In this document: piece by piece, positions 1-64,000 of the stretch
Layout of the letters: each line of letters starts with the position of its first letter
Numbering within the stretch: the stretch's first letter is position 1
NCBI GenBank assembly: GCA_020845975.1
Contig: JADLET010000084.1
Span: forward strand, 2,509-66,508
Source of the DNA: Gammaproteobacteria bacterium
GTDB taxonomy: Bacteria > Pseudomonadota > Gammaproteobacteria > SZUA-140
Direction of reading: 5' to 3'
Length of the DNA stretch: 64,000 nt
Made by a program: the position numbers and the translations under genes
The notes under the pieces: model-generated
What the model was told of the DNA's origin: nothing
Databases searched by the model: none
Seen by the model: only the letters and a program-made list of their open reading frames with translations

Positions 1-144
1 GGCGTCGATTTGCTTGCGGCCGAGCACAAGATTCGCGACGCCCTCGATCAGACCGGCGCGCGTGCGGCTCAGCCGCTCCTTGAGGCGGCCGAAGAATCCC
101 GGCCCCTTGCCGGAAACTTTGTCAGGACTTGTCGATCCAATCAT
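1..144 (-). CDS. ftsY: Signal recognition particle receptor FtsY, 5' fragment (N-terminus only; gene continues beyond window start)
   Basis: Minus-strand translation from ATG near 144 reads MIGSTSPDKVSGKGPGFFGRLKERLSRTRAGLIEGVANLVLGRKQIDA. The GFFGRLKERLSRTR...LGRK motif is the conserved FtsY N-terminal segment. It is not in the ORF track because no stop lies in the window. Confidence 0.55.
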   Translation of the reverse strand, partial: MIGSTSPDKVSGKGPGFFGRLKERLSRTRAGLIEGVANLVLGRKQIDA

Positions 145-208
145 TGAGTTGAATTCGTGTACAATCGGGGAATTTTCACCGCACCCTTTTTACCGGCAGG
201 AGTAACGC

Positions 209-1678
209 GTGACTTCAGGCAGGTATCCTACCACATCGAATATGGCGCAACTAACCCGCGCCGGCCGGCGGCGAGCCGGGATTCTGGCATCCCTTTCCAT
301 GCTGATCACCAGTGCGTTTTTCGCTGGCGTCGGGTATGCGGCGGCAGACGCAACGACGGAACCCGCGAAAACGGTCCACGAGTATACCCTCGGGAACGGG
401 ATGAAAGTGCTGGTAAAGGAAGATCACCGCGCGCCGATCGTGGTCTCGCAGGTCTGGTACAAGGTTGGCAGCAGCTACGAGCACGACGGAATCACCGGCG
501 TCTCGCACGCCCTTGAGCACATGATGTTCAAGGGCACCAGAAAGCATCCGGGTGGCGAATTCTCCCGCATAGTCAGCGAGAACGGCGGACGTGAGAACGC
601 CTTCACCGGCCGCGACTACACCACCTATTTCCAGCAGCTGGAAAAGAGCCGGCTCCCGATCAGCTTCGAGCTGGAGGCCGACCGCATGCGCAACCTTGTC
701 CTTCCGGCGGACGAGTTCGCGAAGGAGCTGAAGGTAGTGCAGGAAGAACGCCGCATGCGCACGGATGACAATCCCGAGGCGCTGACCTACGAACAGTTCT
801 CGGCCGCCGCCTTCGTCAACAGCCCCTATCATCACCCGATCATCGGCTGGATGAATGACCTCGATGCCATGCATATCGACGATCTCCGCGCCTGGTATCG
901 CACCTGGTATGCCCCCAACAATGCCACCCTGGTCGTGGCGGGCGATGTCGATCCGGAAGCGGTTTACAAGCTGGCGCGCAGGCATTTCAGCTCGCTCAAA
1001 CCGAGCCGGATACCGGCGCAGAAACCGCGGCTGGAGATCGCCCAGACCGGTGAACGCCGCATCACTGTGAAGGCGCCGGCCCAGCTTCCCTATCTGGTCA
1101 TGGGCTACAAGGTCCCGGTGCTGCGCACGGCGGAAGACGATGGCGAGATCTACGCGCTGGAGGTGCTGGCCGGGATACTGGACGGCGGGGACAGCGCGCG
1201 CATCTCGACGCGCCTGATCCGGGAACAGCGCATCGCCGCGAGCGCGGGTGCCGGCTACAATCCCTATTCGCGCCTCGATGACCTGTTTATCCTGGATGGC
1301 ACCCCCGCCCAGGGGCACGACGTGGCTGAACTGGAACAGGCGTTGCGCCAGGAAATTCAACGACTCAGCGACGAACCGGTCACCGCGGAGGAACTCGGCC
1401 GCATCAAGACCCAGGTCATCGCCGCGGACGTCTACCAGCGCGACTCGGTCTTCTACCAGGCGATGCAGCTCGGCATGCTCGAGACGGTCGGACTGAACTG
1501 GCGCCTCGCGGATACCTACGTCGAGCGTATCCGCGCTGTCACGGCTGAACAGGTGCAGGCCGTGGCGCGCAAATACCTGGGCCCGGACCGACTGACCGTC
1601 GCCGTGCTGTCCCCCTTGCCGATAGATCCTTCCCGTCCGCCTCCTGCCATGGGCGGCCTCGACAACAATATCCGCTGA
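209..1678 (+). CDS. M16-family zinc metallopeptidase (insulinase/pitrilysin-like, PqqL-type), secreted
   Basis: HALEHMMFKGT inverted zinc-binding HxxEH motif. N-terminal RR-containing signal-like region. Paired with a second M16 gene, which is typical. Confidence 0.85.
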   Translation: MTSGRYPTTSNMAQLTRAGRRRAGILASLSMLITSAFFAGVGYAAADATTEPAKTVHEYTLGNGMKVLVKEDHRAPIVVSQVWYKVGSSYEHDGITGVSHALEHMMFKGTRKHPGGEFSRIVSENGGRENAFTGRDYTTYFQQLEKSRLPISFELEADRMRNLVLPADEFAKELKVVQEERRMRTDDNPEALTYEQFSAAAFVNSPYHHPIIGWMNDLDAMHIDDLRAWYRTWYAPNNATLVVAGDVDPEAVYKLARRHFSSLKPSRIPAQKPRLEIAQTGERRITVKAPAQLPYLVMGYKVPVLRTAEDDGEIYALEVLAGILDGGDSARISTRLIREQRIAASAGAGYNPYSRLDDLFILDGTPAQGHDVAELEQALRQEIQRLSDEPVTAEELGRIKTQVIAADVYQRDSVFYQAMQLGMLETVGLNWRLADTYVERIRAVTAEQVQAVARKYLGPDRLTVAVLSPLPIDPSRPPPAMGGLDNNIR

Positions 1679-1715
1679 CACGTGATCCAGCACCGGCGAC
1701 CATTTATCCGGAGTA

Positions 1716-3077
1716 ATGCCAGCCATGACAGGCCATAGCACGAAATTCGCTCTCTTGATCGTCTTGCCGCGGCGGTTTTCCCGCCTCGCTTTGTGGGCCG
1801 TGTGCCTGGCCTTCATGACCCACGCCGTCGCCGCACCCGAGATTCAGCGCTGGGACACCACGAATGGAGCGCGCGTCTATTTCGTCCAGGCGATGGAACT
1901 GCCGATGGTCGATATCCAGCTGGTATTCGACGCGGGCAGCGCCCGCAACGGAGACAAACCGGGACTCGCCCTGCTGACCAGCGCCCTGCTCGATGACGGG
2001 GCGGGCGATCTCGACGCCGACGCCATTGCGTCGGGATTCGAGAATCTCGGCGCCCAGTTCGGCGCCAGCTCGCTGCGCGACATGGGCTCGGTCACCCTGC
2101 GCAGCCTGAGCGAACCGGCGCACCTGGATCCGGCGCTCGACCTCCTCGCGCGGATCCTGCGCACCCCGGCCTTTCCCGCCGATGCGCTGGAACGCGAGCG
2201 CAATCGCATGCTGATCGCGTTACAGTCACAGGATCAATCCCCGGAGGATATCGCACAAAAGACGTTTTTCCAGGCGGTCTACGGCGACCACCCCTACGCC
2301 GCCGATCCGCTCGGCACGCCGGAATCGCTGCCGGCGCTCACGCGCGGGGATCTCGAGGATTTCTATCAACAGTATTACGTGGCGCGTAACGCGGTGATCG
2401 CCCTGGTCGGCGCGCTGGACCGCGCCGATGCCGAGCGTATCGCCCAGCGCCTCGCCGACGGACTCGCCGAAGGCGGCCGCGCGGCGCCGCTGCCCCCGGT
2501 CACCCCGCTCGCGGAAGCAAGAACGGAACATGTGGAATATCCTTCGTCACAGACCCACGTGCTGGTGGGCGCGGCGGGGATCACGCGCGACGACCCCGAT
2601 TATTTTCCCCTCTACGTCGGCAATCATGTCCTCGGCGGCAGCGGACTCGTATCGCGCATCAGCGCCGAGATTCGCGAGAAGCGCGGGCTTGCCTACAGCG
2701 CCTACAGCTACTTCACCCCCATGCGCGCCGCCGGCCCGTACACCCTTGGCCTGCAGACGCGCGGCGATCAGGCGCAACAGGCCGTGAAAATCCTGGACCA
2801 GACCCTGGGCAATTTCATTCAGGGCGGACCCACCGCAGCGGAACTGACCGCTTCAAAGAAAAACATCACCGGCGGATTCCCGCTGCGCATCGCCAGCAAC
2901 AGCAATATCGCGGGCAACCTCGCCATGATCGGTTTTTATGACCTGCCGCTGGATTATCTCGACCGCTTCAATGAACGCGTCGACGCCGTCACGATCAACC
3001 AGATCCGGGATGCCTACCAGCGGCGCGTGCATGCCAATCAGATGGTAACGGTGACCGTTGGCACCACGGCACCGTAA
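1716..3077 (+). CDS. M16-family peptidase, second (likely non-catalytic) subunit
   Basis: Insulinase-like architecture with signal peptide and no HxxEH motif. Sits immediately downstream of the catalytic M16 gene. Confidence 0.75.
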   Translation: MPAMTGHSTKFALLIVLPRRFSRLALWAVCLAFMTHAVAAPEIQRWDTTNGARVYFVQAMELPMVDIQLVFDAGSARNGDKPGLALLTSALLDDGAGDLDADAIASGFENLGAQFGASSLRDMGSVTLRSLSEPAHLDPALDLLARILRTPAFPADALERERNRMLIALQSQDQSPEDIAQKTFFQAVYGDHPYAADPLGTPESLPALTRGDLEDFYQQYYVARNAVIALVGALDRADAERIAQRLADGLAEGGRAAPLPPVTPLAEARTEHVEYPSSQTHVLVGAAGITRDDPDYFPLYVGNHVLGGSGLVSRISAEIREKRGLAYSAYSYFTPMRAAGPYTLGLQTRGDQAQQAVKILDQTLGNFIQGGPTAAELTASKKNITGGFPLRIASNSNIAGNLAMIGFYDLPLDYLDRFNERVDAVTINQIRDAYQRRVHANQMVTVTVGTTAP

Positions 3078-3663
3078 AACGGCCGGAACGGGGGAGAGCG
3101 GACGGCTGCGCATCATCGGTGGCCAGTGGCGCAGCCGCCGAATCGAATTCGCCACCGTCGCGGGCGTCCGCCCCACGGCTGACCGCATTCGCGAGACCCT
3201 GTTCAACTGGCTGCGTGAAGCGATTCCCGGCGCACGCTGCCTTGATCTCTACGCGGGCAGCGGTGCGCTCGGCTTCGAGGCGCTCTCGCGCGGCGCACGC
3301 AGCGTCGTCTTCGTCGACCAGGACATTCGGGTCGTACAGCAGTTACAGACCAACGCCGCGCTGCTCGGCGCGCAGGGCGCGGAGATCGTCTGGTCGGATG
3401 CGCTGGAATACCTGGCGCAGGGCGGCAGGGACAAATTCGACGTGGTCTTTCTCGACCCGCCCTTCCGCGATGACGTGATCGGAGAACTCTGCCGCAAACT
3501 GGAACACCACGGCCTGCTGGCCAGCCAGGCCTGTATCTACCTGGAATCGGATCAGCACCGCGCCCCGCCTGAACTGCCCGCCAACTGGCGGCTGCTGCAC
3601 GACAAATCCGCCGGACAGGTTGCCTATCGGCTCGCCCGTCGCGACGCCGCGGCCGATCGATAG
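3058..3663 (+). CDS. rsmD: 16S rRNA (guanine966-N2)-methyltransferase RsmD
   Basis: RIIGGQWR...DRIRETLFNWL...LDLYAGSGALGFEALSRGA...FLDPPF motifs. Conserved position between ftsY and coaD. Confidence 0.85.
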   Translation: MAPRHRKTAGTGESGRLRIIGGQWRSRRIEFATVAGVRPTADRIRETLFNWLREAIPGARCLDLYAGSGALGFEALSRGARSVVFVDQDIRVVQQLQTNAALLGAQGAEIVWSDALEYLAQGGRDKFDVVFLDPPFRDDVIGELCRKLEHHGLLASQACIYLESDQHRAPPELPANWRLLHDKSAGQVAYRLARRDAAADR

Positions 3664-3729
3664 GCGCACGCGGCCACGCGTATTTGCTGCTACACTGACG
3701 GACACCGGCCGCAAACCGGCAGAGGAATC

Positions 3730-4209
3730 ATGAAACAGCTCGCCATCTATCCCGGCACCTTCGATCCCATCACCCATGGGCACACCGATCTCGTCGAGCG
3801 TGCCGCCCGTGTGTTCGAGCGCGTCATCGTCGCGGTCGCGGCCAACCCGGTCAAGGCGCCGACCTTCTCGCTCGCGGAACGGATCCGCCTGGCCGAGGCC
3901 GTGCTGGGCGGGATCCAGGGCGTCGAGGTATGCGGCTTCGACCGCCTGCTGGTGGAATTCGCGCGCGAACACCAGGCCTCCATCATCCTGCGCGGACTGC
4001 GCGTGGTCTCGGACTTCGAATATGAATTCCAGCTCGCCGGCATGAACCGCAAGCTGGACCCGGGCATCGAGACCCTGTACCTGATGCCCGCCGAACAATA
4101 CGCCTATATCTCATCCAGCCTGGTCAAGGAAATCGCCTCCCTCGGCGGCGACATCTCCGCCTTCGTGCACGAAGGCGTCATGGCTGCGCTGTACAAAAAG
4201 ATGCGTTAA
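3730..4209 (+). CDS. coaD: Phosphopantetheine adenylyltransferase
   Basis: [25 protein letters not shown] is the canonical CoaD N-terminus with T/HxGH nucleotidyltransferase motif. 159 aa. Confidence 0.95.
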
Positions 4210-4246
4210 GCTTCGTTAATTCGCTCCACTGCCCAATCTGATGTGA

Positions 4247-4513
<267 letters not shown>

Positions 4514-4520
4514 TGCCGGC

Positions 4521-6263
4521 ATGACGCCTCGAACCGCGCCTTCGACCCTGGTCCGCCCCGCCGGAGCGGGGATCGGTGGCGTCGGGCGCGCGCTCCTCGC
4601 CGGCCTGCTTGTTCTCGTCACGGGGACCCATGGCGCCTTCGCGCAGGCCGCTGACACACAAACCCCGTCCGCGGCCGCAGTCGCCTCCGCCCACCCGCTT
4701 GCCACCCGGGCGGGTCATGACATCCTGCAGGCGGGAGGTAATGCCTTCGATGCCGCGGTGGCGGTTGGCGCGATGCTGGCGGTGGTGGAACCGACCGGCT
4801 CCGGACTCGGCGGCGGCGGCTTCTGGCTGCTGCACCGCGCCGCGGACGGTCGGGAAATCATGCTCGATGGCCGCGAACGCGCACCGCTCGACGCGCATGC
4901 GGATATGTACCTGGACACAGACGGCGCGGTAATCCCTGCCGCGTCGATCAACGGCGCGCTGGCGTCGGCCATCCCCGGCACACCGGCCGCCCTGGCGCAC
5001 CTGGCCAGTCAGTACGGACGCCTGCCGCTGGCGCGCAGCCTCGCCCCCGCCATCCACGCCGCCCGCGAGGGGTTCCCCGTCGACGCGCATTATCTTCAAC
5101 TGGCGCGCTTCCGACTGGAGGCGCTGCGCCGTTCACCCGCCGCCGCGGCCATCTTCCTCGATCAGGGTGATCTGCCGAAAGAAGGTTACATCCTGCGGCA
5201 GCCTGATCTGGCGCGGGCGCTGGAGTCGATCGCCGGGCACGGGCATGCGGGTTTCTATGCAGGCCCGTTGGCCCAGGACCTCGTCGATGGCGTGCGTGCG
5301 GCGGGGGGCATCTGGAGCCTGCGCGACCTCGCCGGCTACCGTGTCGTCGAACGCGAACCGGTGCGAGGCGAATATCGCGGCATACGCATCACCACGGCCG
5401 CGCCCCCGTCCTCCGGCGGCATCGCGCTCGTCACCATGCTGAACATCCTCGCCGGTTATCCCCTCGAGGACCTCGCCGCGCCCGACCGCGCGCACCTCGT
5501 CATCGAGGCCATGCGCCGTGCCTACCGCGACCGCGCCGTCTACCTCGGCGACCCGGACTTCACGGAGGTCCCGATGGAAGTATTGCTGTCTCCGGCCTAC
5601 GCGGCCGGCCTGCGCAACGCCATCCGCCCCGATCGCGCCACGCCGAGCGCGATGCTCCCCGGTGTCGCGGCCGATGCGACGGGCACGGACACCACCCACT
5701 TCTCGATCCTGGATCGCGCCGGCAATCGCGTGGCCGCGACGCTGTCGATCAATCTCCCCTTCGGGGCCGCCTTCATGCCGCCCGGCACCGGGATCCTGCT
5801 CAACAACGAAATGGATGATTTCTCCATCAAGCCGGGCGTGGGCAATTCCTATGGCCTGGTCGGCGCGCAGCCCAATGCCATCGCACCGGGCAAGCGGCCG
5901 CTTTCGAGCATGACGCCGACCTTCCTCGACGATGGCCGCCGGATCGCGATCCTCGGCACGCCGGGAGGCAGCCGCATCATTACCATGGTACTGCTGGCCG
6001 CACTCGACTTTCAGCGTGGCGCCCCACCGCGGGAATGGGTGGGGTTGCGGCGTTATCACCACCAGTATCTGCCGGATGTCGTGAGCTACGAACCGGGCAC
6101 ATTCAGCGCGGACGAGACAGCGGCCCTGGCCGCGCGCGGGCATACGCTCGAGGAACGCACACGTCCTTACGGCAACATGCAGGCGATCCTGTGGGACCGC
6201 GCGGACAATCGCGTCAGCGCCGCGAGCGATCCACGCGGTGGTGGCACGGCCGAAACTCGCTGA
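4521..6263 (+). CDS. ggt: Gamma-glutamyltranspeptidase
   Basis: Signal peptide. TTHFSILD catalytic threonine region and GGSRIIT motif. 580 aa. Confidence 0.9.
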   Translation: MTPRTAPSTLVRPAGAGIGGVGRALLAGLLVLVTGTHGAFAQAADTQTPSAAAVASAHPLATRAGHDILQAGGNAFDAAVAVGAMLAVVEPTGSGLGGGGFWLLHRAADGREIMLDGRERAPLDAHADMYLDTDGAVIPAASINGALASAIPGTPAALAHLASQYGRLPLARSLAPAIHAAREGFPVDAHYLQLARFRLEALRRSPAAAAIFLDQGDLPKEGYILRQPDLARALESIAGHGHAGFYAGPLAQDLVDGVRAAGGIWSLRDLAGYRVVEREPVRGEYRGIRITTAAPPSSGGIALVTMLNILAGYPLEDLAAPDRAHLVIEAMRRAYRDRAVYLGDPDFTEVPMEVLLSPAYAAGLRNAIRPDRATPSAMLPGVAADATGTDTTHFSILDRAGNRVAATLSINLPFGAAFMPPGTGILLNNEMDDFSIKPGVGNSYGLVGAQPNAIAPGKRPLSSMTPTFLDDGRRIAILGTPGGSRIITMVLLAALDFQRGAPPREWVGLRRYHHQYLPDVVSYEPGTFSADETAALAARGHTLEERTRPYGNMQAILWDRADNRVSAASDPRGGGTAETR

Positions 6264-6293
6264 GTACCGCGCCGCGACCCGGCCCCGACCGCC

Positions 6294-7067
6294 TTACAGC
6301 TCGCAGTCGTAGTCGATGGTCAGCGGAGCGTGATCGGAAAAGCGCTCGTCCTTGTAGATGGACACCATCCTGACCCGATCCTTCAGTCCGGGCGTGATTA
6401 CCTGGTAGTCGATGCGCCAGCCGACGTTCTTGGCCCAGGCCTGACCGCGATTGGACCACCAGGTGTACTGGTCCGCCTCCTGATTGACGACACGGAAGGC
6501 GTCGACGAAACCGAGCGGCACGAACAACTGGTCCATCCAGGCGCGCTCCTCGGGAAGAAAGCCGGAGTTCTTCTGATTGCCGCGCCAGTTCTTGATGTCC
6601 AGTTTTGTATGCGCGATGTTCCAGTCGCCGCAGATGACATACTCGCGTTTCCCGCAGCGAAATTCCTTGAGCACCGGGGTGAAGCGTTCCAGAAAATCGA
6701 ACTTCACCGCCTGGCGGTCCTCACTGCTGGAACCCGACGGAAGATACAGCGAGATCACACTGAGCGAACCGAAATCCGCCTGGATGAAACGCCCCTCCCG
6801 ATCCATGTCCGGCCAGCCGAGCCCCATCGTGACCTGGTCGGGCTCGCGCCGGCAATAGAGCGCCACGCCGCTGTAACCCTTCTTCTCCGCATCGTGATAA
6901 TAGGCGAAGTAACCGGCCGGCCTCAGCAACTCATCGTTCAGCTGATGCTCCTGCGACTTGGTCTCCTGCAGACACACCACATCGGCGCCCTGTCGCGCGA
7001 GCCACGGGAAGAAACCCTTGCGGGCAGCCGAGCGTATGCCATTGGCGTTCAGGCTGATGATGCGCAT
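6294..7067 (-). CDS. xthA: Exodeoxyribonuclease III
   Basis: MRIISLNANGIR N-terminus and C-terminal SDHAPL motif. Start re-placed on the internal ATG preceded by AGGGA (8 nt). The ORF-track start at 7100 is a GTG. Confidence 0.85.
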   Translation of the reverse strand: MRIISLNANGIRSAARKGFFPWLARQGADVVCLQETKSQEHQLNDELLRPAGYFAYYHDAEKKGYSGVALYCRREPDQVTMGLGWPDMDREGRFIQADFGSLSVISLYLPSGSSSEDRQAVKFDFLERFTPVLKEFRCGKREYVICGDWNIAHTKLDIKNWRGNQKNSGFLPEERAWMDQLFVPLGFVDAFRVVNQEADQYTWWSNRGQAWAKNVGWRIDYQVITPGLKDRVRMVSIYKDERFSDHAPLTIDYDCEL

Positions 7068-7163
7068 CAATGCCATCCCTTGCTTGTCTGTCGAAGGCAC
7101 CGATGATACTGGAGCCGACGCGCGGCGTGAATTTGGAAGGCGCGGGAATTTTCCATGGATTGC

Positions 7164-7196
7164 TTGACATCTGAAAATTTCATCTCACACTAGACC
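7164..7196 (+). promoter_or_regulatory. Putative sigma70-like promoter for the leader transcript (TTGACA at 7164-7169 with a weak -10); orientation ambiguous
   Basis: Perfect TTGACA hexamer in the AT-richer stretch ttgcTTGACAtctgaaaatttcatctcacactagacc. The -10 is poor. It could equally be read on the minus strand as an xthA promoter. Confidence 0.25.
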
Positions 7197-7693
7197 GATC
7201 AGCGCTCCACGCAGAAGGGAGCAGAGGGGGATGAAACGGTCGCGCTCCGCCGTCAAGCACCCGCACGCACTGGACTGGTCCGGTCCCGGCTCGACTGCCG
7301 TGGCGACGAGGATGCGGTCCCGGGTTCCGCTTCTCCCCGGATACGGCGACACCGCCGTCATCACCGCCCTCTATCCGCTCTCCCATACACCATCGCGTAC
7401 ATGGTCCGGCCGCACCCCGGGCGCATGACGTCACCCGCGTTTCTCCCCGGGCAAGGATGTCCATCGGGGAAACCGGCGCGGTCCGGCGGGTCTCCGCCGG
7501 ACCGCACCGTAATCCCGCCAGTCAGGCGGGATGCAGGCAAGACACCGGTCGCACCGCCATGGAAGCGGTCGCCCGTCCGCAATCCGCAGCATATCCGGCC
7601 ATGGCACAAACGGGATGCCGACAACCTGCGACACGTAACAGACAGCGGTCATCCTCACGCACGCACGCAACGGCCGGATAACGGTACGACATG

Positions 7694-7722
7694 AAAAAAA
7701 GCGGCCTGAATGCCGCTTTTTC
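7694..7722 (+). terminator. Intrinsic (rho-independent) terminator, bidirectional shape, 43 nt upstream of the parA-like start codon
   Basis: aaaaaaaGCGGCctgaatGCCGCttttt: GC stem, 6-nt loop, A-tract before and T-tract after. Confidence 0.7.
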
Positions 7723-7764
7723 ATGCCCATAAATGCCGTCGTCACGGGTGGAGGGACACGACAC

Positions 7765-8892
7765 ATGATCACGATCGCCATCGCCAATCAAAAGGGGGGA
7801 TGCGGCAAAACCACCGCCGCCATCAATCTGGCCGCCGCGCTGGGACGCAATGGCCATCGCGTACTGCTGGTCGACACCGATCCCCAGGGCCATGCCTCGC
7901 TGGGACTGGGACAACACTGCGGCAATCTGAACGGATTGTACGAGGTATTCATCCAGGAAGCAGAGCTCAGCGAGGTCATCATCCCCGCGGTAGCGCCCGG
8001 AGTCGATCTGGTGCCGTCGACCATCTCGCTCGCCGCCATCGAACACCTGCTGGCGGATCTGCCCCGCCGCGAGCGCCAGCTCGCGCAGCATCTGGACAGC
8101 CTGCCCCTGAACTACGACTTCGCCATCATCGACTGCCCGCCCACGCTCGGCCTGCTCTCATTCAATGCCTTGCGCGCCGCGGACCTGGTGCTGATACCGG
8201 TGGAGATGAGCGTGTTCGCGCTGGACGGGGTGGACCGCCTGCGTGACACCATCGAACTGCTGGCGGAAAAATACGAACTCGACATACCGGTACGCATACT
8301 GCCCAATCTGGTTGATCACCGCACCCGCTTCACGCAGGACACGCTGCATCGCCTGAAGGAGCGCTTCGGCGAGGAGATCCTCCCGGTGAGCATTCACTAT
8401 ACCGTGCGACTGAAGGAGGCCGCGGCGCGCGGCATACCCATCATCGATCACCAGCCCGGCTCGGTGGCGAGCGACAATTATCTCGCCCTGGCGGCGGAGA
8501 TCCTCCGCTTCAATGCGCAGACCATGCCTCGCGCACAGTCCGCGCGCGCTCCGTACGACGTCCCCCTTCCCGTCAGCCGCACTGTGGAAGAGCCGGATGA
8601 CGCGGATTACCGGCGGGACGTCAGCATGATCTTCCACGGACCCGCCGGGATCGATATCCAGATCGCCGGCGACTTCAACGGCTGGGCGCCCGATCAGGGG
8701 GTGGTGACGGAACGTCATGACGACATGCTGATCAAGACCCTGCATGTCGGTCCAGGACGCTATCAATACCGCCTGATCGTCAACGGGGAATGGCGCGCCG
8801 ACCCCACCAACCCGCGCTTCGAGACCAATGAATACGGCGAGATCAATTCCGTGCTCGAAGTGGAGGACATCCCGCACCTCGTCCCCGCATGA
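7765..8892 (+). CDS. ParA/MinD-family (deviant Walker A) ATPase fused to a C-terminal AMPK-beta glycogen-binding-like (CBM48/E-set) domain
   Basis: Start placed at the ATG giving MITIAIANQKGGCGKTT (KGGxGKT deviant Walker A), with GGAGGG SD 9 nt upstream. The ORF-track ATG at 7723 lies inside the terminator T-tract. The C-terminal ~90 aa VSMIFHGPAGIDIQIAGDFNGWAPD...GPGRYQYRLIVNGEWRADPTNPRF...NSVLEV matches the AMPK1_CBM/CBM48 consensus (F.W.G..V.L.GSFNNW...G.HQYKF.VDG.W..DP..P). Confidence 0.8.
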   Translation: MITIAIANQKGGCGKTTAAINLAAALGRNGHRVLLVDTDPQGHASLGLGQHCGNLNGLYEVFIQEAELSEVIIPAVAPGVDLVPSTISLAAIEHLLADLPRRERQLAQHLDSLPLNYDFAIIDCPPTLGLLSFNALRAADLVLIPVEMSVFALDGVDRLRDTIELLAEKYELDIPVRILPNLVDHRTRFTQDTLHRLKERFGEEILPVSIHYTVRLKEAAARGIPIIDHQPGSVASDNYLALAAEILRFNAQTMPRAQSARAPYDVPLPVSRTVEEPDDADYRRDVSMIFHGPAGIDIQIAGDFNGWAPDQGVVTERHDDMLIKTLHVGPGRYQYRLIVNGEWRADPTNPRFETNEYGEINSVLEVEDIPHLVPA

Positions 8893-9602
8893 TACGCCGC
8901 CCGGAGGACACCGGACCGAAGGAGCGGCTGCAGAGCATCAGTCGCCATTTCCTCGATGAGGGACATTCCCCCCGCTGCATTGCCGTGCTCGGCGTTGCTG
9001 AAAACCCTCATGCCATCCCCATCGATGGCCTGGCCCGCGCACTGGCCGGACGCGGCATCGCGGTCGCCGTCACGGACACGGCCGCGAAACTGCTTGTGCA
9101 TGTTTGCCAGGAACCTGGCGGCATCAGACCCGCCACTGACATCGCGCCATTGTCCAGAGGCCGCGACGACACGCTGGCCAGGCCGCGCCGCGGAGCGCCT
9201 CCCGAATTGATGCTCATCACGACCCCACCGACGGATGCCCGGACCTGCTCCCTGATATTGCTGGCCGTTCCGGCGCAGGCACATGGCATGCGCTCCGCCT
9301 ATCGCAGACTCAAGGGTCTGGCGCGACTCAATCCCATGCCCGCGATCGGAATCACACTGACCGATGCCCGCACATGCGACGAGGCGGCCGCCGGTTTCGC
9401 CCGCTTCGCATCCGCGGCCAGGCGCTTTCTCGGCATCGGGGTCACCAGTTACTCGTACCTCGCCGCCGGCCGGACACGCGGTGAAGACGAGGCATCACTC
9501 AACGATATCGCACGCCTGCTGCTGGCCGATCTGCGCCGCGCGGACCAGGCTGATCAGCTGATGAAATCGCCGGACCAGGAGGCGCCATGGGTATGCGGAT
9601 AA
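8889..9602 (+). CDS. Hypothetical protein with a degenerate ParA/MinD-like fold lacking a P-loop (candidate partner of the upstream ATPase)
   Basis: ATGA start/stop overlap with the upstream gene. Secondary-structure-like pattern CIAVLGV...GIAVAVTDTA...ELMLITTPP...LILLAVP...GITLTDA resembles the ParA core but has no GxxGxGK[ST]. Confidence 0.55.
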   Translation: MIRRPEDTGPKERLQSISRHFLDEGHSPRCIAVLGVAENPHAIPIDGLARALAGRGIAVAVTDTAAKLLVHVCQEPGGIRPATDIAPLSRGRDDTLARPRRGAPPELMLITTPPTDARTCSLILLAVPAQAHGMRSAYRRLKGLARLNPMPAIGITLTDARTCDEAAAGFARFASAARRFLGIGVTSYSYLAAGRTRGEDEASLNDIARLLLADLRRADQADQLMKSPDQEAPWVCG

Positions 9603-10162
9603 AAACCCTCACACTGACATCCGGACAGATCCTGCGTGAACTGATCGTGGATGCCTTGCCGCAAATCCTCGGGGAGGATTTCTCGATCGTCAGCGCTGAC
9701 CTCCCGTTCGATGGCAGCCTGATGCTGTGCCTGGATGCGAAACGACATCCGGCGCTGGTGGCCTTCGATGCCCGCGACAGTGGTCGCGCGCTGCTGGCGG
9801 CTCTGCGTGCCGTGGAAAGACTGGGAGACAACCGCGGCATGCTGTTTCGTCTCTATCCCGCGCTGTTCCCGGACAATGGCCGCCACTTCCCTGAGAACGA
9901 ACTTCGCCTCGTACTGCTCGCACCGGAAGCGCCCCCGGGCACGGCGTATCTTGCCCGCGCCTTTCCGGCCCTGAGTGCTTATACCTTTCGCATCCTGGAG
10001 ATCGACGGAAACCTCGGGCTGCTGGTCGATCCGGCCGCGACCGACACCGGGCGCATCGAGGACGGGGTTCCGCCGGAGACGCCATGCGCGCCGTTCCGCT
10101 GCGGCCTCGACCCCGGGCAGGCGCTCAGCGCACAGGAGGAGCGTCACTTCGCGGACGCCTGA
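9587..10162 (+). CDS. Hypothetical protein (third gene of the ParA-like operon)
   Basis: Overlaps the stop of the previous gene by 16 nt. No recognisable motif. High-GC codon usage consistent with host. Confidence 0.5.
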   Translation: MGMRIKTLTLTSGQILRELIVDALPQILGEDFSIVSADLPFDGSLMLCLDAKRHPALVAFDARDSGRALLAALRAVERLGDNRGMLFRLYPALFPDNGRHFPENELRLVLLAPEAPPGTAYLARAFPALSAYTFRILEIDGNLGLLVDPAATDTGRIEDGVPPETPCAPFRCGLDPGQALSAQEERHFADA

Positions 10163-10229
10163 GGTCGCCGGTTCCCCCGCCGGCGCCAGCCGGCTAGAAT
10201 AGCGCGGACACGCAAGCCAGGAGCCGTCA

Positions 10230-10883
10230 ATGCAGGACTATCAGCAGGCCTTTCTCGACTTCGCCATCGCCCGCGGCGTGCTGCGCTTCGGCGAGTTCAC
10301 CCTAAAGTCGGGGCGCCTGAGCCCGTATTTCTTCAACAGCGGACTGTTCGATGACGGCGACGCCATCGCCGAACTGGGGCGCTACTACGCGGCCGCGATC
10401 CGCGCTTCCGGCATCGCCTTCGACATGCTGTACGGCCCGGCCTACAAGGGCATCCCGCTGGTCGTCGCCACCGCGATCGCGCTCAGCGACCGCCACGGCG
10501 TCAACGTCCCCTACGCCTTCAACCGCAAGGAGGCCAAGGACCACGGCGAGGGCGGCATCATCGTCGGCCGCGCGCTCACGGGCCGCGTGCTGATCATCGA
10601 CGACGTGATCTCCGCCGGCACCTCGGTGCGCGAATCGGTGGACATCATCCACCACGCCGGCGCGACCGTGGCCGGCGTCGCCATCTCACTCGACCGCCAG
10701 GAACGCGGCAAGAACGCGCAGTCCGCCATCCAGGAGGTCGAGGCGCAGTTCGGCATCAAGGTCGCCAGCATCGCCAACCTCGACACGCTGATCCGCTATA
10801 TATCAAAGCGCGCCGATCTCGGGCCAGTGCTGGAACGCATCGAGGATTATAGGAAACAATACGGCGCAAAAGGCGCAGCCTGA
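10230..10883 (+). CDS. pyrE: Orotate phosphoribosyltransferase
   Basis: [36 protein letters not shown] and the PRPP-binding [13 protein letters not shown] motif. 217 aa. Confidence 0.95.
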
Positions 10884-10891
10884 AGAAATCA

Positions 10892-10899
10892 ATAGTAGC
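10892..10899. repeat. 8-bp direct repeat ATAGTAGC, left copy, at the left edge of the low-GC insertion
   Basis: Identical 8-mer found again at 11965-11972 at the right GC transition. Candidate target-site duplication. Confidence 0.35.
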
Positions 10900-11056
10900 C
10901 CAGATGAAGGCGCAGAGCGCCGGAATCCGGGAGCATCTATCTAAGACAATCCCCGGATTCCGCTACGCTTCATCCAGGCTACGCTTGCTGTCATTGTCCA
11001 AGGCCAGCAGTTCGATCCCACACAAAGTTGGCCTCGCAAGAAACACTCAACCCAAC

Positions 11057-11476
11057 CTAGGCCTGTTTCAGCGACACTCCATCCGGAATGTAATGCACAT
11101 TGCTTTGGAATTGCTCCCGCCAGCTCCAAAGGTATTCGGTTAGTTTCTGAACTCGGTTTTTACTTAGACAATTCACAGACTGGTCTTGAGTTATGAATTG
11201 AAATAGCTCTTGACCAACATCCTCTCGGCACCACATTGAAAATTTCGTGAGTTCATTTAGTTCTCGATAATTGATTGCCAACGTCATTGGCTCGAATTTT
11301 ATTCTGCTCAGAGCATGGACAATTGCAGTCCGTTCGTAAGAAACACCTAATCTTACACACATCTGCTCGGCCACGTCTGCCCCTGCAAGCCCTTTCTCCC
11401 ACGCCTTATCCGCATTAACACACAGGTACATTAGAAATGCAGACCATTCTCCTGATACTTCAATTTGTCGGCCCAT
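11057..11476 (-). CDS. Hypothetical protein B of the low-GC two-gene cassette (139 aa)
   Basis: ~40% GC. Start placed at the ATG with GAGGAGG SD 10 nt upstream; the ORF-track first codon is TTG. The SD overlaps the stop codon of upstream gene A. No recognisable domain. Confidence 0.6.
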   Translation of the reverse strand: MGRQIEVSGEWSAFLMYLCVNADKAWEKGLAGADVAEQMCVRLGVSYERTAIVHALSRIKFEPMTLAINYRELNELTKFSMWCREDVGQELFQFITQDQSVNCLSKNRVQKLTEYLWSWREQFQSNVHYIPDGVSLKQA

Positions 11477-11491
11477 AACTTCCAAGCCTCC

Positions 11492-11884
11492 TCAAATTGT
11501 GGCATTGAAATATTGCTTCAAGCTTGTGTTAATCCCACCAGACGCATACGTAACAATATGAGTTGACGTGTCAACTGATACAAATTTAATTCCCGGGTGG
11601 TGTCTATCTTCGTATGTGCCGGGGTTATTGTAGATCTCCTGCATAACAGAAACTGGCATTAGATAATACACGGCGGCACTTCCACAAACCCATAGCTCGT
11701 AGTCAGCGGATAACGTGTTTGGATTGATATTGAACTTGTATTTTTCTGGAGCGCGCGAACTCTGAGAACAGAACCGAACATGAACTATGGAACCTTTAAT
11801 CTTATATTTGGCTTTTCCAAGGAAAGAAATATCTGACCCATTTGCAATCACCGATAATGCAGATTTCTTTTCTGCAGTGCTCAT
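11492..11884 (-). CDS. Hypothetical protein A of the low-GC two-gene cassette (130 aa)
   Basis: ATG with AGGA 8 nt upstream (aaaaggaaaacgccATG). AT-rich codon usage unlike the host. No recognisable domain. Confidence 0.6.
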   Translation of the reverse strand: MSTAEKKSALSVIANGSDISFLGKAKYKIKGSIVHVRFCSQSSRAPEKYKFNINPNTLSADYELWVCGSAAVYYLMPVSVMQEIYNNPGTYEDRHHPGIKFVSVDTSTHIVTYASGGINTSLKQYFNATI

Positions 11885-11964
11885 GGCGTTTTCCTTTTCA
11901 AATGATAATTCAACGTAATTAGAATTCGACAGCCTTGACGTATAAATCTACCAATCTAATTCAT

Positions 11965-11972
11965 ATAGTAGC
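11965..11972. repeat. 8-bp direct repeat ATAGTAGC, right copy, at the right edge of the low-GC insertion
   Basis: Same 8-mer as 10892-10899. Lies 5 nt upstream of the tauE stop codon region. Confidence 0.35.
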
Positions 11973-11976
11973 GCCA

Positions 11977-12732
11977 TCACCCAACCACCAGCTTCACCCC
12001 CACCAGCAGCGTCACCACCTCGAACGCACGCTTGATCATTTGGTTACCCTGCGCGATCGCGATGTGCGCGCCGAGGTAGCCGCCGATCAGTGAACCGAGC
12101 AGCAGCGCGGGCAGCCAGTCCCAGCGTACCGCCGCCTGCAGGCCGAGGGCGAGCGCGCCGGCGCCGTTCCAGAACAGGCCGACCAGGATCAGCGTATAGG
12201 CGACCGCGCGCTTGTAGTCGAAGCCGAACCAGCGGATCAGCCACAGGGTCGCGAACAACCCGGTCCCGGAGGACAGCGATCCGTTGACGACCCCGATCAG
12301 GAACAGGCATGCCCCGCCGATCATGAATCCGCGCCGGTCGCGATGTCGCGGCTGGTGTTCCTGACCGAGGCCCGGCTTGAGCCAGGAATAGATCCCCAGC
12401 CCCAGGGTAAGCAGGCCGAGCGTGACCTGGGCCGCGCGATCGGGGACCAGCAGGATCAGGCGCGCGCCCAGCACCACCCCGGGCAGGCCGGCGACCAGCA
12501 TGAAGCCGGCGAAGCGCCGCTCCACCCCGCCTGCCTTCAGATATCGCAGGGTCGCGCCGATACCCAAGGCAACCGTTGCTATCTTGTGCGTTGCGAGCGC
12601 CGTGCCGAAAGGCAGGCCAAGAAAGATCAGCACAGGCAGCTGGATCAGCCCGGCCCCACCCCCGGACAGGGCCGAGAACATGTTCGCCACGAGTGATATG
12701 GCAAACAGGATCAACTGGCTCAACCAGTCCAT
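11977..12732 (-). CDS. TauE/SafE (TSUP) family sulfite/anion exporter-type permease
   Basis: Poly-TM protein with duplicated halves and GxGGG-like motif (SALSGGGAGLIQLPVLIF). 251 aa. Confidence 0.8.
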   Translation of the reverse strand: MDWLSQLILFAISLVANMFSALSGGGAGLIQLPVLIFLGLPFGTALATHKIATVALGIGATLRYLKAGGVERRFAGFMLVAGLPGVVLGARLILLVPDRAAQVTLGLLTLGLGIYSWLKPGLGQEHQPRHRDRRGFMIGGACLFLIGVVNGSLSSGTGLFATLWLIRWFGFDYKRAVAYTLILVGLFWNGAGALALGLQAAVRWDWLPALLLGSLIGGYLGAHIAIAQGNQMIKRAFEVVTLLVGVKLVVG

Positions 12733-13462
12733 GGCGCATACTCACACGAAGTCATCGCATCATCCGCTCACCACCGGGCCATCCCTCCACGGTGTTCCCC
12801 GGCGGCCGGCCTCGAGTATACCCCGGCGGTTACGTGCGGCGTCGATCCTCTTGTGTCTGGGCCTGGCCGCGGTGGACGCCGACAGCGCCACCTATAAATG
12901 GACTGACGAACAGGGCCGCATGCATTACGGAGACACGATTCCCCCGGCGGATATCCATCACCCCTACGAGCAACTGGACAAACAGGGTCTGGTGAACAAC
13001 CGGGTCGATGCCGCTCTGAGTCCGAAAGAGCGCGCCGAACAGCGTCAGCGCGCGCAGGAAGAGGCGACGGCGCAGGAAGAGGCGCGCCGGAACGCGATCC
13101 GCGATCAGTATCTGATTGAAACCTACCAGACCAGGGACCAGGTTGAGGCCGATTACGACGCCAAGCTGGCCAGCATCGACTCCTCCATCACCCTTGCCAT
13201 CTCGGTTCTGGAAAAGCTGACCACCCGGCACGGCGCGCTCGTCCGCCGGGCGGCGGAACATGAACGCGGCGGCGAGGTGACGCCAAAACTCGAACAGGAA
13301 ATCCGCGACATCGACCAGCAGATGGAACACCAGCGTGACTACATCGAGGCACGCCGCAGCGAACGCCTGGCACTCGAGGAAACCGCCGGACAGGATATCG
13401 CGCGCTTCGAACAGCTGCAGGCCGAGCTGCGGCTCGAGGCAGCGCGCAACCGGGAACCCTGA
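12731..13462 (+). CDS. DUF4124-domain periplasmic protein with coiled-coil C-terminal region; start uncertain
   Basis: ATYKWTDEQGRMHYGDTIPP matches the DUF4124 signature (KW.DE.G..HY.D.PP). A signal-like RRLRAASILLCLGLAAVDA precedes it, but no in-frame start codon lies just upstream. The nearest ATG (12731) gives a 54-aa non-signal N-terminus and overlaps the tauE start as CATG. Confidence 0.5.
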   Translation: MAHTHTKSSHHPLTTGPSLHGVPRRPASSIPRRLRAASILLCLGLAAVDADSATYKWTDEQGRMHYGDTIPPADIHHPYEQLDKQGLVNNRVDAALSPKERAEQRQRAQEEATAQEEARRNAIRDQYLIETYQTRDQVEADYDAKLASIDSSITLAISVLEKLTTRHGALVRRAAEHERGGEVTPKLEQEIRDIDQQMEHQRDYIEARRSERLALEETAGQDIARFEQLQAELRLEAARNREP

Positions 13463-13478
13463 CTCGCCGCGGCCTCAG

Positions 13479-13563
13479 AAATTTTGGGTCAGAGTAAAAA
13501 CTCGCCAAGGTTCGAAGTCGAAGCGCGGAACAGTGGCAGAGTTTTTACTCTGACCCCAAATTC
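13479..13563. terminator. Long inverted repeat/hairpin between the convergent DUF4124 gene and argB; likely bidirectional terminator
   Basis: Arms aaattttGGGTCAGAGTAAAAACTC (13479-13503) and GAGTTTTTACTCTGACCCcaaatt (13540-13563) with a ~36-nt loop. Confidence 0.5.
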
Positions 13564-13564
13564 C
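13523..13564. repeat. 42-nt direct repeat copy 1 (gcgcggaacagtggcagagtttttactctgaccccaaattcc), in the argB 3' region
   Basis: Identical 42-mer recurs at 14495-14536, 27 nt upstream of the argB start. Confidence 0.7.
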
Positions 13565-13574
13565 CCCAAATTCC

Positions 13575-14483
<909 letters not shown>

Positions 14484-14494
14484 CTATGCGGTCA

Positions 14495-14536
14495 GGCGGC
14501 GCGGAACAGTGGCAGAGTTTTTACTCTGACCCCAAA
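14495..14536. repeat. 42-nt direct repeat copy 2, in the argB 5' leader/promoter region
   Basis: Exact copy of 13523-13564. Contains the small palindrome cagagtttttactctg. Confidence 0.7.
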
Positions 14537-14608
14537 TTCCAGTCGAGCAAAGCGGCGCGCCTGCGCAAATATTAAACCAAGGCGCGCCGCACGCGCAAAA
14601 GACGGGGC

Positions 14609-16042
14609 TCAGAACGGCAGCACCAGCGTCGAATCGATCGCCAGCAGAGCGCGCCGGAACACCTCCTGCACGCGCTTCAGAGCGGCGGCATCGTCCGCCT
14701 CGAAGCGGATGATCAGGCAGGGCGTCGTATTGGACGCGCGCACCAGGCCCCAGCCGTCGGCGAAATCCGCCCGCAGGCCGTCGATGATCGACACCTGCGC
14801 GTCCGGGAAGCGGGTCGTGGCGAGAAACTTCTCCATGAACACATGATGCATCCCTTCGGCGAAGTCGACCCTCAGCTCCGGCGTCGCTACCGCATCCGGC
14901 AGCGCAGCGAAAACCTCGGTGGCGGAACGCGGGTCGGCCGCCAGGATCTCGAGCAGGCGCGCCGCGGTATACAACGCGTCGTCGAAACCGTACCAGCGCT
15001 CCTTGAAGAAGATGTGCCCGCTCATCTCGCCGGCGAGCGGCGCCCCGGTCTCCTTCATCTTGGCCTTGACGAGCGAATGGCCGGTGCGCCACATGAGCGG
15101 ACGGCCGCCGTGTTCCTCGATCACGCGCGCGAGATGACGCGAGCATTTGACGTCGAAGATGATCTCGGCGCCGGGATTGCGCCCGAGCACGTCGATGGCG
15201 TACAGCATCATCTGCCGGTCGGGCCAGATCACGCGCCCGGTGGCGTCGATCACGCCGAGGCGGTCACCGTCTCCATCGAAGGCCAGACCAAGATCCGCCT
15301 TGCGCTCCTTGACGGCCTGGATCAGGTCTTCGAGATTCTCCGGCTGGCTCGGATCCGGATGATGATTCGGAAAATGGCCATCGACCTCGCAGAACAGCTC
15401 GACCGGCACGCAGCCGAGGGCACGCAACAGGTCCGGCGCCACGGCGCCGGCCACCCCGTTGCCGCAATCGACCACCAGTTTCAGCGGGCGCTTGAGCCGG
15501 ACGTCGCCGGCGACACGCCGGATGTAATCCTCGCTGATGTCATGCGTGCGGTACCCGCCCTCCTGCGCCGCGCTGACCAGATCGCCGGATTCGATGCGCT
15601 GGCGCAGGCGCTGGATGCCCTCTCCCGCCAGGGTCTCGCCACCGATCATGATCTTGAACCCATTGTACTCGGGAGGATTGTGACTGCCCGTCACCATTAC
15701 GCCGGTACCCGTCTTGAGCGCGTGCGTGGCGTAATACAGCAGCGGAGTCGGCGCCAGCCCGATGTCGATCACGTTGATCCCGGTGGAGCGGATGCCGCGG
15801 GCGAGCGCGGCGAGGAAACCGGGACCGGACAGTCGTCCATCGCGTGCCACCACGGCGGCGTTCAGGCCGCGATCATGCGCCTCGCTGCCGATGGCTCTGC
15901 CTATGGCGTACACGACATCGTCGGTGAGCGTCTGCCCAACGATGCCGCGAATATCATAGGCCTTGAAGATTGAAGCGGACAGCACCGGCAATTCACTCAC
16001 CTGAATACCGCCCTCGCCTCCCGTTGTTTTTTCCCGCCCCAT
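14609..16042 (-). CDS. algC: Phosphomannomutase/phosphoglucomutase (AlgC/ManB-type) catalytic region
   Basis: LSASIFKAYDIRGIVGQTL...TGSHNPPEYNGFKI...DGDGDR...VRASNTTP are the classic alpha-D-phosphohexomutase motifs. Internal ATG (MGREKTT...) has GGAGG 6 nt upstream. Synteny dut-algC-argB matches Pseudomonas. Confidence 0.85.
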   Translation of the reverse strand: MGREKTTGGEGGIQVSELPVLSASIFKAYDIRGIVGQTLTDDVVYAIGRAIGSEAHDRGLNAAVVARDGRLSGPGFLAALARGIRSTGINVIDIGLAPTPLLYYATHALKTGTGVMVTGSHNPPEYNGFKIMIGGETLAGEGIQRLRQRIESGDLVSAAQEGGYRTHDISEDYIRRVAGDVRLKRPLKLVVDCGNGVAGAVAPDLLRALGCVPVELFCEVDGHFPNHHPDPSQPENLEDLIQAVKERKADLGLAFDGDGDRLGVIDATGRVIWPDRQMMLYAIDVLGRNPGAEIIFDVKCSRHLARVIEEHGGRPLMWRTGHSLVKAKMKETGAPLAGEMSGHIFFKERWYGFDDALYTAARLLEILAADPRSATEVFAALPDAVATPELRVDFAEGMHHVFMEKFLATTRFPDAQVSIIDGLRADFADGWGLVRASNTTPCLIIRFEADDAAALKRVQEVFRRALLAIDSTLVLPF

Positions 16043-17041
16043 CGTTGTTCCTCCACCTTCTCTGTCTTCCGGCGGACGACCCGCCGTAATACGTTCAATC
16101 ATCGGCGCAAGTTCGCGCAGGGCCACCGGATAGCGGTCCAGCGCGGCATCGAGCCGCCATACATCATACGCCGCATGCTCGAGCGTGCGCAGATCACGCC
16201 TGAGCACGCGCGCCAGCAACGCGAATCCGCCGTAAATCGCCAGCGCTACCAGCGCCAGTGCCGCAGCCGCGGCGATCAGCAGTGCTGACTGCCCGGCCGG
16301 CTGCCTGGCGGGCAGCGGCCAGTAGCTGAGACGCCAGCGCGTACCCTCCAGAGAGATCTCTCGCGGCGCCGCCTGTCGGCCCGGCTGCCCCGGCGTGCGC
16401 GCGAGCACGAGCACACTTCCATCACCCAGCGCCTGTTGCAACTCCGCGTATCCCGCCGCCAGGCTCAGGTCCCGTAAGGGAGCCTGGATCTGATCAACAT
16501 CGAACGACACCAGCAGGTTTCCCGCCAGCGGACGTTCTCCCGCGGACGGACGCACCGCCACCACAACGTCGAAATGCTGCTCCGGGCTCTGGAACAGATG
16601 GACCTCGAGCGGTGGCGAGTTACCCACCTCCATTTGCGCGATCAGCTCGAGGTCAGCGAACCCGAGCTGGGGAAAAGCACCCGCCGGCGGCAATTCACGT
16701 CCGGAGACAGTCAGAACAACCCGGGTGGCGCCGGGGATCAGTCGGGCAATCGCCTGTTCGCGCGCGCGCAACTCCAGCACATCATCATCCTGCACAACCC
16801 GCAGGGTCTCCGTTTCCTCGGCGAAGACCTGCACCTGGCGACGCAGGCCTTCCAGCCTGGATGTCAGCGTTTGCTGCAGGGACGCGGCCTCGGCGGCGGC
16901 AGTGCGTACCTGCTGCTCGGCCAGTGTGCGGGACATGCCGTCGATGGCGACCCAGACCGTCACGCCCACGGCCAGCGCGGATACCGCGAACAGACCCACG
17001 CCGCAGCGGGCAAGGCTGATCCGTGAACCGGTCTCAGACAT
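16043..17041 (-). CDS. In-frame N-terminal extension of the algC ORF: two-TM membrane domain with ~220-aa periplasmic loop (no stop codon before the algC start)
   Basis: Continuous stop-free frame of 333 codons ahead of the AlgC core. TM1 LFAVSALAVGVTVWVAI and TM2 ALLIAAAAALALVALAIYGGFALLA. Either a genuine fusion or an upstream gene reading through. Confidence 0.45.
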
Positions 17042-17115
17042 ACCGATTCCACTCGTCTGTCGCGCGCATACGCGCCTCGTTACCCATACAGAATGACGCT
17101 ATGTGGGACGCGAAT

Positions 17116-17571
17116 TCAATGACGGCCGGAATGACCGAAGCCGCCGTCTCCGCGATCACTGCGATCGAATTCATCCACGATCTCGAATTTCGCCTTCACG
17201 ACCGGCACGAACATCATCTGCGCAATGCGCTCACCGACGGCGATGGAAAACGGCTCCCGGCCACGATTCCAGCACGATACGAACACCTGCCCCTGATAAT
17301 CGGAGTCAATCAGACCGACCAGATTGCCCAGCACGATGCCGTGCTTGTGTCCCAGACCGGAGCGCGGCAACAGCACGGCGGCGACGCTGCCGTCGCCGAT
17401 ATGGATCGCGAGGCCGGTCGGGATCAGGTGCGTCTCACCCGGACGAATCTCCAGCGGAGCATCGAGACAGGCGCGCAGGTCCATCCCCGCCGCGCCTGCG
17501 GTCATGTATTCCGGCAGGGGGAATTCCGTACCCAGCCGGGAATCAAGAATCTTGAGCTGCACCTTGTGCAT
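17116..17571 (-). CDS. dut: dUTP diphosphatase
   Basis: [36 protein letters not shown] parallels E. coli Dut. 151 aa. Confidence 0.95.
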
Positions 17572-18754
17572 GATATCTCTCCGCTATCAATCTGATGATG
17601 TCGTACCCCAGCTTGCGCTTGGAGGCGCGCGGCAGGTCCGCCTGCCCGCCGTTCCAGAACAGGGTCACCTCGTTTTCGTCACTCTCGAAGCCGGTATCTT
17701 CCCGTCCGACCAGGTTGGCGACCACCATATCCAGTCTTTTGCCCTGCAGTTTCGCGATGGCATTGCGCGCAAGATCTTCCGTCTCCGCGGCAAAGCCCAC
17801 CATATACGGCGCGACAGGCAGGGCCGCGATCTCACTCACGATGTCAGGAGTCCGTTCCATCTCGAGCGTTAGCGCCATATCATCCTTCTTGAGCTTGCGC
17901 GGGGAAGGCTGGCGCGGGCGATAGTCCGCCACCGCCGCCGCCGCGATAAAGATATCGCAGCCAGCCAGATTGAGCGCGCAGTGCCGCATCTCTTCGGCCG
18001 TGGCGGCCTCGACGCGGCGCACACCCGCCACCAGCGGCTGTTCGACCGGCCCGCTGATCAGGGTCACGCGCGCACCCGCCGCCGCGGCGGCATTCGCCAG
18101 CGCATAGCCCATCTTTCCCGAGCTGCGGTTGGACACAAACCGCGCCGGGTCGATCGGTTCGCGCGTCGGGCCGGCCGTCACCACCACCGACAGGCCCTGC
18201 AGCGGACCAGTCCCCAACAGATTCGCCGTCAGCGCGGTCAGCTCTTCTGGCTCCAGCATGCGTCCCGCGCCGTTCTCACCACAGGCCTGATCACCGACAC
18301 CGGGACCGAACAGCCGCACGCCGCGCCGCTCCAGCGTCGCGATATTGGCGCGCGTAGCCGGGTGATCCCACATCGCGTGGTTCATCGCCGGGGCCAGCGC
18401 CAGCGGCGCAGCAGTAGCGAGACACAGGGTGGACAGCAGATCATCGGCGAGACCCGCGGCGAGCTTGGCGATCAGGTGGGCAGAGGCCGGGGCGATCAGG
18501 ACGAGGTCCGCCCAGCGCGCCAACTCGATATGCCCCATGACCGTCTCGTCCTCGGGATCGAGGTGACGGGTATGCACGCGACGGCCGGACACTGCCTGCA
18601 AGGTCAGGGCGGTGATGAACTCGGCGCCGGCCCGTGTCAGGACCACCTCCACCTCGGCGCCCTCGGCACGCAGCCGCCGCACCAGGTCGGGCGCCTTGTA
18701 GGCGGCAATGCTGCCGCTGACCCCGAGAAGAATCTTTTTGTTTGCCAGACGCAT
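17543..18754 (-). CDS. coaBC: Bifunctional phosphopantothenoylcysteine decarboxylase/phosphopantothenate-cysteine ligase
   Basis: N-terminal flavoprotein [23 protein letters not shown] plus C-terminal CoaB domain. 403 aa. Overlaps the dut start by 29 nt. Confidence 0.9.
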
Positions 18755-18899
18755 ACCGTGCCGCTAAGCTTGAAATCCGGTCCGGGTACAGCGCTCCCGG
18801 GGCCCCATAAGATAGCATTTAATCGCCACGGGCGCGCGGGAACCCCGTCGCAGGATGCGGCGGCCGCCCATCTTTCCAAGACGACAAGGAGTGTCGATC

Positions 18900-19571
18900 A
18901 TGGCGATCTCTCATTGGCCCGCGGCGGAACGGCCGCGCGAAAAGCTGTGCCTGCGCGGCCCGGCCAGCCTGTCCGATGCCGAACTGCTGGCCATCTTCCT
19001 GCGTACCGGCGTGCGCGGCAGGACGGCGGTGGATATCGCGCGCGAACTGTTGCACGAATATGGAAGCCTGCGCGCGCTGTGCGAGGCGGACCGCGCGCGT
19101 TTCTGTCAGGGCGCCGGCCTCGGTCCCGCCAAATATGTCCAGCTGCAGGCCGCGCTGGAACTCGGCCGCCGCCATCTGCACGAGACCCTGACGCGCGGCG
19201 ACGCGCTGAGCAACCCCGGGGATACCCGCAACTACCTGACCGCCCGGCTTCGCGACCACCCCCATGAGGTCTTCGCCTGCCTGTTCCTGGACACGCGCCA
19301 CCGGGTGATTGCCTTCGAGGAGCTGTTCCGCGGCACCATTGACGGGGCGAGCGTACACCCGCGCGAGATCGTGAAGCGCGCCCTGGCGCACAACGCCGCC
19401 GCGCTCATCCTGGCCCACAATCACCCCTCCGGCGTGGCCGAACCGAGCCAGTCCGATCTGCGCTTGACCGAGCGCCTGCGCGACGCCCTCCGGCTGGTGG
19501 ACATCCGGGTGATCGATCATGTCGTGATCGGTGATGGCCAGAGCGCCTCGTTCGCGGAAATGGGCCTGTGA
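18900..19571 (+). CDS. radC: RadC-family (JAB/MPN domain) protein
   Basis: ERPREKL...[11 protein letters not shown]...HNHPSG JAMM-like motif. Start at the ATG with AAGGAG 9 nt upstream; the ORF-track ATG at 18855 lacks an SD. Confidence 0.85.
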
Positions 19572-19702
19572 TAGAGGACTCGCCAGAAATTTAAGCTATT
19601 GATATAAAAGATAAACAAATAACCCGCGTGACAATGCACTTGTGGTTGGCTGCGCGATTTGATATAAAGCTCCGTTTCCGTCATTCATCGGGAGATGATG
19701 CA

Positions 19703-19939
19703 ATGTCCAGGGTTTGCCAGATTACCGGGAAACGGCCGATCGTCGGCAATAACGTTTCTCATGCCAACAACAAGACCAGGCGCCGTTTTCTGCCCAATCT
19801 GCAGACGCACCGCTTCTGGGTCGAAAACGAGAAGCGCTGGGTCAAGCTGCGCGTCAGTACCCAGGGCATGCGCATCATCGACAAGCAGGGCATCGATAAC
19901 GTCCTTGCCGATATCCGCGGCCGCGGCGTCAAGGTTTAA
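19703..19939 (+). CDS. rpmB: 50S ribosomal protein L28
   Basis: [34 protein letters not shown] is the canonical L28 sequence. GGAG SD upstream. 78 aa. Confidence 0.95.
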
Positions 19940-19950
19940 GGGGCACGACC

Positions 19951-20106
19951 ATGCGTGAAAAGATCAAGCTCGCCTCCTCCGCCGGTACGGGGCACTTCTA
20001 TACCACGACCAAGAACAAGCGCACCATGCCGGACAAGTTGGAGATCAAGAAATTTGATCCCGTCGTGCGCAAGCACGTCGTCTACAAGGAAACCAAGCTG
20101 AAGTAG
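19951..20106 (+). CDS. rpmG: 50S ribosomal protein L33
   Basis: Translates to [51 protein letters not shown] (51 aa). Below the ORF-track length cutoff. Immediately follows rpmB. Confidence 0.9.
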
Positions 20107-20128
20107 CCGTTCTCCTTCCACGGGCATA

Positions 20129-20157
20129 AAAAAACCCGCCTTAAGCGGGTTTTTTTA
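20129..20157. terminator. Bidirectional intrinsic terminator shared by rpmBG (+) and the desaturase gene (-)
   Basis: aaaaaaaCCCGCcttaaGCGGGttttttt. Confidence 0.85.
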
Positions 20158-20175
20158 TGCTTCTCCGCCCGACGT

Positions 20176-21357
20176 TTATGCCGGCGCCGGCTGCATCGAA
20201 TAACTGCGCAGGACGCGGACGAAATCCTGCAGGGCGTTGATACCCGAGGCCTCGGCCTGACGACACCACTCCTGCAGGGCCTGCAGCAGGTGTTCGTTGG
20301 AATCCGCCGAGCTGCGCCAGATGGCCTGCAGGCGCTGTTTAAACCGGTACACCGTCTCCAGTTTCTGGCTGTCACTCAGAATAGATTCCAGCTGGCGCTG
20401 CGACTGCTCGTCGATCAGCGACTCGTCACGCATCAGCAGTCGGCGCGCCTTGCGCAGCAGGGGTCGCGCCGTACTGGCCGCGTGGCGCATCTCATCGCGG
20501 TACACGCGCCGCAAGACATCACGACCATAACGGGACATGACCTGGAAGCGGTTGCTGATGATCGCGACCAGCGTATCCATGTCCGCGACAGACTTGTGCG
20601 GATCAAGCCGCGGCCGGGAGGCGAGCTTGCGCACCCGCGCAAGACGGAACAGGCTCAGCAGGCGGATGTACAACCAGCCAATGTCGAATTCCCACCATTT
20701 GGAGGACAGTCTGGCCGATGAGGCAAAGGTGTGGTGATTATTGTGCAGCTCCTCGCCGCCGATCAGGATGCCCCAGGGCACGATGTTGGTCGAGGCGTCG
20801 GGCACTTCGTAGTTGCGATAACCCCACCAGTGACCGATGCCGTTGATGACCCCGGCGGCGAACAAGGGAATCCACAACATCTGGATACCCCATACCGCCA
20901 CTCCGGCGAAACCGAACAGGAGCACATCGGCCAGGAACATCACGCCGATCCCGAACACGCTGTGCGGGGTATAGAGCCTGCGCTCGATCCAGTCGTTCGG
21001 GGTACCGTGGCCATATTTCACCAGGGTCTCGCGGTCCGCCGTCGCGGTCTTGTACAGCTCGGCCCCCTCCAGCAGCACCTTCCTGATGCCGCGCACCTGC
21101 GGACTGTGCGGATCTTCCGCGGTCTCACACTTGGCGTGGTGCTTGCGATGGACGGCGACCCACTCCTTCGTCACCATACCGGTGGTCAACCACAACCAGA
21201 AGCGGAAGAAATGGCTGACCAGGGGATGCAACTCCAACGCCCGGTGGGCCTGGTGGCGATGCAGATAGATCGTGACGGCCGCAATGGTGACGTGCGTCAG
21301 AACCAGCGCTGCCAGCAGCGACTGCCAAAGAGAGAAACCGGTGATTCCATTCATCAT
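20176..21357 (-). CDS. Membrane fatty-acid (acyl-lipid/acyl-CoA) desaturase
   Basis: Three His boxes: HRHQAH, HRKHHAK and HNNHHTF, with TM segments. Start placed at the ATGATG with GGAGG upstream. Confidence 0.8.
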   Translation of the reverse strand: MMNGITGFSLWQSLLAALVLTHVTIAAVTIYLHRHQAHRALELHPLVSHFFRFWLWLTTGMVTKEWVAVHRKHHAKCETAEDPHSPQVRGIRKVLLEGAELYKTATADRETLVKYGHGTPNDWIERRLYTPHSVFGIGVMFLADVLLFGFAGVAVWGIQMLWIPLFAAGVINGIGHWWGYRNYEVPDASTNIVPWGILIGGEELHNNHHTFASSARLSSKWWEFDIGWLYIRLLSLFRLARVRKLASRPRLDPHKSVADMDTLVAIISNRFQVMSRYGRDVLRRVYRDEMRHAASTARPLLRKARRLLMRDESLIDEQSQRQLESILSDSQKLETVYRFKQRLQAIWRSSADSNEHLLQALQEWCRQAEASGINALQDFVRVLRSYSMQPAPA

Positions 21358-21500
21358 GCGGACACGAACCTCCTGCCTTGAATGATCGTGGCAGAGGGCC
21401 ACCGCCTAAAGGATCCTCTGCACCGTCTTTCTGGATTATATGGGCGAGGATATCCTCTTTCACCCCCCCTTGCACATGGACAACGGACGCACGGCGCCTG

Positions 21501-22724
21501 TCAGGTACGATATTCCGCGTTGATGCGCACGTAATCGTATGAAAAATCACAGGTCCAGACACAGGCCCGTGCCTGGCCGCGCGCGAGCTCTATCCGAATC
21601 GTGATCTCGCTGCGCTGCATGACCTCGCGCCCCCGTTCCTCGGTGTAGTCCGGAGCCCGCCCGCCGCCGCGCACGATGCACACCTCGTCGAGATAGACAG
21701 AAACTGCATCGACGTCGAGATCGGAAAGCCCGCTGCGACCCACAGCGGCGAGTATTCGCCCCCAGTTGGGGTCGCTGGCAAAAAAGGCGGTCTTCACCAG
21801 GGGTGAGAGCGCCACGGCGTTCGCAACGGCGCGGCATTCCTCCGGATCCCTGCCTTGCACCACCTCGACGGTGATGAATTTGGTCACCCCCTCCGCGTCG
21901 CGCACGATCGCCTGCGCGAGTTCCGCGCATACCCCGGCGACTGCGTCACGCAGTAGCGGGTAATGAGCATCCTGATCCGAGACCAGCGGCGGCGCGGATG
22001 AGGCTCCAGTAGCGATCAGAACGCAGGCATCATTGGTGGAGGTATCGCCATCGACCGTAATGCTGTTGAACGAGACATCGACCGCTTCCAGCAGACAGCT
22101 CTGGAGCAACTCGGGCCGCACGCGGGCATCAGTGGCAATAAAGGCCAGCATGGTGGCCATATTGGGATGAATCATGCCGGCGCCCTTCGCGATGCCGGTG
22201 ATCGTCACGGTGTGTCCGGCAATCTGCACGCTGCGCGAGACGCCCTTGGGCACGGTATCTGTGGTCATGATACCGGTAGCGGCTTCGTTCCAGCCGTCCG
22301 CCCGCAACGCCGCGCGCGCCGCCGGGATGCCTGTCACGATCCTGTCGACGGGGAGCGGTTCACCGATTACCCCCGTCGAAAACGGCAGCACCTCGGCGGG
22401 ATCACAGCCGGCCTGCGCGGCCAGGGCGGAGCAGCATTCCTCGGCCCCGCGCAGGCCGGCTGCGCCGGTGCCGGCGTTGGCATTGCCGGTATTGATCAAC
22501 AGGTAACGCGGCATGCGCAGCGCCAGATTCCGGCGCGCGACAGTCACTGGCGCGGCACAGAAGGCATTACGGGTAAATACTGCGGCGCAATCGCTGCCGG
22601 ACTCGATTTCGATGACGACCAGATCGAGCCGACCCGCCTTGCGGACACCCGCCGCGGTCGCGCCGACCCGAATGCCTCTCACCGCCAGCAGCGGCGGCAA
22701 TGTGCCAGACAACCCTACAGCCAT
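21501..22724 (-). CDS. argJ: Bifunctional ornithine acetyltransferase/N-acetylglutamate synthase
   Basis: ATMLAFIATDARV (autoprocessing Thr region) and TVDGDTSTNDA motifs. 407 aa. Confidence 0.9.
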   Translation of the reverse strand: MAVGLSGTLPPLLAVRGIRVGATAAGVRKAGRLDLVVIEIESGSDCAAVFTRNAFCAAPVTVARRNLALRMPRYLLINTGNANAGTGAAGLRGAEECCSALAAQAGCDPAEVLPFSTGVIGEPLPVDRIVTGIPAARAALRADGWNEAATGIMTTDTVPKGVSRSVQIAGHTVTITGIAKGAGMIHPNMATMLAFIATDARVRPELLQSCLLEAVDVSFNSITVDGDTSTNDACVLIATGASSAPPLVSDQDAHYPLLRDAVAGVCAELAQAIVRDAEGVTKFITVEVVQGRDPEECRAVANAVALSPLVKTAFFASDPNWGRILAAVGRSGLSDLDVDAVSVYLDEVCIVRGGGRAPDYTEERGREVMQRSEITIRIELARGQARACVWTCDFSYDYVRINAEYRT

Positions 22725-22826
22725 GATCGGATCACCGGTATCAATTTGAGCGAGGGGAAGGACAGACGATAGAGAAAGCGGAACGGATATTCAAGCCGAC
22801 GCCGCACAAATCGCGGCGACGTCGCG

Positions 22827-25544
<2,718 letters not shown>

Positions 25545-25597
25545 TTAGCGGTGACGGGAAATTGAATGAGACAAACCACCGCCCGGTGCGCGGCAGC

Positions 25598-26521
25598 CTA
25601 CTTGGCCGCGTAAACGAATTTCGCGGGATCTACCACGCGGCCGTTCTTGAGAACTTCAAAATGAACATGGGGTCCTGTCGAGCGTCCGGTCGATCCCATC
25701 AGCGCTAGACTCTGCCCCTTTGTGACAACATCCCCGACCTTCACCAGATTTTCCCGGTTATGGGCGTAGCGCGTAATATAACCGTTGCCGTGATTGATTT
25801 CCACCATCATGCCGTAGCCGTAACGTTCCGCAGCCCAGGTCACCAGACCCGAAGCGACAGCCTGAATCTCCGTGCCATCCTTACCGGCGAAATCGATGCC
25901 CTTGTGGAACTCGCGCCGCCCGGTGAAGGGGTCCGTTCGCATACCGAAATAGGATGAGATCCATCCTCCCTGGATCGGGCGTCCCGTCGGCAGAATCCTG
26001 GCCTCGAGACTGCGATTCATGAAGAAGGATTCCAGCACCCGTAGCTGCTGTTCGCGGTTGTCCATCTGCTCCGCCAGATCATCCAGCGATTTCATGAAGC
26101 TGGGGGCATCGATCTCCTGCGCCAGTTCGATATCGGCCTGCGGACCGCCCTGGGCAGGCGGCGCGTTGAAATCGAATTCGGCCTTGTCGAGCTTGGCCAC
26201 CTCGACGAGGCGCTGCCCCAATGCGTTGATGCGTACGGACTGGGCCTGCAGATGCCCCAGACGGGTTGCCAGCGCATCCACTTCCTCACGCGCCTGCTCC
26301 GAGGCACGACTGATCTGTTCACGGTACTGCACCAGCTCCTGTGCCCATTCCCCGGGAATCAGCGCGTTGTGCGCCTGGGACTTGCCCAGATATACGCCTG
26401 CGAGTACGGCCATGATCGGAACCAGGACCAGGACGCCGACCAGGGCCGCGACCATTCTCCAGCCTTCCAGTTGAATAGAGGCCGGTTTCCCCGCACGCTT
26501 GGTAAATACGATAATATTCAT
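25598..26521 (-). CDS. M23 (LytM) family murein endopeptidase with N-terminal TM and coiled coil
   Basis: HKGIDFAG...NHGNGYITRYAHN...GSTGRSTGPHVHFEV zinc-binding motifs. Confidence 0.85.
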   Translation of the reverse strand: MNIIVFTKRAGKPASIQLEGWRMVAALVGVLVLVPIMAVLAGVYLGKSQAHNALIPGEWAQELVQYREQISRASEQAREEVDALATRLGHLQAQSVRINALGQRLVEVAKLDKAEFDFNAPPAQGGPQADIELAQEIDAPSFMKSLDDLAEQMDNREQQLRVLESFFMNRSLEARILPTGRPIQGGWISSYFGMRTDPFTGRREFHKGIDFAGKDGTEIQAVASGLVTWAAERYGYGMMVEINHGNGYITRYAHNRENLVKVGDVVTKGQSLALMGSTGRSTGPHVHFEVLKNGRVVDPAKFVYAAK

Positions 26522-26576
26522 TTCGTATGCAACCTCATCAGCAAACCCGCCTCGCGGGCATTATCAGGCGCATGCC

Positions 26577-27050
26577 ATGAAAACCACGCCTCCCGGCCGT
26601 CCTGACCCAGGCAAATCCTGCGCGACCCTGCTGAACCGGGCCAGCGGAGAATTCGGATACCTTATAGAACACAGCAAACGACTGGAGCGCATGTCCCGCA
26701 TGCTGCTGAACCGGCTCCCGCCCTCGTTCCAGCAACACTGCCGGGTCGCCGGAATCACGCAGCAAACCCTGATCCTGCACGCGGACTCTCCGGCATGGGC
26801 GACAAAACTACGTTATTATTGCCCGCAATTACCTGCCGATCTGTGTCAGTTGCCGGATTTCAGGCAACTGACCGATATCCGCATCAAGGTGATACCGCCA
26901 GAGTTTCTGCAAACATCACGCCAGACGAGCCCGCCTGTACGGCGATCATTGCCTCCATCAGCCGCGCGCCTGTTGCGCGACGTGGCTGCCACAACCTCGA
27001 ATGCGCCACTCAGGGATGCGCTGCTACGCCTGGCAACCCGAGGAAAATAA
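26577..27050 (+). CDS. DUF721 (DciA-like) protein
   Basis: Position between lpxC and secA as in Pseudomonas. Weak similarity pattern to DUF721 proteins. Start could also be 26499. Confidence 0.5.
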   Translation: MKTTPPGRPDPGKSCATLLNRASGEFGYLIEHSKRLERMSRMLLNRLPPSFQQHCRVAGITQQTLILHADSPAWATKLRYYCPQLPADLCQLPDFRQLTDIRIKVIPPEFLQTSRQTSPPVRRSLPPSAARLLRDVAATTSNAPLRDALLRLATRGK

Positions 27051-27108
27051 ATTTCTAATTAAAAAACAGGAGACTAACGTGCCTCATGGGCGAGGCGGTC
27101 ACTCCGGA

Positions 27109-28020
27109 TCAGCCTGCTGACACCGGCTGCATATAAGAAATCGGCGCCGGCTGATCTCCCTGAAATGTCACCAGCTCCCATGATTCGCGATCAGCCATCA
27201 ATCTGCGCAGGAGCATATTATTCAGGGCATGCCCCGATTTGAAGCCGCTGAAGGCACCGATCAGGCTATGACCGAGCAAATAAAGGTCGCCGATTGCATC
27301 GAGAACCTTGTGCTTGACGAACTCGTCCTCATAACGCAGGCCGTCCTCATTCAGAACCCGGTAGTCGTCGACTACCACGGCATTGTTCAGGCTGCCGCCC
27401 AGAACGAGGTTCATCTCGCGGAGGCGCTCGTAGTCGCGCATGAAACCGAAGGTGCGCGCGCGGCTGATCTCCTTGACGAAGGACGTCGTCGAAAAATCGA
27501 TGCAGGCCTCTTTGTTCCGGCCACGAAAGGCGGGGTGATTGAAGTCGATGGAGAAGGAAACCTTGAACCCCTCGAAAGGGTCGAAGCGCGCCCATTTGTC
27601 ACCGTCCACCACCTCGACGGTACGCTTGATCCGGATAAAGCGCTTGGGTGCGTTTTGCTCTTCAATGCCGGCCGACTGGATCAGAAACACGAACGGACCC
27701 GCGCTGCCGTCCATGATCGGCACCTCGGGTGCGCTGAGATCCACATAGGCATTGTCGATGACGAGCCCGGCGAAGGCGGACAGGAGATGTTCCACCGTGG
27801 AGATGCGCACATCTCCTTTGACCAGGGTAGTGGAGAGGGTGGTTTCTCCGACATGCTCTTCGCGCGCCGGAATCTCGACGGGCTCATCGAGATCAACTCT
27901 TCGAAAGATGATGCCGGAATCCGGGGCGGCGGGACGCAGCGTGAGAAAGATCTTTTTTCCGGTATGTAGACCGACTCCCGTGGCCCGTATGACGTTTTTC
28001 AACGTACGCTGTTTTAACAT
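27109..28020 (-). CDS. lpxC: UDP-3-O-acyl-N-acetylglucosamine deacetylase
   Basis: [31 protein letters not shown] is the canonical LpxC N-terminus. Start placed at MLKQ; the ORF-track start is 14 codons upstream. Confidence 0.93.
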
Positions 28021-28201
28021 CAACCCTTGTCCCTGATCACACCGCGGGTACCTTACCCGCAAATTTTCGGCGACTATAGCACAGCACCATACGCCTGCCT
28101 AGAAATTACCGCAATGCTTATCGGCCGCGCCGGCACATCCTGTATCAACAGGATCTGATCGTCCGAGCGGCCGATTGCCTGACTACCAGGTTATCGCCAC
28201 A

Positions 28202-29377
28202 TCAGTCAGCCTGACGCCGCAGGAATGCCGGGATATCCAGATAGTCCATATTGGTTGTGCCATCCTTGAGCATAACCGCCTCGTCAATGGCGCGGCTGCG
28301 GGTGAACGCCGGCCGGTCCAGCGGGGCATAATCGACATCGCCGCTCGCCTTGCGTACAGGCTCAACCACCTTCTCCACCACCTTGAGCTGGATCTCCTCC
28401 GGCTTCTGCACCCGCTCCTGGGGCAGTCCCAGCCCGGTCGCCACCACGGTAACCCGCAGTTCGTCGCCCATCTCGGGATCAATCACCGTCCCTACCACCA
28501 CGGTAGCGTTTTCCGAGGCAAACGATTTGATGGTATTGCCGACCTCCTCAAATTCGCCGATCGACATATTCATTCCGGCCGTGACGTTGACGAGGATGCC
28601 GCGCGCGCCCTGCAGATCGATATCCTCCAGCAGCGGACTGGCGATCGCCGCCTCGGCCGCTTCGCGCGCGCGGTTCTCTCCGCGGTGACTGCCCGAACCC
28701 ATCATGGCCATGCCCATCTCCGACATCACGGTGCGCACATCGGCGAAGTCGACATTGATCAGGCCGGGGCGCGTGATGAGGTCGGCAATACCCTGCACAG
28801 CGCCGAGCAGGACGTTGTTGGCGGCCTTGAAGGCATCCAGCAGCGTCACCGACTTGCCGAGCACGGAAAGCAGCTTCTCATTCGGGATCGTGATCAGCGA
28901 ATCCACATACTGGCTCAACTGACGAATACCCTCCTCGGCGATCATGGCCCGCTTGCGTCCCTCGAACGAGAAGGGCTTGGTCACCACGGCCACAGTCAGG
29001 ATTCCCATCTCGCGCGCGGTCTGCGCCACGACCGGGACGCCGCCGGTACCGGTGCCGCCACCCATGCCCGCGGTGATGAAGACCATGTCGGCGCCCTGCA
29101 ACACCTCGATGATCCGGTCGCGATCCTCCAGCGCAGCCTGACGTCCGATATCCGGATTGGCCCCGGCGCCCAGCCCCTTGGTGATACCCGTGCCGAGTTG
29201 CAGCGTGATGCGCGCGGACGAGGCCTTCAACGCCTGGGCATCCGTGTTTGCACAGATGAAATCGACGCCCTCGATCTGCGCCGACACCATATGCTCGACG
29301 GCGTTGCCGCCGCCCCCTCCCACGCCGATAACCTTGATCACGGCGTTTTGACTGTAGGAATCCATCAGCTCGAACAT
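28202..29377 (-). CDS. ftsZ: Cell division GTPase FtsZ
   Basis: [10 protein letters not shown] tubulin signature; NTDAQAL. 391 aa. Confidence 0.97.
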
Positions 29378-29422
29378 AGTTATTATCTCCTTTTCTAAAT
29401 TAAATTCTTTCCGTCATTCACT

Positions 29423-30661
29423 TCAGAAATTGCCCTGAAACCAGCCCTTCATCCTGCCCCACACCCCTTTGACCCCGTTGCTCACACGCACCGGCGCCTT
29501 CCTGCCGCCGTAACGCTGTTGATGCCCGTACAGCAGCAGGCCCACGCCGGTGGCGTAAATCGGATTGCGCACCACGTCGACAAGGCCGCTTACTTTCTGC
29601 GGCAGACCCAGTCGAACGGGCGTATGGAAAACTTCCTCGGCAAGTTCGATCACGCCTTCCATCTTCGCGCTGCCGCCAGTCAGCACCACGCCTGAGGCAA
29701 TCAGGTTCTCGAAACCGGAACGGCGCAGCTCCGCCTGGACCAGCGTGAACAGTTCGTCGTAGCGCGGCTCAACCACCTCGGCCAGTGTCTGCCGGGCCAG
29801 GCGGCGCGGCTTGCGCTCGCCGACCCCGGGCACCTCAATGGTCTCGTTCGGATTGGCCAGCTGGGTAAGCGCGCAGCCGTATTTGATCTTGATCTCCTCG
29901 GCGTACTGCGTCGGCGTGCGCAGCGCAACGGCGATGTCGTTGGTAACCTGATCGCCTGCGATCGGGATCACCGCGGTATGGCGGATGGAGCCGTCGGTAA
30001 AGACCGCGATATCGGTAGTGCCTCCGCCGATATCCACCAGACATACACCCAGCCCTTTCTCGTCATCGGTCAACACCGCGTAGCTCGACGCGAGCTGTTC
30101 CAGGATGATGTCATCGACCTCCAGACCACAGCGGCGTACGCACTTGATGATGTTCTGCGCCGCACTGACCGCACCGGTCACAATGTGCACCTTGGCCTCC
30201 AGGCGCACACCGGACATGCCGACCGGCTCCATGATGCCTTCCTGGTTGTCGATGATGAATTCCTGCGGCAGGATATGCAGCATCTTCTGGTCGGCGGGAA
30301 TCGCGACAGCGCGCGCGGCATCGATCACGCGCTCGACATCTCCCGGCGCGACCTCCTCGTCGCGGATCGCCACGATACCGTGGGAATTGATGCTGCGGAT
30401 GTGGCTGCCGGCGATGCCGGTGTATACCGAATGGATCTCGCAGCCCGCCATCAGCTCGGCCTCTTCCACCGCGCGCTGTATGGACTGCACAGTGGACTCA
30501 ATGTTGACGACGACCCCCTTCTTCAGGCCGCGCGAGGGATGCGAACCGATCCCGATGATCTCGATCTCGTCGTTTTCGGTCACCTCGCACACGATCGCCA
30601 CGACCTTCGAGGTGCCGATATCCAGTCCAACGATCAGATCTTTTCCGTCTCTCTTAGGCAT
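29423..30661 (-). CDS. ftsA: Cell division protein FtsA
   Basis: Actin-like ATPase. LIVGLDIGTSKV...DIGGGTTD. 412 aa. Confidence 0.95.
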   Translation of the reverse strand: MPKRDGKDLIVGLDIGTSKVVAIVCEVTENDEIEIIGIGSHPSRGLKKGVVVNIESTVQSIQRAVEEAELMAGCEIHSVYTGIAGSHIRSINSHGIVAIRDEEVAPGDVERVIDAARAVAIPADQKMLHILPQEFIIDNQEGIMEPVGMSGVRLEAKVHIVTGAVSAAQNIIKCVRRCGLEVDDIILEQLASSYAVLTDDEKGLGVCLVDIGGGTTDIAVFTDGSIRHTAVIPIAGDQVTNDIAVALRTPTQYAEEIKIKYGCALTQLANPNETIEVPGVGERKPRRLARQTLAEVVEPRYDELFTLVQAELRRSGFENLIASGVVLTGGSAKMEGVIELAEEVFHTPVRLGLPQKVSGLVDVVRNPIYATGVGLLLYGHQQRYGGRKAPVRVSNGVKGVWGRMKGWFQGNF

Positions 30662-31522
30662 CTATGCTTTGTCTCCAGTATTCTTCGCGACCGGCCGGCG
30701 GGCCGCGTCGCTGCCGGTCAGGCGCCATTTCACGGCGAAGCCGTTGGTGTAGCGCAGATCTACTTCCTCCACGTCGGCGACACGCCCCGCGAGCCCTCCG
30801 GGATAGAACCGCGCGAAACGCTCGAGCTGCCGCTCACTGTCCTTGCGCCCCAGGGTCAGTCGCATACCGTTGTCGAGCGTCAGCCGCCAGGATCGCCGCG
30901 CGTCCATGCTCAGGCTCGTTATCGCGATACCTTGCGAAGCGAGTGGCTCGCTCATCCTTACATAGGCGCCCATGACCTGTGCCGACGTGCGTGTCGGACC
31001 TGCCAGCAGGGGCAGCTTCGCCGCCTCCGCGTCCAGTTCCGCGGGGTGGAATACCTGACCGGCCGGATTGACCAATCCTCCCTCCTGCCAGCGGGCCACC
31101 GCGCGCTCTTCCGTCACAGTGACCTGAAGGACATCCGGCCACATGCGCCGCACCGAGGCGCGCTCCACCCAGGGCAATTCTTCCAGCGCCTGCTTGATCA
31201 CCTTCACATCAGTCTCGAAAAATCCCGCCGCGGCATACGGCGCGACAATCGCCGACAGCTCCGGAGCGGTAACATGAGCGAAGCTCCCTTCCACGCGCAG
31301 TACTTTGAAGGGAAACCTGGTGCGCTCCATCAGGGCCACGCTTCCCCACAGGGTGTATGCCGCGAATACCACCGCCAGTCCGGCGAATCCGGCCAGTCCC
31401 CGGCGCAGATTTTGATGACGCCACAGACCCTTCCATGCGCGCGTGCGCTGACGGCGCCTTTTCAAGAGACCTCCGTCGCGGACGCCGGCGGTAAATCGAG
31501 TGTCTCTTCGAGAATGCGCCAT
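30662..31522 (-). CDS. ftsQ: Cell division protein FtsQ (start uncertain)
   Basis: Single TM (LAGFAGLAVVFAAYTLWG) followed by a POTRA-like region, between ddl and ftsA. The first in-frame ATG after the ddl region is at 31522 and overlaps the ddl 3' end by ~60 nt. The longer ORF-track start is unlikely. Confidence 0.7.
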   Translation of the reverse strand: MAHSRRDTRFTAGVRDGGLLKRRRQRTRAWKGLWRHQNLRRGLAGFAGLAVVFAAYTLWGSVALMERTRFPFKVLRVEGSFAHVTAPELSAIVAPYAAAGFFETDVKVIKQALEELPWVERASVRRMWPDVLQVTVTEERAVARWQEGGLVNPAGQVFHPAELDAEAAKLPLLAGPTRTSAQVMGAYVRMSEPLASQGIAITSLSMDARRSWRLTLDNGMRLTLGRKDSERQLERFARFYPGGLAGRVADVEEVDLRYTNGFAVKWRLTGSDAARRPVAKNTGDKA

Positions 31523-32451
31523 ACCAGCTCCGCGAAGTCGATCCCCTCGGCACGGGCGGCCATCGGCATTAACGAATGTGAGGTCATCCCGGGCACCAGG
31601 TTCGCCTCGAGCAGCCACGGCTCGTTGCGGGCATCCATGAGAAAATCGATGCGGCCCCAGCCACGCGCGCCGAGCAGATCGAAGGCCCGCAGGCACAGAG
31701 CGCGGACGCGCTCCTCCACCGCGGCGGAAAGACCGCTGGGACAGACATAACGCGTTTCGTCGGAGAGATACTTGGCGCGATAATCGTAGAACTCGCCATC
31801 TGGCTCGATACGGATCGTCGGCAGGGCGCGCCGGCCCAGGATCGCACAGGTAAACTCCGGATTGCCCGCACCGCAGGAAATGAATTTCTCCGCCATCACG
31901 GTCCGACCCGTATCACCGCGCGCGAGCGCGAACGCGGCCTTGATCTGGCTGGCGTCCTTCACCTTCGTGATGCCGACGCTGGAGCCCTCCTCCGAAGGCT
32001 TGACGATAAACGGGTAGCCCAGATCTCCCGCCGCGGAGCGCAGATCCCTTTCCGTCTCGACGAGACGATAATCCGGGGTCGGCAGACCTTCCGACCGCCA
32101 CATCCGCTTCGAACGCAGCTTGTCCATCGCCAGCGCCGATGCGAGCATACCGCTGCCGGTGCAGCGCAGACCGATAAGCTCCAGCACCGCCTGCAGGGTA
32201 CCGTCTTCACCCATGGTGCCGTGCATCACATTAAATGCGCGATCGAAGCCCTCGCGCTTCAGTCCGAACAGGCGCTCGCGATCGGGATCGACGCCATGCG
32301 CATCCACGCCGCGTCCGCGCAGGGCGTCGAGCACGGCCCGGCCACTCCACAGCGACACCTCGCGCTCCGCCGACCACCCGCCCATCAGCACACAAACCCG
32401 ACCGAACACGACCGGATCGCTCACGCGAAGGGTGTTCACGCGCTCAATCAT
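31462..32451 (-). CDS. ddl: D-alanine--D-alanine ligase
   Basis: VLMGGWSAEREVSLWSG and ATP-grasp motifs. Start placed at MIERV...; it overlaps the murB stop by 8 nt. Confidence 0.9.
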   Translation of the reverse strand: MIERVNTLRVSDPVVFGRVCVLMGGWSAEREVSLWSGRAVLDALRGRGVDAHGVDPDRERLFGLKREGFDRAFNVMHGTMGEDGTLQAVLELIGLRCTGSGMLASALAMDKLRSKRMWRSEGLPTPDYRLVETERDLRSAAGDLGYPFIVKPSEEGSSVGITKVKDASQIKAAFALARGDTGRTVMAEKFISCGAGNPEFTCAILGRRALPTIRIEPDGEFYDYRAKYLSDETRYVCPSGLSAAVEERVRALCLRAFDLLGARGWGRIDFLMDARNEPWLLEANLVPGMTSHSLMPMAARAEGIDFAELVWRILEETLDLPPASATEVS

Positions 32452-33385
32452 GGCCACCCTCCACCACCGACACGGGCTCGCCAACGATCCGCACCTCCGG
32501 CACCAGACGCACGCCCTGCAGCCGCTCGACGGTGTCGCGCACATGCAGGATCAGGGACTCGATGTCGGCGGCAGTGGCCGCGCCGTCATTAACGATGAAA
32601 TTGGCGTGCTTGCGCGACACCTCTGCCCCGCCGATGCGCGTCCCCTTGAGACCGCAGGCCTCGATCAGTCGTCCGGCGTAGTCGCCGGGCGGATTGCGGA
32701 ACACGGAGCCGCAGCTCGGCTGCCCCATCGGTTGCAGGTCAGTGCGGCGGGCAAGCAGTTCCTTAATCCGCGCGCGCGCCACTTCGGCATCGCCGGACTG
32801 CAGCCTCAGCTGCGCGGCGACAAACCATTCGCCAGCGGGCCCCTGCACGCTGCGATATCCAACCTCGTACTGATCAGGCGTGCGCCGGGTGATCTTGCCA
32901 CTCCGATCGATCGTATCGACGGATTGCACCAGGGACCAGGTCTCGCCGCCGAAGGCCCCTGCATTCATCGCGAGCGCGCCGCCCATGGCCCCGGGAATGC
33001 CAATCAGGAATTCTGTCCCGACCAGACCCGCATTCGCGCAATAGCGCGCCACCTTGGCGCATGGCGCGCCGGCGCCAACCTGCACGACCTCACCGTCCAT
33101 GAGGGTGATGTCGTCGAGCGCGGCGTTGGTGGCAATGACACTGCCGCGGATCCCGCCGTCGCGCACCAGCAGGTTGCTGCCGAGACCAATCAACATCACC
33201 GCTTCGTCCGCCGGCAATCCACCCATATAGCGCGCCAGATCATCAAGATCCGCGGGCTCGTAAAAATGGTCCGCCGAACCGCCCACGCGCCACGAGGTAT
33301 GGCGCGCCATGGACTCGCCGCGGCACAGGACGCCGCGTAGCGCCGGCGCATCGTGCCGTGACAGGGATGACTCGTCCAGCGCCAT
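32444..33385 (-). CDS. murB: UDP-N-acetylenolpyruvoylglucosamine reductase
   Basis: FAD-binding MurB pattern (WRVGGSADHFYEP..., GLGSNLLV). Start ATG shares the TGATG junction with the murC stop. Confidence 0.9.
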   Translation of the reverse strand: MALDESSLSRHDAPALRGVLCRGESMARHTSWRVGGSADHFYEPADLDDLARYMGGLPADEAVMLIGLGSNLLVRDGGIRGSVIATNAALDDITLMDGEVVQVGAGAPCAKVARYCANAGLVGTEFLIGIPGAMGGALAMNAGAFGGETWSLVQSVDTIDRSGKITRRTPDQYEVGYRSVQGPAGEWFVAAQLRLQSGDAEVARARIKELLARRTDLQPMGQPSCGSVFRNPPGDYAGRLIEACGLKGTRIGGAEVSRKHANFIVNDGAATAADIESLILHVRDTVERLQGVRLVPEVRIVGEPVSVVEGGHD

Positions 33386-34845
33386 CACACCACACCTCCC
33401 GCGCGCAATTGCTCGGACAGCCGCCCCGCCAGCGCCCCGATGTCGCCGGCGCCCATGGTCAGCAGAATGTCGCCCTCGACCAGCGTCGCCTGCAGCACGC
33501 GAGCAAGCTCCACACCGTCCCGCACGAACACTGGCTCGATTCGGCCACGCGCACGGACTGCGCGGCACAATGTGCGCGCATCGATACCCGGGATCGGCTC
33601 CTCGCCGGCAGCGTATACCTCCAGCATGAGCAGCTCGTCGGACTCCGACAACACGGAACTGAAATCCTCGAACAGGTCGCGCGTGCGGGAATAGCGATGC
33701 GGCTGGAATACCAGCACCAGGCGCCGCCCTGGCCAGCCGTCCCGGATCGCCTGTATCACCGCCTGGATCTCGCGTGGATGATGGCCGTAGTCGTCGATCA
33801 TCATGATGCGGCCACCCGGGGCCGTGATCTCGCCATAGGACTGGAAACGCCGCCCGATCCCCTGGAATCCCTGCAATCCGCTCAGCACAGCCGCGTCTGA
33901 TACGCCGAGTTCGCCCGCCACCGCCATCGCCGCGAGCGCGTTCAGTACGTTATGGCGTCCGGCCAGGTTAAGTCGAACCTCGAGCGGCGCCAGGCCACCG
34001 GGACGACTGACAGTGAAGCAGGATGTGGATCCCGCATGAACAACGTCTCCGGCGCGGAAATCCGCCTGCTCCGACATGCCATACGTGATCAGCGGGCGCG
34101 AGATCCCGGGCAACATCCCGCGAATCACGGGATCATCGACGCAGACGACCGCCAGACCATAAAACGGCAGGTTGTGCAGAAAGTCGGTGAAGGCCTGGCG
34201 CAGCTGCGCGAAATCGCCGTGGTAGGTCTCCATATGATCCGCATCGATATTGGTGACCACGGCCAGCAGCGGTTGCAGATGCAGGAAAGATGCGTCGCTC
34301 TCGTCGGCCTCGGCAACCAGGTAATTGCTTCCGCCGAGGCGGGCATTGGTGCCGGCGCTGTTGAGCCGTCCACCGATCACGAAGGTCGGATCGAGCCCGC
34401 CTTCCGCCAGCAGGCTGGCGATCAGACTGGTCACAGTGGTCTTGCCGTGAGTCCCGGCAACCGCCACGCCGTAACGGAAGCGCATCAGCTCGGCAAGCAT
34501 GGCGGCACGCGGCACGATCGGGATACGACGCTGCTGTGCCGCGACGATCTCCGGATTGGCGTCTCCGACGGCGCTTGATCTGACCACCACGTCGCAGTCT
34601 TCGATCAGCCCGGCATCATGGCCGATCACGATCCGGATGCCGCAGTCCCGCAGGCGTCGGGTGGCGGCATTGTCGGACAGGTCCGAACCCGACACCGTGT
34701 AACCCAGGTTGTACAGCACCTCCGCGATGCCATTCATCCCTGAGCCCCCGATCCCGACGAAATGGATATGGCGCACCCGACCCATGCGCACCGCGGGTTG
34801 CGTGCCGGAACCCGTCGCCATGCCGCTTGCGTTCGACTTAACCAC
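33385..34845 (-). CDS. murC: UDP-N-acetylmuramate--L-alanine ligase
   Basis: [22 protein letters not shown], same pattern as E. coli MurC. 486 aa. Confidence 0.95.
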
Positions 34846-35932
34846 GGGCCGCCTCCAGGCAGAGGCGGGCCACCTGCCGCGCCGACTCCGGCTGTGCCAG
34901 CCGACGCGCGGCCTGCGCCAGCCGCAGGATCTCGTCGCGCCCGTCGCTGGCGGCGGCGCGGCAAATTGCGCCCAGCAGCTCAGTCAACCGCTCCTCCAGC
35001 CGGGAATCCTGCGTAAGCAGCATGCCCGCGCCCGCATCGACCAGATAGGCGGCGTTGCGGGTCTGATGATCGTCTGCCGCGTGCGGAAAGGGCACCAGGA
35101 TCGCGCCTATCCCCGCAGCAGTCAGCTCGGCGATGGTCAGTGCGCCGGCCCGGCAGACCACCAGGTCCGCCCATGCGTAGGCCGCCGCCATATCGTCGAT
35201 GAAGGCCTGCACCTCGGCCTGAACGTCGAGGGCCGCATAGCTCCGCGCGACCACCGCGTCCTGCGCGCGTCCACTCTGATGACGGATCTGCGGGCGCTCC
35301 GCCGCGGACAGCGTCGCGATCACGCGCGGGACAGTCTCGTTCAGCGCTTGCGCGCCCTGACTGCCGCCCAGCACAAGCAGGCGCAGCGGACCCGTGCGAG
35401 CGCGCATACGCTCGGCGGGCTCGGGCAGCGCGGCGATCTCATCGCGCACAGGATTGCCGATCAGTTGTGGATGCAACCGTGCGGGCAGCGCCCCGGGAAA
35501 CGCCACCATGCAGCGGTCGGCAAGCATGGAAAGCCAGCGATTGGTCAGCCCGGCGACCGCGTTCTGTTCATGCACCAGCAAGGGCTTGCGCAACAGCCAG
35601 GTCACCAGACCGCCCGGACCAGCCGCAAAACCGCCCATACCGAGCACCGCCATCGGCCGGAAACGCAGGATGATCCGCAGGGACTGCAGCATCGCCCACG
35701 CCAGCCGGAACGGCAGTGACAGCCAGCGCAACAGCCCTTTCCCGCGCAGTCCGCCAATGGCGACGGTCGCGAGCTCGAAACCGGCGCGAGGCACAACCTC
35801 CGCTTCCAGGCCGGTCCGCGTGCCGAGCCAGAGGATGTCTGCGCCCTCGGAGCGCAGCTCGCGCGCCACAGCGATCGCGGGGAAGACATGCCCCCCGGTC
35901 CCGCCTGCCATGATCAGGATACGCGCCGCCAC
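34838..35932 (-). CDS. murG: UDP-N-acetylglucosamine--N-acetylmuramyl-(pentapeptide) pyrophosphoryl-undecaprenol GlcNAc transferase
   Basis: [24 protein letters not shown]. Likely GTG start just after the ftsW stop; the ORF-track ATG at 36037 would overlap ftsW by ~100 nt. Confidence 0.85.
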
Positions 35933-35933
35933 G

Positions 35934-37112
35934 TCAGTATGCCCCCACGTGACGCTGCAGGACGCGACGCGACTCGAGATCGATCCGGAGCAGCAGTCCC
36001 ATGGAAATACATGCGGCCAGCATGCTGCTGCCGCCATAGCTCATCAACGGAAGCGTGAGCCCCTTGGTGGGCAGCAGCCCCATGTTCACGGCGATGTTGG
36101 TATAGGCCTGCAGGCCGAACCACAGGCCGAGCCCGCTGGCCAGGTAGGCCGCGAACGGTTTGCCGGCCTGCTCTGCGCGGCGCGCGATCATGAAGCTCTT
36201 GGCCACGATGAAGGTAAACAACGCGATCACCGCGACCGAACCCGCAAGGCCGAGCTCCTCGGCAATCACCGCAAACAGGAAATCAGTGTGCGCCTCCGGC
36301 AGATAGAACAGCTTCTGGATGGAGCCGCCCAGGCCGACACCGAACCATTCGCCGCGCCCGAACGCGATCAGGGCCTGGGTAAGCTGGAAACCGCTGGCGA
36401 AGGGATCGGCCCACGGATTCAGGAAGGCGGTGACGCGCGCCATGCGATATGGCGACGAAACCGCGAGCACGGCCAGGGCGCACAACACGAATACCAGCAG
36501 CACGCCGAACTGCCAGATGCGCACGCCGCCCAGCAGCATCATGCCCATCGCTGTACCCATGAGCACCGCTGCAGCCCCGAAATCGGGCTCCGCCAGCAAT
36601 AACACACACAGCACTGCGAGCACGGCCATCGGCTTGGCGAATCCGCGCACCGCGTTGCGCACCTCGTCGCCGCGCCGCACCAGGTAGCCGGCGAGATAAA
36701 TGAACGTGAACAGCTTGGCGAATTCCGACGGTTGCACCCTCGCAACGCCAAGCGACAGCCAGCGCGTACTGCCGTTGACCTCCCGGCCGACTCCGGGCAT
36801 CAGCACCAGGATCAACAGCGCGAAGGCGGCGATGAGCAGCTTGCCGCTATGCCGTTCGAGGAACTCCAGCGACAGGGATGCGTAGATGAGAAACCCCGCC
36901 AATGCGCTTACACCAATATAGGCAATCTGATGCATCAGATAGTAGCTCGGCTGACCCAGCTCGCGCTCGGCGACGCCAAAGGAGGCGGAGGCCATCATCA
37001 CCAGGCCGAAACCGAGGGTGATCATCACTGCGTAGAGCAAGCCCATATCAACGCCCGGAGAATCGTCTCCCCGCACGGCGCGCTGTCCATGTGCAAGCAA
37101 CCGCGCGATCAT
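35934..37112 (-). CDS. ftsW: Peptidoglycan glycosyltransferase FtsW (SEDS family)
   Basis: 10-TM SEDS pattern. Position between murD and murG. 392 aa. Confidence 0.93.
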   Translation of the reverse strand: MIARLLAHGQRAVRGDDSPGVDMGLLYAVMITLGFGLVMMASASFGVAERELGQPSYYLMHQIAYIGVSALAGFLIYASLSLEFLERHSGKLLIAAFALLILVLMPGVGREVNGSTRWLSLGVARVQPSEFAKLFTFIYLAGYLVRRGDEVRNAVRGFAKPMAVLAVLCVLLLAEPDFGAAAVLMGTAMGMMLLGGVRIWQFGVLLVFVLCALAVLAVSSPYRMARVTAFLNPWADPFASGFQLTQALIAFGRGEWFGVGLGGSIQKLFYLPEAHTDFLFAVIAEELGLAGSVAVIALFTFIVAKSFMIARRAEQAGKPFAAYLASGLGLWFGLQAYTNIAVNMGLLPTKGLTLPLMSYGGSSMLAACISMGLLLRIDLESRRVLQRHVGAY

Positions 37113-38521
37113 GGGTCCAGCTCCTCGAAGGCGGCCACGAAGCGACGACCGCGATCCTCGTAACCGTTGAACATATCGAAGCTCGCGCAGGCGGGCGACA
37201 ACAGCACACTGTCCCCGGGTCGCGCCAGGGCGGCGGCGCGCACGACGGCCTCGCGCATGTCACCCGCATAATGAATCGAGGCGACGTTGTGCAGCGCTGC
37301 CTCAATCAGAGGCGCATCGCGGCCCATCAGTACCACGGCGCGCGCCTTGGTGGCGGCCAGATCGCGCAACGGGGAGAAATCCTGCCCCTTGCCAAGTCCG
37401 CCGGCGATCAGCACCACACGGCCGGGCAGACCGCCCAACGCCGCCAGGGTAGCCCCGACATTGGTTCCCTTCGAGTCGTTGTACCAGCGTACCCCGCGTC
37501 GTTCGCCGATCAACTGCATGCGGTGAGGCAGACCGGTGAAAGTGCGTAACGCGGCAAGCATTCCGCCGCGGGCGAGGCCAGCGGCCTCACCCAGCGCGAG
37601 CGCGGCCAGCGCGTTGAGCGCATTGTGACTGCCGCGCAGACCGAGGTCGTCCATCGCGATCAGGCGCTCACTTCCTAGCGCCAGCCAGGTCTGCCCTGCG
37701 GCATCGACCAGACCGTATTCTCCGTCTTCGGGGACGCCGGCGCCGAAGCTCCTGACGCTCCGCGGCGCCGGGATGCATCCGCTGAGGCTGGGATCGTCGC
37801 GATTGACGACCACTATGCCTTCGCCGGCGTAGATCCGCAGCTTGGCATCCAGATAGGCCTGCATATCGGGATAGCGATCGAGATGATCCGGGCTCAGATT
37901 CAGTATCACTGCGGCGCGCGGATTCAGGCTCTCGGTGGTCTCCAGCTGGAAACTCGACAGCTCAAGCACATAAAGCTCCGGCGGCGATGCCTGCAGCAGA
38001 TCGAGCGCCGGCGTGCCGATGTTTCCGCCCACGCGCACATCACGGCCATCCGCCTGCGCCATGGCGCCGACCAGGGCGGTCACCGTGCTCTTGCCGTTGG
38101 AACCGGTAATGGCCAGCACCGGCGCGTCCGCGCAGCGCGCGAACAGCTCGATATCACCCAGGATGGGAATGCCTCGCTCGCGGGCGCGGCGCAGACAGGG
38201 CTCATCCAGAGACACGCCCGGACTGAGCAGGATGCGTGCGCAGCGCTCCAGCGCCGGCGCGGAGAACTCTCCCAGATGCAGGGGTACATCCGCCAGCTCG
38301 CGCCGGGCGGCCTCAATACCGGGCGGCTCCGCGCGGCTGTCCGTGATCTCGACCGACAGGCCGAGGTCGCGCAGCAGACGCGCGCATGACAGGCCCGTGA
38401 GACCAAGCCCGACCACCAGGGTTACGCCGTCGAAACCGAGCCGCGCGCACAATGACCGGCGCCACTCCGGATCGGAGCGCATCATGACGGGAAGATCGCG
38501 TTTGACAGACTGTGCGTTCAT
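37109..38521 (-). CDS. murD: UDP-N-acetylmuramoylalanine--D-glutamate ligase
   Basis: Mur ligase motifs (ITGSNGKST). Start at MNAQ..., overlapping the mraY stop as TGATG. Confidence 0.9.
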   Translation of the reverse strand: MNAQSVKRDLPVMMRSDPEWRRSLCARLGFDGVTLVVGLGLTGLSCARLLRDLGLSVEITDSRAEPPGIEAARRELADVPLHLGEFSAPALERCARILLSPGVSLDEPCLRRARERGIPILGDIELFARCADAPVLAITGSNGKSTVTALVGAMAQADGRDVRVGGNIGTPALDLLQASPPELYVLELSSFQLETTESLNPRAAVILNLSPDHLDRYPDMQAYLDAKLRIYAGEGIVVVNRDDPSLSGCIPAPRSVRSFGAGVPEDGEYGLVDAAGQTWLALGSERLIAMDDLGLRGSHNALNALAALALGEAAGLARGGMLAALRTFTGLPHRMQLIGERRGVRWYNDSKGTNVGATLAALGGLPGRVVLIAGGLGKGQDFSPLRDLAATKARAVVLMGRDAPLIEAALHNVASIHYAGDMREAVVRAAALARPGDSVLLSPACASFDMFNGYEDRGRRFVAAFEELDP

Positions 38522-39603
38522 CAACGTATCTTCAGACTGGCCAGACCGATCAATACCAGGATGACCGTGATAATCCAGAAGCGCACGATTACCCGCGGCT
38601 CCGGCCATCCCTTCAACTCGAAATGGTGATGCAGTGGCGCCATCCGGAATATGCGCCGCCCGGTCAGCTTGTAGGAGGCCACCTGCATGATGACCGACAG
38701 CGTCTCCATCACGAACACACCGCCCATAATTATCAGCACTACCTCCTGACGCACAACGACGGCAAGCATGCCGAGCGCCGCGCCAAGCGCCAGGGCGCCG
38801 ATGTCGCCCATGAACACCTGGGCGGGATGGGTGTTGAACCAGAGAAAGCCGAGTCCGGCGCCTACTATCGCGCCACAGAACACCACCATCTCGCCCACGC
38901 CGGGGACATAGGGTATGCCGAGATATTCCGAAAAACGCGCATGCCCGGTGGCATAGGCGATGATGCCGAGCGCGCCCGCGACCAGCACCGCGGGCAGAAT
39001 GGCGAGGCCATCCAGACCGTCGGTGAGATTTACCGCATTACTGGTGCCGACGATGACGAAATAGGACAGCGGAATAAACCACCAGCCCAGATCAAGGGAG
39101 ACGTCCTTGAAAAAAGGCATGATGAAGCGCGTCTCGATCGGAGACACCGCACTGTTGAACAGATAGACCGAGGCGGCGATGCCAATCAGCGATTGCCAGA
39201 AAAACTTCTGGCGAGCGGACAGCCCCTTGGAATTCTTCAGGATAAGTTTCTTGTAGTCGTCCACCCCGCCCACGATCCCGAACAGCAGGGTCACGGCCAG
39301 CACCAGCCAGACATACCGGCTCGACAGGTCGCCCCACAACAGGGTGCTGACGCCAATCGCCACCAGGATCATCGCACCGCCCATGGTCGGCGTGCCAGCC
39401 TTGCTGAGGTGACTCTGCGGACCGTCGGTGCGCACCATCTGCCCGATCTGGTAGTGGGCCAGCTTGCGGATGATCACTGGCCCGACCACAAAGGATATCA
39501 GCAATGCCGTCAGCACTCCGAGGATCGAGCGCAGGGTGAGATAACGGAATACGCCGAATCCGCTGTAGATCTGTGTCAGGTAATCGGTCAGATAGAGCAG
39601 CAT
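38521..39603 (-). CDS. mraY: Phospho-N-acetylmuramoyl-pentapeptide transferase
   Basis: [29 protein letters not shown] parallels E. coli MraY. 360 aa from the internal start. Confidence 0.93.
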
Positions 39604-39604
39604 T

Positions 39605-41059
39605 TCAGCCCCCCAGCCCTGCCTGTCGCGCCGGCGCCGGACCGCTCGAACCGCCGCCCGCCGCCTCGTCGGCAACCGTAATGGCGTCGACCACATGCTC
39701 CATGCGCGTGCTGCGCGAGCCCTTGACGAGCACGGTGACCGGCGTGGGTGTGAGGGCGGCAAGATCCGCCTGCAGGGCCGCAATCAGCGTGGCCTGATCT
39801 GGATAGTGGCCGGCGCCCTTGCCAAAGGCGCCGGCAACGGTGCGCGCCAGTTCGCCGACCGCATAGACACGGGAAACTCCGATCGCGCGCGCCTGACGCC
39901 CAACCTGTTCGTGCAGCGCCTGACCGGCGTTGCCGAGCTCGCCCATATCGCCCAGCACCAGTATCTTCTCGCCGTCGGCGCCACCCACCGCCAGCACCTC
40001 CAGCGCCGCCTTCACCGAGCCCGGGTTCGCGTTATAGGTATCATCAATGACACGCGCCCCGTGGATACCGCGCCTGAGCTGCAGGCGCCGTTCGACCGCG
40101 CGCATGGACTCGAGCCCGAAGGCGATGTCCGCAACTCCCAGTCCTGCGGCATGTGCCGCCGCCGCCGCGGCCAGTGCGTTCATCACGTTGTGGCGGCCGG
40201 ACAGACTGAGCTCGACCGCCGCCTCGCCCCCCGGCGTGATCAGCGTGAAGGAGCAGCCAAGGACTGCATTGAGGTGCAGGTCACGCGCCGTCACGTCGGC
40301 GGGATAACGCAGGCCGAAGCTGACGATGCGATGCGGCGCGGCCATGACCCGCCATAACCCCTCGCGTGGATCATCGGCGTTGATCACAGCGCAACCGTCC
40401 GGACCCAGTCCGGAGAAAATCTCGCCCTTGGCGCGCGCCACACCGGCGATATCGCCGAATCCCGCCAGGTGGGCGGGCGCGGCGTTGGTGATAAGCGCGA
40501 CCGTGGGACGCGCGAGACGTGTGAGATATTCGATATCCCCGGGCTGATTCGCGCCCATCTCGATCACTGCGCCGCGATGCTCGCGCCGCAGATTGAACAA
40601 CGTGAGCGGGACGCCGATGTCGTTATTCAAATTACCGTGCGTACTGAGCGCGCTCCCCCGCGTGGCCAGAATGGCGGCCAGCATCCCCTTGACCGTGGTC
40701 TTGCCGTTGCTGCCGGTCACTGCGATGAGTGGTATGGGAAAGCGCTCACGCCAGGCGGAGGCGAGCCGGCCCAGTGCGAACCGGGTATCTGCGACGCACA
40801 CAACGGGCAACGCGGTGGCGACATCGCGATGCACCAGCGCGGCGACCGCGCCGCGCGCCGCCGCGGCGGCGAGATACTCGTGCGCGTCGAAGTTGCGTCC
40901 CTGCAAGGCAATGAACAGGGCGCCCGCTCCCAGCGTACGGGTATCGGTGCCGACCGTATCGAAACGCCGGTCCGCGCCGCGCAGCTCACCATCGACCAGC
41001 AGCGCCAGCTCGCTCAGCGTCATGCCGCCCTCGAGCGCCACGTCATGCAACACGGTCAT
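39605..41059 (-). CDS. murF: UDP-N-acetylmuramoyl-tripeptide--D-alanyl-D-alanine ligase
   Basis: Mur ligase domains ([11 protein letters not shown]). Dcw position. Confidence 0.93.
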
Positions 41060-42591
41060 ATCGTCTCCTCCAGCAGGCGGCGCACCTGATCGCGATCGCT
41101 GAATGGGAGACGCTCATCACCCACCTGCTGATAATCCTCATGCCCTTTGCCGGCAACCAGGATGACGTCTTCGGGCCGGGCGGACCCGATGGCGTGCCGC
41201 AGCGCGGCCGCGCGATCAGGGATGCGCGCCACATCCTCCGCGCGCTCGACACCCGCCAGGATCTCTTCGATGATCGCCTGCGGAGACTCATGGCGGGGAT
41301 TGTCGCTTGTCACGACGACGTGATCGGCATAGTGCGCGGCCGCCGCGCCCATTAGCGGACGCTTGCCTCGGTCACGATCGCCGCCGCAGCCGAACACGCA
41401 CCACAGCCGACCCGCGCTATGAGGGCGCAGGGTTTGCAGCGCCTGCTTCAGTGCATCGGGGGTATGCGCGTAATCGACGATCACCAGGGGTCCCGATCCG
41501 TTGGCGCGCTCGAACCGCTCCATGCGCCCCGGCACCGCGCCCAGATTCTCAAGGCGCGCCAGCGCCTCATCGAACGGCAGTTCCATCAACAGCAGCATCG
41601 CGAGCACCGCGAGCAGATTGCTGACATTGAAATCACCGAGCAGGGCGGTATGCAGCGCGCCTTCGCCCCAGCTCGAGCGGATGCGCAACTCCATGCCGGA
41701 GAGGTCTCGCCGGGCCACGGCCCCGCGCACGTAACGCACCCCATCCACGCGGCCGATCCCTTCGCCCAGACCATAGCTCACCCCGACGATCGGGCGCGCA
41801 AGCCCGGCCTGCAGCTCACGCCCGAAGGGATCATCCTCATTGATCACCGCATAACTGAGGCCCGGGACCAGAAACAATTTCTGCTTGGCGAACGCGTACG
41901 CGGTCAGATCACCGTGATAATCGAGATGGTCGCGGGTGAGATTGGTGAAGATTGCCGCATCAAAAGCCACCCCTCGCACGCGCTCCTGCTCCAGCGCATG
42001 CGAGGAGACTTCCATCACGACGCGGCGAATCCCCGCGGCGCGCATGACGGCGAGTTCCGCCTGCAGAGTCACGGCATCCGGCGTGGTGTAGGCGCCCGGA
42101 CGAAGTGCTCCGTAGGCGCCATAGCCGAGCGTGCCGATCACGCCGCAGGGGGCCCCGTCCCTGAGCAGCGCCTGCGCCAGGTAATGACAAACGGAGGTCT
42201 TGCCATTGGTGCCGGTAATGCCGATCACGAGCATGTCGCGCGATGGATCCTCATAGAAGCGCGCGGCGATGACCCCGAGTTGACGTCCGAGGCCGGCGAT
42301 ACCCACCAGCGGCACCCCGCACTGCTCCATCATCGACAGGCTGACGCGCGCGTCCGGCTCGTAGACGACGGCGCGGGCGCCCGCGCGCACGGCGGCATCG
42401 ATATACTCCGCGCCGTGAGTGCGTCCGCCGGAACAGGCCAAAAACAGATCTCCGGGCACTATCCGCCGGCTGTCCGTCTCCAGCCCCGCGATCTCGGGAT
42501 CATTTCCCGCGTCCACGGCGACAAGGCCCTGCAGCAATGTGCTCAGCCGCTGCGGTCTGGGATTCACGGCGAGATTTCGCACGGACATCAC
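41056..42591 (-). CDS. murE: UDP-N-acetylmuramoyl-L-alanyl-D-glutamate--2,6-diaminopimelate ligase
   Basis: ITGTNGKTS; DNPR motif. ATGA overlap with ftsI. Confidence 0.93.
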   Translation of the reverse strand: MMSVRNLAVNPRPQRLSTLLQGLVAVDAGNDPEIAGLETDSRRIVPGDLFLACSGGRTHGAEYIDAAVRAGARAVVYEPDARVSLSMMEQCGVPLVGIAGLGRQLGVIAARFYEDPSRDMLVIGITGTNGKTSVCHYLAQALLRDGAPCGVIGTLGYGAYGALRPGAYTTPDAVTLQAELAVMRAAGIRRVVMEVSSHALEQERVRGVAFDAAIFTNLTRDHLDYHGDLTAYAFAKQKLFLVPGLSYAVINEDDPFGRELQAGLARPIVGVSYGLGEGIGRVDGVRYVRGAVARRDLSGMELRIRSSWGEGALHTALLGDFNVSNLLAVLAMLLLMELPFDEALARLENLGAVPGRMERFERANGSGPLVIVDYAHTPDALKQALQTLRPHSAGRLWCVFGCGGDRDRGKRPLMGAAAAHYADHVVVTSDNPRHESPQAIIEEILAGVERAEDVARIPDRAAALRHAIGSARPEDVILVAGKGHEDYQQVGDERLPFSDRDQVRRLLEETI

Positions 42592-44381
42592 ATCACCCCC
42601 TGGTCGCCGGCCAGCACCGGACGCGCATGCGATTCGGCCACAGTACTCACGGGGACATCCGCATCACGACTGCTTGCCTGACCGGGGCGGCCCGCGTCCG
42701 CACGCCATTGGCGAGGCAGCTCATCCGGCAGTGTACCCAGCATGCGCAGGGCGCCCGTCATGACACGCGAAAACACGGGGGCCGCCACGAGCCCGCCATA
42801 ATATTCATCCCCCTGCGGATCATTGATCATGACGACCATGGCAAGGCGGGGGTTGCTCGCCGGCGCGAGCCCGGCGAACACCGCGACATAATGTTTATCC
42901 GAATAACCCTCGGACCCCAGTTTCTGCACTGTGCCCGTCTTGCCCGCGACACGATAACCCGCCACCTTGGCGAGATTGGCTGTGCCTTGTTCCGAGACCA
43001 CGGTCTCCATCATGCGGGTAATCTCGGCCGCGGTCCGCTCGCTCATGATCTCCCGCGTCTCGACCGAGCCCGTGACCGGAACAAAGGAAACTGGCTTCAA
43101 CCGCCCTTTGTCACCGAGCACCGTGTAGGCCAGCCCCAGTTGCAGCGGGGTGACCGAAAGTCCGTAACCGAAGGACAGCGTGGCCCGCTCGATCTCCTTC
43201 CAGCCGCGATAGTCGGCCAGCAGGCCGGTAACCTCACCGGGGAAGCCGCCCCCGGTCGGCTGCCCGAAGCCCACCCCGGAAAACATCTTCCACATCTGCG
43301 CCGGCTCAATGGCGAGCGCGATCTTGCTCACGCCCACGTTGCTGGATTTCTCAATGACCGTGGTGACGTCTATATAGCCATAGTTGGAAGCGTCCCGTAC
43401 CAGATGCCGGCCAATCTTGTAATAACCCGGGGTGGTATCAATATACGTGCCGGGCCGGTACCTGCCGGTCTCCAGGGCCGCGGCAACAGTGAACGGTTTG
43501 ACCGTAGATCCCGGTTCGAACAGATCGGTGACGGCGCGGTTGCGCAGCAGTTCACCACGCATGCCTTCGCGGTTGTTCGGGTTGTAGGATGGCAGGTTGG
43601 CCATTGCCAGGACCTCGCCCGTCGCCACATCGAGCACGACCGCAGAGCCGGAATGCGCATGATGGAGCTGCACCGCGGCCTTCAGCTCACGGTAGGCGAG
43701 ATACTGGATACGATTGTCGATGCTGAGGGCGAGATCCTTGCCCGGATCAGGCTCCTTGATGCCGGCCACGTTCTCGACCACGCGCCCCAGACGGTCCTTC
43801 AGCACCCACTTCGACCCCGAGTCTCCACGCAGCCAATTGTCATAGGCAAGCTCCATGCCTTCCTGTCCGGCGTCATCGACGTTGGTGACGCCCACCAAAT
43901 GGGCCGCCACCTCGCCCAGCGGGTAATAACGACGGTACTCGCGCTGGAGTGAAATCCCGGGGATCTCCAGCGCCATTACCCGCTGCGCCAGCTCCGGGTC
44001 GATACGCCGCTTGAGATAGACGAATTCACGATCGGCGCGCTGCATGATGCGGTCGCGCAACTCCGCCACATCCATGCCGAGCAGGCGCGCCAGCGGACGC
44101 CAGCCCTCACGATCGAGTTTGAGTTCCTTCGGATTGGCCCACACCGAGTCCACAGGCGTGCTGATCGCAAGCGGTTCGCCGCTGCGGTCGGTGATCATTC
44201 CGCGATGCGCCGGCAGTGCGAGCGCGCGCAGATGGCGGGCATCGCCCTGATCCTGCAGAAACTCCCTGTTCATCACTTGCAGGTTGACCGCGCGCCAGAC
44301 GAGTGCGAGCACGATGGCGCCGAGCAACAGCACCAACGCGATCAGGCGCATCGGATAGGCCATAGGCGCGCTGCGGCTCAT
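42588..44381 (-). CDS. ftsI: Peptidoglycan D,D-transpeptidase FtsI (PBP3)
   Basis: N-terminal TM and dimerisation domain plus transpeptidase domain (STVKP, SSN, KTG). Confidence 0.95.
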   Translation of the reverse strand: MSRSAPMAYPMRLIALVLLLGAIVLALVWRAVNLQVMNREFLQDQGDARHLRALALPAHRGMITDRSGEPLAISTPVDSVWANPKELKLDREGWRPLARLLGMDVAELRDRIMQRADREFVYLKRRIDPELAQRVMALEIPGISLQREYRRYYPLGEVAAHLVGVTNVDDAGQEGMELAYDNWLRGDSGSKWVLKDRLGRVVENVAGIKEPDPGKDLALSIDNRIQYLAYRELKAAVQLHHAHSGSAVVLDVATGEVLAMANLPSYNPNNREGMRGELLRNRAVTDLFEPGSTVKPFTVAAALETGRYRPGTYIDTTPGYYKIGRHLVRDASNYGYIDVTTVIEKSSNVGVSKIALAIEPAQMWKMFSGVGFGQPTGGGFPGEVTGLLADYRGWKEIERATLSFGYGLSVTPLQLGLAYTVLGDKGRLKPVSFVPVTGSVETREIMSERTAAEITRMMETVVSEQGTANLAKVAGYRVAGKTGTVQKLGSEGYSDKHYVAVFAGLAPASNPRLAMVVMINDPQGDEYYGGLVAAPVFSRVMTGALRMLGTLPDELPRQWRADAGRPGQASSRDADVPVSTVAESHARPVLAGDQGVM

Positions 44382-44650
44382 GGCGCCAGGATCACGATGG
44401 TGTCGGCAGGCGGCACCGTCATTCCCAGCCGCTGGCGCGCGATCAGCTCAACACGGGTCGGTGTAGCCCAGGTTGCCTGCTCGAGCATCAGTTGTCCCCA
44501 CTCGATGTTCAGGTTATCCCGCTGCCCCTTCAATGCCTCCAGCTCCACGAACAGCTGGCGGCTGCGATGTTTGGTGTAGACGGCGCCCAGGGCCGACGCC
44601 AGGACGGCTACGGCCAGCAACGCGATCAAGCCCTGCCGGATACGCGTCAT
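44378..44650 (-). CDS. ftsL: Cell division protein FtsL
   Basis: 90-aa bitopic protein with TM and leucine-zipper-like region, between rsmH and ftsI. Confidence 0.85.
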   Translation of the reverse strand: MTRIRQGLIALLAVAVLASALGAVYTKHRSRQLFVELEALKGQRDNLNIEWGQLMLEQATWATPTRVELIARQRLGMTVPPADTIVILAP

Positions 44651-45588
44651 TGCAGTCGTTCCGCCACCCGCAACACCGCGCTGCGCGCGCGCGGATTTTC
44701 CGCCACTTCCTCCGCGCCGGGATGAATGGCGCCAGCCACCGGCCGCAGACGCGGCTGGAGCATGGCCTCCGGCACCGGCAGCCCGACCGGGTAGGGATCG
44801 CCGCGCGACTCATCACGAATGAACCGCTTCACCATGCGATCCTCGAGCGAATGAAAGCTGATGACCGCGAGCCGGCCGCCGGGAGCGAGCAGCGGGATCA
44901 ACCGGTCGAGGCACTGGCGCAGATCCTCAAGTTCGTGATTGACCTGGATCCGGATGGCCTGGAATGTGCGCGTAGCAGGATCCTTGCCCGGCTCCCACGC
45001 GGGATTGGCCGCTGCGACGATCGCGCTCAGCCGGCCGGTGGTATCGATCGGATGGAGGCGACGCTCCGCGAGGATCGCGCGCGCAATGCGCGCCGCGAAA
45101 CGTTCTTCACCGTATTCACGCAAGACCCGGATGAGTTCCTGCTCGGACACGCGCGCGAGCCACTCGGCAGCACTCTCGCCGGAGGCGGGATCCATGCGCA
45201 TGTCGAGCGGTCCATCATGGCGAAAGCTGAAGCCACGGCGGGGGTCGTCGATCTGGGCGGAGGAAACCCCCAGATCCATCAGGATGCCGGTCACCCGGCC
45301 GCCCACTCCCCGCTCTTCCGCAGCCTTGGCCGCGCCGGCGTAGGAGCCCTGGATTATTGTCACGCGATGATCCTGGCCAAGCCGTTCCCGCGCCACCCGG
45401 ATCGCCGCGGGATCCTTGTCCATGACGAGCAGGCGACCACCCGCATCCAAACGCGCAAGGATTGCGGAAGCATGCCCACCCCGCCCGAAAGTCAGATCCA
45501 TGTACACCCCGTCGGATATGACAGCCAGGGCGTCGATCACCTCGGCAAGCAATACCGGCCGATGCGAGTACTCGTCTACCGCCGCCAT
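44647..45588 (-). CDS. rsmH: 16S rRNA m4C1402 methyltransferase RsmH (MraW)
   Basis: HRPVLLAEVIDAL...DLTFGRGGHA. Start placed at the ATG right after the mraZ stop; the ORF-track start would overlap mraZ by 95 nt. Confidence 0.9.
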   Translation of the reverse strand: MAAVDEYSHRPVLLAEVIDALAVISDGVYMDLTFGRGGHASAILARLDAGGRLLVMDKDPAAIRVARERLGQDHRVTIIQGSYAGAAKAAEERGVGGRVTGILMDLGVSSAQIDDPRRGFSFRHDGPLDMRMDPASGESAAEWLARVSEQELIRVLREYGEERFAARIARAILAERRLHPIDTTGRLSAIVAAANPAWEPGKDPATRTFQAIRIQVNHELEDLRQCLDRLIPLLAPGGRLAVISFHSLEDRMVKRFIRDESRGDPYPVGLPVPEAMLQPRLRPVAGAIHPGAEEVAENPRARSAVLRVAERLQ

Positions 45589-45589
45589 G

Positions 45590-46066
45590 TCATAGGGAGA
45601 ACGATCGCAATTGCTCCGACAGAGGTTGCTCATGTTCGTTACGGGCCAATAGTTTCGCGCGAAATTCATCCCAGGTTTGCTCATCCCACAGCTCGAACTT
45701 GTTGCCCTGACCGATCAGACAAATGCGCTTTTCCAGCCGTGCCACGCCGCGCAGCGCTGGCGGCAGCAGGATGCGACCATGACCGTCCATCTCACAGTCG
45801 GAGGCGTACCCGAGCAACAGGCGCTGCAACTGCCGGGTCTGCAGATCAAGATTCGGCAGGCTGATCAGGGCCTGCTGGATCTTTTCCCACTCCGGAAGCG
45901 GATACAGCAGCAGACAGGGGTCACTGTCGACCGTGATCACAACCCGTCCCTGACAGTATTCCGACAGGATCGAGCGGTACCTGGTCGGGATGACGATCCG
46001 GCCCTTGGCATCCAGACTCAATACGTTGACCCCGCGAAACGAGCCAGGCTCCCTCTCCGCGCCCAT
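45590..46066 (-). CDS. mraZ: Transcriptional regulator MraZ
   Basis: FRGVNVLSLDAKGRIVIPTRYR duplicated-SpoVT/AbrB pattern, as in E. coli MFRGATLVNLDSKGR. Confidence 0.9.
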   Translation of the reverse strand: MGAEREPGSFRGVNVLSLDAKGRIVIPTRYRSILSEYCQGRVVITVDSDPCLLLYPLPEWEKIQQALISLPNLDLQTRQLQRLLLGYASDCEMDGHGRILLPPALRGVARLEKRICLIGQGNKFELWDEQTWDEFRAKLLARNEHEQPLSEQLRSFSL

Positions 46067-46068
46067 AT

Positions 46069-46093
46069 TCCACCACGCCCCACAATTTCCCAC
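46069..46093 (-). promoter_or_regulatory. MraZ operator: three direct GTGG(G/A) repeats at 10-bp periodicity in the mraZ 5' UTR
   Basis: Minus strand reads GTGGGaaattGTGGGgcgtgGTGGAat-ATG. This matches the described MraZ binding-repeat architecture (TGGGN x3 with 5-nt spacers). Confidence 0.55.
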
Positions 46094-46101
46094 TTCGTGA
46101 C

Positions 46102-46129
46102 ACTATATACCGCGCAAATCCACTGTCAA
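46102..46129 (-). promoter_or_regulatory. Pmra: near-consensus sigma70 promoter for the dcw cluster (-35 TTGACA, 16-nt spacer, -10 TATAGT)
   Basis: Minus strand reads cTTGACAgtggatttgcgcggtaTATAGTgtcacg. The transcript would start just upstream of the MraZ repeats. Confidence 0.6.
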
Positions 46130-46401
46130 GCCGAAAACATCCCCTCGGATTAACAATTTTCTCTCTATCTCACAGTAACTTAGAGAAGTGGATGGATAGC
46201 CGCGGAGGACCATCATCCAGTGAAAACATGACAAATCATTGAGTTGCCCAGAAATCGTGCAGTGCTTTCTAAGCAAAGGGACTCTGGACCGCCATCAAGT
46301 CAGTCAATAGCAGGTGCTGGAGGGGGCAAAAGAGGTCAGGACAACAACGCCAGGCAGCCACGGAATCACAGACCGCGGGTAACGGCGTCACATATAAAAA
46401 T

Positions 46402-46768
46402 TGAGGTGGGAGCCGGCCTGTAAGCCGGGTTCTGTCGTGGACAGTCATTCATCTGGGACACGCGTTACCGCGCGCCTCAAGCGACCTACCCGGGAACAGT
46501 GCGGGCCGCACCAATGTTCCCCTATTTGGTCTTGCTCCGGATGGGGTTTACACTGCCACTGGTGTTACCACCAGCGCGGTGCGCTCTTACCGCACCATTT
46601 CACCCTTACCCGCCACCTCACGGCGGCAGGCGGTATATTTTCTGTTGCACTGGCCGTCGGCTCACGCCGCCCAGGCGTTACCTGGCATCCCGCCCTATGG
46701 AGCCCGGACTTTCCTCCTCCTCCTGCCGCTTGAGGCGACAGGGAAAGCGACTGTCCGGCCGACTCCCG
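46402..46768 (-). ncRNA. rnpB: RNase P RNA (bacterial type A, M1 RNA homologue)
   Basis: The reverse complement contains the universally conserved blocks GGAAAGTCCGGGCTCCATAGGGC, AGGTAACGCCTGG, CAGTGCAACAGAAA, GGGTGAAA.GGTGCGGTAAGAGCGCACC and CCCGGGTAGG.CGCTTGAG, aligned to E. coli M1 RNA. P1 pairs GGAGTCGGCC with GGCCGGCTCC. Confidence 0.9.
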
Positions 46769-46773
46769 CGCCA

Positions 46774-46802
46774 AAGATACAGGTACAGGCGTGCGACCAC
46801 AA
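46774..46802 (-). promoter_or_regulatory. Putative rnpB promoter (-35 TTGTGG, 17-nt spacer, -10 TATCTT, 7 nt to the predicted +1)
   Basis: Spacing places the TSS at the predicted P1 5' end (~46766). Confidence 0.35.
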
Positions 46803-46827
46803 GCTAGGCGTCGCGCGCCTTGCCGGG

Positions 46828-47673
46828 TCAGCCCCCCCGCAGGCGCAGGGCCGCCTCGTAGAGGCGGTTCCGGCTCAAGCCGGTCAGCTTCGCCGCCAGC
46901 GCCACCGCCTGCTTGAGTGGCAGCTCCTCCAGCAGTAACTTCAGGACATCATCGGTCTGCTGCGCGTCATCCTCGCCAACTGTCTCCGCACCACGCACCA
47001 CGATAACGATCTCGCCCTTCTGCTGCATGGGATCATCGCGAACCCAGTCGAGCAGCGCCCCCAGACGAGTCAGATGCGAGGTTTCATAGAGCTTTGACAG
47101 CTCCCGCACGTAGGTCGCCTCCCGGTTCGCGCCGAACACCTGCGTCATCGCTTCCAGCGTATCGATCACGCGATGCGGGGCCTCGAAAAACACCAGGGTC
47201 CGGCTTTCATGACGCAGGGATTCCAGCCTGTGCTGGCGCGCCGCCGACCTGGATGGCAGGAATCCCTCGAACACAAAACGCTCGGCCGATTGTCCGGAGA
47301 TGGACAAGGCCGCGATCGCCGCGCTCGGACCGGGGATCGACACCACACGGCAATGGGCCTCGTGGGCCGCGCGAACCAGGCGATAGCCGGGATCGCTTAC
47401 AACCGGGGTGCCGGCATCGCTCACCAGGGCAAGCGCCTGACCCGCGCGCATACGCTCGATCAGCTGCTCCACCTGGGCGCGCTCATTGTGCTCGTGTAGC
47501 GCAACGACGGTCTTTTCGATGCCGAAGTGGCGCAGCAACTGCCGGCTGTGGCGGGTATCCTCGGCCGCGATCATGTCTACGCCGGACAGGACCTCGAGCG
47601 CGCGCGGGCTCATGTCGCCGAGATTGCCAATGGGCGTTGCCACCACATACAGCGCGCCTTCAACAAGTGACAC
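46828..47673 (-). CDS. rsmI: 16S rRNA 2'-O-ribose C1402 methyltransferase RsmI
   Basis: LYVVATPIGNLGDMSPRALEVL tetrapyrrole-methylase-like N-terminus. Divergent from lpoA as in E. coli yraL-yraM. Confidence 0.9.
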   Translation of the reverse strand: MSLVEGALYVVATPIGNLGDMSPRALEVLSGVDMIAAEDTRHSRQLLRHFGIEKTVVALHEHNERAQVEQLIERMRAGQALALVSDAGTPVVSDPGYRLVRAAHEAHCRVVSIPGPSAAIAALSISGQSAERFVFEGFLPSRSAARQHRLESLRHESRTLVFFEAPHRVIDTLEAMTQVFGANREATYVRELSKLYETSHLTRLGALLDWVRDDPMQQKGEIVIVVRGAETVGEDDAQQTDDVLKLLLEELPLKQAVALAAKLTGLSRNRLYEAALRLRGG

Positions 47674-47733
47674 TATCCGTCCTCATCGAGATACTGGAGA
47701 CCCCTATACGTCCGAACCGCCACGCAGATCGCA

Positions 47734-49599
47734 ATGCGCCGACCTCCCACCCTGCACCGCCTCGCACCCGCGATCATAGCACTCGTGATCACCGGATGCG
47801 CCCTGGATGCGCAGAAGAGCGGTATCCGCTCGAGCGAACACGAGGCGCTGCAACGGGCTCAACGCGCTGAACAGAGCGGCGACTATGAAACAGCTGCGCG
47901 GGAATACACCGCGCTCGCGGCGCAGTTCTCGGAACTGAAGCGCCCGGCCTATATGCTGCGCGCGGCCGGGATATTACTGCGTGGCAATCACATAGATCAG
48001 GCCCGCCGGGTGCTCGCCGGGATCGACATTGGCACGCTCAATCCCCATCAACGCGTGCAACACAGGGTTGTCGCGGCGCGCATCGCGCTGGCGGACAACA
48101 AGCCGCAGGCGGCGCTGGATCTCCTGCGGGAAGACCCTCCCGCCGACACCCCTGCCGCGGTGCGATCCGATCTGCACGAACTGCGCGCCGATGGCTACCA
48201 GCGTCTGGGCAAGCTGGTCGAATCCGCCTATCAACGTGTCCTGCGCGAATCCTTCATCGATACCTCCGAACAGGAAGCCCTGGACCGCAACCGGCAGACC
48301 ATCTGGCAGACACTCCTCCGCCTGCCCGCAGAAAGCCTGACGAAGATCAGAACCGAAGCGGCACCGGACGCGTTCAGCGGATGGGTGCAATTGGCCAGGA
48401 TCGCCAAAGCACCCTCCCCGGACGATATCGCCACGCAGATCGACCGCTGGCGCACGCTCTACCCGGAGCATCCCGCCGCGCCGGAAATCGTCGACCTGGT
48501 GCTGGCGCGCGGACAACAGCAAGTTCAGCGCCCTACCCGGATTGCCTTGCTGCTGCCACTGAGCAGCGGGATAAAAGAACTCGCACAGGCGCTGCGCGAC
48601 GGTTTTTTCGCCGCACACTACCAGCGCGGAAATACGGACTACACGCCGGTCATCCGCGTCTACGACTCTGGCCAAGAGCCGGATTCCGCCGCCGCTGCCT
48701 ACAGTCAGGCGGTCGCAGACGGCAGCGACTTCGTTGTCGGCCCGCTGATCAAGCAGTCCGTAAACCGTATCGCCCGCAACGGACGTCTCCCGGTCCCTTC
48801 CCTGACCCTGAATTACAGCGACACGGAGCGCCTGGCGAGCGACCATCTCTACCAGTTCGGTCTGGCACCGGAAGATGAGGCGCGCCAGGTGTCGGAGCGG
48901 GCCTGGCTCGACGGGCACAACCACGCCCTCGCCATTGCGCCCGAAGGCGAATGGGGAGACCGGGTACTGCAATCCTTCACCGACGACTGGACACAACACG
49001 GCGGTGTGTTACTCGAGACACAGCGCTATCCGGCGGACAACAACGATTTTTCCGCCCAGATCGAACCCCTGCTCGACCTGGACGAAAGCATGCGCCGACG
49101 CCAGGCCCTGGAAAAGGTCCTGCAATCGACGGTGAAGTTCGAGCCGCGGCGACGCCAGGATGCGGATGTCATTTTCATGGCGGCCTTCCCGCGCCAGGGC
49201 CGCCTGATTCGTCCTCAGCTTAAATTTCACTATGCCGGCGATCTGCCCGTATACAGCACCTCGCACGTGTTTTCCGGCGTACGCAATCAGAACGCGGACC
49301 GCGACATGGACGATGTAATCTTCTGCGACATCCCCTGGGTGCTCACCGAAGACAGCGGTAACGCCCTCAAGGCCCGAGTCGCCCGGCTCTGGCCCGAGAG
49401 CTTCCAGCAATACACCCGCTTCTATGCCCTGGGCATCGATGCCTACAATATCATTCCGTATCTCAACAACCTCAGACAGTTCCGTTACGAGCAATACAGC
49501 GGGGAGACGGGCCTGCTCCAGCTCGGCGATACCAATCGCGTGTTCCGGCAGCTGCAGTGGGCGCGCTTCAGCAACGGGCTGCCGCGGCCCTACAATTAG
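47734..49599 (+). CDS. lpoA: Penicillin-binding protein activator LpoA (lipoprotein)
   Basis: Lipobox LVITGCALD, TPR-like N-terminus, periplasmic-binding-protein-like C-terminus. yraM position. Confidence 0.8.
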   Translation: MRRPPTLHRLAPAIIALVITGCALDAQKSGIRSSEHEALQRAQRAEQSGDYETAAREYTALAAQFSELKRPAYMLRAAGILLRGNHIDQARRVLAGIDIGTLNPHQRVQHRVVAARIALADNKPQAALDLLREDPPADTPAAVRSDLHELRADGYQRLGKLVESAYQRVLRESFIDTSEQEALDRNRQTIWQTLLRLPAESLTKIRTEAAPDAFSGWVQLARIAKAPSPDDIATQIDRWRTLYPEHPAAPEIVDLVLARGQQQVQRPTRIALLLPLSSGIKELAQALRDGFFAAHYQRGNTDYTPVIRVYDSGQEPDSAAAAYSQAVADGSDFVVGPLIKQSVNRIARNGRLPVPSLTLNYSDTERLASDHLYQFGLAPEDEARQVSERAWLDGHNHALAIAPEGEWGDRVLQSFTDDWTQHGGVLLETQRYPADNNDFSAQIEPLLDLDESMRRRQALEKVLQSTVKFEPRRRQDADVIFMAAFPRQGRLIRPQLKFHYAGDLPVYSTSHVFSGVRNQNADRDMDDVIFCDIPWVLTEDSGNALKARVARLWPESFQQYTRFYALGIDAYNIIPYLNNLRQFRYEQYSGETGLLQLGDTNRVFRQLQWARFSNGLPRPYN

Positions 49600-49604
49600 T
49601 CCCG

Positions 49605-49994
49605 ATGACACGCACCCGCATCGCTGGCGGCGGTTCCGATGCGCACGCGCTCGGACGCATGGCCGAGGAGACCGCCTGCCGCTTCCTGCTCAGCCGCGGG
49701 CTGACCCTGCTCGAACGCAATTTCCGCCATCGTCACCTGGAAATAGACCTGATCATGCAGGAAAAAACCTGTATCGTATTCGTCGAGGTACGTTGCCGCA
49801 GCAGCAACCGATTTGGCAGCGCGCTGGAAAGCGTGGACAGGAGAAAGCAGGAAAAGCTGATCGCCGCAGCCCAGCACTACCTGCTGAGCCACGCGCGCGC
49901 GGCAAAACATTCCGCCCGTTTCGATGTCATATCCGTCACACCTGATGCTCGCGAGGCGGACATCGAATGGATCAGGGACGCATTCGGCGCCTGA
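49605..49994 (+). CDS. yraN: UPF0102 family protein YraN (predicted endonuclease fold)
   Basis: ETACRFLLSRGLTLLERNFRHRHLEIDLIM...VFVEVRCR pattern as in E. coli YraN. Start at the ATG 6 nt after the lpoA stop. Confidence 0.8.
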   Translation: MTRTRIAGGGSDAHALGRMAEETACRFLLSRGLTLLERNFRHRHLEIDLIMQEKTCIVFVEVRCRSSNRFGSALESVDRRKQEKLIAAAQHYLLSHARAAKHSARFDVISVTPDAREADIEWIRDAFGA

Positions 49995-50033
49995 AGGACG
50001 CCACGGGATTCAAGTCAGGAGGATCGCATTACC

Positions 50034-50612
50034 ATGACACGCAACTGGTTGGCCCTGGCGCTGGCGGCGCTTGCCCTCGTCCCGTGCACCGGCTGTGTCG
50101 CGCCGGTACTGGTGGCCGGCGCGGCGGCAGGGGCCACTTTCGCCACCGACAAACGCACAACTGGCGCTGCGCTCGACGATCAGGCGATCGAATTGAAGGC
50201 CGGTGGGGAGATCAACTCGGACGACACGCTCAAGGATGCGCATATCTCCATCACCAGCTACAACCGCGTCGTCCTGCTGACCGGACAGATCCCGGCGGAG
50301 GAACTGCGAGGCCGGGTGATCGCCCACCTCAACACTGTCGACAAGGTGCGATCGATTCACGACGCCTTGGCCGTCGGTCCGGCCATCAGCATGAAACAGC
50401 GCGGCATCGACTCACTGACCACGGCCAAGGTGAAAAGCCGGTTGCTCGGCGAACAGGGCCTGCCCTCCGTCCATATCAAAGTGGTGACCGAAAACAACGT
50501 GGTCTATCTCATGGGCATGGCCAGGCGCAATGATGCCCAGTACGTCGCCCGCATCGTCCAGCAGGTCGATGGCGTCGACGGCGTCGTGCTCGTCATCGAG
50601 TATCTCGATTAA
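50034..50612 (+). CDS. dolP: BON-domain outer-membrane lipoprotein DolP (YraP)
   Basis: Lipobox LVPCTGC and two BON domains. Follows yraN; diaA is absent. Confidence 0.8.
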   Translation: MTRNWLALALAALALVPCTGCVAPVLVAGAAAGATFATDKRTTGAALDDQAIELKAGGEINSDDTLKDAHISITSYNRVVLLTGQIPAEELRGRVIAHLNTVDKVRSIHDALAVGPAISMKQRGIDSLTTAKVKSRLLGEQGLPSVHIKVVTENNVVYLMGMARRNDAQYVARIVQQVDGVDGVVLVIEYLD

Positions 50613-50620
50613 AGGGGACG

Positions 50621-52009
50621 ATGTCTCCGGAGTTCATCAGCGCACTGGCCCGGATCGTCGGGGACCGCAACGTCCTGCAGGATCCCGCCGATTGCTGGCC
50701 CTACGGCTATGACAACAGCCGTCGCCACCACCCGCCCGAGGCCGTCGCCTTCGCCACTGCCCATGAGCAGGTGCGCGACATCCTGCGCCTGTGCAATCAC
50801 GAGGGCGTCCCGATAGTGGCGCGCGGACGTGGCACCGGCACCACGGGAGCCACGGTGCCGACGCGCGGTGGCCTGGTGCTGTCGCTGGAACGCATGAACC
50901 GCATACTGCGTGTCGCACCCGAGGATCGCCTGATCGTGGTCGAGCCCGGCGTGACTAATCAGGAGGTGCAGGACGCCGCAGCCGCCGTCGGCTTTTTCTG
51001 GCCGCCGGACCCCACCAGCGCGGCCTTCTGCACCATCGGCGGCAATCTGGCATACAACTCGGCCGGACCGCGCAGCGTCAAGTACGGCACGCCGCGCGAG
51101 AACGCGCTTGGCCTGCGTGCTGTCACCGGCGCCGGCGCCGAAATCCGGACCGGGGTTTTTACCAGCAAGGGTGTAGTGGGCTATGACCTGACTCGGCTCC
51201 TGATCGGATCGGAAGGCACGCTCGCCGTGATCACCGAAGCGACCCTGAAGCTGACCCCGCTCGCCGAGGCGCGCCGAACCATGCAGGCCGTATACGATTC
51301 CATTCACGCGGCGGCGCAGGCCGTCTCACGCATCATGGCGCAGCCAGTCACGCCCTGCGCGCTCGAGTTCATCGATGCGCGCGCCATCGAAATGATCCGC
51401 GATTACTCCAGTGCTGAGCTACCCGCCGGGGCCGGGGCCATGCTGATGATCGAGACAGATGGACCCGCGGTAGCGATGGACGCCGCCGTCGACGCCATGA
51501 GGGCCGCCTGCACCCTTCCGGGCCTGGTCGCCTTCACGGCAGCGGCGAACCCGGCGGAGACAGCGGCGCTGTGGGCAACCCGCAAGGCGCTGTCTCCCGC
51601 CCTGCGCAAGGTGGCTCCCAAGAAAATCAACGAGGATGTGGTAGTGCCGGTGTCACGCATCCCGCAGCTCATCAGCGGCCTGGAGCAGCTATCCGCCGAG
51701 TTTGGCGTGACCATCGTCAATTTCGGCCATGCCGGCAACGGCAACATCCACGTCAACTTGCTCGTCGATCCGGATGATGCCCGCCAGATGGATCAGGCGC
51801 ATGCCTGCCTGTCGCGGGTATTCGATCTGGTGCTGGAACTCGACGGCACGCTTTCAGGTGAGCACGGCGTGGGCCTGGAGAAGCGCGATTACATCGGTCG
51901 TGAGATCGAACCGGCCACACTGGATCTCATGCGACGCCTGAAACGGGAATTCGATCCGCAAGGCATTCTCAATCCGGACAAGATGTTTCCCTTGATGGGT
52001 GATGGGTGA
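50621..52009 (+). CDS. FAD-linked oxidase (glycolate oxidase subunit GlcD / D-lactate dehydrogenase-like)
   Basis: FAD-binding PCMH domain (RGRGTGTTGA) and C-terminal FAD-oxidase_C domain. 462 aa. Confidence 0.75.
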   Translation: MSPEFISALARIVGDRNVLQDPADCWPYGYDNSRRHHPPEAVAFATAHEQVRDILRLCNHEGVPIVARGRGTGTTGATVPTRGGLVLSLERMNRILRVAPEDRLIVVEPGVTNQEVQDAAAAVGFFWPPDPTSAAFCTIGGNLAYNSAGPRSVKYGTPRENALGLRAVTGAGAEIRTGVFTSKGVVGYDLTRLLIGSEGTLAVITEATLKLTPLAEARRTMQAVYDSIHAAAQAVSRIMAQPVTPCALEFIDARAIEMIRDYSSAELPAGAGAMLMIETDGPAVAMDAAVDAMRAACTLPGLVAFTAAANPAETAALWATRKALSPALRKVAPKKINEDVVVPVSRIPQLISGLEQLSAEFGVTIVNFGHAGNGNIHVNLLVDPDDARQMDQAHACLSRVFDLVLELDGTLSGEHGVGLEKRDYIGREIEPATLDLMRRLKREFDPQGILNPDKMFPLMGDG

Positions 52010-52087
52010 TGGGTGATACAGAAAGTGGGGCCTGTCCATTGAGAATCAGTCAATACCCCGGTTACTCTCTATTTTTACGCATTCCCC

Positions 52088-52498
52088 TCATTTGACTACC
52101 TGCAGCCGTGGTTTGCCCGGCTTGTTAGGCGCGCCGGACGGCGGTTGCGGAGACGACGGAGGCGGGACCTCACCGCCACTTTCCTCCTGCCCGAACACCA
52201 TGCCCTTGCCGTTCTCTTTCGCGTAGATCGCCAGCACGGCAGGCACCGGGATGACGATCTCATGGCCGCGTCCGCCAAAGCGCGCCTGAAACATGATCCA
52301 CTCGTTGTCCTGATGATAGTCGCTCACGGCGCGCGCGCTGATATTCAGGATAATCTTGCTGTTCTCGACATATTGCGCCGGCACACGCACCCCCGGGAAG
52401 ACTGCATTCACCAGCAGGTGCGGCGTCAGTCCGTTATCGACGATCCATTGATGGATCGCGCGCAGGATGTAGGGCCGACTGGAGGTCATGGTGGTCAT
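52088..52498 (-). CDS. sspB: ClpXP adaptor SspB
   Basis: SRPYILRAIHQWIVDNGLTPHLLVNA parallels the E. coli SspB N-terminus. Disordered P/S-rich C-terminal tail. Confidence 0.85.
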   Translation of the reverse strand: MTTMTSSRPYILRAIHQWIVDNGLTPHLLVNAVFPGVRVPAQYVENSKIILNISARAVSDYHQDNEWIMFQARFGGRGHEIVIPVPAVLAIYAKENGKGMVFGQEESGGEVPPPSSPQPPSGAPNKPGKPRLQVVK

Positions 52499-52530
52499 AG
52501 GGAACGGGGGTGCACAGAGATGAGATCGTC

Positions 52531-53157
52531 TTATTTGACGAATTCCTGCTCAACCTCGGTCAGGCTGGACCGGAAGGCGTCCCGCTTGAAAATACGCTCC
52601 GCATAACGCTGGACAGATTTCGCCTGCGCAGGTATCTCCACACCGTAATGCGACAGACGCCACAGCATGGGACCCATGCTGCATTCGATCAGCCCGAACT
52701 CGTCACTCATGAAATAGGGTTTTTTCATCAGCATCGGCGCCAGCATGGTAAGGTCGTCGCGCAGGGCCTTGCGCGCCTTCTCGGACTTGTCCCGGTCGCC
52801 CCCGGTAAGATCCGCGATCATGCTGTACCAATCCACATCGATCCGGTGCAGCATCATGCGGGTACGCGCGCGCGACACTGGATCCACCGGCATCAACGGG
52901 GGATGAGGGAAGCGCTCATCGAGATACTCCATGATGATCAGCGAATCGTAGAGCACGAGGTCGCGATCGACCAGCGTGGGGACGGTGTTGTACGCGTTGA
53001 TGTCGATCAGATCTTCCGGTGGATTATTGATGTCGACGTCTACGACATCGGCGGTAATACCCTTTTCGGAGAGAACAATGCGGACGCGGTGACTGAGCGG
53101 ACAATCAGCCCGCGAGTAGAGAGTCATCACGGGCCTGCGCGCGGCTGATATCGCCAT
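52531..53157 (-). CDS. sspA: Stringent starvation protein A (GST-like)
   Basis: MTLYSRADCPLSHRVRIVLSEKGI thioredoxin-like N-terminus. sspA-sspB operon arrangement. Confidence 0.9.
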   Translation of the reverse strand: MAISAARRPVMTLYSRADCPLSHRVRIVLSEKGITADVVDVDINNPPEDLIDINAYNTVPTLVDRDLVLYDSLIIMEYLDERFPHPPLMPVDPVSRARTRMMLHRIDVDWYSMIADLTGGDRDKSEKARKALRDDLTMLAPMLMKKPYFMSDEFGLIECSMGPMLWRLSHYGVEIPAQAKSVQRYAERIFKRDAFRSSLTEVEQEFVK

Positions 53158-53289
53158 TAAGATGGATCTCCCCAGTATGATTTACGCGGTGGGACCGACT
53201 GGCCAAATATAGCATATCCGCCAGATGGCCGTCACAAAGCTGACGGCTGCGCATGAATCCTCCCCGCGGGAACACCCGCCGTCCCGCGG

Positions 53290-54060
53290 CTAGAAACCGC
53301 GCGCCGCGCGTATCCGTTCGTAGGCCTTGCGGATTTCATGCGTCTTCTCGCTCGCCAGCTTCATCATCTCCTCCGGCAGCCCCTTTGCCACCAGTTTGTC
53401 GGGGTGATGCTGATTCACCAGGCGCCGATAGGCGCGCTTGATCTCGTCGTCATTCGCGTCAGGAGACACATCGAGAACTGCGTAGGCGCGGGCAAAAGCA
53501 TCCCCGTGCGCGCCGTCCCCGCGCGGATGCCGACCGTAGGCGCCGTTCACCATTGCATCAAGATGCGCGAACTGATCCGGCGAAATGCCAAGACGTGAAC
53601 AGATATGCAGCAGAATGGCCCGCTCCGCCGGGTGCAGCACGCCATCGACATAGGCCGCCTGCAGCAGGATCTCGATGAACATTCGCAGCAGCAGGCGACT
53701 GCGATGGCATTCGCGCCTGAACTGATCAAGCACTTCGTCGAGCGCGAAGCCGGGGTCCTTGCCCTGCCGGTACAGGTTTTTCGCCAGGGTGCGCAGCTCA
53801 TCCCCAAGCTGCATCTGCGCCATGACCGCCTCGGCGAGGCGGATCTCATCCTGCGTGACCCTACCGTCCGCCTTGGCCAGGTGCCCCAGCACGGAGAAAG
53901 TCGCGGTGAAGAACGCGGTTTGTGTCCGCTCGCGAACGCTGGGGGAGCCGCCCCGATGGGCGTCTATGGTATGACCCAGCGCCGCCCCGACCAAGGCACC
54001 AAGCGGGCCGCCAAGCACAAAACCGAAACGTCCGCCCAGGAGCTTGCCCCACCAGCTCAT
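53290..54060 (-). CDS. djlA: Co-chaperone DjlA (TM + TerB-like + C-terminal J domain)
   Basis: N-terminal TM. C-terminal DANDDEIKRAYRRLVNQHHPDK J-domain with HPD. Confidence 0.85.
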   Translation of the reverse strand: MSWWGKLLGGRFGFVLGGPLGALVGAALGHTIDAHRGGSPSVRERTQTAFFTATFSVLGHLAKADGRVTQDEIRLAEAVMAQMQLGDELRTLAKNLYRQGKDPGFALDEVLDQFRRECHRSRLLLRMFIEILLQAAYVDGVLHPAERAILLHICSRLGISPDQFAHLDAMVNGAYGRHPRGDGAHGDAFARAYAVLDVSPDANDDEIKRAYRRLVNQHHPDKLVAKGLPEEMMKLASEKTHEIRKAYERIRAARGF

Positions 54061-54136
54061 AATGCCATCTCGCGCGCCACGCGGTTAAACGGCAGACAAG
54101 TGGAGCCGGTGTTATCGGACAGCATGCATATCCCCA

Positions 54137-55075
54137 TCAACCTGCGCGAGACCCTGCGTCCGCCTCTTGACCGGGCGGATGCCACAATGTGGCCGCCTCC
54201 TCCAGCACAAACGACTTGAACGCCTGGGCCACGGGCGAAAAGCGCTTGCCCGCCCGGTGGACGATATACCACTGACGCATGATCGGAAAGCCCTCGACGT
54301 CGAGCACGGCGAGCCGTCTGGTCTCGAGCTCGAGCTCGAGGGTATGTATCGATACGATCCCCAGCCCCAGGCCTGCCTGCACCGCCTGCTGCACGGCCTC
54401 GTTGCTGCGCATCTCCATTCCCGTCCTGAGGCGCACGCCCTTCTCCGCGAAGAAGCGCTCCATCGCAATGCGCGTGCCTGATGCAGGTTCGCGCACGACG
54501 AAGGTCTCGCTCTGAAGATCGGTCAGCGGGATACGCCTGCGGTTGACGAACGCATGCCCCGTCGCGGCAATAACCACCAGCGGATTGTCCATGAACTGTT
54601 CAGCGACCAGATCCAGTTCTTCCGGTGGCTTCCCCATGATCACCAGATCCGTTTCGTTATTCTCCAGATCGTTCAGCAGTCCCTCTCGATTGGTGACATC
54701 AAGACTGACCGCGAGATGCTCCACCCGCTGACTGAAGGTCGCAATGAGACGGGTGGCGAAATAGTTCGCGGTGCTCGCGACTGCCAGCTTGAGATGTCCG
54801 CGCTGCATGCCCTTCATTTGCTCCAGCACCGAGCTCGTGTCGTCGAGCTGCTGCTGGATTACGCGACTGCATTGGTATACCTCCTGTCCTGCTTCGGTCA
54901 GATGGATACCCCGCCCCAATTGCTCGAACAGACGCAGCCCGACGTTCCCCTCCAGCTGCTTGATCTGCATGGAGACTGCAGGCTGCGAGAGGTGAAGATC
55001 CTCCGCCGCCCGGGTGTAGCTCATATGACGCGCGACGGAGGCGAAGACCTTGAGCTGTCGGAGGGTCACATGCAT
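54137..55075 (-). CDS. cbbR: LysR-type transcriptional regulator CbbR
   Basis: HTH MHVTLRQLKVFASVARHMSYTRAAEDLHLSQPAVSMQIKQLE. Divergent from cbbL. Start placed at MHVT; the ORF-track start is 73 codons upstream in the intergenic region. Confidence 0.85.
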   Translation of the reverse strand: MHVTLRQLKVFASVARHMSYTRAAEDLHLSQPAVSMQIKQLEGNVGLRLFEQLGRGIHLTEAGQEVYQCSRVIQQQLDDTSSVLEQMKGMQRGHLKLAVASTANYFATRLIATFSQRVEHLAVSLDVTNREGLLNDLENNETDLVIMGKPPEELDLVAEQFMDNPLVVIAATGHAFVNRRRIPLTDLQSETFVVREPASGTRIAMERFFAEKGVRLRTGMEMRSNEAVQQAVQAGLGLGIVSIHTLELELETRRLAVLDVEGFPIMRQWYIVHRAGKRFSPVAQAFKSFVLEEAATLWHPPGQEADAGSRAG

Positions 55076-55110
55076 GGCATAAATATATAATTTTTTACTT
55101 ATGCTATCAA

Positions 55111-55123
55111 TCAATATTATTGA
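55111..55123. promoter_or_regulatory. LysR-type T-N11-A palindrome (TCAATattATTGA) in the cbbR-cbbL intergenic region; candidate CbbR operator
   Basis: Perfect inverted repeat in the AT-rich divergent promoter region. Confidence 0.5.
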
Positions 55124-55327
55124 TTTTTCATTATGTGTCTGATCACCAATAATCATCCCCACCAGACGGCAGGATGTGGGTGCCAGCCGACTGGAGAAGA
55201 TGCAGGCACTCATAACTCGAACGCGCGGGCATCCCTTAATGCGGGGATCCAGCCGGGGATGGACAAGCAGCGATCCGGTCGCGCCAAGCGGCACAACAAC
55301 ATCAACTTGCTCTCAGGAGAACTGGCC

Positions 55328-56749
55328 ATGGCAGTGAAAACCTACAAGGCGGGAGTTAAGGATTACCGCGAAACCTACTGGATGCCGGAATACACCCCGG
55401 CCGATACCGACTTACTTGCCTGCTTCAAGATTACCCCGCAGGCCGGCGTGCCGCGCGAAGAGGCGGCCGCGGCCGTTGCCGCCGAGAGTTCCACCGGCAC
55501 CTGGACCACGGTGTGGACTGATCTGCTCACCGACCTCGACTACTACAAGGGCCGCGCCTACGCCATTGAGGACGTGCCGGGCGACGATACCTGCTTCTAC
55601 GCCTTCATCGCCTACCCCATCGACCTGTTCGAGGAAGGATCGGTCGTCAACGTATTCACCTCGCTGGTCGGCAACGTGTTCGGCTTCAAGGCCGTGCGCG
55701 CGCTGCGCCTGGAGGACGTGCGCTTCCCGATCGCCTATGTGAAGACCTGTGGCGGTCCGCCCAACGGCATCCAGGTCGAGCGCGACATCATGAACAAGTA
55801 CGGTCGTCCCCTGCTCGGCTGCACCATCAAGCCGAAGCTCGGACTGTCGGCCAAGAACTACGGCCGCGCCGTCTATGAGTGCCTGCGCGGCGGCCTGGAC
55901 TTCACCAAGGATGATGAGAACGTCAACTCCCAGCCGTTCATGCGCTGGCGCCAGCGTTTCGATTTCGTCATGGAGGCGATCCACAAGTCCGAGAAGGAAA
56001 CCGGCGAGCGCAAGGGACATTACCTAAACGTCACGGCGCCGACCCCGGAAGAGATGTACAAACGCGCGGAATACGCCAAGGAATTGGGCGCGCCGATCAT
56101 CATGCACGACTACATCACCGGCGGCTTCTGCGCCAACACGGGCCTCGCCAACTGGTGCCGTGACAACGGCATGCTGCTGCACATCCATCGCGCCATGCAT
56201 GCCGTGCTCGACCGCAATCCGCACCACGGCATCCATTTCCGCGTGCTGGCCAAGATCCTGCGCCTGTCCGGCGGAGACCATCTGCACACCGGCACCGTGG
56301 TCGGCAAGCTCGAAGGCGACCGCGAGGCGACCCTGGGCTGGATCGACCTGCTGCGTGACCGCTACATCAAGGAAGACCGCAGCCGCGGCATCTTCTTCGA
56401 TCAGGACTGGGGTTCCATGCCAGGCGTCTTCGCAGTAGCCTCCGGCGGCATCCATGTCTGGCACATGCCGGCACTGGTCACCATCTTCGGCAACGACTCG
56501 GTGCTCCAGTTCGGCGGCGGGACCCTGGGCCATCCGTGGGGTAATGCCGCAGGCGCAGCGGCCAACCGCGTCGCGCTCGAGGCCTGCGTCGAAGCCCGCA
56601 ACCAGGGCCGTGCACTGGAAAAGGAAGGCAAGGAAATCCTGACCACCGCCGCCAAGAGCAGCCCCGAGCTGAAAATGGCGCTGGAGACCTGGAAGGAGAT
56701 CAAATTCGAATTCGATACCGTGGACAAGCTGGACGTGGCGCACAAGTAA
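55328..56749 (+). CDS. cbbL: RuBisCO large subunit, form IA
   Basis: [24 protein letters not shown]...[11 protein letters not shown]...HIHRAMHAV are green-type form I signatures. AGGAGA SD. 473 aa. Confidence 0.97.
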
Positions 56750-56848
56750 GACATGTAAGGAGCGAGGGGTGTGGAGATAGGCGTTAAACCTATCCGCTTC
56801 ACACCTCACGCCTAACGCCTCACCTAAATTACGGTTAAGGAGCGTGCA

Positions 56849-57205
56849 ATGAGCGATATGCAGGATTACAAATCGAGTCTGACCGACTTCTCGAGCCGCA
56901 AGTTCGAGACCTTCTCCTATCTGCCGGAGATGAGCAAGGAGAACATCCGCAAGCAGGTGGAGTACATCGTGAAGCAGGGCTGGAATCCCGCCATCGAGCA
57001 CAGCGAGCCGGAGAACGCCTTCGATCACTACTGGTACATGTGGAAACTGCCGATGTTCGGCGAGACCAACGTCGACCAGATTCTCGCCGAGGCCGATGCC
57101 TGCCACAAGGCGCACCCCGGGAACCATGTGCGCCTGGTCGGCTATGACAACTACGCCCAGTCGCAGGGGACCTCGATGGTGATTTACCGTGGGCCGATGA
57201 ACTGA
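56849..57205 (+). CDS. cbbS: RuBisCO small subunit
   Basis: [33 protein letters not shown]. 118 aa. AAGGAG SD. Confidence 0.95.
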
Positions 57206-57234
57206 TCCCGCAGCGGGTTATGCTGTAGCCAGCA

Positions 57235-57269
57235 CCCCCTGCCCGGGATCGCCGCGCAGGGGTTTTTTT
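57235..57269 (+). terminator. Intrinsic terminator/attenuator between cbbS and cbbQ
   Basis: CCCCTGCccgggatcgccgcGCAGGGGttttttt. Confidence 0.6.
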
Positions 57270-57354
57270 GATGTGGAGAAAAGCGCACAGCCGGCATAAA
57301 CATTGCCCGTTCCCGGCTTCGCCCTTTCCTCTTTAGCCTTGGCCGGAGTGAGAC

Positions 57355-58167
57355 ATGATGAACAAGACTGACAGCGCGCAGTTTCAGGTAAGGAAGGAAC
57401 CCTATTATCTTCCCGTCCATGACGAGGTCGGGCTGTTCGAGGCGGCCTATGCCGCCCGCATGCCGATCATGCTCAAGGGCCCGACCGGCTGCGGCAAGAC
57501 TCGCTTTGTCGAGCATATGGCCTGGAAGCTCGGACGCCCGCTTATCACCGTGGCATGCAACGAGGATATGACCGCCTCAGACCTGGTTGGCCGCTTTCTG
57601 CTCGATGTGAACGGCACACGCTGGCAGGACGGACCGCTCACCACGGCCGCACGCATCGGCGCGATTTGTTACCTCGACGAGGTCGTCGAGGCGCGCCAGG
57701 ACACCACCGTGGTGATTCATCCCCTGACCGACCATCGCCGGACCCTGCCGCTCGACAAGAAGGGCGAGCTGGTCGAGGCGCATCCGGACTTCCATCTGGT
57801 GATCTCCTACAATCCGGGTTATCAGAGCCTGATGAAGGATCTGAAGCAATCAACCAAGCAGCGTTTCGGCGCGCTCGATTTCAGCTATCCCGCCGCCGAG
57901 ATCGAAACCCGTATCGTCCAGCATGAAACCGGCATCGATGGAGCGGTGGCCGGCAAGCTGGTACAGATCGCCCAGCGCGCGCGCAATCTCAAGGGTCACG
58001 GACTCGACGAAGGCATCTCGACCCGCCTGCTGGTTTATGCCGGCCAGCTGATTATCAAGGGCATCGATCCGGTGGCCGCCTGCCGCATGGCGCTGGTACG
58101 ACCGCTCACCGATGACCCCGACATGCGCGATACGCTGGATGCCGCGGTGCATACCTTTTTCAGCTGA
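57355..58167 (+). CDS. cbbQ: RuBisCO activase component CbbQ (MoxR-type AAA+ ATPase)
   Basis: Walker [11 protein letters not shown]. Typical CbbQ length 270 aa. Position after cbbLS. Confidence 0.92.
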
Positions 58168-58201
58168 ACATAGCGCAGGAATACTACGCCCCTGAGCTGA
58201 C

Positions 58202-60532
58202 ATGAACATCAATCTCGACGAATATCGCGCGACACTGATCCGGACAGCGCCGGAACTGACCGCCACCCTCGACGGGATCTTCCACGATGCCGCACGCGTG
58301 ATGTCGGCCACCGGCCTCAAGACCTATCTCGACGGCGCGCGCGGCCTCTGCGGACTCGGCCGCGGTCCGGAGCTCGTCGTCACCTATCTGGAAGAAATGC
58401 CGGCGGTGGTACAAGAGTGTGGCGAGGACATCATTCCGGATTGCGTCAATGCCGCGCTCAAGCTCTCCTCCATGACCTCAGGCGAGGTCATCGCGCTGTT
58501 ATTCGCCAGCCTGCCAACCGCGGCGCTCCGCCTGGGTGATCCCGAACTGCTGCGCAGCTATCTCGCGCTGATCCACCAGATTTCCGCCAAGGCCCCGCGC
58601 GGACTGCGCCCCCTGCTCGGCCACATCGATGAACTGCTCTCCAAATTGACCTTGAGCGGACTGCGGCGCTGGGCCAGTTTCGGCGCACAGGCCTACCGGC
58701 AGGACCTGCGCACACTCGCGGACTACTTCAGCCTTGCCACCGAGGACAGCCGCGCCGTGCTGCAGCAGGAACGGCGCGGCACGCTGTTCGTCGCCAGCCA
58801 GCGCAAACTCAATTTCTACCTGCGCGCCCTGTGGGGACGCGACTTCCAGCTGCGCCCGACAGCGGCGGACCACTCTGACTTCCGCCCCTACATCGAGGCT
58901 CGCACCCTGCACTTGCCCGATGCCGTCGACGACGCGGGCGAGATCAGCGGACTGGAACTCTATCGCGCGACCGCGGCGCATATGGCAGCGCATATCAGCT
59001 ATACCGACGGACCGCTGAGCGCGGAACAGCTCAGCCCGGCGCAGATGTTCTTCATCGGCCTGCTGGAAGATGCACGGGTTGAATACTGCGCGGCACGAGA
59101 GTTTCCCGGCTTGCTCAAACTGTGGCGCGCTCTGCACATCTCCCGACCCGAGCAGCCCGCCGGGCATCCGGCCCTCAACGAACTGGAGTGGCTGGCCCTG
59201 TGCCTGCTCGACGCCGACGCTCGCAGCGGAGACGCCGAAATCGACTCATTCGCAGCGCGTTTCCACGCAAGCGTGCAGGCCCGACCGCGCGACACGCGGC
59301 TGTCCTGGGAACAGGGTCTTGAGCTGTATCACCTGTTCGCCGCGCGTCGCGCGGTCCCCGCGCTGCGCATCCTTCAGGGTATTCGCCTGCCCTACCGGGA
59401 TGACAATCGCTATTGCTGGAGCTTTGAGGAATTCTCCTGGTCGGACGCCGAGCACATCGGCACTACCCAGCGCCAGCTGCGCCGCAATGTCTCGCTGATG
59501 GAAATGGTGAACGAGGTGGACTGCGAGCTGGCGGGAGACGACGCCCGGGAGATCTGGTCGCTCGCCAGCGAATTTTTCCGCGACGGCGACCCCGCGGGCA
59601 TCAGCATCAACCAGATGGAAGGCCGCGAGCCGGTCTCGGACCCGTTCCATTACCACGAATGGGATTACCAGGTGCAACTGCACCGGCCGAATTGGGCCAC
59701 CGTATATGAGCGGCGTCCGGCCACGGGCGATCCGGACAGCATCGAGCGGATCCTGCGTGAACACAAGCCGATTGCCTCACGCATCCGCCAGATCGTCGAT
59801 CTGCTGCGCCCCGCCGGGATCACACGCCAGCGCAAGCTGGAAGACGGCGACGAGATCGACGTCAATGCGGCCGTCGAGGCGATGGTCAATCTCCGCCTTG
59901 GCCTGTCACCCGACCCGCGCATCACCCTGCGCAACGTGCTCAATACGCGCGACTTGTGCGTGTTGCTGCTGCTCGACCTGTCGGAATCGACCAATGAAAT
60001 GGCGGCGGGTTCCGGCAAGTCGGTGCTGGCGCTGACACGCGAAGCCAGCACCCTGATGGCTACCGCCATCGAAGGCATTGGAGACCCGTTTGCGATGCAC
60101 GGCTTCGCCTCGGACGGACGCCATGATGTACGCTACTTCCGTTTCAAGGACTTCAACCAGCCGTTCGACGATGCGGCCAAGGCCCGCCTCGCAGGCATGC
60201 GCGGCGGACTGTCCACGCGTATGGGCACGGCCCTGCGCCATGCCGGCCGCCATCTGTCGCAGCAGTCACAGAGGCGCAAACTGATACTGCTGGTCACCGA
60301 CGGAGAACCCGCCGACGTCGACGAGCGCGATCCGCAACATCTCCGCTTTGACGCCCGCAAGGCTGTCGAGGAATTGCACACCCGAGGCATCATCACCTAC
60401 TGCCTGTCGCTGGACCCTCAGGCGGATGGCTACGTACGCCGCATCTTCGGAGAGAGCCACTACACCGTGATCGATCATGTGCGGCGCCTGCCGGAGAAAC
60501 TGCCCGCTCTGTTCGCAAGCCTCACCGGCTGA
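58202..60532 (+). CDS. cbbO: RuBisCO activase adaptor CbbO (VWA-domain protein)
   Basis: 776 aa. C-terminal VWA with MIDAS (LLLDLSEST...TDGEP). Follows cbbQ. Confidence 0.9.
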   Translation: MNINLDEYRATLIRTAPELTATLDGIFHDAARVMSATGLKTYLDGARGLCGLGRGPELVVTYLEEMPAVVQECGEDIIPDCVNAALKLSSMTSGEVIALLFASLPTAALRLGDPELLRSYLALIHQISAKAPRGLRPLLGHIDELLSKLTLSGLRRWASFGAQAYRQDLRTLADYFSLATEDSRAVLQQERRGTLFVASQRKLNFYLRALWGRDFQLRPTAADHSDFRPYIEARTLHLPDAVDDAGEISGLELYRATAAHMAAHISYTDGPLSAEQLSPAQMFFIGLLEDARVEYCAAREFPGLLKLWRALHISRPEQPAGHPALNELEWLALCLLDADARSGDAEIDSFAARFHASVQARPRDTRLSWEQGLELYHLFAARRAVPALRILQGIRLPYRDDNRYCWSFEEFSWSDAEHIGTTQRQLRRNVSLMEMVNEVDCELAGDDAREIWSLASEFFRDGDPAGISINQMEGREPVSDPFHYHEWDYQVQLHRPNWATVYERRPATGDPDSIERILREHKPIASRIRQIVDLLRPAGITRQRKLEDGDEIDVNAAVEAMVNLRLGLSPDPRITLRNVLNTRDLCVLLLLDLSESTNEMAAGSGKSVLALTREASTLMATAIEGIGDPFAMHGFASDGRHDVRYFRFKDFNQPFDDAAKARLAGMRGGLSTRMGTALRHAGRHLSQQSQRRKLILLVTDGEPADVDERDPQHLRFDARKAVEELHTRGIITYCLSLDPQADGYVRRIFGESHYTVIDHVRRLPEKLPALFASLTG

Positions 60533-60665
60533 ACCCGTATCGCTGTCACCGGGCGTGGATTCTGCTAAACTTGGCCCACGAATCGGTTATTACCGCGATA
60601 CCGCCAAACCCGCCTGAGGGCGGGACGCCGCGTGAACCCTGACACCCACCCGTTACCGGAACGGC

Positions 60666-61898
60666 ATGAACCCTATCGACATCCGCCCCGCCGCGGACAA
60701 CGAGCCGCTATACACGCTCGAACACTGCGGACGACGCATCACCCTGCTCGGCACGGCGCACATATCGCAGGCCAGCGCCGAAAAAGTGCGCGAACTGATC
60801 GAGAGCTGTGAATACGATGCGGTGGCGATCGAGCTGTGCCCCAGCCGGTACAATGCCATCGTCAATCCCGACGCGCTCGCCAAGATGGATCTGTTCGAGG
60901 TCATCCACACGCGCAAGGTTCTGATGGTCGCGGCGAACCTGGCGCTCGGGGCCTTTCAGCAACGCATGGCGGAACAACTCGATATCACACCCGGAGCAGA
61001 GATGCGGGCGGCGATCGACTGCGCCCGCACCCATCACCTGCCCGTGCTGCTCATCGACCGTGAGATCGCTGTCACACTGAAGCGTTGCTATCACGGCGTG
61101 CCCTGTTGGCAGCGCGTCCAGCTGCTGTCCGGACTGTTGACCAGCGCCATCGTTCCGCGCAAGGTCACCACGGAAGAGATCGAGCGCCTGAAGGAAGGCG
61201 ACATGCTGGAATCGGCGTTTACCCAGTTCGCCGAACAGGCGCGGGGCCTGTACCGTGGACTGATCGATGAACGTGACAGTTACATGGCGGCGCGCATCAT
61301 CAGCGAATCCGACAGCGGCGCCCATCGCAACCTGCTTGCCGTGGTTGGCGCCGGGCACCTGAAAGGAATCCGGCGCTACCTGGACGATTACCGCGACCAT
61401 CCTCCTGCGGAAACGCTCGCCGGCGTCATCGCGAAACTCGATGAAATGCCCGCGCCGAGCCGCTGGCCTGCGCTGATCTCATGGCTGGTCGTCGCACTGA
61501 TCCTCGGTGGCTTCGCCGTGGGTTTTACTCAAGACACCGCGATCGGCTGGGGCATGATCACCGACTGGATCATGATCACCGGCGGACTGGCGGCGCTCGG
61601 CACACTGCTGGCGGGAGGCCATCTGCTGACCGTGGGCAGCGCGTTTCTCGCCGCGCCGCTGACGACGCTGAACCCGCTGATTGGAGTGGGCATGATCACG
61701 GCGGCGGTCGAGGCCTGGCTGCGCCGGCCGAGTATCGGCGACTTCTCGCGCCTGCGCGCGGACGTCTCCCGCCTGAAGGGATGGTGGTACAACCGCGTCG
61801 CGCGTACCCTGCTGGTATTCCTGTTCAGCTCTCTCGGCGCCGCTGCGGGGACCTATCTCGCCGGCGTGATGATCTTCCGACAGCTCACGCAACACTGA
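60666..61898 (+). CDS. TraB/GumN-family protein with C-terminal TM region
   Basis: N-terminal ITLLGTAHIS TraB motif region. C-terminal hydrophobic segments. Confidence 0.6.
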   Translation: MNPIDIRPAADNEPLYTLEHCGRRITLLGTAHISQASAEKVRELIESCEYDAVAIELCPSRYNAIVNPDALAKMDLFEVIHTRKVLMVAANLALGAFQQRMAEQLDITPGAEMRAAIDCARTHHLPVLLIDREIAVTLKRCYHGVPCWQRVQLLSGLLTSAIVPRKVTTEEIERLKEGDMLESAFTQFAEQARGLYRGLIDERDSYMAARIISESDSGAHRNLLAVVGAGHLKGIRRYLDDYRDHPPAETLAGVIAKLDEMPAPSRWPALISWLVVALILGGFAVGFTQDTAIGWGMITDWIMITGGLAALGTLLAGGHLLTVGSAFLAAPLTTLNPLIGVGMITAAVEAWLRRPSIGDFSRLRADVSRLKGWWYNRVARTLLVFLFSSLGAAAGTYLAGVMIFRQLTQH

Positions 61899-61911
61899 GC
61901 GCGGCGGCGGG

Positions 61912-62733
61912 TCAATCCACGCAGGGACCGTTCTGCAGGATGGGTTCGCCGTGAGGGCGCCCGAAACAGAACATCAGCAGGCTTTCCTCCCATGCCTCCA
62001 CATGGACGGCGCCCGGGTCCTCCATGAAACAGGCCTCTCCGACATCGAGCCCGCGCCCATTGACGGCGGCGGATCCCTCCGCGACATAGATGAAGCCACG
62101 ATATCCCTCCGTAACCTGGGCACGGTGAACGGCGCCGGGTTCGAGGTGCACGGCGAGATATTCGACGGGGGTATGCAGCCGCAACGGAGAACCCTTGCCG
62201 GCGATCTCGACCGCGTGCCCGCCCGAAAAACGGTGCACCGGAAGACTGTCCACATCCACCTGCTGGTAATCCGGCGTGATTGCCTTGAGCCGCTGCGGCA
62301 GATTGATCCACAACTGGATGCCACGCACCGTGGCGCGGCCCACCGGCTGCTCGGAATGTGTGATGCCCTGTCCCGCGGTAAAACGCTGCGCCCCGCCCGC
62401 CACCACCGTGGAATGGTTGCCCAGATTATCTTCATGACGCATCGCGCCCGTGAAGACATAGGTGATCGCCTCGAACCCCCGGTGGGAATGCCCAGGAAAT
62501 CCTGTCTCCGGGCTGATGATGAAATGATCCCAGAAGACGAAGGGGTCGTAATTATGCCAGCCCGCCACCGGCATCAGGCGTTGTACGTCCACGCCCGCCC
62601 CTTCCTTCATCTCGACTGCGCGTCGAACCGTCATCGGCACCGCGGCGGGCGCGCCACCGGCTCGCGCGCCGGGTGCGGAGGGCGCGCCACCCTGGCCCCC
62701 GCCCGTCCCTTCCGGTCTGCCATCCCAGCTCAT
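61912..62733 (-). CDS. Pirin-family cupin protein
   Basis: GFPGHSHRGFEAITYVFTG cupin metal-binding motif and duplicated cupin halves. Confidence 0.8.
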   Translation of the reverse strand: MSWDGRPEGTGGGQGGAPSAPGARAGGAPAAVPMTVRRAVEMKEGAGVDVQRLMPVAGWHNYDPFVFWDHFIISPETGFPGHSHRGFEAITYVFTGAMRHEDNLGNHSTVVAGGAQRFTAGQGITHSEQPVGRATVRGIQLWINLPQRLKAITPDYQQVDVDSLPVHRFSGGHAVEIAGKGSPLRLHTPVEYLAVHLEPGAVHRAQVTEGYRGFIYVAEGSAAVNGRGLDVGEACFMEDPGAVHVEAWEESLLMFCFGRPHGEPILQNGPCVD

Positions 62734-63057
62734 ACAGGGCGCACTTCCAAGACACAGACAACAGCATGGTGCTCTGCTATAGGCAGCAGGGCGCCCGCGC
62801 CAATGTCATGCCTCACGAACAGGCTTCCGATCATTTTACGAAGAACCGGTGGCCGTCCCGCATAATACGGGATCATTTCCATGGGAACCTCCGTCAGCTG
62901 TGGCGCTATGATATCGTGGCTTATTATCCACGCTTTGTCCCGTGTTGGCAGCGAATTTATCTATAGTACCGGGATCTCGGCGGGAGTGGGTTACCCGGTA
63001 GCCAGCTGGCCGGACCAGCCCTGTTATCCACATGATCAAACTCGGAATCGCTGACAG

Positions 63058-63810
63058 ATGAAGACATTGATGCCCCGAATGGGAATCCTGCTCCTGCTGC
63101 TGAGTCCCGCCGTGCCTGCCGTGGCCGCCTGCGACGATCCTCCCGCCCGGGACGTGATCTGGATCAACTGTGACAAGCAGGGCGCGGACCTCAGCGATGC
63201 CGATCTGCGCGGCGCGATCCTCACACGCAGCAATCTGGAAGGCGCCAGGCTGAGCCGTGCGCAATTGTCCGGCGCTGAATTCAATTTCGCCAACCTGCGC
63301 GCGGCACACCTCGACGGCACGCGCCTCGACAAGGCCCGCTTCGTGAACGCGAACCTGAGCGGGGCCAATCTCGACAGCGCCATCCTCGACGGAAGCTCCT
63401 TCGACCGCGCGATCCTGACAAACGCCAATCTCGACGGAAGCCAGATCCGTACGAGCTCCTTCTATCAGACGGACCTGCGCGACGCCACTCTGCGCGGCGC
63501 CGTTTTACTGAAGGCCAATCTCAGCCAGGCCGATCTCAGTGGCGCGGACCTTAGCGGCGCGGATCTCACCGGCGCCACGCTGGCGCAGGCGTCCCTGGAG
63601 GAAACTCTGCTGCGCAAGACCCTGCTGCGAGGGGCGAATCTGGAAAAGGCGAACCTGCTCGGCGCGGACCTCAGCGGCGCCGATCTCACCGGGGCCAGTC
63701 TCGTCAACGCGGAGCTGTCCACAACGATTCTCGAGGGCGCGGTGTTCGACGATGCGCAATGGACCAACCGGCGCCGCTGCCGCCCCGGATCAGTGGGCGA
63801 GTGCCGCTGA
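63058..63810 (+). CDS. Pentapeptide-repeat lipoprotein
   Basis: Lipobox PAVAAC, then ~35 tandem A(D/N)LSGA-type pentapeptide repeats. Confidence 0.85.
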   Translation: MKTLMPRMGILLLLLSPAVPAVAACDDPPARDVIWINCDKQGADLSDADLRGAILTRSNLEGARLSRAQLSGAEFNFANLRAAHLDGTRLDKARFVNANLSGANLDSAILDGSSFDRAILTNANLDGSQIRTSSFYQTDLRDATLRGAVLLKANLSQADLSGADLSGADLTGATLAQASLEETLLRKTLLRGANLEKANLLGADLSGADLTGASLVNAELSTTILEGAVFDDAQWTNRRRCRPGSVGECR

Positions 63811-63816
63811 GCATGT

Positions 63817-64000
63817 TCAGGACAGTATGGGCGGCAACTGCACGCTCAGCTTCTGCTTTTCGGCGACCGCCGGGCCGATAAGGGCGAACCCCAGTAACGC
63901 GCCGTCAGGCGCGAGAAACCGCGCCTGCACCCCGCCTTCGACGGCCTCCTCCCGCCATGTCCCCGCCGCAGACGGCGGGGCGGGCGACACCACGGCCGGA
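63817..64000 (-). CDS. 3' fragment of an unidentified minus-strand CDS continuing beyond the window end
   Basis: Stop-free minus-strand frame running from the window end to TGA at ~63817, convergent with the pentapeptide gene. No assignable function. Confidence 0.3.
   Translation of the reverse strand, partial: PAVVSPAPPSAAGTWREEAVEGGVQARFLAPDGALLGFALIGPAVAEKQKLSVQLPPILS

Follow-up and report, generated by a model that had tools for sequence, protein, structure and literature searches.

A decayed MerR-family gene as the probable structured leader of a parA-CBM48 operon in a gammaproteobacterial clade

Intergenic spacers that consist of degraded genes are known from the genomes of Rickettsia and Mycobacterium leprae, and a deletion bias is usual in bacterial genomes. 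A Rho-antagonising RNA element has been reported in the Salmonella mgtCBR leader. For ParA-CBM48 systems, a full-text literature search found nothing relevant. A merR-like match is present in 27 fetched loci from several phyla, mostly directly upstream of the match to ParA-CBM48.

The window, as the whole 64-kb stretch of gammaproteobacterial DNA analyzed here is called, contains a gap of 697 nt (7068–7764) between xthA and parA-CBM48. An initial annotation placed this region at 7101–7764 (~660 nt) and read it as a non-coding, structured leader, with a frameshifted pseudogene recognizable by homology as the finding that would speak against it. Such a pseudogene is what was found: judged by its orthologous position and colinear residual homology, the gap holds what is left of the MerR-family gene that once opened the operon. 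It is fairly probable that this fossil cistron is now the structured, terminator-ended 5' leader of the parA-CBM48 operon. The features of the gap are listed in Table 1.

Table 1. Features in and around the gap between xthA and parA-CBM48, in coordinates of the window
Feature	Position	Strand	Details
xthA start codon	7067–7065	minus	ATG; bounds the gap on the left
xthA promoter-like site	7103–7131	minus	TTCACG-17-TATCAT
Putative ancestral merR/operon core promoter	7164–7191	plus	-35 TTGACA 7164–7169; 16-nt spacer; -10 CACACT 7186–7191
5'-UTR hairpin	7204–7222	plus	GCUCC...GGAGC; -9.1 kcal/mol, z=-2.0
MerR-family gene relic	7231–7694	plus	ancestral ATG 7231–7233; ancestral frame ends at TGA 7692–7694
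H0	7439–7473	plus	UUUCUCCCC...GGGGAAAC around GGGCA-AGGA-UGUCC; -15.9 kcal/mol, z=-2.1
H1	7474–7509	plus	13–15 bp; 12-bp perfect core GCGGTCCGGCGG-gtct-CCGCCGGACCGC at 7478–7505
H2	7512–7532	plus	8 bp; ATCCCGCC-agtca-GGCGGGAT (pairing AUCCCGCC/GGCGGGAU); -15.6 kcal/mol, z=-5.0
H3	7546–7575	plus	10-bp interrupted hairpin; -13.5 kcal/mol, z=-1.3 in the window
Relic tail	7576–7690	plus	C/A-rich, G-poor; C/G=1.44, A 28%; identity 0.45–0.55; weak helices only
Intrinsic terminator	7696–7721	plus	AAAAAGCGGC-ctgaat-GCCGCTTTTT; stem GCGGC 7701–7705 / GCCGC 7712–7716; loop CUGAAU; U-run 7717–7721
parA-CBM48 RBS and start	7746–7767	plus	RBS GGGUGGAGGGA; kept in all relatives, including L095 with its intact merR
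parA-CBM48 start codon	7765	plus	ATG; bounds the gap on the right

Gene order and decay of the merR-like gene

The homologues of ParA-CBM48 form a graded series. Contigs with homologues of 72–99% identity to the ParA of the window (L081–L094) show, where they reach far enough upstream, the order ggt, xthA (minus strand), gap, parA-CBM48, two unknown genes and pyrE. The gap of these relic loci is 680–716 nt long and contains no called gene, except for a 220-aa ORF in L082, which was judged spurious; codon phases, Pfam and the ORF length expected by chance all speak against coding. In the more distant loci L095, L096 and L097, whose ParA identities are 70%, 63% and 62%, the synteny of ggt, xthA, gap and parA-CBM48 is as in the window, and the gap is filled by an intact MerR-family gene of 158–170 aa on the plus strand. 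Gaps with an intact merR are 610–713 nt long, and in L097 merR and parA overlap. The ancestral operon is composed of a merR-like regulator, an intrinsic terminator, parA-CBM48 and the two unknown genes. The relic state is common to a clade of at least eight assemblies; a pattern scan of metagenomes supplied a single extra locus, L098, and a scan of a genome collection yielded no ParA above 55% identity. No second copy of merR was found within the 64-kb window.

Global DNA alignment of the relic of the window (7231–7694) with the merR coding sequence of L095 gives z=7.6 and with that of L097 z=4.5, in both cases with none of 200 shuffles scoring as high, and removal of the first 60 nt leaves z=4.0 and z=5.1, respectively. 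In composition-adjusted tblastn, MerR of L095 matches the gap of L094 over 134 aa (E=7e-7), and MerR of L096 matches the gap of L093 over 151 aa, colinearly and in one frame (E=7e-6). The N-terminal 23–40 residues match the gaps of L084 (E=8e-4) and L088 (E=2e-3). A covariance model built from the relics only also finds the merR coding sequence of L095 at the homologous site, with 35.5 bits and E~1e-7. An HMM of 27 intact MerR-like proteins gave nothing significant against the six-frame translations of the relics (best E=0.23), and the case for homology had to be made with the tblastn matches, the DNA alignments and the covariance model. The window's own similarity to MerR is weak at the protein level (tblastn E=0.3); its assignment to this family draws on synteny, on the DNA alignment and on the sister relics as links to the intact genes.

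The start of the gene has been lost in two different ways. The window and L082 lack one A of the A-run after the ATG (ATGAAACGG versus ATGAAAACGG in L095), a 1-nt deletion that yields ATGAAA-CGG as opposed to the intact ATGAAAACGG or ATGGAAACGG, while in L093 and L094 the ancestral ATG is replaced by ACG. The ATG is still in frame in L084, L088 and L090. After the deletion, the ancestral frame of the window contains no ATG, GTG or TTG until 7401. Translations of the ancestral frame from the window, L084, L088, L090, L093 and L094 match no Pfam family at E<=1, and the MerR helix-turn-helix domain (PF13411/PF00376) is undetectable in the relics; the intact protein of L095, used as a control, matches Pfam MerR_1 with E=1.7e-16.

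The differences between the gaps of close pairs are distributed evenly over the codon phases (0.22/0.21/0.18, 0.25/0.27/0.23 and 0.26/0.24/0.26), as opposed to 0.09/0.06/0.26 for the parA control between the window and L082. Gap identity is close to that of the 4-fold degenerate sites of parA, being 0.80 versus 0.76 between the window and L082 and 0.61 versus 0.61 between the window and L084. The 1-nt deletion, the missing Pfam match to MerR, the lack of codon periodicity and the near-synonymous divergence together indicate that the region is a pseudogene. A live gene for a fast-evolving, Arg/Pro-rich or recoded product would account for the stop-free frame of 165–186 codons in every relative, for the ATG kept in frame in three of them and for the gene call in L082. 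However, the long stop-free frames, the 220-aa ORF included, match the dinucleotide-shuffle expectation (P=0.17–0.34), codon periodicity is absent even in close pairs, the start was lost in two different ways, no family is matched, and L093 reads the conserved island in another frame than the others do; a functional product is hardly credible. The initial annotation had denied coding character to the open frames of this region, and their chance-like length and flat codon phases bear this out.

Promoter, operator and terminator

The perfect -35 element TTGACA, noticed already in the initial annotation, is part of the putative ancestral core promoter, which would be of the sigma-70 type. The sequence CTTGACA...CACACTAG is kept in all seven relic loci and in the loci with intact merR, and the conserved island CTTGACA-N16-CACACT extends over 7163–7193. 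The -10 element CACACT matches three of the six consensus positions, and a consensus promoter scan made no call here; in the intact loci this element reads CACACT, CAAACT, CAAAAT or TAAAAT, in line with a pattern nAnAnT. Transcription would be expected to start near 7198. The 3' arm of the 5'-UTR hairpin lies in the old Shine-Dalgarno region of merR (GGGAGCAGAGGGGG), and the CUCCC/GGGAG of this hairpin is also kept in the intact L095, with no covariation among the relatives. The sole match of the promoter scan is the promoter-like site of xthA, which overlaps the block CGATGATACTGGAGCC (7101–7116), invariant in seven relatives.

In the intact loci, a dyad GACAAAA-N8-TTTTGTC ends 8–9 nt upstream of the -35 element. 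It scores 11–14 of 14 positions in most of them, mostly with none of 300 shuffles as high, as opposed to 9 of 14, the chance level, in all seven relic loci. This dyad, a putative operator of the MerR-like regulator, has decayed in the relic loci, probably along with the gene.

The rho-independent terminator that the initial annotation had placed 43 nt before the ATG of parA-CBM48, counted from the end of the T-run, is present and conserved in the relatives. It folds with -17 kcal/mol (z=-5.6), and its stem is extended by A-U pairs; a simple scan missed it, apparently owing to the lengthening of the stem by the A/T runs. Seven relatives share an invariant stem and T-run, whereas the loop changes freely and the A-run before the stem varies; no covariation is seen. 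The retention of the T-run but not of the A-run suggests a function on the plus strand. Clear terminators with a stem and a U-run are also present after the intact merR of L096, L011, L002 and L004, and L095 has a weaker one at this place. By this comparison, the element goes back to the terminator that separated merR from parA in the ancestor and is not a new expression platform.

The ~25 nt between the terminator and the RBS of parA contain no conserved promoter, as seen from the promoter scan and the alignment, and the -10-like positions vary. The expression of parA-CBM48 therefore probably needs read-through. This bears on the alternative that the segment from the promoter to the terminator encodes a separate trans-acting ncRNA of ~520 nt (7164–7191 to 7721), with parA-CBM48 transcribed independently. 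The unit is indeed discrete, being bounded by a promoter and a seemingly efficient terminator that are both conserved, but an independent transcription of parA lacks a conserved promoter-like element at this place, merR and parA were ancestrally co-oriented in one operon and even overlap in L097, and most of the unit evolves neutrally. Such an ncRNA is accordingly regarded as rather improbable.

The hairpin cluster

The conservation profile of the gap consists of drifting stretches (7290–7435 and 7600–7690), a moderately conserved stretch (7498–7600) and conserved islands, which comprise 7101–7116, 7163–7193, 7204–7275 with the 5'-UTR hairpin and the dead start, hairpin H0, the terminator and the parA RBS. 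The C/G ratio of the leader is 1.27 overall.

RNAalifold, applied to eight sequences including L098, which represent ~4–5 independent lineages, predicts four local hairpins, H0–H3, within 7439–7575; other predicted helices are more weakly supported. In this cluster 93.0% of the cells are paired, compared to 39–48% when the partners are slid, and 13 of the 40 pairs are doubly changed, compared to 0–2 in the slid controls. These values were reached by none of 500 shuffles. A comparative alignment for covariation had been proposed in the initial annotation, and in the eight sequences it reveals compensatory changes in H1–H3.

No island of the gap is better conserved than H0, which has a mean pairwise identity of 0.84 and comes from the merR codons for AFLPSQERPLTE. 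Its outer helix is 100% paired, with U-A/U-G alternation only, and its inner helix is 87.5% paired, without covariation. Inspection of the alignment showed that the critical positions of a sigma-54 or ECF-type promoter are absent from this island. H1 and H2 are the two stable hairpins that had been singled out from the sequence of the window, and both stand out against shuffles (z=-6.0 and -5.0). H1 folds with -33.8 kcal/mol including three flanking pairs (0 of 200 shuffles as stable) and has double-sided changes in 8 of 13 pairs, with 91% of the cells paired; its distal sequence and length differ among the relatives while pairing is retained. H2 is 95% paired, with two doubly changed pairs and seven G-U cells on the plus strand. 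H3 is 94% paired with three doubly changed pairs; of all the sequences, the window has the weakest form of it. The 64-kb window contains five perfect hairpins with a stem of at least 9 bp, two of which are located in the gap.

Parts of the cluster can also be folded from a functional gene. In the intact merR of L095, the H2 site reads AUCCUGGU/ACCAGGAU and forms 8 of 8 pairs, and 9 of 10 pairs of H3 form, which suggests that some of the structure may be older than the loss of the gene. In 26 other intact genes, 65% of the cells in the H2 columns and 58% of those in the H3 columns pair. The relics fold better than shuffles, with a mean z of about -2.2, which does not hold for the homologous stretch of the intact genes (about -0.5).

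In thermodynamic terms the minus strand is at least the equal of the plus strand (z=-4.6 versus -2.5), while its pairing in the cluster is 88% as opposed to 93%, so that the plus strand is favored but not proven. The preference for the plus strand comes from the orientation of the promoter, from the T-run, which is kept while the A-run varies, and from the excess of G-U over A-C cells in the cluster (27 versus 11).

The hairpins may be viewed in another way, namely that the gap is a functionless pseudogene spacer in which only the promoter, the terminator and the RBS matter, and that the stems persist through template-switch “correction” of quasi-palindromes in the DNA, or through inheritance, and not through selection on RNA. 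This would be in line with the divergence of the gap, which is about that of synonymous sites, with the essentially unconstrained drifting stretches, with the equal pairing of H1 on both strands (five G-U versus six A-C cells), as in a DNA palindrome, and with the proto-hairpins already seen in the coding sequence (CTGGT/ACCAG, in Leu-Val and His-Gln codons). On the other hand, 91–95% of the cells in H1–H3 are still paired and 13 pairs are doubly changed, whereas the loops and flanks drift, the identity of H0 (0.84) exceeds that of 4-fold sites (0.60–0.77), and the full length of the gene is kept, despite the deletion bias, at 74–78% ParA identity between the window and the deeper relic lineages. 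An inert spacer is thus considered unlikely, although it is a more serious contender than the ncRNA.

No known RNA family was recognized in the gap. The initial annotation could match it by eye to none of the cobalamin, TPP, glycine, c-di-GMP, 6S or tmRNA consensus elements, and the systematic scans agree: Rfam 15 gives no match at the gathering score in the region of the window or in seven relatives, and at E<=10 the hits are of chance level only, the best being CC3513 on the minus strand, which reaches 26.4 bits where the threshold is 40. ARAGORN predicts no tRNA or tmRNA genes in 6900–7900. A repeat of the REP/MITE type was also considered and rejected; the hairpins H1 and H2 are single-copy within the 64-kb window, allowing up to three mismatches.

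A riboswitch or signal-sensing attenuator, in which a sensor fold chooses between termination and read-through, was proposed in the initial annotation next to an sRNA. Of that architecture, the conserved promoter, the hairpins with compensatory changes and the terminator before the RBS have stood. The long conserved leader, its stable covarying hairpins and the equally conserved terminator, 43 nt ahead of the start codon, would suit such a device, and other control might be expected once the regulator protein is lost. In contrast, neither the window nor its seven relatives contain an Rfam family. The consensus fold consists of independent local hairpins only, in a row with no multi-helix junction and no conserved unpaired core save H0. 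Inspection of the alignment detected nothing conserved that could compete with the terminator arms as an antiterminator, only a GCCG motif of 4–5 nt, and the terminator is older than the leader because it is present after intact merR genes. Ligand sensing by the leader is unsupported, and a riboswitch is very unlikely, somewhat more so than an ncRNA.

A possible role of the leader and comparison with known systems

The elements kept in the relic clade are the core promoter, the 5' hairpin with the dead start region, H0–H3, the terminator and the parA RBS. In the proposed mechanism, the retained promoter would produce an RNA of which ~500 nt are untranslated, and a ribosome initiating at the old ATG would halt at 7426–7428. 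The leader RNA would either end at the terminator or continue into parA-CBM48. With termination or read-through at the old terminator, the dead cistron would have the role of a long 5' leader that is structured and contains a constitutive attenuator. Such hairpins were probably kept either to limit Rho-dependent termination and the access of RNases on a long, untranslated, C-rich RNA or to bind a factor. A further-reaching view is that H0–H3 form a new cis-acting RNA element, which was born inside the live merR and is the reason for the full length of the dead gene, and that RNA-based control of read-through replaced the regulator and its operator, for example as a sensor or as a platform to which an operon product binds. 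This view is speculative and is considered unlikely.

The decayed gene explains a puzzling “empty” stretch of 700 nt without a new riboswitch. The locus is also a worked example of how a gene fossil may be told from a regulatory RNA, by synteny in distant relatives, by the codon-phase test and by the co-decay of the operator. What remains of interest is that a whole clade has preserved a dead regulator gene in its full length, together with covarying stems. Should the hairpins indeed be under selection, the locus would document how a dead regulator gene can be reused as a structured leader, and would draw attention to a widespread, uncharacterized operon (merR-like gene, parA-CBM48 and two genes without a known family) the regulation of which was rewired in one gammaproteobacterial clade.

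The relic is closest to the functional merR-like genes found before parA-CBM48 in L095–L097, L001–L012 and other loci, which it resembles in position, orientation and length. The intact loci share with it the core promoter, the 5'-UTR hairpin, the start-codon context, the terminator and the parA RBS. Unlike functional MerR genes (PF13411 MerR_1 / PF00376), it has no usable start or frame, no recognizable helix-turn-helix, no codon constraint and no upstream dyad.

As in the spacers of Rickettsia and M. leprae, the origin from a decayed gene is recognizable only through relatives that keep the gene; unlike those spacers, the relic is full-length across a deep clade, has compensated stems and is a leader inside an active operon. 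With terminator-ended leaders and attenuators, including those internal to operons, it shares the order of promoter, long structured RNA, GC stem with U-run, and RBS. It differs from known attenuators in having no leader peptide, identifiable antiterminator or known aptamer, and in that its terminator was originally intercistronic. The likeness to Rho shielding of the mgtCBR type concerns only the proposed role, which is conjectural here, and no sequence relationship is expected.

The gap is similar to OLE, GOLLD, ROOL, HEARO, raiA and REP elements in its size of several hundred nucleotides, its GC-rich stable hairpins and its intergenic site. In contrast to these, it has no Rfam match, its hairpins are single-copy in the window and its length is mostly unconstrained. 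The region belongs to no known RNA family; it appears to behave as a terminator-ended structured leader and is, genealogically, a MerR-family pseudogene.

The operon and structured elements in the window

A merR-like gene, the gene for a ParA-family ATPase and genes for two further proteins make up the operon, which recurs across Gammaproteobacteria, Nitrospirota, Myxococcota, Spirochaetota, Planctomycetota and Omnitrophota (loci L001-L097). The ATPase bears a C-terminal CBM48/AMPK1_CBM domain, while the 237-aa and 191-aa proteins matched no family in Pfam or NCBIfam, and a literature search on the merR-like/parA-CBM48 operon found nothing. Elsewhere in the window, an RNase P RNA and three perfect hairpins are present (see table), the longest of which looks like a bidirectional intrinsic terminator.

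Features of the window and of related loci
Feature	Location	Strand	Remarks
merR-like/parA-CBM48 operon	window 7765-10162; loci L001-L097		
RNase P RNA, bacterial class A	window 46405-46766	minus	345.7 bits, full length
Perfect 14-bp hairpin GCATAAAAAAACCC-gccttaagc-GGGTTTTTTTATGC	window 20124-20160		A and T runs flank both sides
Two perfect hairpins, 9-10 bp	window 26845-26872 and 39809-39835		without U-runs
Hairpin CGGTCCG-cacaccac-CGGACCG	L096 2008-2030		between merR terminator and parA ribosome-binding site; merR intact
Dyad GACAAAA-N8-TTTTGTC	L095 ~516-537		equivalent sites in L096, L097, L001, L004-L008, L012, L073
Near-palindrome TGAAAATTTCA	window 7169-7184		promoter spacer

Reading frames and sequence anomalies in related loci

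Two long open frames in the GC-rich DNA of loci that carry the merR relic are spurious: a 220-aa gene call in L082 (836-1498), which fills the relic, and a minus-strand frame of 998 codons in L084 (1531-4527), which spans xthA, the gap and parA. In L081, a 99%-identical NCBI MAG contig, the first ~200 nt (1-200), at the contig start, show many C/G-rich mismatches to the window and score only 105.8 bits with the covariance model built from the relics, versus 188.8 for the window; these mismatches are probably assembly errors at the contig end. The stem of the second hairpin in L096, a syntenic relative, is similar in sequence to that of H1, a covarying hairpin of the relic in the window (GGTCCGG/CCGGACC), a likeness that may be coincidental.

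Candidate operators near the merR promoter

In the window, the spacer of the promoter upstream of the relic contains a near-palindrome. It is perfect in L084 (TGAAATTTCA) and only partly retained in the other relatives, and may represent either the remnant of an operator or an alternative one.

The intact merR-like genes have a conserved dyad, a putative operator that stops 8-9 nt short of the -35 element CTTGACA and is missing from every relic locus. While MerR regulators usually have their operator between the -35 and -10 elements, this dyad lies upstream of the -35, in an activator-like position.

Follow-up and report, generated by a model that had tools for sequence, protein, structure and literature searches.

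Our aim was to understand what is encoded by three overlapping genes, lying between xth and pyrE, in a 64,000-nucleotide stretch of gammaproteobacterial DNA (hereafter, the window), and what they might do together. An initial annotation had described them as a translationally coupled operon for a ParA-type ATPase fused to a CBM48 domain, a ParA-fold paralogue lacking a P-loop, and an unknown protein. Together, these were proposed to be a previously undescribed positioning module. Overall, that interpretation was supported, and every testable part of it passed. The three open reading frames, with both overlaps, were found at 7765-10162 on the + strand. We refer to the genes as g1, g2 and g3:

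7765-8892, + strand: g1, 375 aa; ParA-type ATPase fused to a CBM48 domain
8889-9602, + strand: g2, 237 aa; pseudo-ATPase with a ParA/MinD (FlhG/FleN-like) fold
9587-10162, + strand: g3, 191 aa; putative PD-(D/E)xK-fold (NucS-like) domain, disordered linker and conserved C-terminal peptide

At the first junction, g1 and g2 share an ATGA overlap (8889-8892); at the second, g2 and g3 overlap by 16 nt (9587-9602). Both overlaps are conserved, and 4- and 8-nt overlaps are common in relatives, in line with the coupled operon proposed. No Shine-Dalgarno sequence lies at a usable distance from the g2 start, which fits termination-reinitiation coupling. For g3, AGGAGG (9577-9582) ends 4 nt before the ATG. 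Note that g1 starts at 7765, not at 7723; GGAGGG is present at 7750-7755 and exactly the same start is kept in relatives. The gene 3' of the module is indeed pyrE (TIGR00336, 194 bits against a cut-off of 106.8), and the gene 5' is xth (TIGR00633).

The largest of the three proteins has two recognizable domains, joined by a linker:

7765-8514, + strand: g1 ParA domain, Soj-like (aa 1-250; from PDB matches)
7792-7815, + strand: deviant Walker A motif KGGCGKTT with signature lysine (aa 10-17; read from the sequence)
8515-8643, + strand: variable linker between ParA and CBM48, with no conserved columns in the family alignment
8644-8868, + strand: CBM48, an AMPK-beta-type glycogen-binding module (Pfam, residues 294-368)

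Matches to AAA_31 (173 bits, cut-off 27; 6e-51), CbiA (82.5, cut-off 25.4) and AMPK1_CBM/CBM48 (PF16561; 44.4 bits, cut-off 26.8; 2e-11) all exceed Pfam cut-offs, which bears out the assignment of g1 as ParA-CBM48. The closest relatives of g1 are chromosomal ParA/Soj proteins, and the best PDB matches of the ParA domain are ParA 8ray (7e-47), Soj 1wcv/2bek (~1e-37) and HpSoj 6iub. Among 121 family members, the Walker A context ANQKGGCGKTT is conserved, and R186 is at least 90% conserved. The latter aligns with R189 of Soj (the R of 'DGRT' in 1wcv), the basic residue required for non-specific DNA binding. Having this residue, g1 resembles the Soj/ParA subgroup and is predicted to bind nucleoid DNA. 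Judged from its sequence, g1 is a complete ParA, with the deviant Walker A motif and signature lysine, Walker A' and B motifs, and the Soj R189 equivalent. The linker reaches ~380 aa in a g1 protein from Nitrospirota (locus L031).

The CBM48 domain aligns to the carbohydrate-binding modules of AMPK beta1 and beta2 (2f15, 1z0n; ~1e-8; phmmer 8e-9), with FNGW, QYRL, NGEW and EINS, in g1, paired to FNNW, QYKF, DGQW and TINN. We take the glycan contacts of AMPK beta1 to be W100, K126, W133 and N150 (1z0m/1z0n structures). At these positions g1 has W, R (for K), W and N, and all four are invariant across the family (A3 alignment). This is the same type of CBM48 as in AMPK beta, with the glycogen-contact residues retained, and glycogen is the presumed ligand. 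In plants, PTST/FLO6 proteins combine a coiled coil with CBM48 and target their partners to starch. They are alike in that a non-catalytic protein attaches a function to an alpha-glucan particle through CBM48. What differs from both AMPK beta and PTST is that the partner domain in g1 is a ParA ATPase, and that the system is bacterial.

The second gene product matched no Pfam or NCBIfam model, and pairwise BLAST found no significant similarity between g1 and g2. Hence, profile and structure comparisons were needed. The fold of g2 is that of SIMIBI/ParA-MinD proteins, the closest structural relatives being FlhG and FleN. Two stretches of the protein stand out:

8913-8960, + strand: N-terminal peptide GPKERLQSISRHFLDE, a ParB-like ParA-binding motif extended by S-x-H-F-L
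8979-9020, + strand: degenerate P-loop site IAVLGVAENPHAIP, without GKT, aligning opposite FleN VIAVTGGKGGVGKTNVS

At the second of these, 'GVAENPHAIP' stands opposite GGKGGVGKT; elsewhere, 'LITTPP' is found where ParA has 'IIDCPP'. No member of the g2 family has a Walker A motif at the P-loop site. Since g2 lacks both Walker A and the Walker B aspartate, it cannot be an ATPase of the FlhG/FleN/MinD type, from which it also differs in its ParB-like N-terminal peptide. The description of g2 as a P-loop-less ParA-fold protein is thereby upheld, with the ParA/MinD fold present and Walker A missing family-wide.

Within the g2 family, conservation is highest in the N-terminal peptide, where L14 and F21 are at least 90% conserved. 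Derived from 53 loci, its logo reads phi-x-[RK]-x-L-x-x-[VI]-[LS]-H-x-F-L. Positions one to nine coincide with the motif by which Myxococcus xanthus ParB binds ParA, L11-x-R13-x-L15-x-x-L18-I19, which alone stimulates ParA, given DNA (PMC12462528). Of the six residues forming the ParB-binding pocket of M. xanthus ParA, five are identical or hydrophobic/aromatic in g1. In gammaproteobacterial peptides, including that in the window, the basic residue is offset by one compared to ParB. The motif suggests that the g2 peptide may stimulate the ATPase of g1.

Like g2, g3 had no match among Pfam or NCBIfam models, so that its label as an unknown protein stands at the family level. The g3 model, only moderately confident, suggests a NucS-like PD-(D/E)xK fold, and the top fold matches include HamA, Shedu and Cap4. 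Two parts can be delimited:

9617-10036, + strand: g3 globular domain, probably non-catalytic (aa 11-150; manual alignment to the NucS motif)
10094-10153, + strand: C-terminal motif FRxG...LSxxEExxF, conserved in relatives

In the manual register, relatives have His at the position of the first catalytic Asp, where g3 of this window has Leu, and (D/E)xK is replaced by D61-x-R63. These positions are less than 80% conserved in the wider family, and the domain is probably non-catalytic. Unlike NucS/EndoMS, g3 has no NucS N-terminal domain and the D...(D/E)xK residues are not kept; a g3 profile, searched against PDB sequences, found no match to any solved structure. In the C-terminal motif, F170, R171, L180, E184 and F188 are invariant in aligned relatives (A2 alignment), and the motif is still visible in a 60-sequence family and in fusion proteins. 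The genomic contexts of distant g3 homologues lie mostly on short contigs.

We conclude that the gene set, and its co-conservation, are solid. ParA-CBM48 fusion loci occur in at least 488 species, and all of the more than 120 g1 homologues listed have PF16561. Gene neighbourhoods were compared at 82 loci, from about eight phyla. Directly after g1, g2 was found by HMM at 57 of the 82 loci, or at 63 counting the peptide motif, and g3 follows g2 at about 45. Several lineages have g2-g3 fusion proteins. The order is conserved in Gammaproteobacteria, Myxococcota, Spirochaetota, Nitrospirota, Gemmatimonadota and some Planctomycetota, where stop and start codons overlap. Dozens of species of different phyla share this order and its tight or overlapping junctions, so the module is beyond chance. 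The proposal of the initial annotation depended on g2 and g3 being co-conserved with the ParA-CBM48 gene, and they clearly are. In Planctomycetota, most ParA-CBM48 genes have neither g2 nor g3 nearby, and in one genome g2-g3 occurs with no g1 beside it. Glycogen-metabolism (glg) genes were not enriched among 216 neighbouring ORFs. Searches of full-text literature found nothing relevant on a ParA with CBM48 or a glycogen system, in keeping with the claim that the module was previously undescribed. Its recurrence across many phyla makes the gene set a probable glycogen-placing or glycogen-sensing system, not yet described.

One part of the initial annotation stood only in part, namely that the genes form a self-contained unit between a terminator and pyrE. 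Both bracketing elements are present. However, a fourth gene, of MerR type, lies directly 5' of g1 in most lineages, so the unit is not ancestrally self-contained. Hence, we view the ancestral module as having four genes, of which the MerR-type gene is missing in this window. Its place is taken by non-coding DNA:

7163-7724, + strand: conserved non-coding stretch (candidate sRNA or structured leader), at the position of the MerR-like gene in relatives
7699-7721, + strand: terminator-like hairpin with T-run, AAGCGGC-N6-GCCGCTTTTT, 43 nt 5' of the g1 ATG

The hairpin was not called by a consensus terminator scan. Nevertheless, it exists as described, and forms the last hairpin of the MFE structure. 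In five related genomes its stem is invariant while its loop varies, which marks it as a real element. In the lineage of this window, the MerR slot holds a structured non-coding stretch of ~660 nt. The interval 7163-7724 contains conserved boxes and hairpins, with double compensatory changes in 18 of 80 pairs (five sequences), and no conserved ORF. In the upstream gap, no Rfam family reached the gathering or E-value threshold. At locus L088, MerR occupies the same slot. A decayed MerR gene was also considered. An HMM search of six-frame translations of 7101-7764 was blank, and weak tblastn matches, in locus L002, vanished with default statistics. Hence, the pseudogene idea was rejected. Metagenome contigs were also scanned for the conserved hairpin box as an exact pattern, with 0 matches.

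How does the module compare with known ParA systems? Chromosomal ParABS shares with it a ParA/Soj-type ATPase, to which g1 is nearest, and a partner with an N-terminal peptide of the form phi-x-R/K-x-phi-x-x-phi-phi. However, g2 and g3 have no ParB/Srx CTPase domain or HTH, and no parS or repeat array was found at the locus. Instead, the partner is a pseudo-ParA together with a putative PD-(D/E)xK-fold protein, and the ATPase itself bears a carbohydrate-binding module. In McdAB, and other ParA/MinD cargo systems, a ParA-type ATPase similarly adjoins a small, poorly conserved, presumed activator. McdAB acts on a cytoplasmic inclusion, which glycogen would be as well, and not on DNA. Note that McdB binds the cargo, whereas here the cargo-binding domain would be on the ATPase. 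Between McdA and g1 there is just a distant match (6noo, 1e-13), and g2 and g3 showed no similarity to McdB among family matches. In M. xanthus PomXYZ, one ParA/MinD ATPase is reported to have two co-encoded partners, one of which activates the ATPase through a short N-terminal peptide (PMC13170346, PMC7993993). There the likeness ends: PomX and PomY are neither pseudo-ATPases nor PD-(D/E)xK proteins, the cargo is the division-site complex, and PomZ has no CBM.

Tentatively, we favour a reading in which the window encodes a three-gene, local version of a four-gene glycogen-positioning module, made up of a MerR-like regulator, ParA-CBM48, a pseudo-ParA and a PD-(D/E)xK-like protein. Briefly, g1 would bind ATP, dimerise, and sit on nucleoid DNA as Soj/ParA do. 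The two CBM48 domains of the dimer, on flexible linkers, would hold alpha-glucan (glycogen) particles, and g2 with g3 would form one ATPase-activating adaptor. Docking of the ParB-like g2 peptide at the g1 dimer interface, in a pocket around H94, L128-F133, L165 and Y170, would make g1 hydrolyse its ATP and come off the DNA. Over many such cycles, glycogen granules would become distributed along the nucleoid, which would keep them scattered and pass them on to each daughter cell. The general form of this proposal is possible, though still doubtful: a system for spacing and inheriting glycogen granules, widespread in the species and phyla counted above (at least 488 and about eight), in which ParA grips the polysaccharide via CBM48 and the activator is a dead ParA paralogue, with a ParB-type peptide, that works alongside a dead PD-(D/E)xK domain or is joined to it in one protein.

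Several observations speak against positioning. A cargo-binding domain on the ATPase is unlike known ParA ratchets, and leaves the role of the g3 domain unexplained. The frequent neighbours are regulators, which would also suit signalling: at 38 of 80 loci a MerR-type gene is directly 5' of g1, and at 12 loci g3 is followed by an ECF sigma factor. The lack of glg enrichment, the Planctomycetota loci without g2 and g3, the genome with g2-g3 apart from g1, the offset basic residue of the gammaproteobacterial peptides and the moderate confidence of the g3 model count against it as well. These neighbours are what a regulatory switch, sensing glycogen or energy, would use. Here, g1 would be sequestered on glycogen or DNA, depending on ATP and glycogen level and, via g2-g3, would control the MerR-like protein or ECF sigma factor, as in FleN-FleQ and Soj-DnaA. 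The nearest structural relatives of g2, FlhG and FleN, are regulators, CBM48 is the glycogen sensor of AMPK, and, in this lineage, a structured leader with a terminator at its end stands in for the MerR gene. We nonetheless regard a switch as rather unlikely. Both the activation peptide, with its likeness to ParB, and the DNA-binding arginine of Soj type suggest that the ATPase cycles on DNA, and the lineage of this window works without a MerR gene. Moreover, par operons commonly carry their own autoregulator, so a transcription factor near the module is not diagnostic.

A ParA system for some other cargo is also unlikely. In such a system, the g3 PD-(D/E)xK-fold domain would mark a moved DNA site or protein assembly, while CBM48 would anchor g1 to a glycogen matrix or bind a non-glucan ligand. 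The partner with the activating peptide sits on the cargo in known systems (PMC12462528), the g3 fold is typical of DNA-binding nucleases, and its conserved C-terminal peptide is of a docking type. However, the sugar-contact residues of CBM48 are invariant, g3 does not retain the canonical residues for catalysis and metal binding, and a search in and around the operon for a repeated centromere-like motif found just chance-level short repeats. Finally, it is highly improbable that the genes belong to a mobile element, or that they make up a plasmid-type partition cassette or a system of ATPase and nuclease-like protein for anti-phage defence. An ATPase beside a PD-(D/E)xK-fold protein is a common defence layout, and HamA, Shedu and Cap4 are among the g3 fold matches noted above. 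Even so, PADLOC gave only P-loop or HTH matches of 30-50 residues, none meaningful. The module has the GC content of its flanks and, in related genomes, occupies a fixed chromosomal slot between xth and pyrE; its sequence is highly conserved across phyla and the g3 nuclease motif is degenerate.

For ParA/MinD systems, the demonstrated cargoes are chromosomes, plasmids, carboxysomes, chemoreceptor arrays, flagella and the division site. Glycogen is among the commonest bacterial storage inclusions. If glycogen positioning is correct, polysaccharide would be added to the ParA/MinD cargoes, and two design principles would be new: a cargo-binding domain on the ATPase, and a pseudo-ATPase paralogue as activator. 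The ParB-like peptide, found on g2, on g2-g3 fusions or on g3, is also a natural experiment in the evolution of ParA activators. It is the sole element kept in all architectures, whether g2 alone, g2-g3 fusions, or peptide plus g3. In Gemmatimonadales, the peptide reads LGRGLEDV and is attached directly to g3.

An initial annotation proposed that three genes, at positions 7765-10162, form a self-contained and previously undescribed positioning operon. The three open reading frames (ORFs) were confirmed in the window sequence:

7765-8892, + strand: g1, ORF of 375 aa, ParA-CBM48 ATPase
8889-9602, + strand: g2, ORF of 237 aa, P-loop-less ParA-fold protein
9587-10162, + strand: g3, ORF of 191 aa, putative NucS-like PD-(D/E)xK-fold protein

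The annotated overlaps are also present: ATGA at 8889-8892 is both the g1 stop and the g2 start, and g2 and g3 share 16 nt. AGGAGG precedes the ATG of g3 by 4 nt. A usable Shine-Dalgarno sequence is missing from g2, which is consistent with coupling by reinitiation. A terminator scan found no terminator-like site inside the unit. The flanking genes are exodeoxyribonuclease III (xth, minus strand) and, as annotated, pyrE downstream; both match NCBIfam models above cut-off. The upstream terminator-like hairpin and T-run, at 7699-7721, was overlooked by the terminator scan. Nevertheless it is real, since the stem is invariant, and the loop differs, across five related genomes.

In a word-index search, g2 had only 10 close homologues and g3 only 13, compared with thousands for g1. 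The first contexts inspected were fully syntenic and, hence, uninformative. We surveyed one genome per species, scanning with the C-terminal half of g1, and found the ParA-CBM48 fusion in at least 488 species. The best 80 loci among these, with related loci L001 and L002, gave a set of 82. They derive from Gammaproteobacteria (Acidiferrobacterales, Thiogranum and Thiohalobacter), Myxococcota and other Deltaproteobacteria, Spirochaetales, Planctomycetota (Kuenenia too), Nitrospirota, Gemmatimonadales, Acidobacteriota and Zixibacteria. According to iterated HMMs, g1 is immediately followed by a same-strand g2 homologue at 57 of the 82 loci, and about 45 have a g3 homologue right after g2. Co-conservation of g2 and g3 with ParA-CBM48, whose absence would have refuted the initial annotation, is thus borne out. 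Most gaps at the junctions are between -21 and +100 nt, with overlaps of 4 or 8 nt frequent. Further loci (L083-L088 and L092) have the same gene order.

The ATPase domain of g1 is complete. Pfam models match, above cut-off, at residues 3-246 (ParA-type; AAA_31 and CbiA) and 294-368 (AMPK1_CBM, i.e. CBM48). The signature lysine is present (KGGCGKTT), Walker A' and B regions align with Soj, and the closest solved structures are chromosomal ParA/Soj proteins (8ray, 7e-47; 1wcv, 2e-37; 6iub). In Soj, R189 is required for non-specific DNA binding; the aligned R186 of g1 is at least 90% conserved among 121 family members. In the family alignment, the interdomain linker is not conserved, and reaches about 380 residues in Nitrospirota. 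The CBM48 aligns, at about 1e-8, with the glycogen-binding module of AMPK beta1/beta2, so that FNGW, QYRL, NGEW and EINS in g1 match FNNW, QYKF, DGQW and TINN in AMPK beta. The aligned residues are the two stacking Trp, the Lys (Arg in g1) and the Asn contacting cyclodextrin in 1z0m/1z0n. These positions are invariant across the g1 CBM48 family. Note that long ParA-CBM48 variants, of 590-742 aa, also occur (L031, 1063-3291; L081, 4114-6282; proteins P0114, P0115, P0119, P0120, P0130 and P0135). In L031, some 380 residues, with weak coiled-coil-type Pfam matches, part the ParA domain from CBM48.

For g2, no Pfam or NCBIfam model matched, and there is no pairwise similarity to g1. In hhalign, a profile of 68 g2 sequences matches the g1 ParA domain colinearly (E 2.4e-4, probability 44%). 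Against PDB sequences the best matches, though weak, are to FleN, and in register. In these two alignments, 'GVAENPHAIP' of g2 falls opposite GGKGGVGKT of FleN, and 'LITTPP' opposite 'IIDCPP' of ParA. No g2 family member has a P-loop. We conclude that g2 has a ParA/MinD fold and that its description as a P-loop-less ParA-fold paralogue was correct.

The best-conserved part of g2 is its N-terminal helix, with a ParB-like ParA-binding pattern (window 8913-8960). This peptide is the sole element common to all architectures. With three loci contributed by a motif scan (L013, L061 and L063), a peptide-bearing gene follows g1 at 63 of the 82 loci. Across 53 loci, the peptide logo reads phi-x-[RK]-x-L-x-x-[VI]-[LS]-H-[YH]-F-[LIM]-[SP]-[ED]. 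Examples are:

Myxococcota: MPRDLADVLHYFLPE
Gemmatimonadales: LGRGLEDVSHVFLS
Window copy: KERLQSISRHFLDE

The Myxococcus xanthus ParB motif is L11-x-R13-x-L15-x-x-L18-I19 (PMC12462528). In gammaproteobacterial peptides, including the window copy, the basic residue is one position off. We mapped the M. xanthus ParA pocket to g1 via the alignment with 8ray, using the D60A position as a control for the numbering offset. Pocket residues V116, L150, L152, L155, L187 and L192 correspond to H, L, L, F, L and Y in g1. Judged by these residues, the g1 pocket is similar, yet individual. This individuality may have its counterpart in the additional S-H-x-F-L of the peptide.

When g3 is aligned by hand to the NucS motif, His (in relatives) or Leu (in the window) occupies the place of the first catalytic Asp, and D61-x-R63 stands in place of (D/E)xK. 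Since these positions are replaced, and less than 80% conserved in the wider family, g3 is probably a non-catalytic binding domain. Its C-terminal end is a disordered linker followed by a conserved peptide, FRxG...LSxxEExxF. An exhaustive profile search of 1.84 billion representatives found only 90 g3 clusters; four are g2-g3 fusions, of 426-469 aa. Fusions are also encoded by ORFs of L003 and L074. In L054, L067, L069 (Gemmatimonadales) and in clusters P0168 and P0170, the pseudo-ParA core is absent, so that the g3 domain carries only the N-terminal peptide of g2. We conclude that g2 and g3 are one functional unit. A g2-g3 pair in an AT-rich genome (L090, 2793-4118; identical proteins in L091) retains the N-terminal peptide and C-terminal motif, with no ParA-CBM48 within 3 kb upstream. 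Hence, the pair is separable from g1.

Most Planctomycetota ParA-CBM48 genes lack a g2, g3 or MerR-like neighbour. This applies to about 15 loci, including one from Kuenenia stuttgartiensis (L020, L025, L033, L045-L050, L056, L057, L060, L062, L066 and L072). Planctomycetota loci L074-L076 and L079 instead encode 498-560-aa proteins with the peptide at the start and a g2-like part. ATP-cone proteins are among the upstream neighbours at 8 loci.

At 38 of 80 loci, the gene immediately preceding g1, in the same orientation, encodes a strongly conserved HTH protein of MerR_1 type (150-185 aa), with the C-terminal part '...LVxTGDVVLVFxxGxAFxAxSGQEWVF' (L004, L007, L012, L015, L016, L031, L081, L088 at 1497-1976, L092 at 1701-2186, and about 30 more). 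In L088 the flanks are as in the window: xth, MerR, ParA-CBM48, g2, g3, pyrE. This gene is the fourth of the module and is absent from the window, both in the slot, as in the L001, L002 and L083-L087 lineage, and elsewhere in the 64 kb. Where sister lineages encode it, the window lineage has about 660-700 nt of non-coding DNA. Some 560 nt of this, between xth and g1, is conserved:

Window, 7163-7724
L001, 6275-6836
L002, 6304-6843
L083, 2897-3459
L086, 2902-3459

From 7163, a conserved box, CTTGACATC-N13-17-CCACACTAG, is followed by a variable middle and about 285 nt of conserved hairpins, the last terminator-like. RNAalifold, with five sequences, gave 80 pairs, 18 with double compensatory changes; the stretch has no ORF and no Rfam family match. 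With only 43 nt between the T-run and the g1 start codon, transcription may continue from this element into the operon, which would make it a leader or attenuator; alternatively, it may be an sRNA. In 12 loci from Myxococcota and Spirochaetes, g3 is followed after about 100 nt by a gene in the same orientation for an ECF-type sigma factor (Sigma70_r2 and r4_2, ~215-250 aa; L011, L012, L014, L016, L017, L022, L027, L034, L041, L043, L059 and L082).

Lacking ParB and parS, the module is not ParABS; nor is it McdAB, PomXYZ or MinCDE. Like all four, it would work via a peptide-bearing activator. It differs in its partner, a pseudo-ATPase with a putatively dead nuclease fold, and in having the cargo-binding CBM48 on the ATPase. 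Full-text searches of the open literature and bioRxiv turned up neither the ParA-CBM48 protein nor the gene set, in keeping with the claim of novelty. Its wide occurrence, small size and ready testability make the module interesting.

Since its parts fit a ParA cycle, we tentatively propose, at somewhat less than even odds, a model in which g1 is the tether between alpha-glucan granules and the nucleoid, and turnover of these tethers by g2-g3 disperses and partitions the granules. Here, g1 would dimerise and bind both ATP and DNA, ATP hydrolysis would be activated by the peptide of the partner, and CBM48, unusually sited on the ATPase itself, would set what is organised. Genes of the glg group are not enriched among neighbours of the surveyed loci, so it is CBM48 by itself that links the module to glycogen. 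The main rival, a switch sensing glycogen or energy and acting via the MerR-like protein or sigma factor, draws on the FleN-like fold of g2 and the regulatory neighbours; we consider it rather improbable. Equally doubtful is that g3 marks another cargo, for which CBM48 supplies the matrix. We regard a role in defence or as a mobile element as unlikely because the chromosomal slot is fixed, GC content is native, PADLOC finds no meaningful matches and the g3 nuclease motif is degenerate.

Because the NCBIfam model for xth first aligns at residue 12 of the longest ORF, xth probably starts near 7067 rather than at 7100. Upstream is a promoter-like site, TTCACG-17-TATCAT (7103-7131, - strand), with its -10 box inside a conserved block, GATGATACTGGAG. 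Between pyrE and a TauE-family gene, positions 10900-12000 have 41-50% GC, against 62-69% around; in L002, TauE directly follows pyrE. This island is probably a recent insertion. It contains two ORFs with no Pfam or NCBIfam match:

11057-11485, - strand: ORF of 142 aa
11492-11884, - strand: ORF of 130 aa

The window also encodes a bacterial class A RNase P RNA, an ordinary housekeeping gene (46405-46766, - strand; Rfam RF00010, 345.7 bits).

What the first reader, a model, noticed from the sequence alone, without database searches (positions are those of the whole stretch)
8889..9602. Degenerate ParA/MinD-like protein lacking the Walker A P-loop
The sequence keeps the beta-strand / hydrophobic-core periodicity of the ParA fold (CIAVLGV, GIAVAVTDTA, ELMLITTPP, LILLAVP, GITLTDA) but has no GxxGxGK[ST]. 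A catalytically dead ParA paralogue encoded next to an active one could act as a heterodimeric partner or regulator. This is by analogy with pseudo-ATPase partners in other P-loop families. It is inference from pattern only.
Basis: inference. Interest (0 to 1): 0.5.

Follow-up and report, generated by a model that had tools for sequence, protein, structure and literature searches.

The report
P-loop-less FlhG-like partner of ParA
The gene is real and encodes a protein with the fold of the ParA/MinD ATPases, closest to the flagellar regulator FlhG, that has lost every ATP-binding motif. It always sits just downstream of an intact ParA ATPase that carries a glycogen-binding-type module, so it is most likely that ATPase's dedicated regulatory partner in an undescribed positioning system.

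Summary

**The ATP site is gone.** It has no Walker A and no Walker B aspartate. None of about 55 close family representatives has a P-loop.

**It is not a recent copy of the neighbouring ParA** (hhalign probability 2%). It belongs to an unannotated family:
- 136 cluster representatives, with no Pfam, NCBIfam or PADLOC hit.
- It links at hhalign 99.7% to deeper relatives. Some of those keep GKT plus the Walker B aspartate, and one reaches Pfam's CbiA threshold.

**The gene context is fixed.**
- In all 23 gammaproteobacterial loci found, it lies directly downstream of an intact ParA (KGGCGKT) fused to an AMPK-beta-type CBM48.
- The same holds in 4 of 5 distant loci, including Omnitrophota.
- A NucS-fold protein usually follows, and four relatives are natural fusions of the two.
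- A MerR gene usually precedes ParA.

**Most likely role.** The best-conserved element is an N-terminal peptide, [KR]xRLxxISHHFLS; deeper relatives carry KLGRGLxDVSHxFLS. I infer it is a ParB- or FlhG-style activating peptide, so the protein is probably ParA's regulator or adaptor. The cargo, possibly glycogen, is speculative.

The parts
7765..8892 (+). ParA-type ATPase fused to a C-terminal AMPK-beta-type carbohydrate-binding module (CBM48). The likely true start is ATG 7765, with GGAGG 9 nt upstream. The ORF finder's start at 7723 lies inside a hairpin/T-run.
   Evidence: Pfam AAA_31 at 6.5e-51, CbiA at 3.5e-23 and AMPK1_CBM at 2.1e-11. NCBIfam ParA_partition at 6.6e-37, below its cutoff. 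Alignment of 17 orthologues. Start inferred.
7792..7812 (+). Intact deviant Walker A (KGGCGKT) of the upstream ParA.
   Evidence: NQKGGCGKTT is invariant in 17 orthologues.
8644..8868 (+). CBM48 / AMPK1_CBM domain of ParA. The FNxW and DGxW tryptophans and the GxxN asparagine are kept. An arginine stands where AMPK beta has a lysine.
   Evidence: phmmer against PDB hits the AMPK beta1/beta2 CBM at E 7e-9 to 2e-7, and the plant LSF1 and SEX4 CBM48 domains. Invariant columns.
8889..9602 (+). The finding: a 237-aa FlhG/MinD-fold pseudo-ATPase with no Walker A or Walker B. Its start overlaps the parA stop (ATGA).
8919..8957 (+). N-terminal conserved peptide K11-E-R-L-Q-S-I-S-R-H-F-L-D23 (family consensus [KR]xRLxxISHHFLS). 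It is the most conserved 10-residue block of the family and a candidate ParA-activating or ParA-binding peptide.
   Evidence: Block 11-20 carries 2.97 bits per column against 2.3 or less elsewhere. The model shows a helix at 10-21 on a low-confidence arm. Deeper relatives carry KLGRGLxDVSHxFLS.
8988..9020 (+). Degenerate P-loop position (L34-GVAENPHAI-P44) between strand 1 and the following helix.
   Evidence: It aligns with GGKGGVGKT of FleN and with SGDKVPGKT of P0133.
9587..10162 (+). 191-aa NucS-like (PD-(D/E)xK-fold) protein that overlaps the ORF2 end by 16 nt. It forms a functional unit with ORF2.
10124..10153 (+). Conserved acidic/aromatic C-terminal tail of ORF3 (LSAQEERHFA; family consensus LSxEEExFF).
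   Evidence: Alignment A5. The same tail sits on the FlhG-like protein P0130 and on the fusion proteins.
7101..7764 (.). Conserved GC-rich stretch with no credible ORF upstream of parA. It occupies the slot where most related loci carry a MerR_1 gene, and it ends in a hairpin with flanking A/T runs. Whether it belongs to the module is unknown.
   Evidence: 90% identity to L001. No Rfam hit. Fold z-score -4.9 on the minus strand and -2.4 on the plus strand. MerR is present in other loci.

Best explanation
ORF2 is an evolutionarily degenerate, catalytically dead member of the ParA/MinD superfamily, closest to the FlhG/FleN branch. It no longer binds ATP. It serves as the dedicated partner of the ParA-CBM48 ATPase encoded just upstream.

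**Proposed mechanism (inferred).**
- A flexible N-terminal peptide, [KR]xRLxxISHHFLS, docks on the ATP-bound ParA dimer and tunes its ATPase. ParB, ParG, PomX and McdB N-terminal peptides do this for their ParA-type ATPases, and the FlhG N-terminus (DQAxxLR) does it for FlhF.
- The P-loop-less MinD-fold body acts as a scaffold or dimerisation module.
- Together with the downstream NucS-fold protein ORF3, which is fused to it in some organisms, it links the ATPase cycle to a third component.

**Proposed system.** The whole module is (MerR) - ParA-CBM48 - pseudo-FlhG - NucS-like. I propose it is a ParA-type positioning system. Because the ATPase itself carries a glycogen-type carbohydrate-binding module, its cargo is plausibly alpha-glucan (glycogen) granules.

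**Shown here:** gene reality, fold, loss of motifs, strict synteny, the fusion with ORF3, and conservation of the N-terminal peptide.

**Inferred:** peptide-mediated ATPase regulation, scaffold role and cargo.
For: **Fold.**
- The Foldseek top 10 are all FlhG or FleN.
- A profile against PDB gives a weak but in-register FleN match, including the shared AYxxxK helix.

**Sequence bridge.**
- The tail of the profile search reaches bona fide CbiA/ParA/AAA_31 proteins.
- hhalign scores 99.7% (E 6e-26) against the KLGRGL group. In that group P0111 passes Pfam's CbiA cutoff, and P0133 and P0152 fall just below it.

**Loss of the catalytic site.**
- There is no Walker A or Walker B.
- Among deeper relatives, the four that keep GKT also keep the Walker B aspartate (VDTSP / IDTPP). 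The others have lost both.

**Partnership.**
- In 23 of 23 gammaproteobacterial loci the gene is immediately downstream of ParA-CBM48 on the same strand.
- The same holds for the distant P0133, P0152 (Omnitrophota), P0109 and P0111.
- The start overlaps the parA stop by ATGA.

**Unit with ORF3.**
- The two genes overlap by 16 nt.
- ORF3 is present in 17 of the 23 other gammaproteobacterial loci, 18 of 24 counting the window.
- Four natural fusion proteins exist.

**N-terminal peptide.**
- It is the most conserved block of the family.
- It sits on a low-confidence N-terminal arm.
- Deeper relatives carry KLGRGLxDVSHxFLS. [quoted passage not shown] By my own recollection it also resembles the LGRGL-type N-termini of ParB.
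- The FlhG N-terminus is documented to activate FlhF (bioRxiv 10.1101/2022.03.19.484964 and PMC12826062).

**Glycogen link.**
- The CBM domain matches the AMPK beta CBM at 7e-9, with the key Trp/Trp/Asn kept and invariant.
- One Omnitrophota locus has a GH57 branching enzyme and a DUF4912/Glucodextran_B gene 2-3 kb downstream.
Against: - No physical interaction or ATPase effect was tested, and no co-fold was possible.
- The N-terminal motif is similar to ParB and FlhG peptides only in character and position. It is not demonstrably homologous to them.
- The model is of moderate confidence: pLDDT 74, with residues 80-101 disordered.
- A P-loop-less protein could still bind a nucleotide or another ligand in an unconventional way.
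- The glycogen link rests on one domain annotation and one neighbourhood. The gammaproteobacterial loci sit among unrelated housekeeping genes (xthA, pyrE).
- MerR is absent from the window and from L001, so the module is not uniform.
- The ORF3 model is good in only 1 of 5 AF2 runs.
Confidence: 0.5

Rival explanations
1. ORF2 forms a MinD-type face-to-face heterodimer with a ParA-CBM48 monomer. It occupies the canonical dimer interface as a dead subunit and so caps, sequesters or asymmetrically activates the ATPase.
For: - Both proteins have the same fold.
- The genes are strictly co-located and translationally coupled.
- The helix carrying the conserved AYxxLK motif (K142 is 98% conserved) corresponds to the dimer-interface helix region of FleN.
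Against: - ParA/MinD sandwich dimers are held together largely by the two nucleotides and the signature lysines (established knowledge). ORF2 has neither.
- ORF2 is very distant from the neighbouring ParA (hhalign probability 2%), so interface complementarity is not expected by descent.
- This model does not explain why the N-terminal peptide is the best-conserved element.
Confidence: 0.2
2. ORF2 acts like FleN as an anti-activator. Its main target would be a transcription factor, namely the MerR-family protein encoded upstream of parA in most loci, rather than ParA.
For: - FleN is the second-best structural match, and FleN-FleQ complexes are among the top hits.
- A MerR_1 gene precedes parA in 14 of 16 loci that have enough upstream sequence.
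- In L038 a MerR_1 gene directly precedes the FlhG-like gene with no ParA adjacent.
Against: - The window and L001 keep ORF2 but have no MerR gene in the module.
- FleN's action on FleQ depends on ATP (established knowledge), and ORF2 cannot bind ATP in the canonical way.
- ParA-CBM48 linkage is more universal than MerR linkage.
Confidence: 0.12
3. ORF2 is still a nucleotide- or ligand-binding switch that uses a non-canonical site. It would then be a cryptic enzyme or sensor rather than a pseudo-ATPase.
For: - Some ParA/MinD members place key lysines elsewhere in the sequence (review PMC11407121).
- K142 and D63 are well conserved in the close family.
Against: - The P-loop position is variable, rich in Pro and Asp, and has insertions and deletions across the family.
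- D63 is not conserved in the wider family.
- Walker B is absent.
- GKT and the Walker B aspartate are lost together in deeper relatives, which indicates true decay of the site.
Confidence: 0.06
4. ORF2 is a decaying relic of a duplicated ATPase gene and has no function.
For: It has lost its catalytic motifs.
Against: - It is conserved in length, motifs and position across at least 23 gammaproteobacterial species genomes and in Omnitrophota.
- The profile search finds 136 representatives at 50% clustering.
- No frameshifts or stops are present.
- The N-terminal motif is strongly conserved.
Confidence: 0.02

Closest known systems
FlhG / FleN (YlxH, MinD-type ATPase that controls flagellar number)
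   Same: - The overall architecture is shared: a short conserved N-terminal regulatory peptide on a flexible arm, followed by a MinD-fold domain.
- The AYxxxK helix motif is shared.
- FlhG also regulates a partner NTPase (FlhF) through its N-terminus.
   Different: - ORF2 has no deviant Walker A and no Walker B aspartate.
- I saw no C-terminal amphipathic membrane-targeting helix by eye (no hydrophobic-moment computation was run).
- Its N-terminal motif is [KR]xRLxxISHHFLS, not DQAxxLR.
- Its genomic partner is a ParA-CBM48 ATPase, not FlhF, and the context is not flagellar.
ParB / ParG / PomX / McdB-type ATPase-activating partner proteins of ParA-family ATPases
   Same: - The gene lies immediately downstream of its ParA gene.
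- It has a conserved N-terminal peptide of aliphatic plus basic residues. Deeper relatives read KLGRGL..., like ParB N-termini.
- It is combined with further domains, in the way ParB combines the peptide with DNA-binding and dimerisation domains.
   Different: - The body of the protein is itself a degenerate ParA/MinD-fold domain. I know of no described ParA partner with that fold (own knowledge; no such case in the 2024 review).
- It has no ParB/Srx, RHH or coiled-coil domain.
- Activation of the ATPase is not shown.
ParA/Soj and McdA-type nucleoid-based positioning ATPases (for the upstream gene)
   Same: - It has the deviant Walker A KGGCGKT and strong AAA_31, CbiA and ParA profile matches.
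- It forms an operon with a partner protein.
   Different: - It carries a C-terminal AMPK-beta-type CBM48 on the ATPase itself.
- It stays below the NCBIfam ParA_partition cutoff (127 against 180 bits).
- I found no literature on this architecture.
NucS / PD-(D/E)xK nuclease fold (for ORF3, the functional partner of ORF2)
   Different: - The (D/E)xK lysine position is not conserved across the family (alignment A5).
- ORF3 has a disordered linker and an acidic/aromatic LSxEEExFF tail.
- There is no Pfam or PADLOC match.
- The model is moderate and only 1 of 5 runs converged.

Membership tests
ParA/MinD (SIMIBI, deviant Walker A) ATPase superfamily | MinD/ParA-type alpha/beta fold | tested here: met
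   [not shown]
ParA/MinD (SIMIBI, deviant Walker A) ATPase superfamily | Deviant Walker A KGGxxGK[ST] (P-loop with signature lysine) | tested here: not met
   No G-x4-GK[ST] in ORF2. Among the 55 relatives that carry its N-terminal motif, the only regex match is incidental (P0024, off the P-loop position). The aligned position reads GVAENPHAI.
ParA/MinD (SIMIBI, deviant Walker A) ATPase superfamily | Walker B aspartate at the end of the hydrophobic strand (hhhhD-x-P/G) | tested here: not met
   ORF2 reads LMLITTPP where ParA has IIDCPP and where GKT-retaining relatives have VVDTSP / IIDTPP.
ParA/MinD (SIMIBI, deviant Walker A) ATPase superfamily | Detectable sequence homology to family profiles | tested here: inconclusive
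   There is no direct Pfam or NCBIfam hit. Homology is shown only transitively. The family profile reaches proteins with CbiA/ParA/AAA_31 hits. hhalign gives 99.7% to a group in which P0111 passes the CbiA cutoff.
ParA/MinD (SIMIBI, deviant Walker A) ATPase superfamily | ATP binding, ATP-dependent dimerisation and hydrolysis | not testable with these tools
   Needs biochemistry. The sequence predicts none.
FlhG / FleN subfamily | N-terminal DQAxxLR activator motif | tested here: not met
   ORF2 has KERLQSISRHFLD at the equivalent N-terminal position. The DQAxGLR motif occurs only in the weak tail of the profile search.
FlhG / FleN subfamily | C-terminal amphipathic membrane-targeting helix | tested here: inconclusive
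   The last conserved helix (DIARLLLxDxR) aligns with the last core helix of relatives. It is followed by a variable, low-confidence tail. No hydrophobic-moment test was run.
FlhG / FleN subfamily | Genomic association with flhF / fliA flagellar genes | tested here: not met
   The window context is xthA - parA-CBM48 - ORF2 - ORF3 - pyrE. The same module occurs in 23 loci. By contrast P0119 (DQA type) sits upstream of a fliA-like gene.
ParA partner / ATPase-activating proteins (ParB-, PomX-, McdB-like; a functional class) | Encoded adjacent to, and co-oriented with, the cognate ParA-family ATPase | tested here: met
   23 of 23 gammaproteobacterial loci. 4 of 5 distant loci (the exception is L038). 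ATGA overlap.
ParA partner / ATPase-activating proteins (ParB-, PomX-, McdB-like; a functional class) | Flexible N-terminal peptide with conserved aliphatic and basic residues | tested here: met
   [KR]11-x-R13-L14-x-x-I17-S-H-H-F21-L22 is the most conserved block. It sits on a low-pLDDT arm. The motif description comes from PMC12462528.
ParA partner / ATPase-activating proteins (ParB-, PomX-, McdB-like; a functional class) | Stimulates the ATPase of its ParA and binds the cargo | not testable with these tools
   Needs ATPase assays, binding assays or a co-fold prediction.

The most novel reading that the evidence does not exclude
The module (MerR) - ParA-CBM48 - P-loop-less FlhG-like protein - NucS-fold protein is a previously undescribed, phylum-spanning ParA-type positioning system.
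- The ATPase itself grips the cargo through a glycogen-binding module, which points to alpha-glucan (glycogen) granules.
- The ATPase-activating partner evolved from a second MinD/FlhG-type ATPase by complete loss of its nucleotide site, while keeping a ParB- or FlhG-like N-terminal activating peptide.
- This would be the first ParA partner protein built on a dead ParA/MinD fold, and the first dedicated system for spatial organisation of a storage polysaccharide in bacteria.
Probability: 0.3. Interest if true: 0.8.

Novelty: new variant of a known kind. Interest (0 to 1): 0.65.

Why it matters
**A possible new kind of ParA partner.**
- ParA/MinD ATPases position chromosomes, plasmids, carboxysomes, chemoreceptor arrays, flagella and division sites.
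- In every described system the partner that stimulates the ATPase belongs to an unrelated fold.
- A conserved partner that is itself a dead MinD/FlhG-fold protein would show a new evolutionary route to such partners: duplication or recruitment of a second ATPase, followed by loss of catalysis.
- The relatives found here seem to preserve intermediate states. Some keep GKT and the Walker B aspartate, and others have lost both.

**A possible new cargo.** The ATPase carries an AMPK-type glycogen-binding module. That makes a concrete, testable proposal about how bacteria organise or inherit glycogen, for which no dedicated machinery is known.

**A gap in annotation.** The family has 136 or more representatives at 50% clustering. 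All are annotated as hypothetical, and they match no Pfam, NCBIfam or PADLOC model.

Tried and rejected
**Searches that found nothing or little.**
- Direct family searches on ORF2 and ORF3 (Pfam, NCBIfam, PADLOC) gave no hits. A defence-system reading was considered because of the NucS/HamA/Shedu-like fold. I rejected it because there are no PADLOC hits, the chromosomal context is conserved, and the GC content is native.
- phmmer of ORF2 against PDB returned only noise. The profile version gave a sub-threshold FleN hit, useful only as a register check.
- hhalign of the ORF2 family against the neighbouring ParA family gave probability 2%. I therefore rejected the 'recent tandem duplicate of the adjacent ParA' idea.
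- Literature searches for ParA + CBM48 / glycogen / AMPK1_CBM found nothing relevant. The 2024 ParA/MinD review does not mention it.
- The third protein-database search, with profile A4, added little because of the candidate cap.

- The search for related loci with alignments A2 and A4 failed for lack of a conserved stretch. I replaced it with a degenerate DNA pattern for RLxxISHHFLS[DE].
- The Foldseek afdb50 library was unavailable.
- No co-fold of ParA with ORF2 was possible.

**False leads.**
- Nine of the 32 pattern hits were spurious short frames: five Poribacteria, two Tumidithrix, one Scytonema and one Brevibacillus. A tenth, L003, is an unclassified MAG with the same frame as the Poribacteria hits.
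- Upstream of parA in the window, Rfam found nothing and tblastn found no MerR remnant. No copies of that stretch occur in other loci apart from L001.
Full report
**1. What is at the coordinates**

Window 8889-9602 (+) is an intact ORF of 237 aa.
- Its ATG overlaps the stop of the upstream gene by ATGA (GCATGATAC).
- Its last 16 nt overlap the start of a downstream ORF, 9587-10162, which is preceded by AGGAGG.
- The three genes therefore look like one translationally coupled operon.
- They are flanked by xthA (minus strand, 6294-7100) and pyrE (10230-10883).
- GC content is the same as the surroundings.

The window comes from an uncultured gammaproteobacterium. The ORF3 product is 100% identical to a protein of a 'MAG: Gammaproteobacteria bacterium'.

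**2. The gene is real**

- ORF2 has ten close homologues at 44-94% identity with conserved length and many invariant residues.
- A profile search of 1.84 billion cluster representatives finds 136 proteins at E <= 1e-3 and 53 at E <= 1e-10.
- Every one for which a source name was retrieved is called 'hypothetical', apart from one JGI 'MinD-like ATPase' label.
- ORF2 matches no Pfam, NCBIfam or PADLOC model.

**3. Fold**

An AlphaFold2 model built from the 11-sequence alignment has pLDDT 74 and pTM 0.71. Its core is well defined, and residues 1-8, 18-25 and 80-101 are disordered.
- Foldseek independently puts only FlhG and FleN chains in its top ten, E 3.5e-7 to 2e-4.
- The family profile gives a weak match to FleN in PDB (E 0.07), but in register. 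'rIAVLg..d.h.lpvdgLARALAgrGvaVaviD' aligns with 'iAVtGGKGGVGKTnVSvNLAlALAdLGrrVmLLD'. The helix 'GMRsAYlaLKaL' aligns with 'sitDAYALIKLL'.

**4. Homology by sequence**

- The tail of the profile search contains genuine CbiA/ParA/AAA_31 proteins: 12 of 51 scanned.
- A group of deeper relatives (alignment A8) is related to the ORF2 family at hhalign probability 99.7%, E 6e-26, over the whole length.
- In that group P0111 passes Pfam's CbiA cutoff (27.8 against 25.4 bits). P0133 and P0152 fall just below it.
- By contrast, the ORF2 family and the neighbouring ParA family are barely related: probability 2%, E 0.022, though aligned in register.
- So ORF2 is an ancient, strongly diverged member of the superfamily on the FlhG/FleN side. 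It is not a recent duplicate of its neighbour.

**5. The nucleotide site is gone**

- ORF2 has no G-x4-GK[ST]. Among the 55 relatives that carry its N-terminal motif, the regex matches only P0024, in the helix after the P-loop position.
- The P-loop position is a variable loop rich in Pro and Asp (GVAENPHAI).
- The Walker B aspartate is replaced: LMLITTPP against IIDCPP.
- The switch-I aspartate (D63) is conserved only in the closest relatives.
- Within the deeper group, the four proteins that keep GKT (P0133, P0142, P0108, P0132) also keep the Walker B aspartate (VDTSP / IDTPP). The rest have lost both.
- This pattern of joint retention or joint loss argues for genuine decay of the catalytic site, not misalignment.

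**6. Genomic linkage**

A scan of 185,579 species genomes for a back-translated RLxxISHHFLS[DE] pattern returned 32 loci.
- Ten of them are spurious short frames. Nine are in Poribacteria, cyanobacteria or Brevibacillus, and one (L003) is in an unclassified MAG with the same frame as the Poribacteria hits.
- Adding L001, retrieved separately by protein look-up, to the 22 genuine pattern loci gives 23 gammaproteobacterial loci. The named ones come from Ectothiorhodospiraceae, Chromatiaceae/Chromatiales, Acidiferrobacterales and Thiohalobacterales MAGs.
- In every one of the 23, the ORF2 homologue lies directly downstream of a ParA gene with a C-terminal CBM, on the same strand.

The linkage extends to distant relatives.
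- P0133 has ParA + AMPK1_CBM upstream.
- So do P0152 from Candidatus Omnitrophota, P0109 and P0111.
- The only exception seen is L038, which has an IS1595 transposase nearby. It still has a MerR_1 gene directly upstream.

**7. The upstream ATPase**

- It has strong AAA_31, CbiA and ParA matches and an invariant NQKGGCGKTT.
- After a variable linker comes an AMPK1_CBM domain. That domain matches the AMPK beta1/beta2 carbohydrate-binding modules and the plant LSF1 and SEX4 CBM48 domains (E 7e-9 to 9e-3).
- The residues aligned with the AMPK beta sugar-binding Trp, Trp and Asn are invariant in 17 orthologues. An Arg replaces the Lys. The AMPK numbering (W100, K126, W133, N150) is from my own knowledge.
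- The real start is probably ATG 7765 (GGAGG 9 nt upstream). ATG 7723 lies in a hairpin/T-run.

**8. The downstream protein and MerR**

ORF3 (191 aa) has 13 homologues.
- It follows ORF2 in 17 of the 23 other gammaproteobacterial loci, so 18 of 24 loci including the window.
- A subclade lacks it and has a convergent GGDEF-EAL gene instead.
- An ORF3-like protein with the same tail also follows the Omnitrophota homologue.
- The (D/E)xK lysine position is not conserved, so catalysis is doubtful.
- It ends in a conserved acidic/aromatic tail, LSxEEExFF.

Four independent representatives (P0044, P0069, P0077, P0085; 426-469 aa) are end-to-end fusions of an ORF2-type protein and an ORF3-type protein. 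BLASTP of the C-terminal halves against window ORF3 gives 2e-41 and 1e-16. In addition, P0130 carries the ORF3-type tail on the FlhG-like protein itself. ORF2 and ORF3 therefore act as a unit.

A MerR_1 protein with a conserved C-terminal ...GELFPE tail is encoded directly upstream of parA in 14 of 16 loci with enough upstream sequence. In the window and L001 that slot holds a 0.66-kb conserved non-coding stretch instead.

**9. The N-terminal peptide**

- Across 54 diverse members, residues 11-20 (KERLQSISRH) form the most conserved ten-residue block: 2.97 bits per column against 2.3 or less elsewhere. R13, L14, I17, F21 and L22 are 85-91% conserved.
- The model places it as a short helix on a low-confidence arm ahead of strand 1.
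- Deeper relatives have KLGRGLxDVSHxFLS at the same place. By my own knowledge this resembles the LGRGL-type ParA-binding N-terminus of ParB.
- The ParB motif is described as aliphatic residues around a central Arg/Lys. It is sufficient as a peptide to stimulate ParA, and it binds at the ParA dimer interface (PMC12462528).
- The still more distant FlhG-like tail of the search carries DQAxGLR. That is the FlhG motif which activates the FlhF GTPase (bioRxiv 10.1101/2022.03.19.484964; PMC12826062).
- So all three neighbouring families share the architecture 'N-terminal NTPase-regulating peptide + MinD fold'.

**10. Interpretation**

Shown:
- ORF2 is a conserved FlhG/MinD-fold protein without a nucleotide site.
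- It is locked to a ParA-CBM48 ATPase.
- It is functionally fused to a NucS-fold protein.

Inferred (about 0.45-0.5):
- It is the ATPase-regulating partner or adaptor of ParA-CBM48 and acts through its N-terminal peptide.
- The dead MinD-fold body serves as scaffold.

Rivals:
It is disfavoured because such dimers depend on the nucleotide and the signature lysine that ORF2 lacks, and because it leaves the conservation of the peptide unexplained.
- A FleN-like anti-activator role toward the MerR protein (about 0.12).
- A cryptic ligand-binding switch (about 0.06).
- A functionless relic (about 0.02).

The cargo of the system is unknown.
- For glycogen: the CBM48 on the ATPase, and a GH57 branching-enzyme / DUF4912 neighbourhood in one Omnitrophota locus.
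- Against over-reading this: the gammaproteobacterial loci give no metabolic hint.

**11. Novelty**

- No paper found links a ParA-family ATPase with CBM48 or glycogen, or describes a P-loop-less MinD-fold partner.
- I rate the finding a new variant of a known kind: a ParA/MinD-type system with an unprecedented partner fold and ATPase architecture.
- There is a fair chance that the whole module is a new positioning system.

Noticed in passing
window 7101-7764: A 0.66-kb GC-rich stretch between xthA and parA has no credible ORF. It is 90% identical to the MAG locus L001 and has no Rfam match. It ends in a hairpin, GCGGCCTGAATGCCGC, flanked by A7 and T5. The minus strand folds with z -4.9 and the plus strand with z -2.4. 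It occupies the slot where most related loci carry a MerR_1 gene. It may be an unknown structured RNA or a regulatory region.
   Followed up: partly
L007 2722-3228 (+), and 13 other loci directly upstream of parA-CBM48; L038 2954-3472: A MerR_1-family HTH protein (~160-180 aa) with a conserved C-terminal domain and a ...GELFPE tail belongs to the module in 14 of 16 loci with enough upstream sequence. It is missing from the window and from L001.
   Followed up: partly
P0044, P0069, P0077, P0085 (metagenomic proteins, 426-469 aa): These are natural fusions of an ORF2-type pseudo-FlhG domain with an ORF3-type NucS-fold domain, including the LSxEEExFF tail. They are Rosetta-stone evidence that the two window genes act together.
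   Followed up: yes
L036 182-1021 (protein P0119), with relatives P0120, P0122, P0131, P0138, P0139: These FlhG/FleN-like proteins have the DQAxGLRRL N-terminus but no Walker A. P0119 lies directly upstream of a fliA-like sigma-factor gene. P-loop-less FlhG proteins may therefore also exist inside flagellar clusters.
   Followed up: partly
L034 7554-10430 (Candidatus Omnitrophota MAG): A DUF4912 + Glucodextran_B protein and a GH57 branching enzyme (Glyco_hydro_57 + BE_C) lie 2-3 kb downstream of the ParA-CBM48 / FlhG-like / ORF3-like module. This is the only contextual hint of a link to alpha-glucan metabolism.
   Followed up: partly
window 10900-11900: GC content drops to about 0.55 against 0.64 in the flanks. 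Two minus-strand ORFs (11057-11485 and 11492-11884) of unknown function lie between pyrE and a TauE-family gene. L001 has a different 223-aa gene in this position. It is likely a small foreign insertion.
   Followed up: no
L001 8696-9301: The ORF3 orthologue in MAG GCA_016716465.1 is split by a frameshift, and both halves remain similar to window ORF3. This is either an assembly error or a recent pseudogenisation. The public gene call there is a 71-aa fragment.
   Followed up: partly
L004, L011, L027, L028, L031 (Candidatus Poribacteria MAGs); L003 (unclassified MAG): The degenerate DNA pattern hit the same short, stop-bounded sequence (translated ...HQIKLFDTFWRVQNDYQIMVLTKVQ...) in six genomes. 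It looks like a conserved repeated element unrelated to this finding.
   Followed up: no

Follow-up and report, generated by a model that had tools for sequence, protein, structure and literature searches.

The spacer between the convergent genes pyrE and tauE is a small hypervariable hotspot in an uncultured gammaproteobacterial clade, and in the window that we analysed (the whole stretch of 64,000 nucleotides) it holds a low-GC stretch of foreign cargo with two small minus-strand genes, A and B (Table 1). The best explanation, to which we give a probability of roughly 0.6, is that this cargo is an integron-type cassette lodged in a clade hotspot, in which gene A would encode a DNA-binding protein of PD-(D/E)XK fold and gene B a possible partner. 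As an element the islet is of a familiar kind, and its cargo is mildly novel.

Table 1. Coordinates of the flanking genes, backbone elements and cargo at the pyrE–tauE locus.
Feature	Position	Strand	Description
pyrE (orotate phosphoribosyltransferase)	10230..10883	+	PF00156, E 1.5e-11; conserved left flank of the hotspot
Left ATAGTAGC copy	10892..10899	+	Host backbone (hairpin 1: 5' flank and initial stem bases), not the junction of an insertion
Hairpin 1	10895..10982		REP-like imperfect palindrome, G+C-rich, just after the pyrE stop; clade backbone
Decayed backbone remnant	11003..11056		GCCAGCAGTTCGATC ... GTTGGCC-16 nt-ACCCAAC; alignable with hairpin 3 of L176 and L093
Gene B	11057..11476	-	139 aa; helical orphan, translationally coupled to gene A
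Gene A	11492..11884	-	130 aa; predicted PD-(D/E)XK-fold protein of an unnamed family travelling as integron cassette
Core-like site GTTGAAT (GTTRRRY)	11908..11914	-	Precedes the gene A ATG by 24 nt; putative cassette junction (G|TT) on the tauE side
tauE-proximal backbone	11915..11976	-	GATTTATACGTCA...GTCGAATTCTAATTAC; conserved with L177 and L180; holds the right ATAGTAGC copy
tauE (sulfite exporter TauE/SafE family)	11977..12732	-	PF01925, E 3.7e-43; conserved right flank

The pyrE–tauE spacer is a hypervariable hotspot

The predicted fall in GC content between pyrE and tauE is real (from about 0.66 to 0.41–0.45, with GC3 falling from about 0.87 to about 0.42). The flanking genes have GC contents of 0.656 (pyrE) and 0.665 (tauE) versus 0.448 for gene B, 0.410 for gene A and 0.348 for positions 11885–11976, and a compositional check marks the segment as foreign by GC3 (0.44 in gene B and 0.41 in gene A, against 0.89 in pyrE and 0.86 in tauE). 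It is the only strong low-GC segment in the window. Searches of open reading frames and family models bear out that the spacer carries two small genes and neither an integrase nor a transposase, and no integron integrase was found in the 64-kb window; scans of the islet for sigma-70 promoters, intrinsic terminators, Rfam families and tRNAs were uninformative. Transcription of A and B probably either reads through from tauE or starts in the AT-rich 92-nt leader, and ends at the hairpins.

Close relatives were drawn from the protein database, and the hotspot set comprises genomes with PyrE 87–96% identical to that of the window; a scan of GTDB species representatives with PyrE reached 68% identity at best and gave only family-level 'empty' sites. 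The relatives' loci L176–L182 have pyrE orthologs of 87–96% identity, tauE orthologs and the same synteny as the window. Six spacer states are seen among relatives in this range: an empty one, A-B, and four unrelated cargoes, namely a 618-nt AT-rich spacer (L176), a 223-aa gene (L177), a SHOCT gene (L178 and L179) and three genes (L180). The empty state is a 25-nt spacer in a within-clade relative whose PyrE and TauE are both 87% identical (L181/L182), and more distant relatives keep convergent pyrE and tauE with spacers of about 5–300 nt; together with the different cargoes of the other close relatives, these short spacers support the predicted foreign insert. The A-B pair occupies the pyrE spacer in this window, in Logan contigs L093–L095 and in one JGI contig (2,037 nt), which carries a 36-aa upstream gene fragment at the place of tauE, then A (78% identical), B (62%) and pyrE. 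It is patchily distributed, being absent from relatives whose PyrE is 96% and 93% identical and present in one at 90%. The flanks are 76–89% identical at the DNA level across relatives, and in all occupied sites the cargo lies on the tauE strand, between the tauE-proximal backbone and a REP-like hairpin beside pyrE. With conserved flanking core genes and alternative cargo that includes an empty state, the locus has the makeup of a genomic islet.

Alignment with these relatives narrows the insert from its predicted limits of 10892–11972. Homology to L176, L177 and L178 ends at position 10983 and returns at 11965–11986, leaving non-homologous sequence only from 10984 to about 11965, and the cargo proper spans about 11057–11913. 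On the pyrE side, hairpin 1 is kept at 86–91% identity in L176–L180, with a second copy in L177 at 6–74, and is missing from the L181 empty site; the fold over 10884–11062 has a dG of -60 kcal/mol (z -4.3). Hairpin 1 has no match in Rfam and is probably a bidirectional terminator or a dispersed repeat. Like REP/BIME-type extragenic palindromes, it is a G+C-rich imperfect palindrome between convergent genes, conserved at the site and present again in L177, whereas within the 64-kb window it is single-copy. The remnant at 11003..11056, read on the minus strand, consists of an R'-like core GTTGGGT (11056..11050), 16 nt and an R''-like box; as an attC site it scores only 4.3 bits with our attC model R1, and a GTTGGGC...GCCCAAC junction motif of the same kind lies directly 3' of the L177 attC. 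Hairpins 2 and 3 were at first read as plain REP elements and then tested as attC sites, for which their boxes are in the wrong order (R' before R'') and model R1 gives no score; they are better read as putative junctions between adjacent attC sites. On the opposite side of the cargo, L093 retains GCTACTAT beside the tauE stop.

A model in line with the original prediction takes the islet for a non-autonomous transposable element of about 1.1 kb, covering 10892–11972 and bounded by a duplication of ATAGTAGC. Exact 8-mers do lie near both gene ends (10892–10899 and 11965–11972, with a third copy at 36939 and 0.31 copies expected per window), at a chance of about 0.005–0.017: an exact 8-mer is common to both 30-nt junction windows in about 0.5% of shuffles (1.7% with 50-nt windows), and to 1.3% of comparably spaced 30-nt pairs across the 64-kb window. 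The shared 8-mer is unusual, but as a post-hoc observation it is weak. Both copies lie in host backbone and neither is at a cargo junction. The left one, 160 nt from the cargo boundary, falls within the hairpin, and 10892–10983 is conserved beside pyrE in L176, L177, L178 and L180 despite their different cargo, the position of the 8-mer reading ATAGTAGC in L176, AATGTAGC in L177 and L180 and AATGTAAC in L178. Nor does this copy mark a GC transition as claimed, since the GC content of 10892–10999 is 0.56 and composition drops only from about 11000–11060. The right copy, 51 nt from the cargo boundary, sits in backbone common to L177 and L180, which read GGTTACA and GATTATA at its position. An empty site with a single 8-mer had been expected; the L181/L182 spacer is GCGAATCCGCGCCGCGGCGGGCAAG (25 nt), with no hairpin and no ATAGTAGC between pyrE and tauE, an outcome that refutes the prediction on its own terms. 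The islet has no terminal inverted repeats and no transposase, and there are no further copies of the element in the window, plasmids, phages or viral contigs. As neither a gene A profile run against viral contigs nor tblastn of A and B against plasmids and phages gave a match, the suggested plasmid or phage origin is without support. We infer that the ATAGTAGC repeat is a coincidence in host sequence with no part in the insertion, and a transposable element is hardly credible here. The lesson for the scan is that a tidy-looking 'target-site duplication' was coincidental, and that the element is defined by relatives and not by the repeat.

Integron-type features of the cargo

Sister loci at the same site carry attC sites. 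Model R1, whose training set included these three sites, scores them at 60.3 and 59.2 bits in L180 and 39.1 bits in L177, all on the cargo strand; it also recovers true attC sites outside its training set (L002 and L003), and the L177 and L180 sites align with the R'', L'', L' and R' boxes of attC sites from integron arrays. Since the cargo genes are each followed by a canonical attC and there is no integrase, L177 is a SALIN (one attC) and L180 a CALIN (two attC).

The gene A family sits in integron cassette arrays in other genomes. An identical 506-bp gene A unit is present in L001 and in L002/L004, with 428 bp retained in L003; it runs from G|TTGGGC to a terminal 87-nt attC, and L001 encodes an IntI-type integrase with the KYPNAAREWAWQYVF patch. 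We find attC adjoining gene A in at least 10 independent loci, each top match being on the gene strand, and GTTRRRY occurs at -60..-11 of gene A in 15 of 70 loci versus 2 of 70 on the opposite strand. The place homologous to the core-like site of the window reads GTTAGAT in L177 and GTTAGGG in L180, and the cargoes diverge beyond it; at the other end, G|TTGGGT (11056..11050) comes after the gene B stop, where the relatives' cargoes diverge. These two junction matches are weak on their own, because GTTRRRY is degenerate and occurs about once per kb by chance.

The window cargo (about 11057–11913) would then be a two-gene integron-type cassette that an integron integrase inserted in trans, through attC x secondary site or attC x attC recombination. 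Recombination within the conserved flanks may later have carried it from one lineage to another, and the attC of this cassette would have decayed or may overlap the 3' end of gene B. The lack of a local integrase, for which the original prediction had allowed, is compatible with either way of moving integron-type cassettes, through an integrase in trans or through homology of the flanks. Several observations count against this explanation. With filters off, model R1 finds no attC in the window islet, L093, L176 or L178 (at most 9 bits) or across window positions 10700–12200 (at most 4.3 bits), and the sole R''...R' pairing, 96 nt long with GTTGGGT at its end, has no L boxes and falls within the coding sequence of gene B; because no attC is detected in the window, a decayed cassette is proposed rather than demonstrated. 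The window holds no integron integrase, and its divergence from L093 is equal in tauE (90% identity), A (94%) and B (90.5%), which fits vertical descent rather than recent integrase activity. Most stand-alone copies of gene A also lack a conserved neighbour, and B occurs without A (L090 and L091).

Homologous recombination alone, acting on the pyrE and tauE flanks of DNA acquired by transformation or transduction, might instead have brought in and exchanged the cargo, with no integrase role in this lineage and with coincidental core-like motifs. We give this reading a clear minority weight. The flank identity, the patchy cargo among relatives, the lack of attC and intI in the window and the equal divergence of flank and cargo from L093 all suit it, but it leaves unexplained the canonical cargo-strand attC sites of L177 and L180 at this very site, the existence of gene A as a cassette family in other genomes and the apparent divergence of cargo exactly at core-like G|TT sites. 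Flank recombination is moreover only partly a rival, as it may still move an occupied allele between strains.

As an integron-type cassette, the islet resembles SALIN, CALIN and attG insertions (Cury et al. 2016, PMC4889954; Loot et al., 10.1101/2022.09.11.507474). Its genes are small and promoter-poor, have a foreign composition and all point the same way, and no integrase is close by; at the pyrE–tauE site itself, the sister locus L177 has a single canonical attC and L180 has two; arrays elsewhere include gene A homologs as cassettes, in one case beside intI; and cargo junctions at this site appear to fall at G|TT core-like sites. It differs in that the window copy has no detectable attC, the cargo carries two genes, the site is a recurrent clade-wide hotspot and not a one-off insertion, and the role of an integrase in the window's lineage is conjectural.

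Gene A as a candidate DNA-recognition domain, and gene B

Gene A is a compact, undescribed family without a Pfam model, and comprises only about 150 clusters at 50% identity among 1.84 billion representatives. Neither A nor B matches Pfam, NCBIfam, PADLOC or PHROGs (the sole line is one PHROG at E 0.13), and PDB sequence searches with profiles of A, B and the fused C-terminal domain gave no significant match. The model of gene A has a confident predicted PD-(D/E)XK fold, which places it by fold with that superfamily, and a BFVD search with this fold found just weak PD-(D/E)XK-like phage proteins. The conserved residues (H35, R37, N52, N54, D61, E63, W65 and D93) are the same in stand-alone and fused forms. 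No conserved residues have the spacing of the catalytic E of helix 1, D of strand 2 and (D/E/Q)XK of strand 3; D61 and E63 lie together on a strand, and an invariant Trp takes the place of the 'K'. Gene A is predicted to be a dimer-sized PD-(D/E)XK-fold protein without canonical catalytic spacing, and judged by motif spacing alone it would be catalytically inactive.

The gene A domain is N-terminal in about 20 fusion cluster representatives, and the partner is recognised in 17: 10 HNH domains, 5 NucS-like PD..ExE..K C-termini, one McrB (NF008457, E 7e-58, aligned to McrB 163–452) and one NOV_C. The HNH parts match a PT-DNA restriction endonuclease model at positions 157–245. In these fusions the domain appears to stand where McrB and phosphorothioate-dependent HNH enzymes have an N-terminal domain that binds modified DNA. 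This N-terminal place beside nuclease and motor modules suggests that it is a DNA-recognition module of Type IV restriction-like enzymes. Most likely it would bind DNA via a conserved polar and aromatic beta-sheet face (H35, R37, N52, N54, D61, E63, W65), and the bound DNA is possibly modified. Homologs lie in dozens of unrelated loci with no shared flanks, mostly beside housekeeping genes or orphans; an all-against-all BLAST of 130 flanking ORFs, and Pfam on 73, revealed no recurrent neighbour. One homolog is followed by a DUF4258 gene.

Gene B is a lineage-restricted orphan. It is coupled to gene A by a GGAGG inside the end of A, with the B ATG 15 nt after the A stop, and is under purifying selection (dN/dS 0.26). 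It bears no similarity to the C-terminal domains fused to A, and its homologs without A include one in L091 behind small TPR/Sel1 genes. Gene B, translated together with A, may be a lineage-specific effector or partner of it, although conserved neighbours are lacking beside most stand-alone copies of gene A.

Two-gene cassettes in chromosomal integrons are often toxin-antitoxin or addiction pairs, and A-B might stabilise its cassette in this way. Translational coupling of two small genes in a cassette-sized unit, purifying selection on B and the DUF4258 gene after one gene A homolog are in keeping with such a role, but A-B matches no toxin-antitoxin or defence model in Pfam, NCBIfam or PADLOC, gene A is alone in most loci, B also occurs without A, and the two are not co-inherited as a pair outside the clade, as partners of known Type II families would be; an addiction pair seems improbable. 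It is somewhat less doubtful, though still unlikely, that gene A is an active small nuclease, either a stand-alone BisI-like Type IIM/IV enzyme or a structure-specific one, with B as unrelated cargo or an inhibitor. Gene A usually stands alone, is an orphan without a methyltransferase like the modification-dependent enzymes (PMC11347163), and conserves the acidic D61, E63 and D93 together with H35. The usual catalytic positions argue otherwise: helix 1 lacks a conserved Glu, core strand 2 does not open with an Asp, core strand 3 has no (D/E/Q)XK, a single strand carries both D61 and E63, and a Trp is invariant at the 'K' position. The domain is also repeatedly fused to dedicated nuclease or motor modules, in the usual place of a sensor domain, and has no sequence match to PD-(D/E)XK Pfam families or PDB sequences. 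Compared with NhoI and Eco15I of the BisI family (PDB 8q5n, 8q5m; PMC11347163) and with PvuII, gene A has 11–15% identity and no HMM match, a single N-terminal helix, and no conserved counterparts of the WD/AD ... QxK motifs or helix-1 Glu; by sequence and by the PD...QxK motif it falls outside the BisI family. A free-standing homing endonuclease like I-Ssp6803I (PDB 2ost), which would have cut the pyrE–tauE spacer, copied itself in and so supplied the missing mobilising function, is very improbable. Gene A does occupy this locus in three lineages, but it is not within an intron or intein, its homologs are found in dozens of unrelated loci without common flanks or a conserved target, the family moves as attC-bearing cassettes, unrelated cargoes occupy the same spot, and gene A has diverged in step with its flank. 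Identity to I-Ssp6803I is 13%, the catalytic motif is not conserved, the canonical catalytic residues appear to be absent, and no Pfam PD-(D/E)XK family matches.

Relation to restriction and defence systems

Modification-dependent (Type IV) restriction enzymes are modular, joining a sensor domain to HNH, PD-(D/E)XK or McrB modules (PMC11347163), as in the EVE-HNH enzyme VcaM4I (PMC7897488). Within its fusions the gene A domain has the N-terminal place of the SRA, EVE, winged-helix, NEco and sulfur-binding sensors, and like these enzymes gene A has no methyltransferase partner. The window protein differs in being a sensor-like domain alone, with no nuclease domain, and its predicted fold is PD-(D/E)XK-like, not PUA, winged-helix or NEco; a sensor joined to a nuclease or McrBC-type motor is seen in the roughly 17 fused relatives and not in this single-domain protein. 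Integron cassettes of previously unknown function have been found to encode phage defence (10.1101/2024.07.02.601719; PMC12614218). Gene A resembles these in being small and cassette-borne, with a predicted nuclease-superfamily fold and restriction-type domain partners, and differs in matching no PADLOC model. We suggest, tentatively and as one of the less probable parts of our account, that gene A is an undescribed reader of DNA (possibly modified DNA) with a degenerate PD-(D/E)XK fold, which is plugged into HNH, NucS-like, NOV_C and McrB effectors, and that stand-alone cassette copies with a variable downstream partner (here B) form a two-component anti-phage module.

The pyrE–tauE locus offers a naturally occurring case of a chromosomal site at which integron-type cassettes land repeatedly with no local integrase, with empty, single-cassette and multi-cassette states in one clade, and it informs how cassettes spread outside integrons, as at SALIN, CALIN and attG sites. 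To judge by its domain partners, gene A may be a new specificity module of modification-dependent restriction enzymes. Should this hold, the reader domain could be of use in detecting DNA modifications, and there would be more evidence for cassettes of unknown function as a reservoir of defence genes. If gene A is indeed an anti-phage reader, the pyrE–tauE spacer would serve the whole clade as a landing pad for these cassettes, with no integrase resident there.

Arrangement and composition of the pyrE-tauE spacer

pyrE and the tauE-family gene are convergent, and the 1,093-nt spacer between them contains, in order from pyrE, the elements listed below. Genes A (PD-(D/E)XK fold) and B (an orphan) share the minus strand with tauE; the ribosome-binding site of gene A is AAGGAAAA, and 15 nt that include GGAGG separate its TGA stop from the gene B ATG. 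The region of hairpin 1 (10884-11062) folds with a dG of -60 kcal/mol (z -4.3). The original prediction of a low-GC spacer carrying two small genes and no integrase holds: G+C is 0.348-0.448 in gene B, gene A and the leader against 0.656 and 0.665 in the flanking genes, GC3 of genes A and B is 0.41-0.44 against 0.86-0.89 in the flanks, and neither an intI nor a second segment as A+T-rich as this islet was found across the 64-kb window.

Features of the pyrE-tauE region of the window
Feature	Position	Strand	G+C	Description
pyrE	10230-10883	+	0.656	PF00156
Hairpin 1	10895-10982		0.58	G+C-rich imperfect palindrome right behind the pyrE stop
Repeat remnant	11003-11056			short, decayed
Gene B	11057-11476	-	0.448	139 aa
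Gene A	11492-11884	-	0.410	130 aa
Leader	11885-11976		0.348	A+T-rich, 92 nt
tauE-family gene	11977-12732	-	0.665	PF01925

PyrE identity among GTDB species representatives is 68% at best, and four of these retain convergent pyrE and tauE, with spacers of ~5, 40, 80 and 300 nt. Close relatives (PyrE 84-96% identical) were taken from a large protein collection; their gene order is retained to either side (Exo_endo_phos, ParA-like, pyrE, tauE, DUF4124, AA_kinase, PGM), and they differ in the spacer. By blastn against L176, L177 and L178, homology with the window ends at 10983 and restarts at 11965-11986. The tauE, A and B genes also occur together in three Logan contigs (L093-95), whose nucleotide identity with the window is 89%, and the equal divergence between the window and L093 (identities of 89.7% for tauE, 93.9% for A and 90.5% for B) indicates that the three genes have descended together since the split.

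Spacer contents in close relatives
Locus	Identity	Spacer
L176	PyrE 96%	A+T-rich 618-nt segment, no called gene
L177	PyrE 93%	223-aa gene without Pfam match
L180	PyrE 93%	three genes: 121 and 240 aa (both without Pfam match), 130-aa LprI
L178/L179	PyrE 90%	SHOCT gene, 126 aa
JGI contig, 2,037 nt	PyrE 90%	36-aa upstream gene fragment (tauE position), A (78% identical), B (62% identical), pyrE
L181/L182	PyrE 87%, TauE 87%	empty: pyrE TGA, 25 nt, tauE stop

Both L177 and L180 come from assembly GCA_016716465.1, so that one MAG holds two versions of the locus, one with a single cassette and the other with three, suggesting either strain heterogeneity or the binning of two populations as one. The L180 tauE is split into two tblastn segments and is thus frameshifted or misassembled. 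Repeats also occur nearby and in a distant relative. A ~90-nt repeat at 13470-13565 of the window, between the DUF4124 and AA_kinase genes, matches L177 at 7233-7325, 8221-8312 and 8227-8309, in both orientations, and looks like a second dispersed REP-like family of the clade. The spacer of L032 (4645-4945; PyrE 62%) holds another REP-like hairpin (GTAGGGTGCGTATTACGCACCG...) in four copies, and extragenic palindromes appear to be drawn to the convergent-gene spacer in several lineages.

The 8-bp repeat and the boundaries of the cargo

The original prediction placed an insertion at 10892-11972 and read the 8-mer at its ends as consistent with a target-site duplication. Both copies of ATAGTAGC are present (10892 and 11965), and in shuffled sequences an 8-mer is common to both junction windows with P ~0.005-0.017; the left copy, however, does not mark the compositional boundary, since it overlaps the first stem bases of hairpin 1. 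This hairpin and its 5' flank are conserved in L176, L177, L178 and L180 irrespective of cargo, with ATAGTAGC at the 8-mer position in L176, AATGTAGC in L177 and L180, and AATGTAAC in L178; a further copy of the hairpin lies elsewhere in L177. The right 8-mer lies within a tauE-proximal backbone that can be aligned among the window, L177 and L180 (GGGCGCTACTATA, GGGCACGGTTACA and GGGGGCGATTATA respectively, then GATTTATAC(A/G)TCA...GTCGAATT.TA.TTA), and the empty site of L181/L182 has neither hairpin 1 nor the 8-mer. Lack of the 8-mer at an empty site is an outcome that the original prediction had itself named as refuting it. From the conserved flanks and the empty site it follows that both copies are host backbone and that neither abuts the cargo proper, which spans only ~11057-11913. 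We therefore reject insertion of a transposon with target-site duplication: the 8-mer is almost certainly not a duplicated target. A third copy, at 36939-36946 within ordinary high-GC, apparently coding DNA, illustrates that the 8-mer can recur by chance.

Integron-type sites beside gene A and at the pyrE-tauE locus

The gene A homolog P0066 is identical in four contigs that have exactly 506 bp in common (100% identity between L001 and L002). This unit starts at G|TTGGGCC, 25 nt upstream of the ATG, and ends with an 87-nt hairpin running from GCCCAAC, 1 nt past the stop, to GTTAGGC; it is a textbook integron cassette with its attC recombination site. Its neighbours in L001 form an array of small ORFs on one strand, every one of them with such a site behind it. 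The array lies downstream of a tyrosine recombinase in divergent orientation (339 aa; PF13495 and PF00589), whose sequence includes a KYPNAAREWAWQYVF insertion typical of integron integrases. A covariance model, R1, trained on 14 attC sites found in the analysed loci, also retrieves true sites outside its training set in L002 and L003. In the 74 gene A loci scanned, the model places an attC adjoining gene A in L001, L097, L099, L104, L131, L140, L143, L150, L161 and L165, and its top matches are all on the gene A strand. A GTTRRRY core site precedes the gene A start by 11-60 nt in 15 of 70 non-redundant loci, whereas the opposite strand has one in 2 of 70 and ~3 are expected. The 506-bp cassette, the adjoining sites and this enrichment together identify gene A as an integron cassette family. 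We note that in L002/L004 (5395-10393) an IS110 transposase, an AAA_15/AAA_21 (OLD/AbiEii-like) ATPase and a fragment of a group II intron maturase come after the gene A cassette, with another attC at 8210-8281; a ribonucleotide reductase gene adjoins this mosaic, in which a cassette array is mixed with further mobile or defence genes.

At the pyrE-tauE locus, R1 gives 60.3 and 59.2 bits to two L180 sites and 39.1 bits to a site in L177, all three being members of its training set; independent support comes from the motif-and-fold scan by which they were first detected and from alignment of their R''/L''/L'/R' boxes with integron attC sites. Each lies on the cargo strand immediately 3' of a cargo ORF, and in published terms L180 is a CALIN and L177 a SALIN (an attC cluster and a single attC, respectively, without integrase; PMC4889954; 10.1101/2022.09.11.507474). 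Just past the conserved motif of the backbone and a core-like site (GTTGAAT at 11914..11908 of the window, GTTAGAT in L177, GTTAGGG in L180), the cargoes of these three loci part ways. The pyrE-side cargo end reads G|TTGGG(T/C) for the window as well as for L176 and L177, but G|TTGAGC for L093. Hairpins 2 and 3 consist of an R' box, 13-16 nt and an R'' box, and so have the appearance of a junction between two adjacent attC sites. With filters off, R1 detects no attC in L093, L176 or L178, or in the window islet (at most 4.3 bits), where the sole R''...R' pairing sits within the gene B coding sequence; these results, like the lack of an intI in the 64-kb window, count against a cassette origin of the islet. 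Relative to L093 (140-150), the window has 36 additional nt at 11885-11920 (AAGGCTGTCGAATTCTAATTACGTTGAATTATCATT) upstream of the gene A ribosome-binding site; these include the backbone motif and GTTGAAT and are missing in L093-95, so that the nearest A-B-carrying relative has lost the putative junction.

The islet is an element of known kind, foreign DNA in an intergenic hotspot, and is most likely of integron-cassette origin with no local integrase. The spacer would serve as a landing pad for cassettes across the clade, and A-B would be a cassette whose own attC has decayed; our confidence in cassette-derived cargo within a hotspot is about 0.6. A plausible partial alternative is that homologous recombination between the flanks exchanges occupied alleles.

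Gene families and the likely role of gene A

Only five homologs of gene B were found: two accompany A at the pyrE-tauE locus, and the others lie behind small TPR or Sel1 genes (L091/92, L090). The L090 copy (4134-4542), split by a frameshift, follows RadC, Sel1 and DUF1281_C genes in a RadC/DUF1281 region typical of the leading regions of integrative or conjugative elements, so B-like genes are not confined to the pyrE-tauE site. Gene B is predicted, with low confidence, to be helical, and yielded no informative structural or family match; its dN/dS (0.26; 0.56 for gene A) indicates purifying selection. That A and B form a split fusion, A as sensor and B as effector, is offered as a hypothesis only.

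The homologs of gene A number at least 179; almost all are of ~130 aa and none has a Pfam domain, and an exhaustive profile search of 1.84 billion representatives gave only 150 clusters. In hosts whose GC ranges from 35 to 70%, gene A is usually richer in A+T than the DNA around it, and stand-alone copies have no conserved neighbour, the downstream ORFs being unrelated orphans or housekeeping genes. Its comparison list comprises NhoI (7.2), MepB (7.1), Hjc (6.6), PvuII (6.4) and the Eco15I N-terminal domain (6.1). The canonical catalytic set of the PD-(D/E)XK fold, a helix-1 Glu, an Asp that opens strand 2 and (D/E/Q)XK in strand 3 (PMC11347163), is not conserved across the family. Residues conserved family-wide are H35, R37, N52, N54, D61, E63, W65, C67, G68, Y74, P77, P88, Y91 and D93, and the alternation of several of them along three neighbouring strands suggests that these probably line one face of the sheet.

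In ~20 cluster representatives the gene A domain is N-terminal in a longer protein, joined to HNH or HNH_2 (10), McrB (one, P0294), NOV_C (one) or a PDIIF...VEVE...QAxKYK C-terminal domain weakly similar to NucS (five); three more long proteins (P0352, P0363, P0390) have no recognisable partner. In the HNH fusions P0252 and P0371, the C-terminal part aligns to 157-245 of the NCBIfam 'phosphorothioated DNA-binding restriction endonuclease', and P0294 matches NF008457 (E 7e-58) over McrB 163-452, which covers the GTPase part but not the DNA-binding domain of McrB. P0294 is a 624-aa metagenomic protein in which a second region of ~150 aa (residues 160-300, FWRK...FFYFKL...IVGRG) follows the gene A domain and by eye resembles PUA/EVE-like reader domains; if it is one, two putative sensors would sit on one GTPase motor.

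The N-terminal position matches that of modification-sensing domains in modular Type IV enzymes (PMC11347163; PMC7897488), and fused and stand-alone forms share one set of conserved residues; on both grounds the most likely role of gene A would be recognition of DNA, possibly of modified DNA. The family may instead have an unconventional active site, and we lean only slightly towards a DNA-recognition module rather than a nuclease. Neither the landing site nor the gene A family is a new category. What is new is a multi-state landing site documented in an uncultured clade, together with a compact protein family that is carried on cassettes and lacks a Pfam model; the domain architecture of this family points towards a new specificity module in restriction-like enzymes.
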